Shown here one piece after another: positions 1 through 64,000 of a stretch of DNA of 64,000 bases. The translations under genes were made by a program, and so were the position numbers. Below the pieces are notes generated by a model, which worked only from the letters and a program-made list of their open reading frames with translations, did no database searches and was not told where the DNA came from. The stretch is from contig CAVNZM010000003.1 of NCBI GenBank assembly GCA_963693365.1, forward strand, positions 468,851 through 532,850, in the 5' to 3' direction. How positions within the stretch are numbered: position 1 is the stretch's first letter; each line of letters starts with the position of its first letter. This DNA comes from Amoebidium appalachense (lineage: Eukaryota > Protista > Ichthyosporea).

Positions 1-129
1 TCGAGCGCTTTAAATTCTGTGTGTGCGCAGGTACCATGATGTGCGTGGTTCGGTGTGCGTATCACAGTGTACAGTAAATTGGCCGCGGTGGTTTGGTGTG
101 TCTTTTTGTTTGTATTCTGGTACACCCGA

Positions 130-2513
130 GCACTTCCTAAACGGAGTACGTGGCATTTGAATGTGTTCACACATGTGCCTTCATACAGTATAGTTACTTA
201 GTTAGCAAAGACGAGGTTAATTGGGGGAAAAAAAAAAAAAAAAAAAAAAAAAAAGCCCGGGCATGTATTGTCCATACTCTGTTCCTGGCATTTAACTTTT
301 CAAACTTTGAGGTATTGAGTCGCTTCTGCTACATAGAAAATTTGCTGCAGTAAAATACACGTTATAGTAACACGACTTATGGCGTGCTAGCTGCATTTAT
401 GTGTGTGAGGGCATATTTTTATGAAGGGGATAAATACCTATTACATACGCAGCCTCCGAAGCCCCGAGCTCACGAGCCACGATCACGGGCGTCGACAAGT
501 GGACGAATTGGATTGAAGAACGGTATGACACACACGGTGTAGACACCAAAAAGCACGCATTCCTGTGATAAATTCGGGAGGGCTGTCGCCAACGCGCTGG
601 CACGCGCTAAACTTGCCAAGTAGATATTTTAAGCGTATATTCGGGTTTCAAAGCATACAGATAATATAAAATGGGGTTGTTTTGTGTATTCATGTGTTGT
701 TTCAGGTTTCGTGGAGGAAAAAATATGACAACAGTGGAGATAAATATTGAGCCTATTCGTGAGCATGCATTCCTATGACATTCCTATCTCGAATCCTGCA
801 GTTTCAGCACATTCCTGAGGGAACCCCCAATTAGAGCTTTCTATGTCATAGCCGGAGCGAGCGCGACGTGGTGGGGGATTAGTTTTATAAAGTTTTCTCC
901 AAGCTAGTATATACCTCTTTAATTGAAATTCGTTGTCCACGTATGCGGTCGTGCATCCAGTAAAACCTTTTTCTGCACAACGATTAAGAAAAAAGGTCGG
1001 ACGTCCTCAGTCGGGTTTTATTGTCCGCTATTCGTCAAATAAGGCTAATTTTAACCTGATGGGCAATCGTAGTTGATTTGTTGCATATCATAAGCAGATC
1101 TTGCCACTTAGCTTTAAACACAAGTATATATGAATGCTGCAGCTTTTACAACAAAACATTTGCAATAGGTTTGCTCCCCATATATCCAGATTTTCTCTGT
1201 CTCTTTCGTTCCGTCGCACAAGATGTCACCACTGTCTCGCGCCCTGGCCGCCGCATGCATGGCCGGCCTTCTCACCGCCACCAGTGCCGCGCCGTTCACG
1301 TTCTGTTACTACAGTGGAGGGCAGGAGGATTGCAAGATGGACCCTGACCTCGGAGTGTGCAAAGACGTGGCATGGTCGAGCTGCGTGGACGTGGCGGCAA
1401 CTTGGGGCGCGACCAACACCGCCGGTAACAATTATGTACAGTTTACGACAACGGCCGGCAGTACCGACTTCTCCATGGATTTCTTCAGTGATTTGAATTG
1501 CCAGGTACCCACGGGCAACTCTGCAGATAGGTTAGCCATGAGCAGCTGTTTAGCTTACCTGCCGGTGTTTGCAGGATACAAGGGCCTTGGTGCGTCCTCA
1601 TCCACCACAACATCCACCACAACATCCACTACTAAATCATCAACAACATCCACCACAAAAACCCCCGCACCAGCCCCCGCACCTACCTCTTCAGCACACA
1701 CGTCCTCTTCCATCCCTACGTCCTCACGCAGTGCCTCTACGAGCAGGGTGCTGCCTTCGACCACTACCCCTTCAACATCAGCGATCAAGCCCACACCCAA
1801 ACCAGCACCTACACCAACACCATCACCAGTTGTCACCGGGCTCATTAGCTGTGCCAAGGTGGTAAAATGTGCCACCTACAAGCCGGACCCCAAGACCTGC
1901 GGGGTGATGCGCTGCAAGGCCGGGGTGAGCTGGAACACAACAATGCCGTGCACCGAAAACTACTGCTGCTTCACGTCCGGAACACGTGGCAACTGTCTGT
2001 CTGTGGACTGCCCGCAGGGAACAAAACGCACCACCAAAAACTGCAAACTGTGGGCGGGGTCGACCGAGGCATGCTGCAAGGATTACTGCTGCAAGAAAGT
2101 TTAAGAAATTTAAGATATGCTTGATACCGAGCAACATTAAATAGACAAGTTCAGACTTTGGTGATTCTATAGTTACTCGTATGAAAGCTCACACGACATT
2201 GATAGGCCATAGGTCATTTTCATCTTACATAATTGTAGCTGCCAAATGATTTAGTGCTTTCAGATTAGTTTATTGATTAGTTCAACGGTATACTTTCACT
2301 AAAGTGACGGCATGCATATGCATGCGGCGGAGCACTGACTCAAAGGGGGCCGGGGCTGCTTATAAATATACTTTCCTATCCCAGGATGAGCCTAACTGTC
2401 AGACTAGCCATGGTGTCAATGTTGGTAATTCTTGTCAGCTTAGTCATGCGAGAAGAGAGAGACAGAGGGAGAAGAGAAGAGAGAGAGAGAGAGAGGGAGA
2501 GAGAGGGAGGGGG

Positions 2514-2583
<70 letters not shown>

Positions 2584-2599
2584 GGAGAGAGAGAAGATG

Positions 2600-2667
<68 letters not shown>

Positions 2668-2828
2668 GAGAAAACAAGCACACACACACACACACTCACA
2701 CACACGCACCGTCAAACACACGCGCGCCCGTGCGCGCTTCACACACACACACATGCACACACACATACACACACACATACACACACACACGCACGCACGC
2801 ACGCACGCACGTACACGCACACATACAA

Positions 2829-2888
<60 letters not shown>

Positions 2889-4260
2889 CACACACACGCT
2901 CAACCGTTCTCTCACACCCAAACACATGATCACATACACACTGCATTTTATGAACGTAGGTGTTATTATAACATAACCACCAGGACAAAACTACATCCTG
3001 GAAAGGAGGGGCAGTCCGGGGAGGTAGCTTGTAAGTGTGGGTGAACGTGGGCACTGATGCATGCGCTGCGGACACATGCATATGTGCAAGTGTACTCTAT
3101 GCTAATACCGTGTGCGTGTGTACATGTTTCTGGTTGTGTGCTTGTGCACGCGACACACATGTGGGCGCTTCCTAAACGGAGCGACGTGGCTGTGAATGTG
3201 TTCACACATGTGGGTTACTACGTGCAGTAGTACAAGCGAAACCGTGGTTAACTAAGTTAATTAACAAAGTTTAACAAACAAACAAAAAAAAGTGCAGTGT
3301 ATACAATTAAACGGTACCCGTCCAGTATATGATGCAGTGTATGATACAGACGCCTCGTATGCACGTATATATATAAAAGATGCTCAACGGTACCTGCAAC
3401 GGTGAGGTTGTTCCAGAAACTCCGAAAAATGTCCCTAAATTGGTTTGTTTTCGACCAGATGGCCCCAATATCAGCCACAAACTGTATATAAAACACCGCC
3501 ATAAAACCGTTTAGTGGCTCTACTGCTCTATGTATACGCGTTTCATCATTATTCTATATAAAGAATATGCAAATAATAACACCCCTGTGGACGAATGGGG
3601 TTGAAGAACGGCATGGGACCAAGGCCTATTAAATATGGTGTGCTATTTAGGAGGCCTTGCATGGGACACACAGCAAAAGCCGCATTCCAGTGATAAAATT
3701 GGGCCCTAATTAGCGGAGGGCTGTTCCATTTTTGATTGCGTCTTCAGATGAATACATGTCGGGGGCATATGTACATGCAACGACGATTTTTGTTTTTCCA
3801 TGTGTCGCCTCGCACTTTTGGAGGATATTTACAATAGAAATGGGCATAGTAGTGTATTGTGCCCAATTCATGAGCATGCAATCCTATCTATTGCATTCCT
3901 ACCACCATTTCTGCCACATTCCTGAGGGAACTCCCGAATGATCACAAGTTGTCATCAATTCTATTTTTAACTTTTTGGACAAGACTTGTTTGATTCGCCT
4001 CAGATCATCAGTAAATCTTGCCATCTAGATGCCAACGCAGGTATATAAACGGTGCATGCCAGCTTTCATTTTCACCAAAACACATCCACTTCTCTTTTTT
4101 CAACCTCGCTTTACCGTTCACACTAACGCACAAGATGTCGCCACTATCTCGCGCCCTGGCCACCGCATGCATGGCCGGCTTTCTTACTCTCACCAATGCC
4201 TCGCTTTTCACCTTCTGCTACTACAGCAACGGACCGGAGGAATGTCAAATGAGCCCTGAA
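130..4260 (+). repeat. Diverged ~3-kb tandem segmental duplication (upstream region plus gene start)
   Basis: Collinear blocks: cttcctaaacggag..gaatgtgttcacacatgtg (~133/~3167), gtggacgaat..ttgaagaacgg (~499/~3587), cacattcctgagggaac (~808/~3915), gcacaagATGTC (~1216/~4128). Confidence 0.8.
1223..2104 (+). CDS. Intronless secreted protein (293 aa): signal peptide, Cys-containing N-terminal domain, Ser/Thr/Pro-rich linker, 14-Cys C-terminal domain
   Basis: Clean ORF. N-terminus MSPLSRALAAACMAGLLTATSA is signal-like. It has an S/T-rich linker and a C-terminus ending ...ENYCCF...EACCKDYCCKKV. A paralog at 4407-6101 conserves the C-terminal domain. Confidence 0.9.
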   Translation: MSPLSRALAAACMAGLLTATSAAPFTFCYYSGGQEDCKMDPDLGVCKDVAWSSCVDVAATWGATNTAGNNYVQFTTTAGSTDFSMDFFSDLNCQVPTGNSADRLAMSSCLAYLPVFAGYKGLGASSSTTTSTTTSTTKSSTTSTTKTPAPAPAPTSSAHTSSSIPTSSRSASTSRVLPSTTTPSTSAIKPTPKPAPTPTPSPVVTGLISCAKVVKCATYKPDPKTCGVMRCKAGVSWNTTMPCTENYCCFTSGTRGNCLSVDCPQGTKRTTKNCKLWAGSTEACCKDYCCKKV

Positions 4261-4266
4261 GTATGA
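4135..4266 (+). pseudogene. Truncated 5' remnant (43 codons) of a paralog of the 1223-2104 gene
   Basis: MSPLSRALATACMAGFLTLTNASLFTFCYYSNGPEECQMSPEV* aligns with MSPLSRALAAACMAGLLTATSAAPFTFCYYSGGQEDCKMDPDL. The upstream region is duplicated too. Confidence 0.8.
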
Positions 4267-4406
4267 CTGCTGTAGATGTTGTAATTGGACACATATCATT
4301 AGACAGTTATGCCGCCCTACTTAACAAGCTCCCACCCACCCAGTATATAGGTGGCCATCATTCTCTTGTTTTTTTTATTACAGCAGGTTTCGACAATAGT
4401 GTGAAA

Positions 4407-4790
4407 ATGTCGCTACGTATCTGTTTCTTTGCCGCTGCATGTTTGACGGGCACTTTTACCACCGTCAACGCAGAAAACATATACTTTTGCACCTACAGTA
4501 GCACGAGTGATTGCAATGGCCCAAAGACGAGCGCGAAATGCTCGACTACGCCTTTAGCTGAGTGTCTGGACGTTACGACACAGTTTGGCATAGTGACCAA
4601 CACGGACAACAAGTGCGTGGTAATCCAAACGAATGAATCCTTCTGCTTTCAGCATAGAATATACTACAGCAATGCGGATTGCAGTCAACTTTCAGTCATG
4701 GCGTCGATGACCACCACACCCTTCAATGTCTGTGACGGAAACCGTGTGTTTCCTGGATTCAGCACCTTGCAGAGCGCACCAACAGCCCCT

Positions 4791-4827
<37 letters not shown>

Positions 4828-6101
4828 AAACAACAACAACAACAACAGCAACAACAACAACCTCGACGACAACATCCACAACAATGTCGACGCCGCCGCC
4901 AACCCCCGCCGGGTTCCTCTGCACCTACAGTAGCGACACGGACTCCAAAGGCTGGCAGAGGACCGCAAATTGTCACAATGCTACCTTGTACACGTGTGTG
5001 GATGTCGAGGCAACATGGGGCGTTAGTAGCGGGACAAAGAAGTACGTTATGTTAAAGGACTACGGGGGTGTTATCGTGATTGCCTACTTCAACAGTTTAG
5101 ACTGCTCCGAACCTAGCAAAATTACCGATCCCATGCCGATAGGGTTACCCTATGACCTCTGCGTATGGGACAACATCATTACCTCACACCAGTTAACGAA
5201 AAATGCACCAACCTCGACAACAACCACAACAACTACTACAACCACCACCACCACAACATCCACAACGACAACGTCTTCCACAACAAAAAACACGTTATCT
5301 TCCGTAGATCAGGTGTACGTTTGCCGCTACAGCCTCGGGGAAGACGACTGCAAAGGCGCCAAGACGAGCGAGAACTGCATGGCCGTTCCAGTGGCCAGGT
5401 GTGTAGACATGACGGCTGTTTTTAGCACTAACCTGAACATGTATGTGATATATAACAGAGACACGGACATAACGTTAACAGCCGCAAACTACCTTCAGGC
5501 AGGGTGGGACGCATCATCCGCCCGAGGCAGCGGTACGCTTCTATACGATTATTGCATCAAAGATCCTATGGTTGGCGCATTCAATTGCAAAATTTACAAA
5601 AAGGGACCTTCCAACTCAACATCATCTTCCACGTCATCTTCGAGCACCAACAGCCATCCCAAAGAACCCAACACAAACGTCCACTTCCACAACAACAGGG
5701 ACACGTAAACCCACGTCATCCACCACGTCACCCACTAGCACTGGCAGGCTTCTCTCTACCACCATTAAAACATCAGCTACCCCTGTCAAGTCCTCTGCTA
5801 AGACTACACCCAAACCAACACCTACACCCACTGCCACCGGGCTCATTAGCTGCAACAAAATGGTGAAGTGTGCGGCCTACAAGCCCGACCAAAAACCTGT
5901 GGGGTGATGCGCTGCAAGGCCGGGGTGAGCTGGAATACAACAACGCCGTGCAATGAAAACACGTGTTGTTTGCCACAGAGCAGTACACGTGGCAGCTGTT
6001 TGTCGGTGGACTGCCCGCAGGGACAAAGACCCATAAATAAGAGCTGTAAACTGTGGGTGGGGTCGACTCAGCCGTGTTGCAGCAGCTATTGCTGTAAGTG
6101 A
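4407..6101 (+). pseudogene. Secreted Cys-rich/mucin-like paralog with three tandem N-type domains and poly-Thr linkers; two frameshifts (~5645, ~5890) separate it from the conserved C-terminal Cys domain
   Basis: The ORF starts at MSLRICFFAAAC (4407) and carries three CxYS...DCxG...C..C.D units before stopping at 5708. Homology continues in ORF 5572-5907 (TPKPTPTPTATGLISCNKMVKCAAYKPD) and ORF 5868-6101 (KTCGVMRCKAGVSWNTT...YCCK*). The shifts may be real lesions or assembly errors. Confidence 0.75.
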
Positions 6102-7160
6102 ATCTGATGGGCCTTTTGCTGGAAAAAGACGCAGTTAGTGGCATAGAAACTGCTTTGTGTATTTATTGGCCAGGAGCCTACCTGTGAGCATACACCAGCT
6201 GCACCGGCTATATGCGGCCGCGCATGCACTTTTCTGTCACAAGTTGTGTGTGAAACCTCCAGGCTTTCGACTGTTTGTATAGATCGTATTAATTAATTTT
6301 TTTGGTAGTCAGCGTAGCTTGATTTTTAGCAAATTGATTAGTGATGATTGAATATTAGTAACTGTTGTAGATGCCATGGTAGCCTAATTAGTATTGGTCG
6401 CAAAGTTTTTAAACCGTTCATTAGGATCCTCGGGGCCGCGGTATGAAAACTCAATACATTTTTCGCAACTGAAAAACGTATTTGCCCTTCGCCGTGTGTC
6501 GGAAAATATACATGTACAGATGGATCTCACACCTGCTGCCTACCCATGCACATTGTTCTAGATGAAACCAACACACACAGTGTTTATGCAAACACACACA
6601 AATGGTGCCACGTGTACTATGATATACGCTATGGCACAAACTTTCACACGCACGCACACTTGTTGCCGCATTCCCTCTTTTCGTATAATGATTCTCCGAC
6701 CGGCCTCGTTCTCCCCCCCCCCCCTCCCCCCCCCCCCCCCCCCCCCCACACACACACACCACCACCACCACCACCACCACCACCCACCCACACCCACCCA
6801 CACCCCACTCCCCACCCTACCCAATCCCCCCCTCCCCCTCCCTGCCACCTACACATACACACATTTATGCACTCCCTCTCACGCGAATTACACGCGTATT
6901 ACGCGTGGCACATGCATCATTGAACAACCAACAACACACACACACACACGAACCAATACTACATACACGCACACACAACACACTCTGCAATACACACAAA
7001 CTTCTGAATTAGTGCTGCATACACGTCCTTACAAATCCTTGCTTTGGTGTTCGCACACCCAACACGACATCCAATCACTGTGGAACACCAAAGACGAGTA
7101 TTATGCACCTGCACCGTGACACACAAACAAAGAACTTGAAGAGGAAAACACGTGTGCGTG

Positions 7161-7205
<45 letters not shown>

Positions 7206-7225
7206 TCACTCACTGACACGCGCGT

Positions 7226-7264
<39 letters not shown>

Positions 7265-7308
7265 CACACACACAAAACGGGGGAATATCTCCCCAGGGGG
7301 ACTCCGGT

Positions 7309-7348
<40 letters not shown>

Positions 7349-7614
7349 TCTCCCCGTGTCACCTTTTTAGTGTGTGTGTGTGTTTGTGGGGGGGGGGGGG
7401 GGTGGGGGGGGGGGGGGGGGGGGGGGGGGAGGGGGCGGGGGGGGGGGGGGGGGGGGGGAGGGACGGATCTCCCCCGGCGGGGGCAGGGCAGGGAGGGGGG
7501 AGGAATGGGGCCCGGGGAGAAGGGGGGAGGGGGAGGATCTCCCCATGGGGGGTGGGGGAAGTTTTGGTGGTTAGGGTAGCTTTGGTGTTTTTTTTCTTTC
7601 TTCTTTTTTTTTTT

Positions 7615-7645
<31 letters not shown>

Positions 7646-8170
7646 GGAGGGGGAGGTGGGGACCTCCTTGGGGAGGAGGGGGGTTTTTTGGTGGATAGGT
7701 GGGTTTGATGGGGGGGGGGGGAGGGGACGGGCGGAGGGGGGGATTCCGAGGGGGTTGGGGGGGGGGGGGGGGGGAGGAAGGGGGCCCGGGAGTCCGGGGG
7801 GAAGAGGGGGGGGGGGGGGGGTATATCCCCGCGGGGGGCGGAGGGGGTGGGGGGTGGGGGGGCACACACACACACATCCTGGCGTGGGAGCCAGGATGTG
7901 TGTGTGTGTGTGTGTGAGGGGACGGTGTGTGTCCTCCCGCCAACCCCCTCCCCTCCCCCCCCGGCCCCTTGGAAAAAAAAGAGAGAGAGAGAGAGAAAGG
8001 GAGGGAAGAAAAGCAGCCGAAAAATTGGGACGCCAAAGAAGGCACTGAGAGAGAAAATTCACCTGCCCACCAAACCCTATCTCTCTCCCTAAGGGACCCT
8101 GAGGGATCGGGCTGGCGCACCCACACCATTTCACAGGAAAGTTTTGCAACGCCTCAACTGAAAGACTCGC

Positions 8171-8346
8171 ATAGTAGATTGATAATACTTCTAGCGTACA
8201 ATGGGCAGTTCCCTTGTTTTTTTGTACAGTAAGTTGTTTGAGATGTTTTTGTTAGTTACGACGGAAACATAGTAGATTGATAATATTTCTAGCGTACAAT
8301 GGGCAGTTCCCTTGTTTTTTTGTACGTTAAGTTGTTTGAGATGTTG
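8171..8346. repeat. Two-copy ~98-bp direct tandem repeat
   Basis: atagtagattgataata(c/t)ttctagcgtacaatgggcagttcccttgttttttgtac..taagttgtttgagatgtt occurs at ~8171 and ~8269. Confidence 0.85.
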
Positions 8347-8496
8347 ATGGTAGTTACTACGGAATCCGATACAATTTCAACAATCTTACTAGATCACAAG
8401 ATTATATACGTTAGACCTCTATACCCGCGTAAACGGGGTGCCAGGAGGGTGGGGTGGGGTGGGGTTGGTGGATTTTCTTTTTTTTTTTTTGGGAGA

Positions 8497-8562
<66 letters not shown>

Positions 8563-9599
8563 TCATGATCAGACAGACTTCCCGTTACAGGAGCATAGCT
8601 ATATAGGCCACCGTCAAACATTTTACCTGAGATCGAAAGTTGACAGGTATTGGCATGTAGGGTAAGCTTCAATGCTACTAACGGCTGAGATCTGTGATTA
8701 GAACTTTTTAAAAAAAAGACAAAAAGAAGAGAGCTAAGTTCAAATGCAGCCCATGTAACGTCGTTTTTTACATGTGAATATTGTTCAGCAAGCCCTATTG
8801 GCCTTATATCTATAGCACCTCATCGCAGCTCACGTGCATGTCGATAATAAATAAATGGAACCCCATTTAAATATGTGGGCAACATGTCATCAGTAACCCG
8901 GGAATATACGGTTTGTCCGTGCCACTGGTGGGTTCAATTCGGGTTGTTACATTGGTCGAGTATGATGTGAACTGTTAAGTAAGTGACCATCCGGAGGCTC
9001 TGTACAGCGATAGCTTGTTACCTGTAGTGGGATCTCAGACCATCATGAGTCAACGATGCAATTATGAACCGATTACGGTTCAAGTGTGTGTATATTTCTC
9101 CGCGACGAGGGGGCAAGTTGTGGGGGGGAGGGGGAAGGGCGTTGGGGAGTTTGGGGGGTTGGGGGTTGGGGTGGGGGGGAGGGGGACGATGGTAAAAGGG
9201 TAAACATATTTGAACGGAATTCTTTCGCAACGTCCACCTCAATGAGCTCAGAGAACGACAAGTGGCTAGTGGAAGTGCGTCGAAAACATAGCTCAGTGTT
9301 TGTGCTATCCTGGCCTCAACCTAACTTTCAGTCAATTTGCCCTCCGAAAAATGCACTTTGATGCGCAGCCCACCAATCGGCCACCGTCAGTCATCAAATT
9401 TGGGAGAAAAGGTGGTTTTAGGTTTTCTTGTAATCGTAAAAACTCGTAAAAATGTTTCTTGTACAATTTTTTTTTTTTTTGTAGGCGATGTTTCCCAGTT
9501 AGTGAGCAAGCCACCAAAACTCAGTGAAGACTCCGGCCAACACAGTTTTTCCCTTGAGTATACACATATACACACAACACACACTTTACAGAGACACAG

Positions 9600-17043
<7,444 letters not shown>

Positions 17044-18676
17044 GGGCGTAACAGATGCAATTTTTGTGAATGTGTGTGTATGAATGTGTGGGGGTGTGTC
17101 GACCTGTTCGCAAGGGAGCTAATTGATCAGTCCGGAAAACTCGAACAGAACGTAACTCGTTAGACAAAACCCAGATAGGTTTGGACGTGACGGGTGTGCG
17201 TGTCTTATCCATGACACCGCGAGGTTGGCTTGGAAAGATTATCATTTTTTCATATGGTTTTGTATCTTCTTCCGAAGCGTTGGGAAACGTTTTGGAACTG
17301 CCAGCAGATGTGACTGGGTGTAGCCAATCACATTTGCCTTTTTTGCATCATCCAATCAGAAGTGTGCATGGATAGCATCATGAATCATTACGCTGCCAAG
17401 TAACCCTTTGGCAGCACTTTTCTATGCAAGGTATCGAATTTCGAAATAATCCTTTTTCCCCCCCCTTTTTTTGCCTCTTTTTTTTTTTTTTTTTTTTTGC
17501 ACAAAGTGAAGGATAATATATGTACATGCTACTTTCGTACACCTTTTGATTTGCTGACTCTTATTACCTTCATGCTCACATTAGATCAAAACTTGCTGGT
17601 GTCATGGTCGGATACCCCATGGAAATTTGCTGGTCTGAAGAGGCTTAAGTGACGGTTTGTTTGAATGTGTGATGGGGTTTTTTTTATGGTTGTGGGGGGC
17701 TGATACGTCGTATTTAAGGGAGGCCACAGGCGGTACCGGCTGTCGTTAGGATTATGCTTTTATAGACAAAATCGTGTATACGTAAGAATGCCAGCAAATC
17801 CCCTTTGGGGCCTTGATTGTTTTCCTCTTGAATGAAGCTACTCTCTCTCATAACATACATTGCCCCTGCTGTAACGGTGGTAACACTGTTTTGTGAATCG
17901 ATTTCAAACACAGATAGCTCCCTTGTGGTGGCTGCAGCTGGGCGTAGTAACTCTGGCATGACAATTTAAGAGTGGGCGTTGGTCCCCCTTATGCAGGAGT
18001 GTACAGCACCAACGAACACCAAAATAAATAACGCTGGCCTGTTGGTTAGAGGCACAAAGTCTCGAGGCGGGCTATGCTTGCAAACGAACAAACTAATGTG
18101 TCATTAACACAAGCACGCATACGCATGCGCACACACTCATACACATGTACGGGGCACATTAATTGTTTGCGCCACAGACACACCACATGCACACACGCGC
18201 AAAACACACATACAAACTCGCGCACGCACACACACGCATAAACACACGCACGTGTTCACACACCCACCCACCCACACATGCACACCTTGGCACACACACA
18301 CACGCGCGCGCGTGCGCGAACACACGCACACACACTTACACGGCACATCTGAACACCCACCCATACTGCGGCCCATGTGGAAATTGAAATTACACACGCG
18401 CACTAGCACACCGCATCCAATTCCCGGAAATGTAACCGTTGATTTCTTTTGTGCTATCAAGAAAGGCCTTCAGAGTCTCATATTAACTTTCAAATGCGGG
18501 TTTCAACGGTCTATTATCATATTGTACCCCAAGGGTATCATTGGCTCAGGGAGAAAATAAGCTGCACCCTGTGCACGGTTAACCAATCAGAATCGACCAA
18601 ATAAAACAGCACGTTTGTCAAAATAGTGTTAACCCAGTTAGACAGCTATCTACAAGATTAAATAGCAAATATCCAG

Positions 18677-19417
18677 TCACCATTCACACCCGGTAAACAT
18701 CAACCACCCATGCACCGAACAGTTACTGTTCACAACAATCGTCGATCCGCTCGTTGCTGATAGCTTTCCCACGTATGTAAGAGTCTCCCAAGGGCACGTG
18801 ATTGTCCCACCACCGGGAGCTGCTGATTGGGAAGTTATCAGCTGCCCATCACGCTCAGTTACCTCGTATTGAAATTTCGCCGTGCAACCCCCGTTGGTGC
18901 TTATGAAATTTTGGCATTGAGTAGATGAGAAAGACATGGGACAACCCTTCATTCCTCCTTCCAAATAAAGTGTGCCGGTTGCGTTTGCATTCGTCCCAGG
19001 CTGGAATACATGTGAGCTCCAATGTAGTGGGGTTGGAGGGGGCGGGCGGGGTGCGGGAGGGGGGGGGGGGGGGTTCAATAACGGGCTGGAAAAGATAGAA
19101 ACGGAGATTGAAGCAACTTTTGATTGCCACGCACGGCCCGCTGGGGTGTTCTTTATGGAATCTACTGGAAGCAGCCTTTTTGAAGAAATAACAGTGCTCG
19201 TGCCCATATGTCGAGTTGCGGTCGTACGCACACTACTGCACATCTTGTTTATTTCAGGATACATTTCTCCTGCTGTACGTATGGATACCACCCTAGTAGA
19301 TAAGTCTGTATGGTGCTCTGATGTTGATATTGCCGGGAAGTTGTGCAGTGGCGTTGTAATTTTTGTTTCCATAGCCGCTGGTGCCACTTTAGTGTTGAAC
19401 TTTTTAATCGAAAGCAT
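18677..19417 (-). CDS. Hypothetical protein (246-aa ORF or large exon) with a Pro linker and a Cys/Gly/Thr-rich, beta-rich-looking C-terminal half
   Basis: Long ORF in non-repetitive sequence with protein-like composition (GTLYLEGGMKGCP...CTAKFQYEV...TCPWETLTYVG). No family recognised and boundaries are uncertain. Confidence 0.4.
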   Translation of the reverse strand: MLSIKKFNTKVAPAAMETKITTPLHNFPAISTSEHHTDLSTRVVSIRTAGEMYPEINKMCSSVRTTATRHMGTSTVISSKRLLPVDSIKNTPAGRAWQSKVASISVSIFSSPLLNPPPPPPAPRPPPPTPLHWSSHVFQPGTNANATGTLYLEGGMKGCPMSFSSTQCQNFISTNGGCTAKFQYEVTERDGQLITSQSAAPGGGTITCPWETLTYVGKLSATSGSTIVVNSNCSVHGWLMFTGCEW

Positions 19418-20135
19418 GTTGATAGGTGTGAGTTTTTATGTCGCGTTTTACCCCTTTCCCTACGGGTGTCTGCTACACCGGCTGGCAATGTGACCACTTT
19501 AGACTTTTTGTTGAATTCTGTTGGTCGTCACATTGAGTATTTATATGATTTTCACACAGTGTTCAGGTATCTCAGTATGCACTTGTTACTGGATAACTCG
19601 TGAAGTTTTTATTGTCTTCTCAGTATGCCGTGCATACTTACATATCTTTCCGTCGATAATCCAGTCAAAAGAAAAAAAATCATCATCCAATAATTATAGC
19701 TCTAAGCGCGTAATTGGTGTACCTTTTTGCTCTCGCAGGTACCGGTAGCCCTGTTGTTCATTTCTGAGTCCCGGCCTCAGAGCCATCGCCGCAATTCCAT
19801 GGTTCCAGCTACCGATATGACGCGTAGCCAATCAAAACACAGGGAACGCCTACATCTATTTATCACAGACAGTTCACAATGGCCTCGCGGAACTCACTGA
19901 GCGATTGTCTCCCCCGCGGCTGAGGAGTTTTCTCAAAGGTGCAGTGAAAGTTTCCCAGTCATTCACCATGAGCTCGTGAACAGAACAAAATATATAATAG
20001 TGCGTGAACTCTTTAACTAACTGCGTGACGCTGTGGTGAGTCACGGTATTGTTGCAATTGTCGCCTGTGGCGCACCTGTGGCAGAGGCACTACAGCGGGA
20101 GACAGAGGGGCGGTGGTGGTGGTGGTGGTGGTGGT

Positions 20136-20178
<43 letters not shown>

Positions 20179-21260
20179 TATATAGGCGGGGGAAGGGGAG
20201 GGAGGGGAGCGGGGACCCAACACCAACCAGCACGTACACCAGGGGCGCCAGCTAAGTTTCGTCAATAAATAAAGCGGCATTTGATTTGTAGCGTGCTGGT
20301 CCCACTAAAAATAGTGTATGTTGTGGGGGGTTCAGACACAAAGCTTTTAGACCCCAGTTTCATTTGCCTACGTGATAGTATGTGAGTCAAAGAGCAACGT
20401 TATGGTGAGCTCATGCAAGCACACGGTGCACGACACAACACACGATCTTTATGCATGCCGGAAAACCAAACATTGTCATGTATTAGTGACAATGTAGTAT
20501 GTATCAGGATCAGCAGAGGCCGAGCCTGGGGTGGTGGTGGTTTTGGTGGTGGTGGCAGTGGCCACACCAGTGAGGGGGGGGGGAGAAGGCTTGAAGGGGA
20601 TGAACATGTTGATAATAGGGGGAGGATAACCATAACACATGGCCGAGTGGCGTGGGTACAATATTAATAGGCATAGGCTGCAAAGCTAGTACTAGTACCA
20701 CTAGGCAACTGCTTCAGACCATTAAGTAATAACTACCAACGATACACGCTACATAGCTGCCCACACGGTGGGGAACGGGACCAAAACAGAGTCGGTGCTA
20801 CCATATTTGTTAATATTTATGTATCTTACCCAAAGATGGCAGTGTGAACGTTACTGAACAGATGTTCGTCACTACAAAGATAAAATTAGAAAGACAACCT
20901 GCTACAGTTTAAGGGCTACTTTTTTCGAATCGAGCCTATAGCCCGGGTGAGAACTAAACGTAACACAGACGGTCGTACCAATATTCACCTGCCCGCCGGT
21001 GCGGACATTGCGTACATTAACAGGGGTAAAATACCAAAAGAAATTCCACTACGCATTCAACAATTTGGACTATTTTCCAGGTCCGAGCTTTGTGGGTGAT
21101 CGGGGTGGTGCGGGCGACCTTGGGATCTGCATAAGTGACATATCTCAGTTTGTGGCCTGTTGTGCAAACCTTTCCCTCCCACCCCCCCCCAAAACACCCA
21201 CCCACCCACCCACCCACCCACACCCACCCACCCACCCACCCACCCACCCACCCACACCCA

Positions 21261-21371
<111 letters not shown>

Positions 21372-21593
21372 AATCCGTCCACCACCCACCCACCCACCCA
21401 CTGACCCATCCTCCCCACCCCTTCTTCACTCACCTCTGCACTCAGCTACAAATTTAGGTATGCAAGGGGCCCATATTAAAGGCATCTAATAAGATTGCTG
21501 TTTGGTTTGGATCCTTCGTTGAAGGTCGAAATTTGGTTAAGTCAACGTACGGTGGTTGTTTGGCTGTAGGGGTCTACGCAGTGATGCAATAAT

Positions 21594-21706
21594 TTAAATT
21601 CTATGGTGCCGTAATTTCTCATCCATCTCTCCTTCTTTCCCCAGTTTTTTGGATGTCGTTTCTCTGTTTTTATTAACTAGGGGGCGGGCGGGGTCTGTAG
21701 GGAGTT

Positions 21707-21739
<33 letters not shown>

Positions 21740-21806
21740 GGGGGGGGGGGGGGGGTGGCTGGGCTGACCAAAAACTCTCTTCTCCGTTCGGCAGAATGGT
21801 AGCAGC

Positions 21807-21876
<70 letters not shown>

Positions 21877-22002
21877 TGTGTGTGTGTGCATGCATTCGCG
21901 CGCACGCGAATGTGTGCATGTGCAGGTGCGTGTGCATGTGGAAGGCGGAGAAGGGGAAGGGGGAAAGGGGGGAGGGTGGGTGGTGGTGGTGGTGGTGGTG
22001 GT

Positions 22003-22052
<50 letters not shown>

Positions 22053-23190
22053 GGGGAAGGGGGGGGGAGGGGGGCAGTGTCACCTTTGGGCTGCCAGTTG
22101 GTTCGCGCGTACTGCCGGCTGCAGAGGACAAATAATGAGGAGGAATGATATCGGTTGGATGATGTTGGGTGTAGTGAATAAAACGTGGTTGGGTGTAATG
22201 CATAACGGTTGTTTAATGACGGTTACATCCTAGCCTGAGACAATGCATTTACGTGCGCATGTGCGCATGTGTGTGCATGCGTGTGCATGTGTGTGTGTGT
22301 GTGTGCCTGTGTGCCGACAGTTTATGTGTATGGAAGAAAAAGGAAAGGGATAAACAACCATGACACATGATTGCGCATGGAGGGACACGAACAAGGAGAG
22401 AGGCGAGCCAGTATATGAAGGAATTGATTTCTTTTTCTTTTTTTTTTTTTTTTTTTTTTTTTTTGGGGGGGGGGGGGGGGGGGGATGAAGAGGTATTTGC
22501 TTAGACTACAACATTCCACAAACACGTCAGGGAATTGAAAAAAAAATGTGGCCCCCCCCCCCCCCCCCTCCCCCCTCCCCGCCACTCAAACCAATTCCTT
22601 CCCCGCCTCTTTATTTATTTAATCTTTCTTTTTTTTTGCGCGGGGGAGGGAGGGGGAGGGGGGCGGGGAGGGAGGGGAGGTCTTATTCAACGACCATAAT
22701 GCAACATTGACACGTGGATCTTGTTAAACGTAAACTTTCGCAACATAGAACAAACATAGGGGGAGAAGGGGGGGGGGGGGGGAGGGGGAGGACGGGGAGA
22801 AGGGAGGAAGGGGGGTGGGCTGAGAGATGAGGGTTTGGAGGTGTTGCATACATCTTCCCCGCTCCTTTAGACTGCCAGTGGCACGACCCTGCACACAAAA
22901 TATCACGTGTCAGACTTTAAAAGCACACGTGCAAAGACTTAAAAACACACGTAATAAGACTCAAAAAGATACACAAAACACGTGTAAAGACTTAGAAAGG
23001 CGAAAGTGTTAAGATTTCAACCCCGTTTGTTCTTTCTTTTTTTTTTATTAAGTGTAGAGACTTGTCAAGACAGGTCAACAGGTGGCACCCACGAGGCTAC
23101 AAAATGCCCCCGAATGGACCCAGAGATAATGCGGGGAGTCCTGGTATGCACACCTCCTCACACACACACACAAACACACAAACACACACA

Positions 23191-23268
<78 letters not shown>

Positions 23269-23504
23269 CGCACCCATACACGTACACAAGCACTTAGAAA
23301 CAACAACCCACATACACCCCTCCCTTCCTCTCTCCCCCCCCCCTCCCCCCTCCCCCCCTCCCCCCCCCCCCCATCCCCCTCCCCCTGCGCATGCGTGGCC
23401 CGTGCCGCGACTCCCCCCCCCCCCCCCCCCCCACCTTCCCAGAGGCATTCACAACACGGACAAGGCGGGCACCCAATCGGAGTGAGGGCAGGGCAGGGCA
23501 GGGC

Positions 23505-23552
<48 letters not shown>

Positions 23553-24224
23553 AGAGGGAGGGGGAGGTGGGGAGGGAGGATTGGGGGGATTTGAGTGGGA
23601 GGGAGGATTGCTTACGGCCAGAGGGGGAGACCCAGGTGCTGGTTTGCCCTCCTCTGTGGAGGAGATAAGAGCGTTAGCAACAGCCAATGAGAAAGGAAAG
23701 AAATCATGCATGTAGTGCTTTTGAGAGAAAGACGAAACGAAGCACAATGGAAGAATCGACGGGAATGTGCTGGAATCTGGTAAAAAGGAAGGGCCGGGCA
23801 GCGCGCAGGGCGTGCGGGGGGGGGGGGGGGAGGGGGGAGGGGGGGATGGGGGGCACACCAACCCACCCATCCCACATTCAAGCACCCGCCAAGCCACCAA
23901 CCCTCCTTTCCACTAACTCACCCACCCATCTCAACCTCTCATCCCCATCCTCCCTTCCCCTTCCCTCCCCCCCTCCCTCCCCCCTTTCTTTCCCATCCAC
24001 CCCCCCACCCCCTTTCCTCCACACCCAACCACCCAACACATTCTCCGTAGACTTCCTCCCCCCCCCCCCCCCCCCCCCCGCCCCACACGCACAAACACGT
24101 ACTTGGCCTATTAGGTGGTGATCTCAGTCTACCCAGCTGCAGGTAAGTAAACCTCCATCTCCCCCCCTCCCCCCTCCCCACCACACACACGCACCACCCC
24201 CCCCCCCGTTCCCCCTCCCCCCCT

Positions 24225-24255
<31 letters not shown>

Positions 24256-24676
24256 AAAAAAAAAAAAAGGAAGTAAACACACACACAAACACCCACCCAC
24301 CCACACGCACACGCACACACGTACTTGGCCTGTTAGGTGGTGACCTCAGTCTAGCCAGCTGCAGATATGTAAACCCTGCATGGTCACGTGCATCTTTGTC
24401 TGCTCCCGCCTTGAGCAGAATCTCAATCAGCCCCGTGTACCCCCGTGCACCAGCTAGGTGCAGCGGTGTGGTGCCCTGTACGTGTGTGTGTGTGAGTGTG
24501 TGTGTGTGTGTGTGCGTGCGTGTGTGTGTACGTGTGTCTGTGTGTGTGTGTGTGTGTGGCCGGGGGGGGAGGGGGGCGGGGAGGAAGGGGGTTTGTGTGT
24601 ACTAGAATGTGTGTGGGTGTGTTAGGCAGGGAGGGAGGGGGAGGAGTATGTGTGTGTGTGTGTGTGTGTGCATGTG

Positions 24677-24726
<50 letters not shown>

Positions 24727-26822
24727 TGTGCATATATGTATGTGCGAGAACGAATGTGTGAGTGAGGGATATTGGGTCGGGGTGGGAGGACGGGAGAGCG
24801 AGGGGGTCTGACTGAGTGTGTGTGTTTGTGGCGTGGGGGGCTGGGGGGAGAAGGAGGGGCAGGGAGGAGAGAGCCATGAAAGATGGAGGGAGGGTGGAAA
24901 GAAGGGAAACAAGGGGTGTGGAGGGCAATGGGGGTTTGAATTCAACTCGAAGAATGGCAATATCATAACAACTATGAACATGGGAGACGAAAGAACGGGA
25001 GACAACTGAGAAACCATGTTCCTTTGTATTGGTGGGGATGTCTCCCTAGAGTTTTCAAACTGGTATGTAAGTATTGGCAGGGAGAGATACCGTGCCTGAG
25101 CACGAACACACATGCACATGCTGTATAATAACACAACATCAAAACAAATAAAAATAAAATAAATAACAAGCCGACAGGAGAAAAAAGAAAAAAGTTTTTT
25201 TTCTTTTCTTTTTTTTTTTCGTTGGGTGGTGGCGGTAATGTCGGGGTGGAGTGGGGAGGGGATGAGGGGAGCGGGGCAAGGGAGGGGAAAAGAGGGGAGG
25301 GGGGGGGGGGGGGGGGGGAGGGGGGGGGATACATGTTGGAGTAGAGTCTGTTTTTGGGTGGGGTTAAGTGGTTGGGCAACGAAAGAATATTTTTGGCTAG
25401 GGTTGGGGATACATGGGGGGAGGGGGGGGGGATACACACCGACTATGTTTGATAACGCGATGGATATGTTGTACGGAACATCGGAACATCGGGATTGGAT
25501 GTGGGTGGATGAAAGGTGAGAATTAGACGTATATCCGCAACCCCCTCCCCCCTCCCCCTCTCCCCCCCAGGTCACACCAATATTGAATGGGATTGAGGGA
25601 AGGGTGAAAGTTAGATATGTATCAACCCCTGCCCCTCCCCCCCCCCCCCCCCCTCTCCCCAACCCTCCCTCCCGAGCATTTTGGAAAAGCTAGACAAGAA
25701 ATAAAACTTAGCCTAAAGGAACACAAAAAATCCCCCCCCCCCCCCCCCCCCCCCCACTCCTTCCCCCCTTCCCCCCAGCAAGCACCCCAAACTCGAAGAC
25801 CTTTATTGTGTCGATAGGCTTCCCCTTCCTTCCCCCCCCCCACCCCCACCCCCCTCTCCCCTCTCCGCACATACACCTAGCCCCCACATTCCTAGTTTCT
25901 CACGACCCCCCCCCCCCCCCCCCCCACCCCCCCCCCTCCATCCTTGGTGCATTCAACTTAGGCACAGGCAGGAACTTACCCTCTGATGTGCAAATATCGA
26001 CCATCCACAAGTTGCAGGGAATATGTGGGTGGGTGGACATGGTGTTAGTGTTTTAAGCATACAGAGTCCTTGAATCGTAACAACCCTCCTTCCCTCCCTC
26101 TCCCTCTCCCTCTCTCTCTCCCTCCCTCCCCCCCCCCCTCCCCTCCTTCCCTCTCTCTCCCTCTCCCTCCTTCCCCCCATCTGTCTCCCCCCTCTCCCCC
26201 CCCCCCCCCCCCCCCCCCCTTCCTTCCCCCATTCCCTCCCCACAAACACATACGTGTACCCATGCCACCCCACCTCTCAACAAGCAGGATACAAGATGTT
26301 CGATATGACACATACTTTTGCATCGATTTTGTGTGTGTGTGTTACTGGTGGTAGTGTTGGCGGGGACATTGTGGGTTTGCAGGCAACGGTGGGATGGGGC
26401 TAGAGGGGAGGTGGGGAGGGGGGAGGGGAGGGGGAGGGGGGAGGGGGGAGGGGGGGATGTATGTAGACACAGAGTAGTTTGCAATAAGAACACACAAGAG
26501 TGTCCGCCATGGGTGCGTTTTGTCTTTTTTGGGGTTGGAGGGGGGGAGGGGGGGGTAAAGGGGGGGAGAGGGGGGGGGGGGGGGGGGGGGACATTGTTCG
26601 AGCGACTGATTGGTGCTGGTGATGGGTGGGTGGGTGGAGGTTTGGGAGAGAGAGGGATCGAGAGAGAGAAAGGGAAAGAGGAAGCGCAAGAAAAACAGAG
26701 TGTGTATGTGTGTGTGTGTGTGCTCCTGAGGGAGAGGCACAAAAGGACAAAACAAACACAAAGCTTCTTCTCCTCCCCCTCCCCCCCCCCCCCAAAAAAA
26801 ATAAAAAACAAAAAAAAAACAC

Positions 26823-26861
<39 letters not shown>

Positions 26862-27620
26862 CCCTCTTTTTTTCCCCACACATAAAACTCAACACAAGAA
26901 AATAGAGGGATTACATGTAAGACCTACGTTTGTGACATTAACTGGGTGCTGTGCCTGCAACAGCAAGTTAACCAGATCCACATTGTTGGTGGCTACGGCA
27001 AAGTGCAGCCCAGACTGAAAGGGGGGGAGGGGGAGGGCGGGGCGGGGCGGGGGGTGTATGCGTTAAAGGTTTGGAAATATGGAGGAGACATAAATGGACA
27101 ACAACAACAAAATAAAACGTCGCAAAAATGAGAAACCCGAAATCAAGTGATTCCAGCGTGCACGCAGAAGTCACTTGAACAGAGCCCATCATCAGGGGAA
27201 GGAGGGGGGGGGGGGGGGGGGGGGAGGGGAGCTTCCGATTAGAATGTGTTACAGAGTGAGAAGTGCACATTCATAACGGAAAAAGGTGCAGAGTGAAAAC
27301 TACACACAAAGAGTATTGGGGGCGGCAGGGGAGGGGGGGGGTTTGAATGCGGAACACGGTACGAAGTACGCATACACGAAGGACACATGCAAAGGCAAAC
27401 ATTCAAGTATGCAACATAGCCATGCGCACAGTATGCGTCATAAGCAGAGCCCATCCTCAGGGAGGGCCCAAGGCGGGGGAGGGGGGGGGGGGGGGGGGGT
27501 GGAGGGGCAAAACATGTTACAGAGTGCAAAGTACACAATTACAACGGACAACACAACGCAGGGTGTAAACAACATATAGAGAGCACGTGTCACAAGGTAA
27601 GGGTGGGTGGGTGGGTGGGT

Positions 27621-27656
<36 letters not shown>

Positions 27657-28087
27657 AAGGGGATGGTTGGGTGTGGGCGAAAAAGCACACAGGTGTAGAT
27701 CTTTATCTATGTTTGCTTGGCACGTTTTGATATAACGGCATGTCCCCAGGATTACTTTATAATGACACATTCTTGTTTTTTAAAAAGAAAACATGTGTAG
27801 CCAACACTTTTCTTTAAGCCGACATCGATATGACGTATAATTGGGCATTGATGCCACACAGGGATATAGGCAGAAATAGACCTTTAAAACATTGTAGTGG
27901 AGTGGGCGATTGCTGTGTGTGAGTGCAAAAAGAAGAAGCACATCTAAACTTGGGAGGGATCTCCTATCAAGTTGTCTTGGTTGCTGTTTCACTATCCCTT
28001 TGCCCGCCCCATGTGCTTGTCCCTTTAAGTTTTCTGTTTCCGTACAACCCTCCCCCCCCCCCCCCCTTCCTCCCCTCCCCCCTTCTC

Positions 28088-28120
<33 letters not shown>

Positions 28121-28161
28121 ACCCACCCACCCAGCAAAACCACGCACACACATACACACGT

Positions 28162-28237
<76 letters not shown>

Positions 28238-28681
28238 CACATGTCTACCCAAAGCCCGCTTACTGGTGGAAGAGAAGGGAAGAAAGAAAGGACGGGAGGG
28301 AAGAAAGGAAGGAACGAGGAGGGGGGAATGGGGGGAAAGGTGAGATGACGTCAGGTTTACGTCAAGTTGAAACCAGAGTATATGGTGGGCTTTGCCTCTA
28401 TCATGTAACTCCCTTGTTTAGCAATTGCTTCATTGACATATAAATGTATTCTCGGGAAACAAAAACATAGACGATCATTATGAGATACATAGGTAGGCGA
28501 AAGGATGGGCCACTTACATACTGTATGGCGGAGGCGAGCGGGCGATGGGTGGAGGTAGAGATAGTGTGGTAGTGTTAGTGTTGGAAATCGGGCAGACACA
28601 AGGCAGAAAGCATAAACACACTGGCATATTTGGTAATGTATTGGACCTGGTTTTTGCGTGCAATTAAATTTTGAGTGTAGA

Positions 28682-28719
<38 letters not shown>

Positions 28720-29011
28720 ACACGTACCCCTGCACCTCTCTCTTCGATTTTCGACTATAATCTACACGATTGTTGCCATTCCATGCCGGGATGCAAACCC
28801 AGATATGCATGAAGTACTCGTAAAACATAAGAGAGAGAGGAAGGAGGGGGGAGGAAGGAGGAGGAGGGGGTGGGTGGGTGGGTGGTGGGGGGGGGGGGGG
28901 ACACAATGTGGTGCATGCACAATAACGCAATAACTGTTATCAGTTTCAAACGGCTCACCGTAGTTTGAACACGCAAAAGAAACAAAAGATAGTAAGTTTT
29001 TTTTTTTTTTT

Positions 29012-29057
<46 letters not shown>

Positions 29058-29213
29058 TAATGAATCAGGGGATAGGCAGCAGATTCCAGGTGATGACGCC
29101 AGAAACTTACCCCCTGTGGAAAACACCAAAACCGTCAGTTTAAATAGCCCTCACCCTCCCCCCCCCCCCCCCCCCTCCCCCTGCTCACTTCATGTGCCCT
29201 CCCTCCATCAACG

Positions 29214-29246
<33 letters not shown>

Positions 29247-29483
29247 TTTAATGGAACACATCTCTGACTACCACCCTTAAACCCTTCATAGACATCGACA
29301 CTGACCACTCCATGGGGGGACTGGGAGAGAGGGAGAAAGAGAAAGCAGGGGGGATGGGTCGGGGGGAGTGGGGAGGGGGGGGGGGGGGGGGGAGGATGGG
29401 AGAAAGAGAGTTCGATTTTCGTTTTTGTTGTTGTTGTTTGTGCGCGCGCGTGTGTGTTTGTGTCTGTGTGTGTGTGTGTGTTT

Positions 29484-29522
<39 letters not shown>

Positions 29523-32500
29523 TGTGTGTTTGGGGGGGGGGGCGGTGGGAGGGGGAGCGGGGGTATATGTTGCTAGAATTAGCTAATATAAAATTATTGT
29601 TTGAATGCCGAAATGGGATCAAGAGACCAAGAGTGCGCATTCTTTACAATTGCATACAGGAATCCGACGTCTAATGTGCTGGTTTACATAGCACAAGAAC
29701 AGACATTCATGGCATGGTTGTTACACATGGGCCATGGGCAGTTCTAGTTATTTCCTATCAACACACACACACACACACACATACATCCACACACACATAC
29801 ACACACGCGCGCGTGCACACGAACCTCCTCCCCTCCCCCCCCCCTCCCCCCCCCCCCACACACACACAAATACGCACACACAAGCACGGCGCGCGTGCAC
29901 CCGCGCGCACACACACACACACACCTACCTACGAATGCACGAGCACACTCCAACACACACACACCAACCCACCTCTCCTATCCTCCCACCAACTCCACTT
30001 ACACCAACAATTAGCCCAGATATCACTCACCGTGAATTGGTCCTGGCAAGAACAACACGTTCCACGTTGCCGTAAGCAGAGGGAGGGCAGGAGAAACACG
30101 TTAGGCCCAACCACAAAATATGCTAACCCTCCCCCCCCCCCCCTTCCCTTCTGCCTTTATTCCTCCATTGTCGACACCCCACCCCTCACCCTCTCCTGTT
30201 CACATGCACACTGAATACCCCCTCCCCCCCTCAACCCGCCCCCCCCCCCCCCACCCCTTCCCCCCGACTCCACCTTTCAAAAACATACCGCTTACAACTT
30301 TGTCCCTGCCCCCTTTTCTCTCCGACTGCTGCCCACTCTCCCCTCCGCTCCCCCCCCCCCCTCCAAACCCCCCCTCCCCCCTCATGCACGTTAGTGTGTG
30401 TGTGATCGTTTGTGTGTGTGTGCACATGTGCAATTTGGGTATACCATGTGATTTAGGTGTGTATATGTGGATGTGTGGGTGTGCGTGTGTGTATGTGTGT
30501 GCGTGTGTGTGTGTGTGCGTGCTTGTGTTTGTGTGCGTGTGTATGTGTGTGTGGACGGGTGTACTGTGTGTGTGTTTGTGTGTTTGTGTGTGTGTGTATG
30601 TGTGCGCGCGAACGCGCGCGCGTGTTTGTGTGGGTGTGGGTGCACGCACAAGTCTGTGGCATCTAACTATCTCCGCACAAAAGCACACATGGATGATCAC
30701 GTGCACGCATGAGCAAAAACGTACACACATCAGCTGTGTGTGTGTGTCATATATGCAGATGCGCAGCTTATGCACACACACGTGCCAGCACAATCTTCCA
30801 CAGTGCACGTGCACCTACACGACACAGGCCAACTCAGTGTGTGCATGCACGTGCACACATGGGTCAGTGAATTTTGTGCATGTACGTGCACACACATAAG
30901 CAATTGATTGTGCACGTGCACACACATAAGCAATTGATTGTGCACGTGCACACACATAAGCAATTGATTGTGCACGTGCACACACATAAGTTAGTGCATT
31001 GTGTGCATGTACGTGCACACACATACACAACTGATTATGCACGTGCACACACGCATGCCAGCACAGTCTCCCACCGTGCACGTGCACACGCATAAGCCAA
31101 TCCACTGTGTGCAGGCACGTGCAGCCATTCAGCACCCAGCCGACCTTCGTCCACACGATGTCGTCTGAGCGCTGAATGGCTTTCTTCACTGTCGCTACAT
31201 CCCCCTTGGCAGCCGCAGCTAGAAACCTCCGCTCATCCTAATTTTATTTGTTTGGTTTTTTTTTGTTTGGGGTTTTCAGGATAAAGGGGGAGTGGGGGGG
31301 GGGGGGGAGGGGGGAGGGGGGGGGGGGGGGAGGGGGGGAGGTGGGGGGGGGAGGGGGGGGGGGGGGGGGGGGCAGGAGCTGTTGGAGAAGGGCGACAGAG
31401 TTGGGAGAAGTGAAGGGGGGAAATCTCGGTGAAGGAGGGGTCGGTTTAGGTGGTGGTGGTGGTGGGGTGTGTGTGTGTGTGTTTGGAAGGGGGAGGGGGG
31501 GGGGGGGGGGGGGGGAGGGGGGAAGGGGGGCAATAAGCAAATGTATTTGCACAATACACCAGATTAGAGAATCCTTAGCAACTGCACAATGCTAAACTGT
31601 AGATAGGGAGGGAGGAAGTCAGTGTATGCACGTGGGGGAGGGCAGGGGGGAGGGGAGGGGGGGGGGAGGCTTGGAATATGCAAACATACACGGTATGATG
31701 AGTATGGAAAACTGTCAGATCCAAGAAACAGGCAGGAGCGAGACGCTATTTCAGAGGATGGAGATAAAACCTAGCAGAAAAGATGTACCATCGACCGTGC
31801 GTATAACGAGTATGAGATCTGTGTGTTTTGTGTACAGCATTAAGATTGACTGTGTGTGTGTGTGTGTGTGCGTGTTTATACGGTTAGAGTGCAAAAACTG
31901 GATTATGAGCAGTGTTATGAAATGCTGACTAGTCTACCAGAGAACAAGCAAGACTGAAAAGGTGAGACTTGGGGGAGTGTCTTTACCCACCTTGGTTGTG
32001 CCGTCTTTCTTAACTTTCTCTGCACATCGAACATGTCAGTGTTTCGAAGAAACAAAACAAGAAGTAAGTGTTTTCTTCCGCTAATAAAAAGGGGGCTGCC
32101 ATTCCGGAAAGGGGGTAGAGATGAGAGAGTGAAGGGGATCGAGGTTAAGGGGGAGGGGTGTATGGGATGTTGGGGGGGGGGGGGGGGGAGGGGGGGGGGG
32201 GGGGGGGCTGGGAAAGGGGGGAGGAGGAAGAGGGGGAGAGGGGGGGGGGGGGGGGGTATTGTAAAACAAAGGTTGACACAGAGAACTTGGTTACATAGTG
32301 AGCACAACCCCTATCTTTGCTGAAGCCAGTGACCAGTAACCACGGCTGCTAAAACTGTCCTTTTGCTTCAAACATAAACTTGTAGCTAACAGATGATAGG
32401 AAAAAAAAACTGCTGGGGAAGAGGTGGATGAGGGGGAGCTGCGGATTTGTGAAAGATTGAGCGCCAAATTGGGTAGAAAAAGGCACAGCAACATAGCATG

Positions 32501-32651
32501 CGGGATCTGGTGAGCACACGAGAAAAAAAAAAAACAGGAAACGGGAAGGTGGTCCAAGAAAGACTAGGCTCAGAAACTATGTCTCACAGACGCTACCTTG
32601 GTTTCGTTGGGCCTTCTGTAGCTTCTGGATGTTGTGGGCTACACCACCCAT
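21594..32651 (-). CDS. Ankyrin-repeat protein with microexons; 3' end uncertain
   Basis: Exons on the - strand: 32651-32597 [18 protein letters not shown]; 32019-31991 [10 protein letters not shown]; 31237-31145 [31 protein letters not shown]; 30042-30031 DQFT; 29113-29111 G; 28520-28518 Y; 27014-26928 [29 protein letters not shown]; 25982-25980 R; 25442-25440 S; 24475-24325 [50 protein letters not shown]; 23653-23616 [13 protein letters not shown]. Further candidate exons near 23140, 22885, 22118 and 21695 are less certain. Confidence 0.85.
27340..27471 (-). repeat. Intronic ~145-nt dispersed repeat, copy in an ankyrin-gene intron
   Basis: Reverse complement of gggccctccctgaggatgggctctgcttatgacgcatactgtgcgcatggct...gtacttcgtaccgtgttccgcattcaaacccc. 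Confidence 0.9.
30870..31097. repeat. 30-bp minisatellite in an intron of the ankyrin gene
   Basis: Unit gtgcacacacataagcaattgattgtgcac repeated three times perfectly (~30886-30975), with degenerate flanking copies. Confidence 0.85.
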
Positions 32652-33644
32652 TTTTCTTTCCCTGTTGAAAGACAGAGATGAGAAGTCGTGTTTGGAAAAA
32701 GCTCAACCTGAACAAGAACCCAAGGGATGACTTACTGCGTCTTCTTCCCCAGGCATGTTGGCGTTTGGTAACCCTGGGTGTTTTTTCTGCTAAAGAATGT
32801 GTTATTTATTCTCTCTCTTCAACAAACCCTGGCTTTCGCACCAAGTTCATACAGTTACCAGAGACCTACTATAATAGATCCTAAGTGATTCGACCAAGAG
32901 ATCTAGATTGATGGGAGTTTGGCTGAGCAGTGTTTGGCTCAAACAGCGTCACGTATTTTTCCGCTTCACCGCCTTCTACACTTTAAGTAATGTGCAAGCT
33001 CTTTCTCTTTGTGCTAACCCTAACATCTCAGCCTAAAGTTTCCGAAATAGCCAGGCTGAGAGTTTCTAACTTTTCAGAGTCCCGCGAGTTTGCTGTGCAG
33101 TGTGTTGAGAAACTTGCCGGCTGGCATGGTGCGCCGTAAACCAATCATATTGCTACAAACAATAATAGCCATATATGGCATGTATTTCTAGCATGATGAC
33201 GTCACTAATATACTAATATTAGTACGATGATGCCTTACAATGGGTTTTGGAACAGGAGAGGAAGACCCGGGGGGAGCGGGGGGAGGGGGGGGGGGGGGGG
33301 AGGGGGGGGGGAGGGGGGGACATTCGTGGTGCGCGCGCAATCGCCTTGGGCGCGCCGACAACAAAAAAGGTATATAATGTTGCTTCTCTGTAACAATCGT
33401 GTACTTGTATATATTTCTCATCACATATTCATCAGGCTACACTGTAGCACCTGACAGGCAGAATTGGAATACTGGTGTCAATTTGTGTATGATAATTCCT
33501 TTAGAATAATAGCCCCCCCCCCCCCTCCTCCCACAGAAAAACATACAACCCCCCCTCCCCCCCCACCACCACCCACGCCAACACACACATTATGATCAAA
33601 CCCCCCCCCCCCCCCCCATCCCCTACACACACATACCGTCACAG

Positions 33645-33698
<54 letters not shown>

Positions 33699-33938
33699 CA
33701 GGACATTGCACACGAACACATGCCCTCCTAAGGTTTGACACCTGTAGTCAGAATACAGAAAACCACGCAGGGCGAAAAGGTTATCCAAACAGCAAAGCTG
33801 TGTACGTAGTACATAAAAAACCCTATCGATTCAATCAATTCGTGTGCAGCTCATTTTTTTATCTATCCTCCCAGCATAACCCATGCCAAATCCCTATTCA
33901 ACAGGGCCAGGGTTTCTATAGCCCGCCTTGCACAAGTC

Positions 33939-64000: not shown

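Follow-up and report, generated by a model that had tools for sequence, protein, structure and literature searches.

How does a spliceosome handle an exon that is too small for exon definition? This question is addressed by a gene on the minus strand of a 64,000-nt stretch of DNA from Amoebidium appalachense (contig CAVNZM010000003.1; the whole stretch is called the window, and positions are counted from its first letter). Between 24476 and 31144, the window holds 6,669 nt with 111 coding nt, as the preliminary description had stated, and these are divided among a 12-nt exon, a central 87-nt exon (27014-26928), and four 3-nt exons that lie in two adjacent pairs. The presence of the four single-codon exons and of the 12-nt exon is confirmed, and all of their letters are found in RNA. 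With two pairs of adjacent one-codon exons placed 0.5-1.5 kb apart, the gene represents an architectural extreme backed by RNA and would be a natural test of minimum exon size and exon crowding. Its host is a unicellular holozoan, from a lineage for which no animal microexon factor has been reported.

The outer parts of the gene are placed by spliced alignment to P0001, a transcriptome-derived protein of 211 aa labelled Amoebidium parasiticum; in this alignment all introns of the gene have GT-AG ends. Exon 1 (32736-32756, donor GTAAGT) is either coding, for the MPGEEDA of P0001, or 5' leader, and exon 2 (32597-32661) contains an ATG at 32651. This ATG is preceded by five A's in the window and by four as implied by P0001; the mismatch is likely a homopolymer error, and otherwise the protein would start at M11. 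Exon 3 (31991-32019, 29 nt) follows. At the other end lie a 38-nt exon encoding a Pro/Ser-rich tail (23616-23653), tail exons of 37 nt (22852-22888) and 35 nt (22084-22118), and the last coding exon with the stop codon (21070-21126). Between these, exon 4 (31145-31237; 93 nt, phase 0-0) encodes the first ankyrin helix pair, the 87-nt exon (phase 0-0) the second ankyrin repeat, and a 151-nt exon (24325-24475), which matches P0001 at 100%, the third repeat and a capping helix. The five tiny exons are found exactly where the preliminary description had put them, with the AG/GT flanks it had given: the 12-nt exon (30031-30042) encodes D70-Q-F-T73, GGG (29111-29113) G74, TAT (28518-28520) Y75, AGG (25980-25982) R105, and TCG (25440-25442) S106. 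The introns from exon 4 to the 151-nt exon measure 1102, 917, 590, 1503, 945, 537, and 964 nt, so that the range of 0.5-1.5 kb claimed for those around the one-codon exons (537-1503 nt) also stands.

The evidence that carries these exons is RNA. Contigs from sequencing runs, whose status as RNA is an automatic guess, were aligned to positions 26870-27200, and runs X1, X18, X19, and X8 were compared. One contig from X1 (1390 nt, depth 461) and one from X18 (1431 nt, depth 35) each span exactly 26928-27014 with 0 differences. In the orientation of the gene, the loose ends show GAC CAA TTC ACG GGG TAT upstream and AGG TCG GGC ACC downstream. The 3' end of exon 4 and the 5' end of the 151-nt exon also lie within loose ends, and over the 87 aligned and 60 loose-end bases contigs and genome are identical. 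Two of the four runs thus carry exactly GGG TAT and AGG TCG, the letters that had been predicted for the two junctions, and P0001 agrees, reading DQFT-G-Y-SGLH and VTN-R-S-GTTPLH. In this interval X19 has no matching contig and X8 matches through G-runs only; runs X2-X17 (share 0.05-0.06) are read as low-complexity matches, X8 being the one checked among them. Because X1 and X18 are the same sample, the RNA evidence counts as a single biological source, from whose material P0001 may also derive. The assembled form is the fully included version only, in contigs whose assembly loses minor isoforms, so that skipped forms could escape.

The six inserted letters at each junction can be parsed in few ways. 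As 6-mers, GGGTAT and AGGTCG are absent from the introns of either block, and neither block holds a single 6-nt exon with the RNA's letters. At junction 1 the 12+3+3 parse is unique when up to three internal exons are allowed; at junction 2, with up to two allowed, there are two parses, of which 3+3 is preferable. When each intron block was dinucleotide-shuffled 3000 times, an ordered YAG-NNN-GTRNGT pair with the RNA letters arose once at junction 1 and never at junction 2 (any AG-NNN-GT pair: 104 and 14 of 3000, respectively). Across the window, the expected number of YAG-NNN-GTRAGT sites is 2.3 and the number present is 6, with a maximum of 6 in 60 shuffles. The motif alone is only mildly enriched; it is the RNA and not the motif count that proves the exons. 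Each has the features of a spliceosomal microexon (internal, 3-30 nt), with its bases in spliced RNA, canonical AG/GT sites, a branch motif, and no simpler parse.

A competing source for Gly-Tyr exists at 28724-28729 on the minus strand (cag-GGGTAC-gtgttt), where one 6-nt exon with a single RNA mismatch, owing to a C/T allele or to editing, would leave the Arg-Ser pair as the only real 3+3 pair. This is very improbable. The site has AG and GT ends, encodes the same residues, and was picked by a protein-only alignment, but both RNA contigs have TAT rather than its TAC and differ from the genome nowhere else in the bases compared. It has no branch motif, an AG-free zone of 4 nt, and the donor GTGTTT, and a synonymous 6-nt site appears by chance in 109 of 3000 shuffles; the GGG and TAT exons, on the other hand, have perfect donors and branch motifs. 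The 6-nt site is probably not used, and the apparently wrong choice made by protein-only alignment indicates that ichthyosporean gene models may lose residues or misplace junctions. It is scarcely credible that the letters come from elsewhere, by an assembly gap, trans-splicing, or insertional editing. The assembly does show probable homopolymer errors, but this origin is unnecessary because the cis parse supplies every base from canonical, ordered sites, and such ordered pairs occur in 0-1 per 3000 shuffles.

What the tiny exons encode is seen from the protein. P0001 scores above the cut-offs of Pfam Ank, Ank_2, Ank_3, Ank_4, and Ank_5, and an AlphaFold model built from an alignment, in which pLDDT is about 90-97 over the greater part of the ankyrin region, predicts helix-turn-helix repeats with connecting loops, as in ankyrin repeat proteins generally (PF00023, PF12796; DARPins); a single-sequence model (pLDDT 49) was unusable and was set aside. 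The protein can be read as a small adaptor of three ankyrin repeats, preceded by a helix at the N-terminus and followed by a disordered tail of Pro and Ser. Schistosome-type micro-exon genes consist mostly of symmetric coding microexons, have many skipped variants, and encode a secreted protein; the present gene does not fit this type, given 24 of about 630 coding nt in microexons and a folded ankyrin domain. As had been proposed, the tiny-exon residues fall in the predicted inter-repeat loops and restore the consensus spacing; R105, S106, and Y75 occupy positions that vary greatly among ankyrin motifs (about 3.7 bits, from 1,102 motifs). G74 is the conserved ankyrin Gly, which lies two residues before TPLH in 1,958 of 2,827 motifs and one residue before in 49, and a D/N stands three residues ahead of this Gly in 1,287 of the 1,958. 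Duplication of one repeat was rejected as the source of both pairs: the first pair consists of Gly and the residue after it, the second of the two residues that precede Gly, and an intron before Gly is the only position common to both.

A rival reading is that the single-codon exons are regulated cassettes, and that skipping one or both trims a beta-hairpin loop by a residue and tunes ankyrin binding. The loop-region exons are phase 0 and whole-codon in 7 of 7 cases (against 2 of 10 other exons, p=0.002, a grouping made post hoc). Three of the four codons lie at the most variable ankyrin positions, and DARPin alignments vary at the same columns, which we take to be the randomised binding positions. 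Functional 3-nt cassettes are described in MAP4K5 (PMC8632122) and Drosophila homothorax (PMC7392893). We nevertheless consider regulated skipping unlikely. The full form alone is seen in the contigs and P0001, deletions disrupt the consensus spacing, and because GGG encodes the conserved Gly, skipping it would delete rather than diversify. These introns hold no second strong single-codon exon able to swap a residue; among 25 relaxed candidates of 1-15 nt in the gene, just one further 3-nt exon is intronic (25120), and it combines a weak donor with the lack of a CTRAY motif, so that mutually exclusive codon exons were rejected. The residue-by-residue loop variation suggested in the preliminary description is not seen in these contigs. 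In Creolimax, moreover, regulated skipping is described as rare and mostly frame-breaking (PMC4739763).

The favoured, and probably correct, reading is that the tiny exons arose by intron gain, are mostly included, and are joined by the ordinary U2-type spliceosome, which takes out one intron after another. All five acceptors have the CTRAY branch motif with no intervening AG that had been described: CTAAC 58 nt upstream of the 12-nt exon (donor GTGAGT), CTGAC 21 nt upstream of GGG, CTAAC 54 nt upstream of TAT, CTAAC 62 nt upstream of AGG (donor GTAAGT for these three), and CTAAT 80 nt upstream of TCG, whose donor, GTGTGT, is the weakest of the five. Four of the 5 tiny exons have a GTRAGT donor, compared with none of the 13 internal exons outside this set (Fisher p=0.002), or with 2 of 15 others when first exons are included (p=0.014). 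The branch-to-acceptor distances compare with a median of 23 nt in 9 other exons, a borderline difference (p=0.054), the motif being missing in 6 of 15 others. The length of the AG-free zone does not differ between tiny and other exons (p=0.33), and the distance from branch motif to donor across the tiny exons (24-83 nt) is similar to that of short ordinary exons in this region.

These features suggest a route. An exon of 3 nt would be too short for a spliceosome to be bound at its two ends together, and one of the adjoining introns would have to leave first, likely the downstream one, from its near-perfect GTAAGT donor. This first removal would fuse the codon to a large exon and turn the next step into an ordinary splice. 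A branch point 54-80 nt upstream, as at four of the five, would likely give the spacing that the exon lacks, and the stretch free of AG would ensure that the first AG met is the correct one. GGG, with its close branch motif (21 nt), and TCG, with its weak donor, are exceptions to this pattern. Parts of this route have precedents: the downstream intron is mostly removed first at plant tiny exons (PMC8831610), SRRM4 microexons are spliced downstream-first (PMC10250204), and neural microexons have longer branch-to-acceptor distances (PMC12871342). As the 12+3+3-nt run lies in a well-covered transcript, splicing order and branch-point spacing are directly testable.

The "unusually capable" splicing mode proposed in the preliminary description is not required by these data, as animals, plants, fungi, and a dinoflagellate all have exons of 1-3 nt. 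The related idea that tiny exons are handled throughout the Amoebidium lineage by a dedicated mechanism, through a convergent enhancer factor or branch-point-to-donor definition, with this gene one of many, is improbable. In its favour, the one window gene that could be placed on a transcript has four 3-nt exons, where the entire annotation of Coprinopsis lists 27 such exons in 26 genes (PMC12230235); the flanking introns of 0.5-1.5 kb and the distant branch motifs also count for it. However, strong candidates for tiny exons in the rest of the window are no more frequent than chance would give, and a neighbouring NIP7-like gene has no tiny exon among 7 predicted exons (shortest at least 43 nt). 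The eMIC is reported as a bilaterian invention (10.1101/2021.02.24.432780), and UGC lies within 25 nt of the acceptor in just 2 of 5 tiny exons and 1 of 4 three-base exons, unlike SRRM3/4 targets. An exon of the large plus-strand gene, used as a query for a second transcript-derived protein, gave no candidate. Also improbable is a microexon programme, of an origin separate from the animal eMIC system, in which runs of one-codon exons routinely encode Amoebidium protein loops and their skipping is controlled. If true, binding surfaces would be tuned at codon resolution in a unicellular relative of animals. Should exons of this kind turn out to be frequent or regulated in the lineage, the idea of precise, frame-preserving microexon use as an animal feature would have to be rethought.

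The open main-text literature yielded neither adjacent 3+3-nt exons nor microexons in Amoebidium; supplements (PMC11244446, PMC12230235, PMC8831610) could hold cases. Plant microexons of 1-15 nt, including 1-nt exons in APC11 and VPS55, resemble those here in being tiny coding exons with strong GTRAGT donors; they are overlooked by annotation, usually included, and their flanking introns are removed in turn, but a length divisible by 3 is found in only about half, the neighbouring exons in rice Os08t0562700 are 5+12 nt, and "ankyrin" is absent from the main text of that source (PMC8831610). Animal SRRM3/4 eMIC microexons share preserved frame, sizes of 3-27 nt, long introns, and strong donors (10.1101/2021.02.24.432780, PMC12871342, PMC10250204); their branch-to-acceptor region is extended, a feature for which the Amoebidium comparison is borderline (p=0.054). 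They are described as tissue-regulated cassettes needing eMIC and UGC, whereas the host here is unicellular, UGC is sparse, and skipping is not seen in contigs, where minor forms are lost. The consecutive RPS24 microexons (3, 18, and 22 nt) likewise place a 3-nt exon within a run; in the sources at hand RPS24, MAP4K5, and homothorax are alternative, have a single 3-nt exon per run, and show no two adjacent codons in a folded repeat. Coprinopsis cinerea, an intron-rich non-animal opisthokont, has 89 genes with exons of at most 3 nt, yet at most one gene with two 3-nt exons, and frame-shifting sizes dominate (70 exons of 1-2 nt against 27 of 3 nt; PMC12230235). In the Amoebidium gene there are four 3-nt exons, arranged as adjacent pairs and each a whole codon, a strict pattern that may signal that skipping is used.

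As to origin, the layout likely reflects repeated intron gain in an intron-rich lineage, an episode of which is described for ichthyophonid ichthyosporeans (PMC5560861). Whole-codon exons in tolerant loops would have survived because occasional skipping keeps the frame. A homologous-protein search and a 50% representative library gave only generic ankyrin proteins beside P0001 (best others 25-48% identity), and neither an orthologue nor a named subfamily was found for it; the gain is deduced rather than traced. The Atlas look-alike of P0001 is PPP1R27, a likeness that reflects their shared short-ankyrin build.

The ankyrin-repeat gene, which has 15 exons and runs from about 32756 to 21070 on the minus strand, carries one exon of 12 nt (30042-30031) and four of a single codon each: GGG (29113-29111), TAT (28520-28518), AGG (25982-25980), and TCG (25442-25440). 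All five lie on the minus strand exactly where the preliminary description placed them, and each has the YAG acceptor, the GT donor, and the CTRAY motif in an AG-free zone that it reported; its count of 111 coding nt in the 6,669-nt stretch also stands, with the central 87-nt exon between the two pairs (27014-26928, minus strand) included. Judged by sequence motif, the window shows only a slight excess of the pattern (6 YAG-NNN-GTRAGT sites observed, 2.3 expected), and RNA evidence was therefore needed.

Four of the 19 matching sequencing runs (X1, X18, X19, X8) were aligned over 26870-27200. One contig each from X1 and X18, which represent one sample whose RNA label is a guess, spans exactly the 87-nt exon with 0 differences and departs from the genome at both splice sites. 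The upstream loose ends read the 12-nt exon and then GGG TAT; the downstream ones read AGG TCG and then the following exon. These are precisely the junction letters that had been predicted. Because kilobase introns are skipped at AG/GT boundaries, these contigs are spliced RNA. (Over the same interval X19 gave no match and X8 only G-run matches.) In a protein search, the 211-aa transcriptome-derived ankyrin protein P0001, whose source label is Amoebidium parasiticum, an ichthyosporean, is identical across the query to the translation of the 151-nt exon, and it reads WTK-DQFT-G-Y-SGLHFA and a 13-residue segment (not shown) at the two loops. P0001 and the runs may come from the same material, and so the RNA evidence is counted as one biological source. 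The small-exon feature is genuine: where the exons lie is established, as are their inclusion in the transcript that was assembled, their canonical splice sites, and their strong donors.

Every GT/GC-AG parse of the junction sequences onto the genome was enumerated. The junction encoding G74 and Y75 has a single parse with up to 3 internal exons (12, 3, and 3 nt); that encoding R105 and S106 has two with up to 2 internal exons, both 3+3, the second of which depends on a poor AAG/GC site. Neither hexamer (GGGTAT, AGGTCG) is present in the introns, and shuffling the sequence 3000 times produced a strong, correctly ordered pair with the six letters once at the first junction and not at all at the second. 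A single 6-nt exon, cag|GGGTAC|gtgttt (28729-28724, minus strand), would encode the same Gly-Tyr and was indeed picked by protein-only alignment of P0001; however, its last base mismatches the RNA, it has no branch motif and an AG-free zone of just 4 nt, and a synonymous 6-nt site appears in 109 of 3000 shuffles, making this origin very improbable indeed.

The small exons were compared with the rest of the ankyrin gene and with its predicted 7-exon NIP7-like neighbour. An exact GTRAGT donor is present at 4/5 tiny exons and 0/13 other internal exons (p=0.002), or 2/15 when first exons are counted (p=0.014). Their branch motifs lie 58, 21, 54, 62, and 80 nt upstream; the median for the 9 other exons having the motif is 23 (p=0.054). 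No difference was seen in AG-free zones (p=0.33), and UGC occurs within 25 nt of the acceptor in 2/5. Each of the seven loop-region exons (93, 12, 3, 3, 87, 3, and 3 nt) has phase 0 and a length divisible by three, compared with 2/10 other internal exons for the latter (p=0.002, the grouping being post hoc). This preference for whole codons would most plausibly reflect a survival filter acting on skip-prone exons. It is also expected if the single-codon exons are regulated cassettes, a reading that we consider unlikely; a Creolimax study that ran a microexon module reports regulated skipping to be rare and mostly frame-breaking (PMC4739763). The ankyrin gene introns contain no strong alternative single-codon exon. 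A 12-nt candidate cassette in the last intron (21445-21434, minus strand), with a TAG acceptor, a GTGAGT donor, and TTAAT 30 nt upstream, is in frame, is missing from P0001, and is possibly unused.

P0001 scores above cut-off for five Pfam ankyrin families, and its alignment-based model predicts an N-terminal helix followed by three helix pairs, a cap, and a tail modelled at low confidence, with G74, Y75, R105, and S106 placed in connecting loops. In ankyrin motifs drawn from the other 259 proteins retrieved, Gly lies two residues before TPLH in 1,958 of 2,827 and one before in 49, and 1,287 of the 1,958 have D or N three residues ahead of the Gly; on these counts the included form has the consensus spacing, as the preliminary description held. 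The positions of Y75, R105, and S106 are highly variable (about 3.7 bits), such that three of the four single codons sit at variable surface positions. Homologous-protein searches, including a representative library, returned no P0001 orthologue, and the matches from an Atlas look-up were generic short ankyrin proteins. Directly ahead of the ATG at 32651 (32651-32655, minus strand), the window has five A's and P0001 implies four. This extra A disrupts the frame of the first ten residues and is likely to be a homopolymer error; if it is genuine, the protein would begin ten residues further on.

Since a 3-nt exon is too small for U1 and the acceptor complex simultaneously (PMC8911335), the introns would be excised singly, each step fusing a codon to a larger exon. 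By analogy, downstream intron first would be the likelier order: it is favoured by 32 of 49 plant microexons having all read types (PMC8831610) and by 58% of SRRM4-dependent microexons, versus 26% upstream-first (PMC10250204). Joining AGG (25982-25980) to TCG (25442-25440) first would create a new CAG/GT within the pair, resembling a donor used elsewhere in the gene (GTCGGC after 31145), which hints that splicing order is constrained. The distant branch motif would seat U2 24-83 nt from the donor, and it echoes human and chicken neural microexons, with a median branch distance of 45 versus 34 nt (PMC12871342). The two 3+3 pairs would have originated separately, because their repeat positions are not equivalent. 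A likely source of the layout is intron gain, which is reported in ichthyophonid ichthyosporeans from an intron analysis apparently without Amoebidium (PMC5560861), and Amoebidium genes average 7.2 exons in a paper whose main text lacks the word microexon (PMC11244446). A lineage-wide tiny-exon capacity in Amoebidium is unlikely, and it is quite improbable that this organism routinely makes loops from single-codon exon strings skipped under control; the regulated loop variation and special splicing mode suggested earlier are unproven.

Published exons of 1-3 nt come from plants (PMC8831610), a mushroom (13 of 1 nt, 57 of 2 nt, and 27 of 3 nt; PMC12230235), a dinoflagellate (PMC12584245), human MAP4K5 (PMC8632122), and fly homothorax (PMC7392893), and published adjacent microexons from rice (5+12 nt; PMC8831610) and RPS24 (3, 18, and 22 nt; PMC11162997, PMC12207440, PMC12686416). 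The Amoebidium exons belong to this class. They probably fall outside the eMIC neural programme, the eMIC being described as bilaterian (10.1101/2021.02.24.432780), yet are alike in donor strength and possibly in branch spacing. The open literature searched, at the level of main texts and abstracts, contained neither an adjacent 3+3 pair nor a report of Amoebidium microexons. Four single-codon exons, in adjacent pairs, within a folded repeat domain of a unicellular holozoan constitute an extreme microexon architecture.

The neighbouring NIP7-like gene (38827-33938, minus strand) has 7 predicted exons of at least 43 nt, is open over 180 codons, matches the PUA domain UPF0113 (Pfam) on one exon, and ends some 1.2 kb upstream of where the ankyrin gene begins. 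A large multi-exon gene (about 39800-57300, plus strand) has charged and Pro-rich low-complexity exons, gave no Pfam match or homologue, and has first exons reminiscent of the N-terminal Tudor region of ARID4/RBBP1; near 54300, two long ORFs lying in different frames overlap, likely an assembly indel. An intronless trypsin-family protease (62920-63711, plus strand; Pfam Trypsin E=4e-39) has a signal-peptide-like start. Two related intron-poor genes (about 1220-2100 and 4170-6100, plus strand) begin alike and have segments containing Cys and stretches rich in Thr/Pro; their products resemble secreted or wall proteins. A dispersed repeat of ~150 nt occurs in several introns in both orientations (27400-27490, 45080-45200, 58170-58320, and others).
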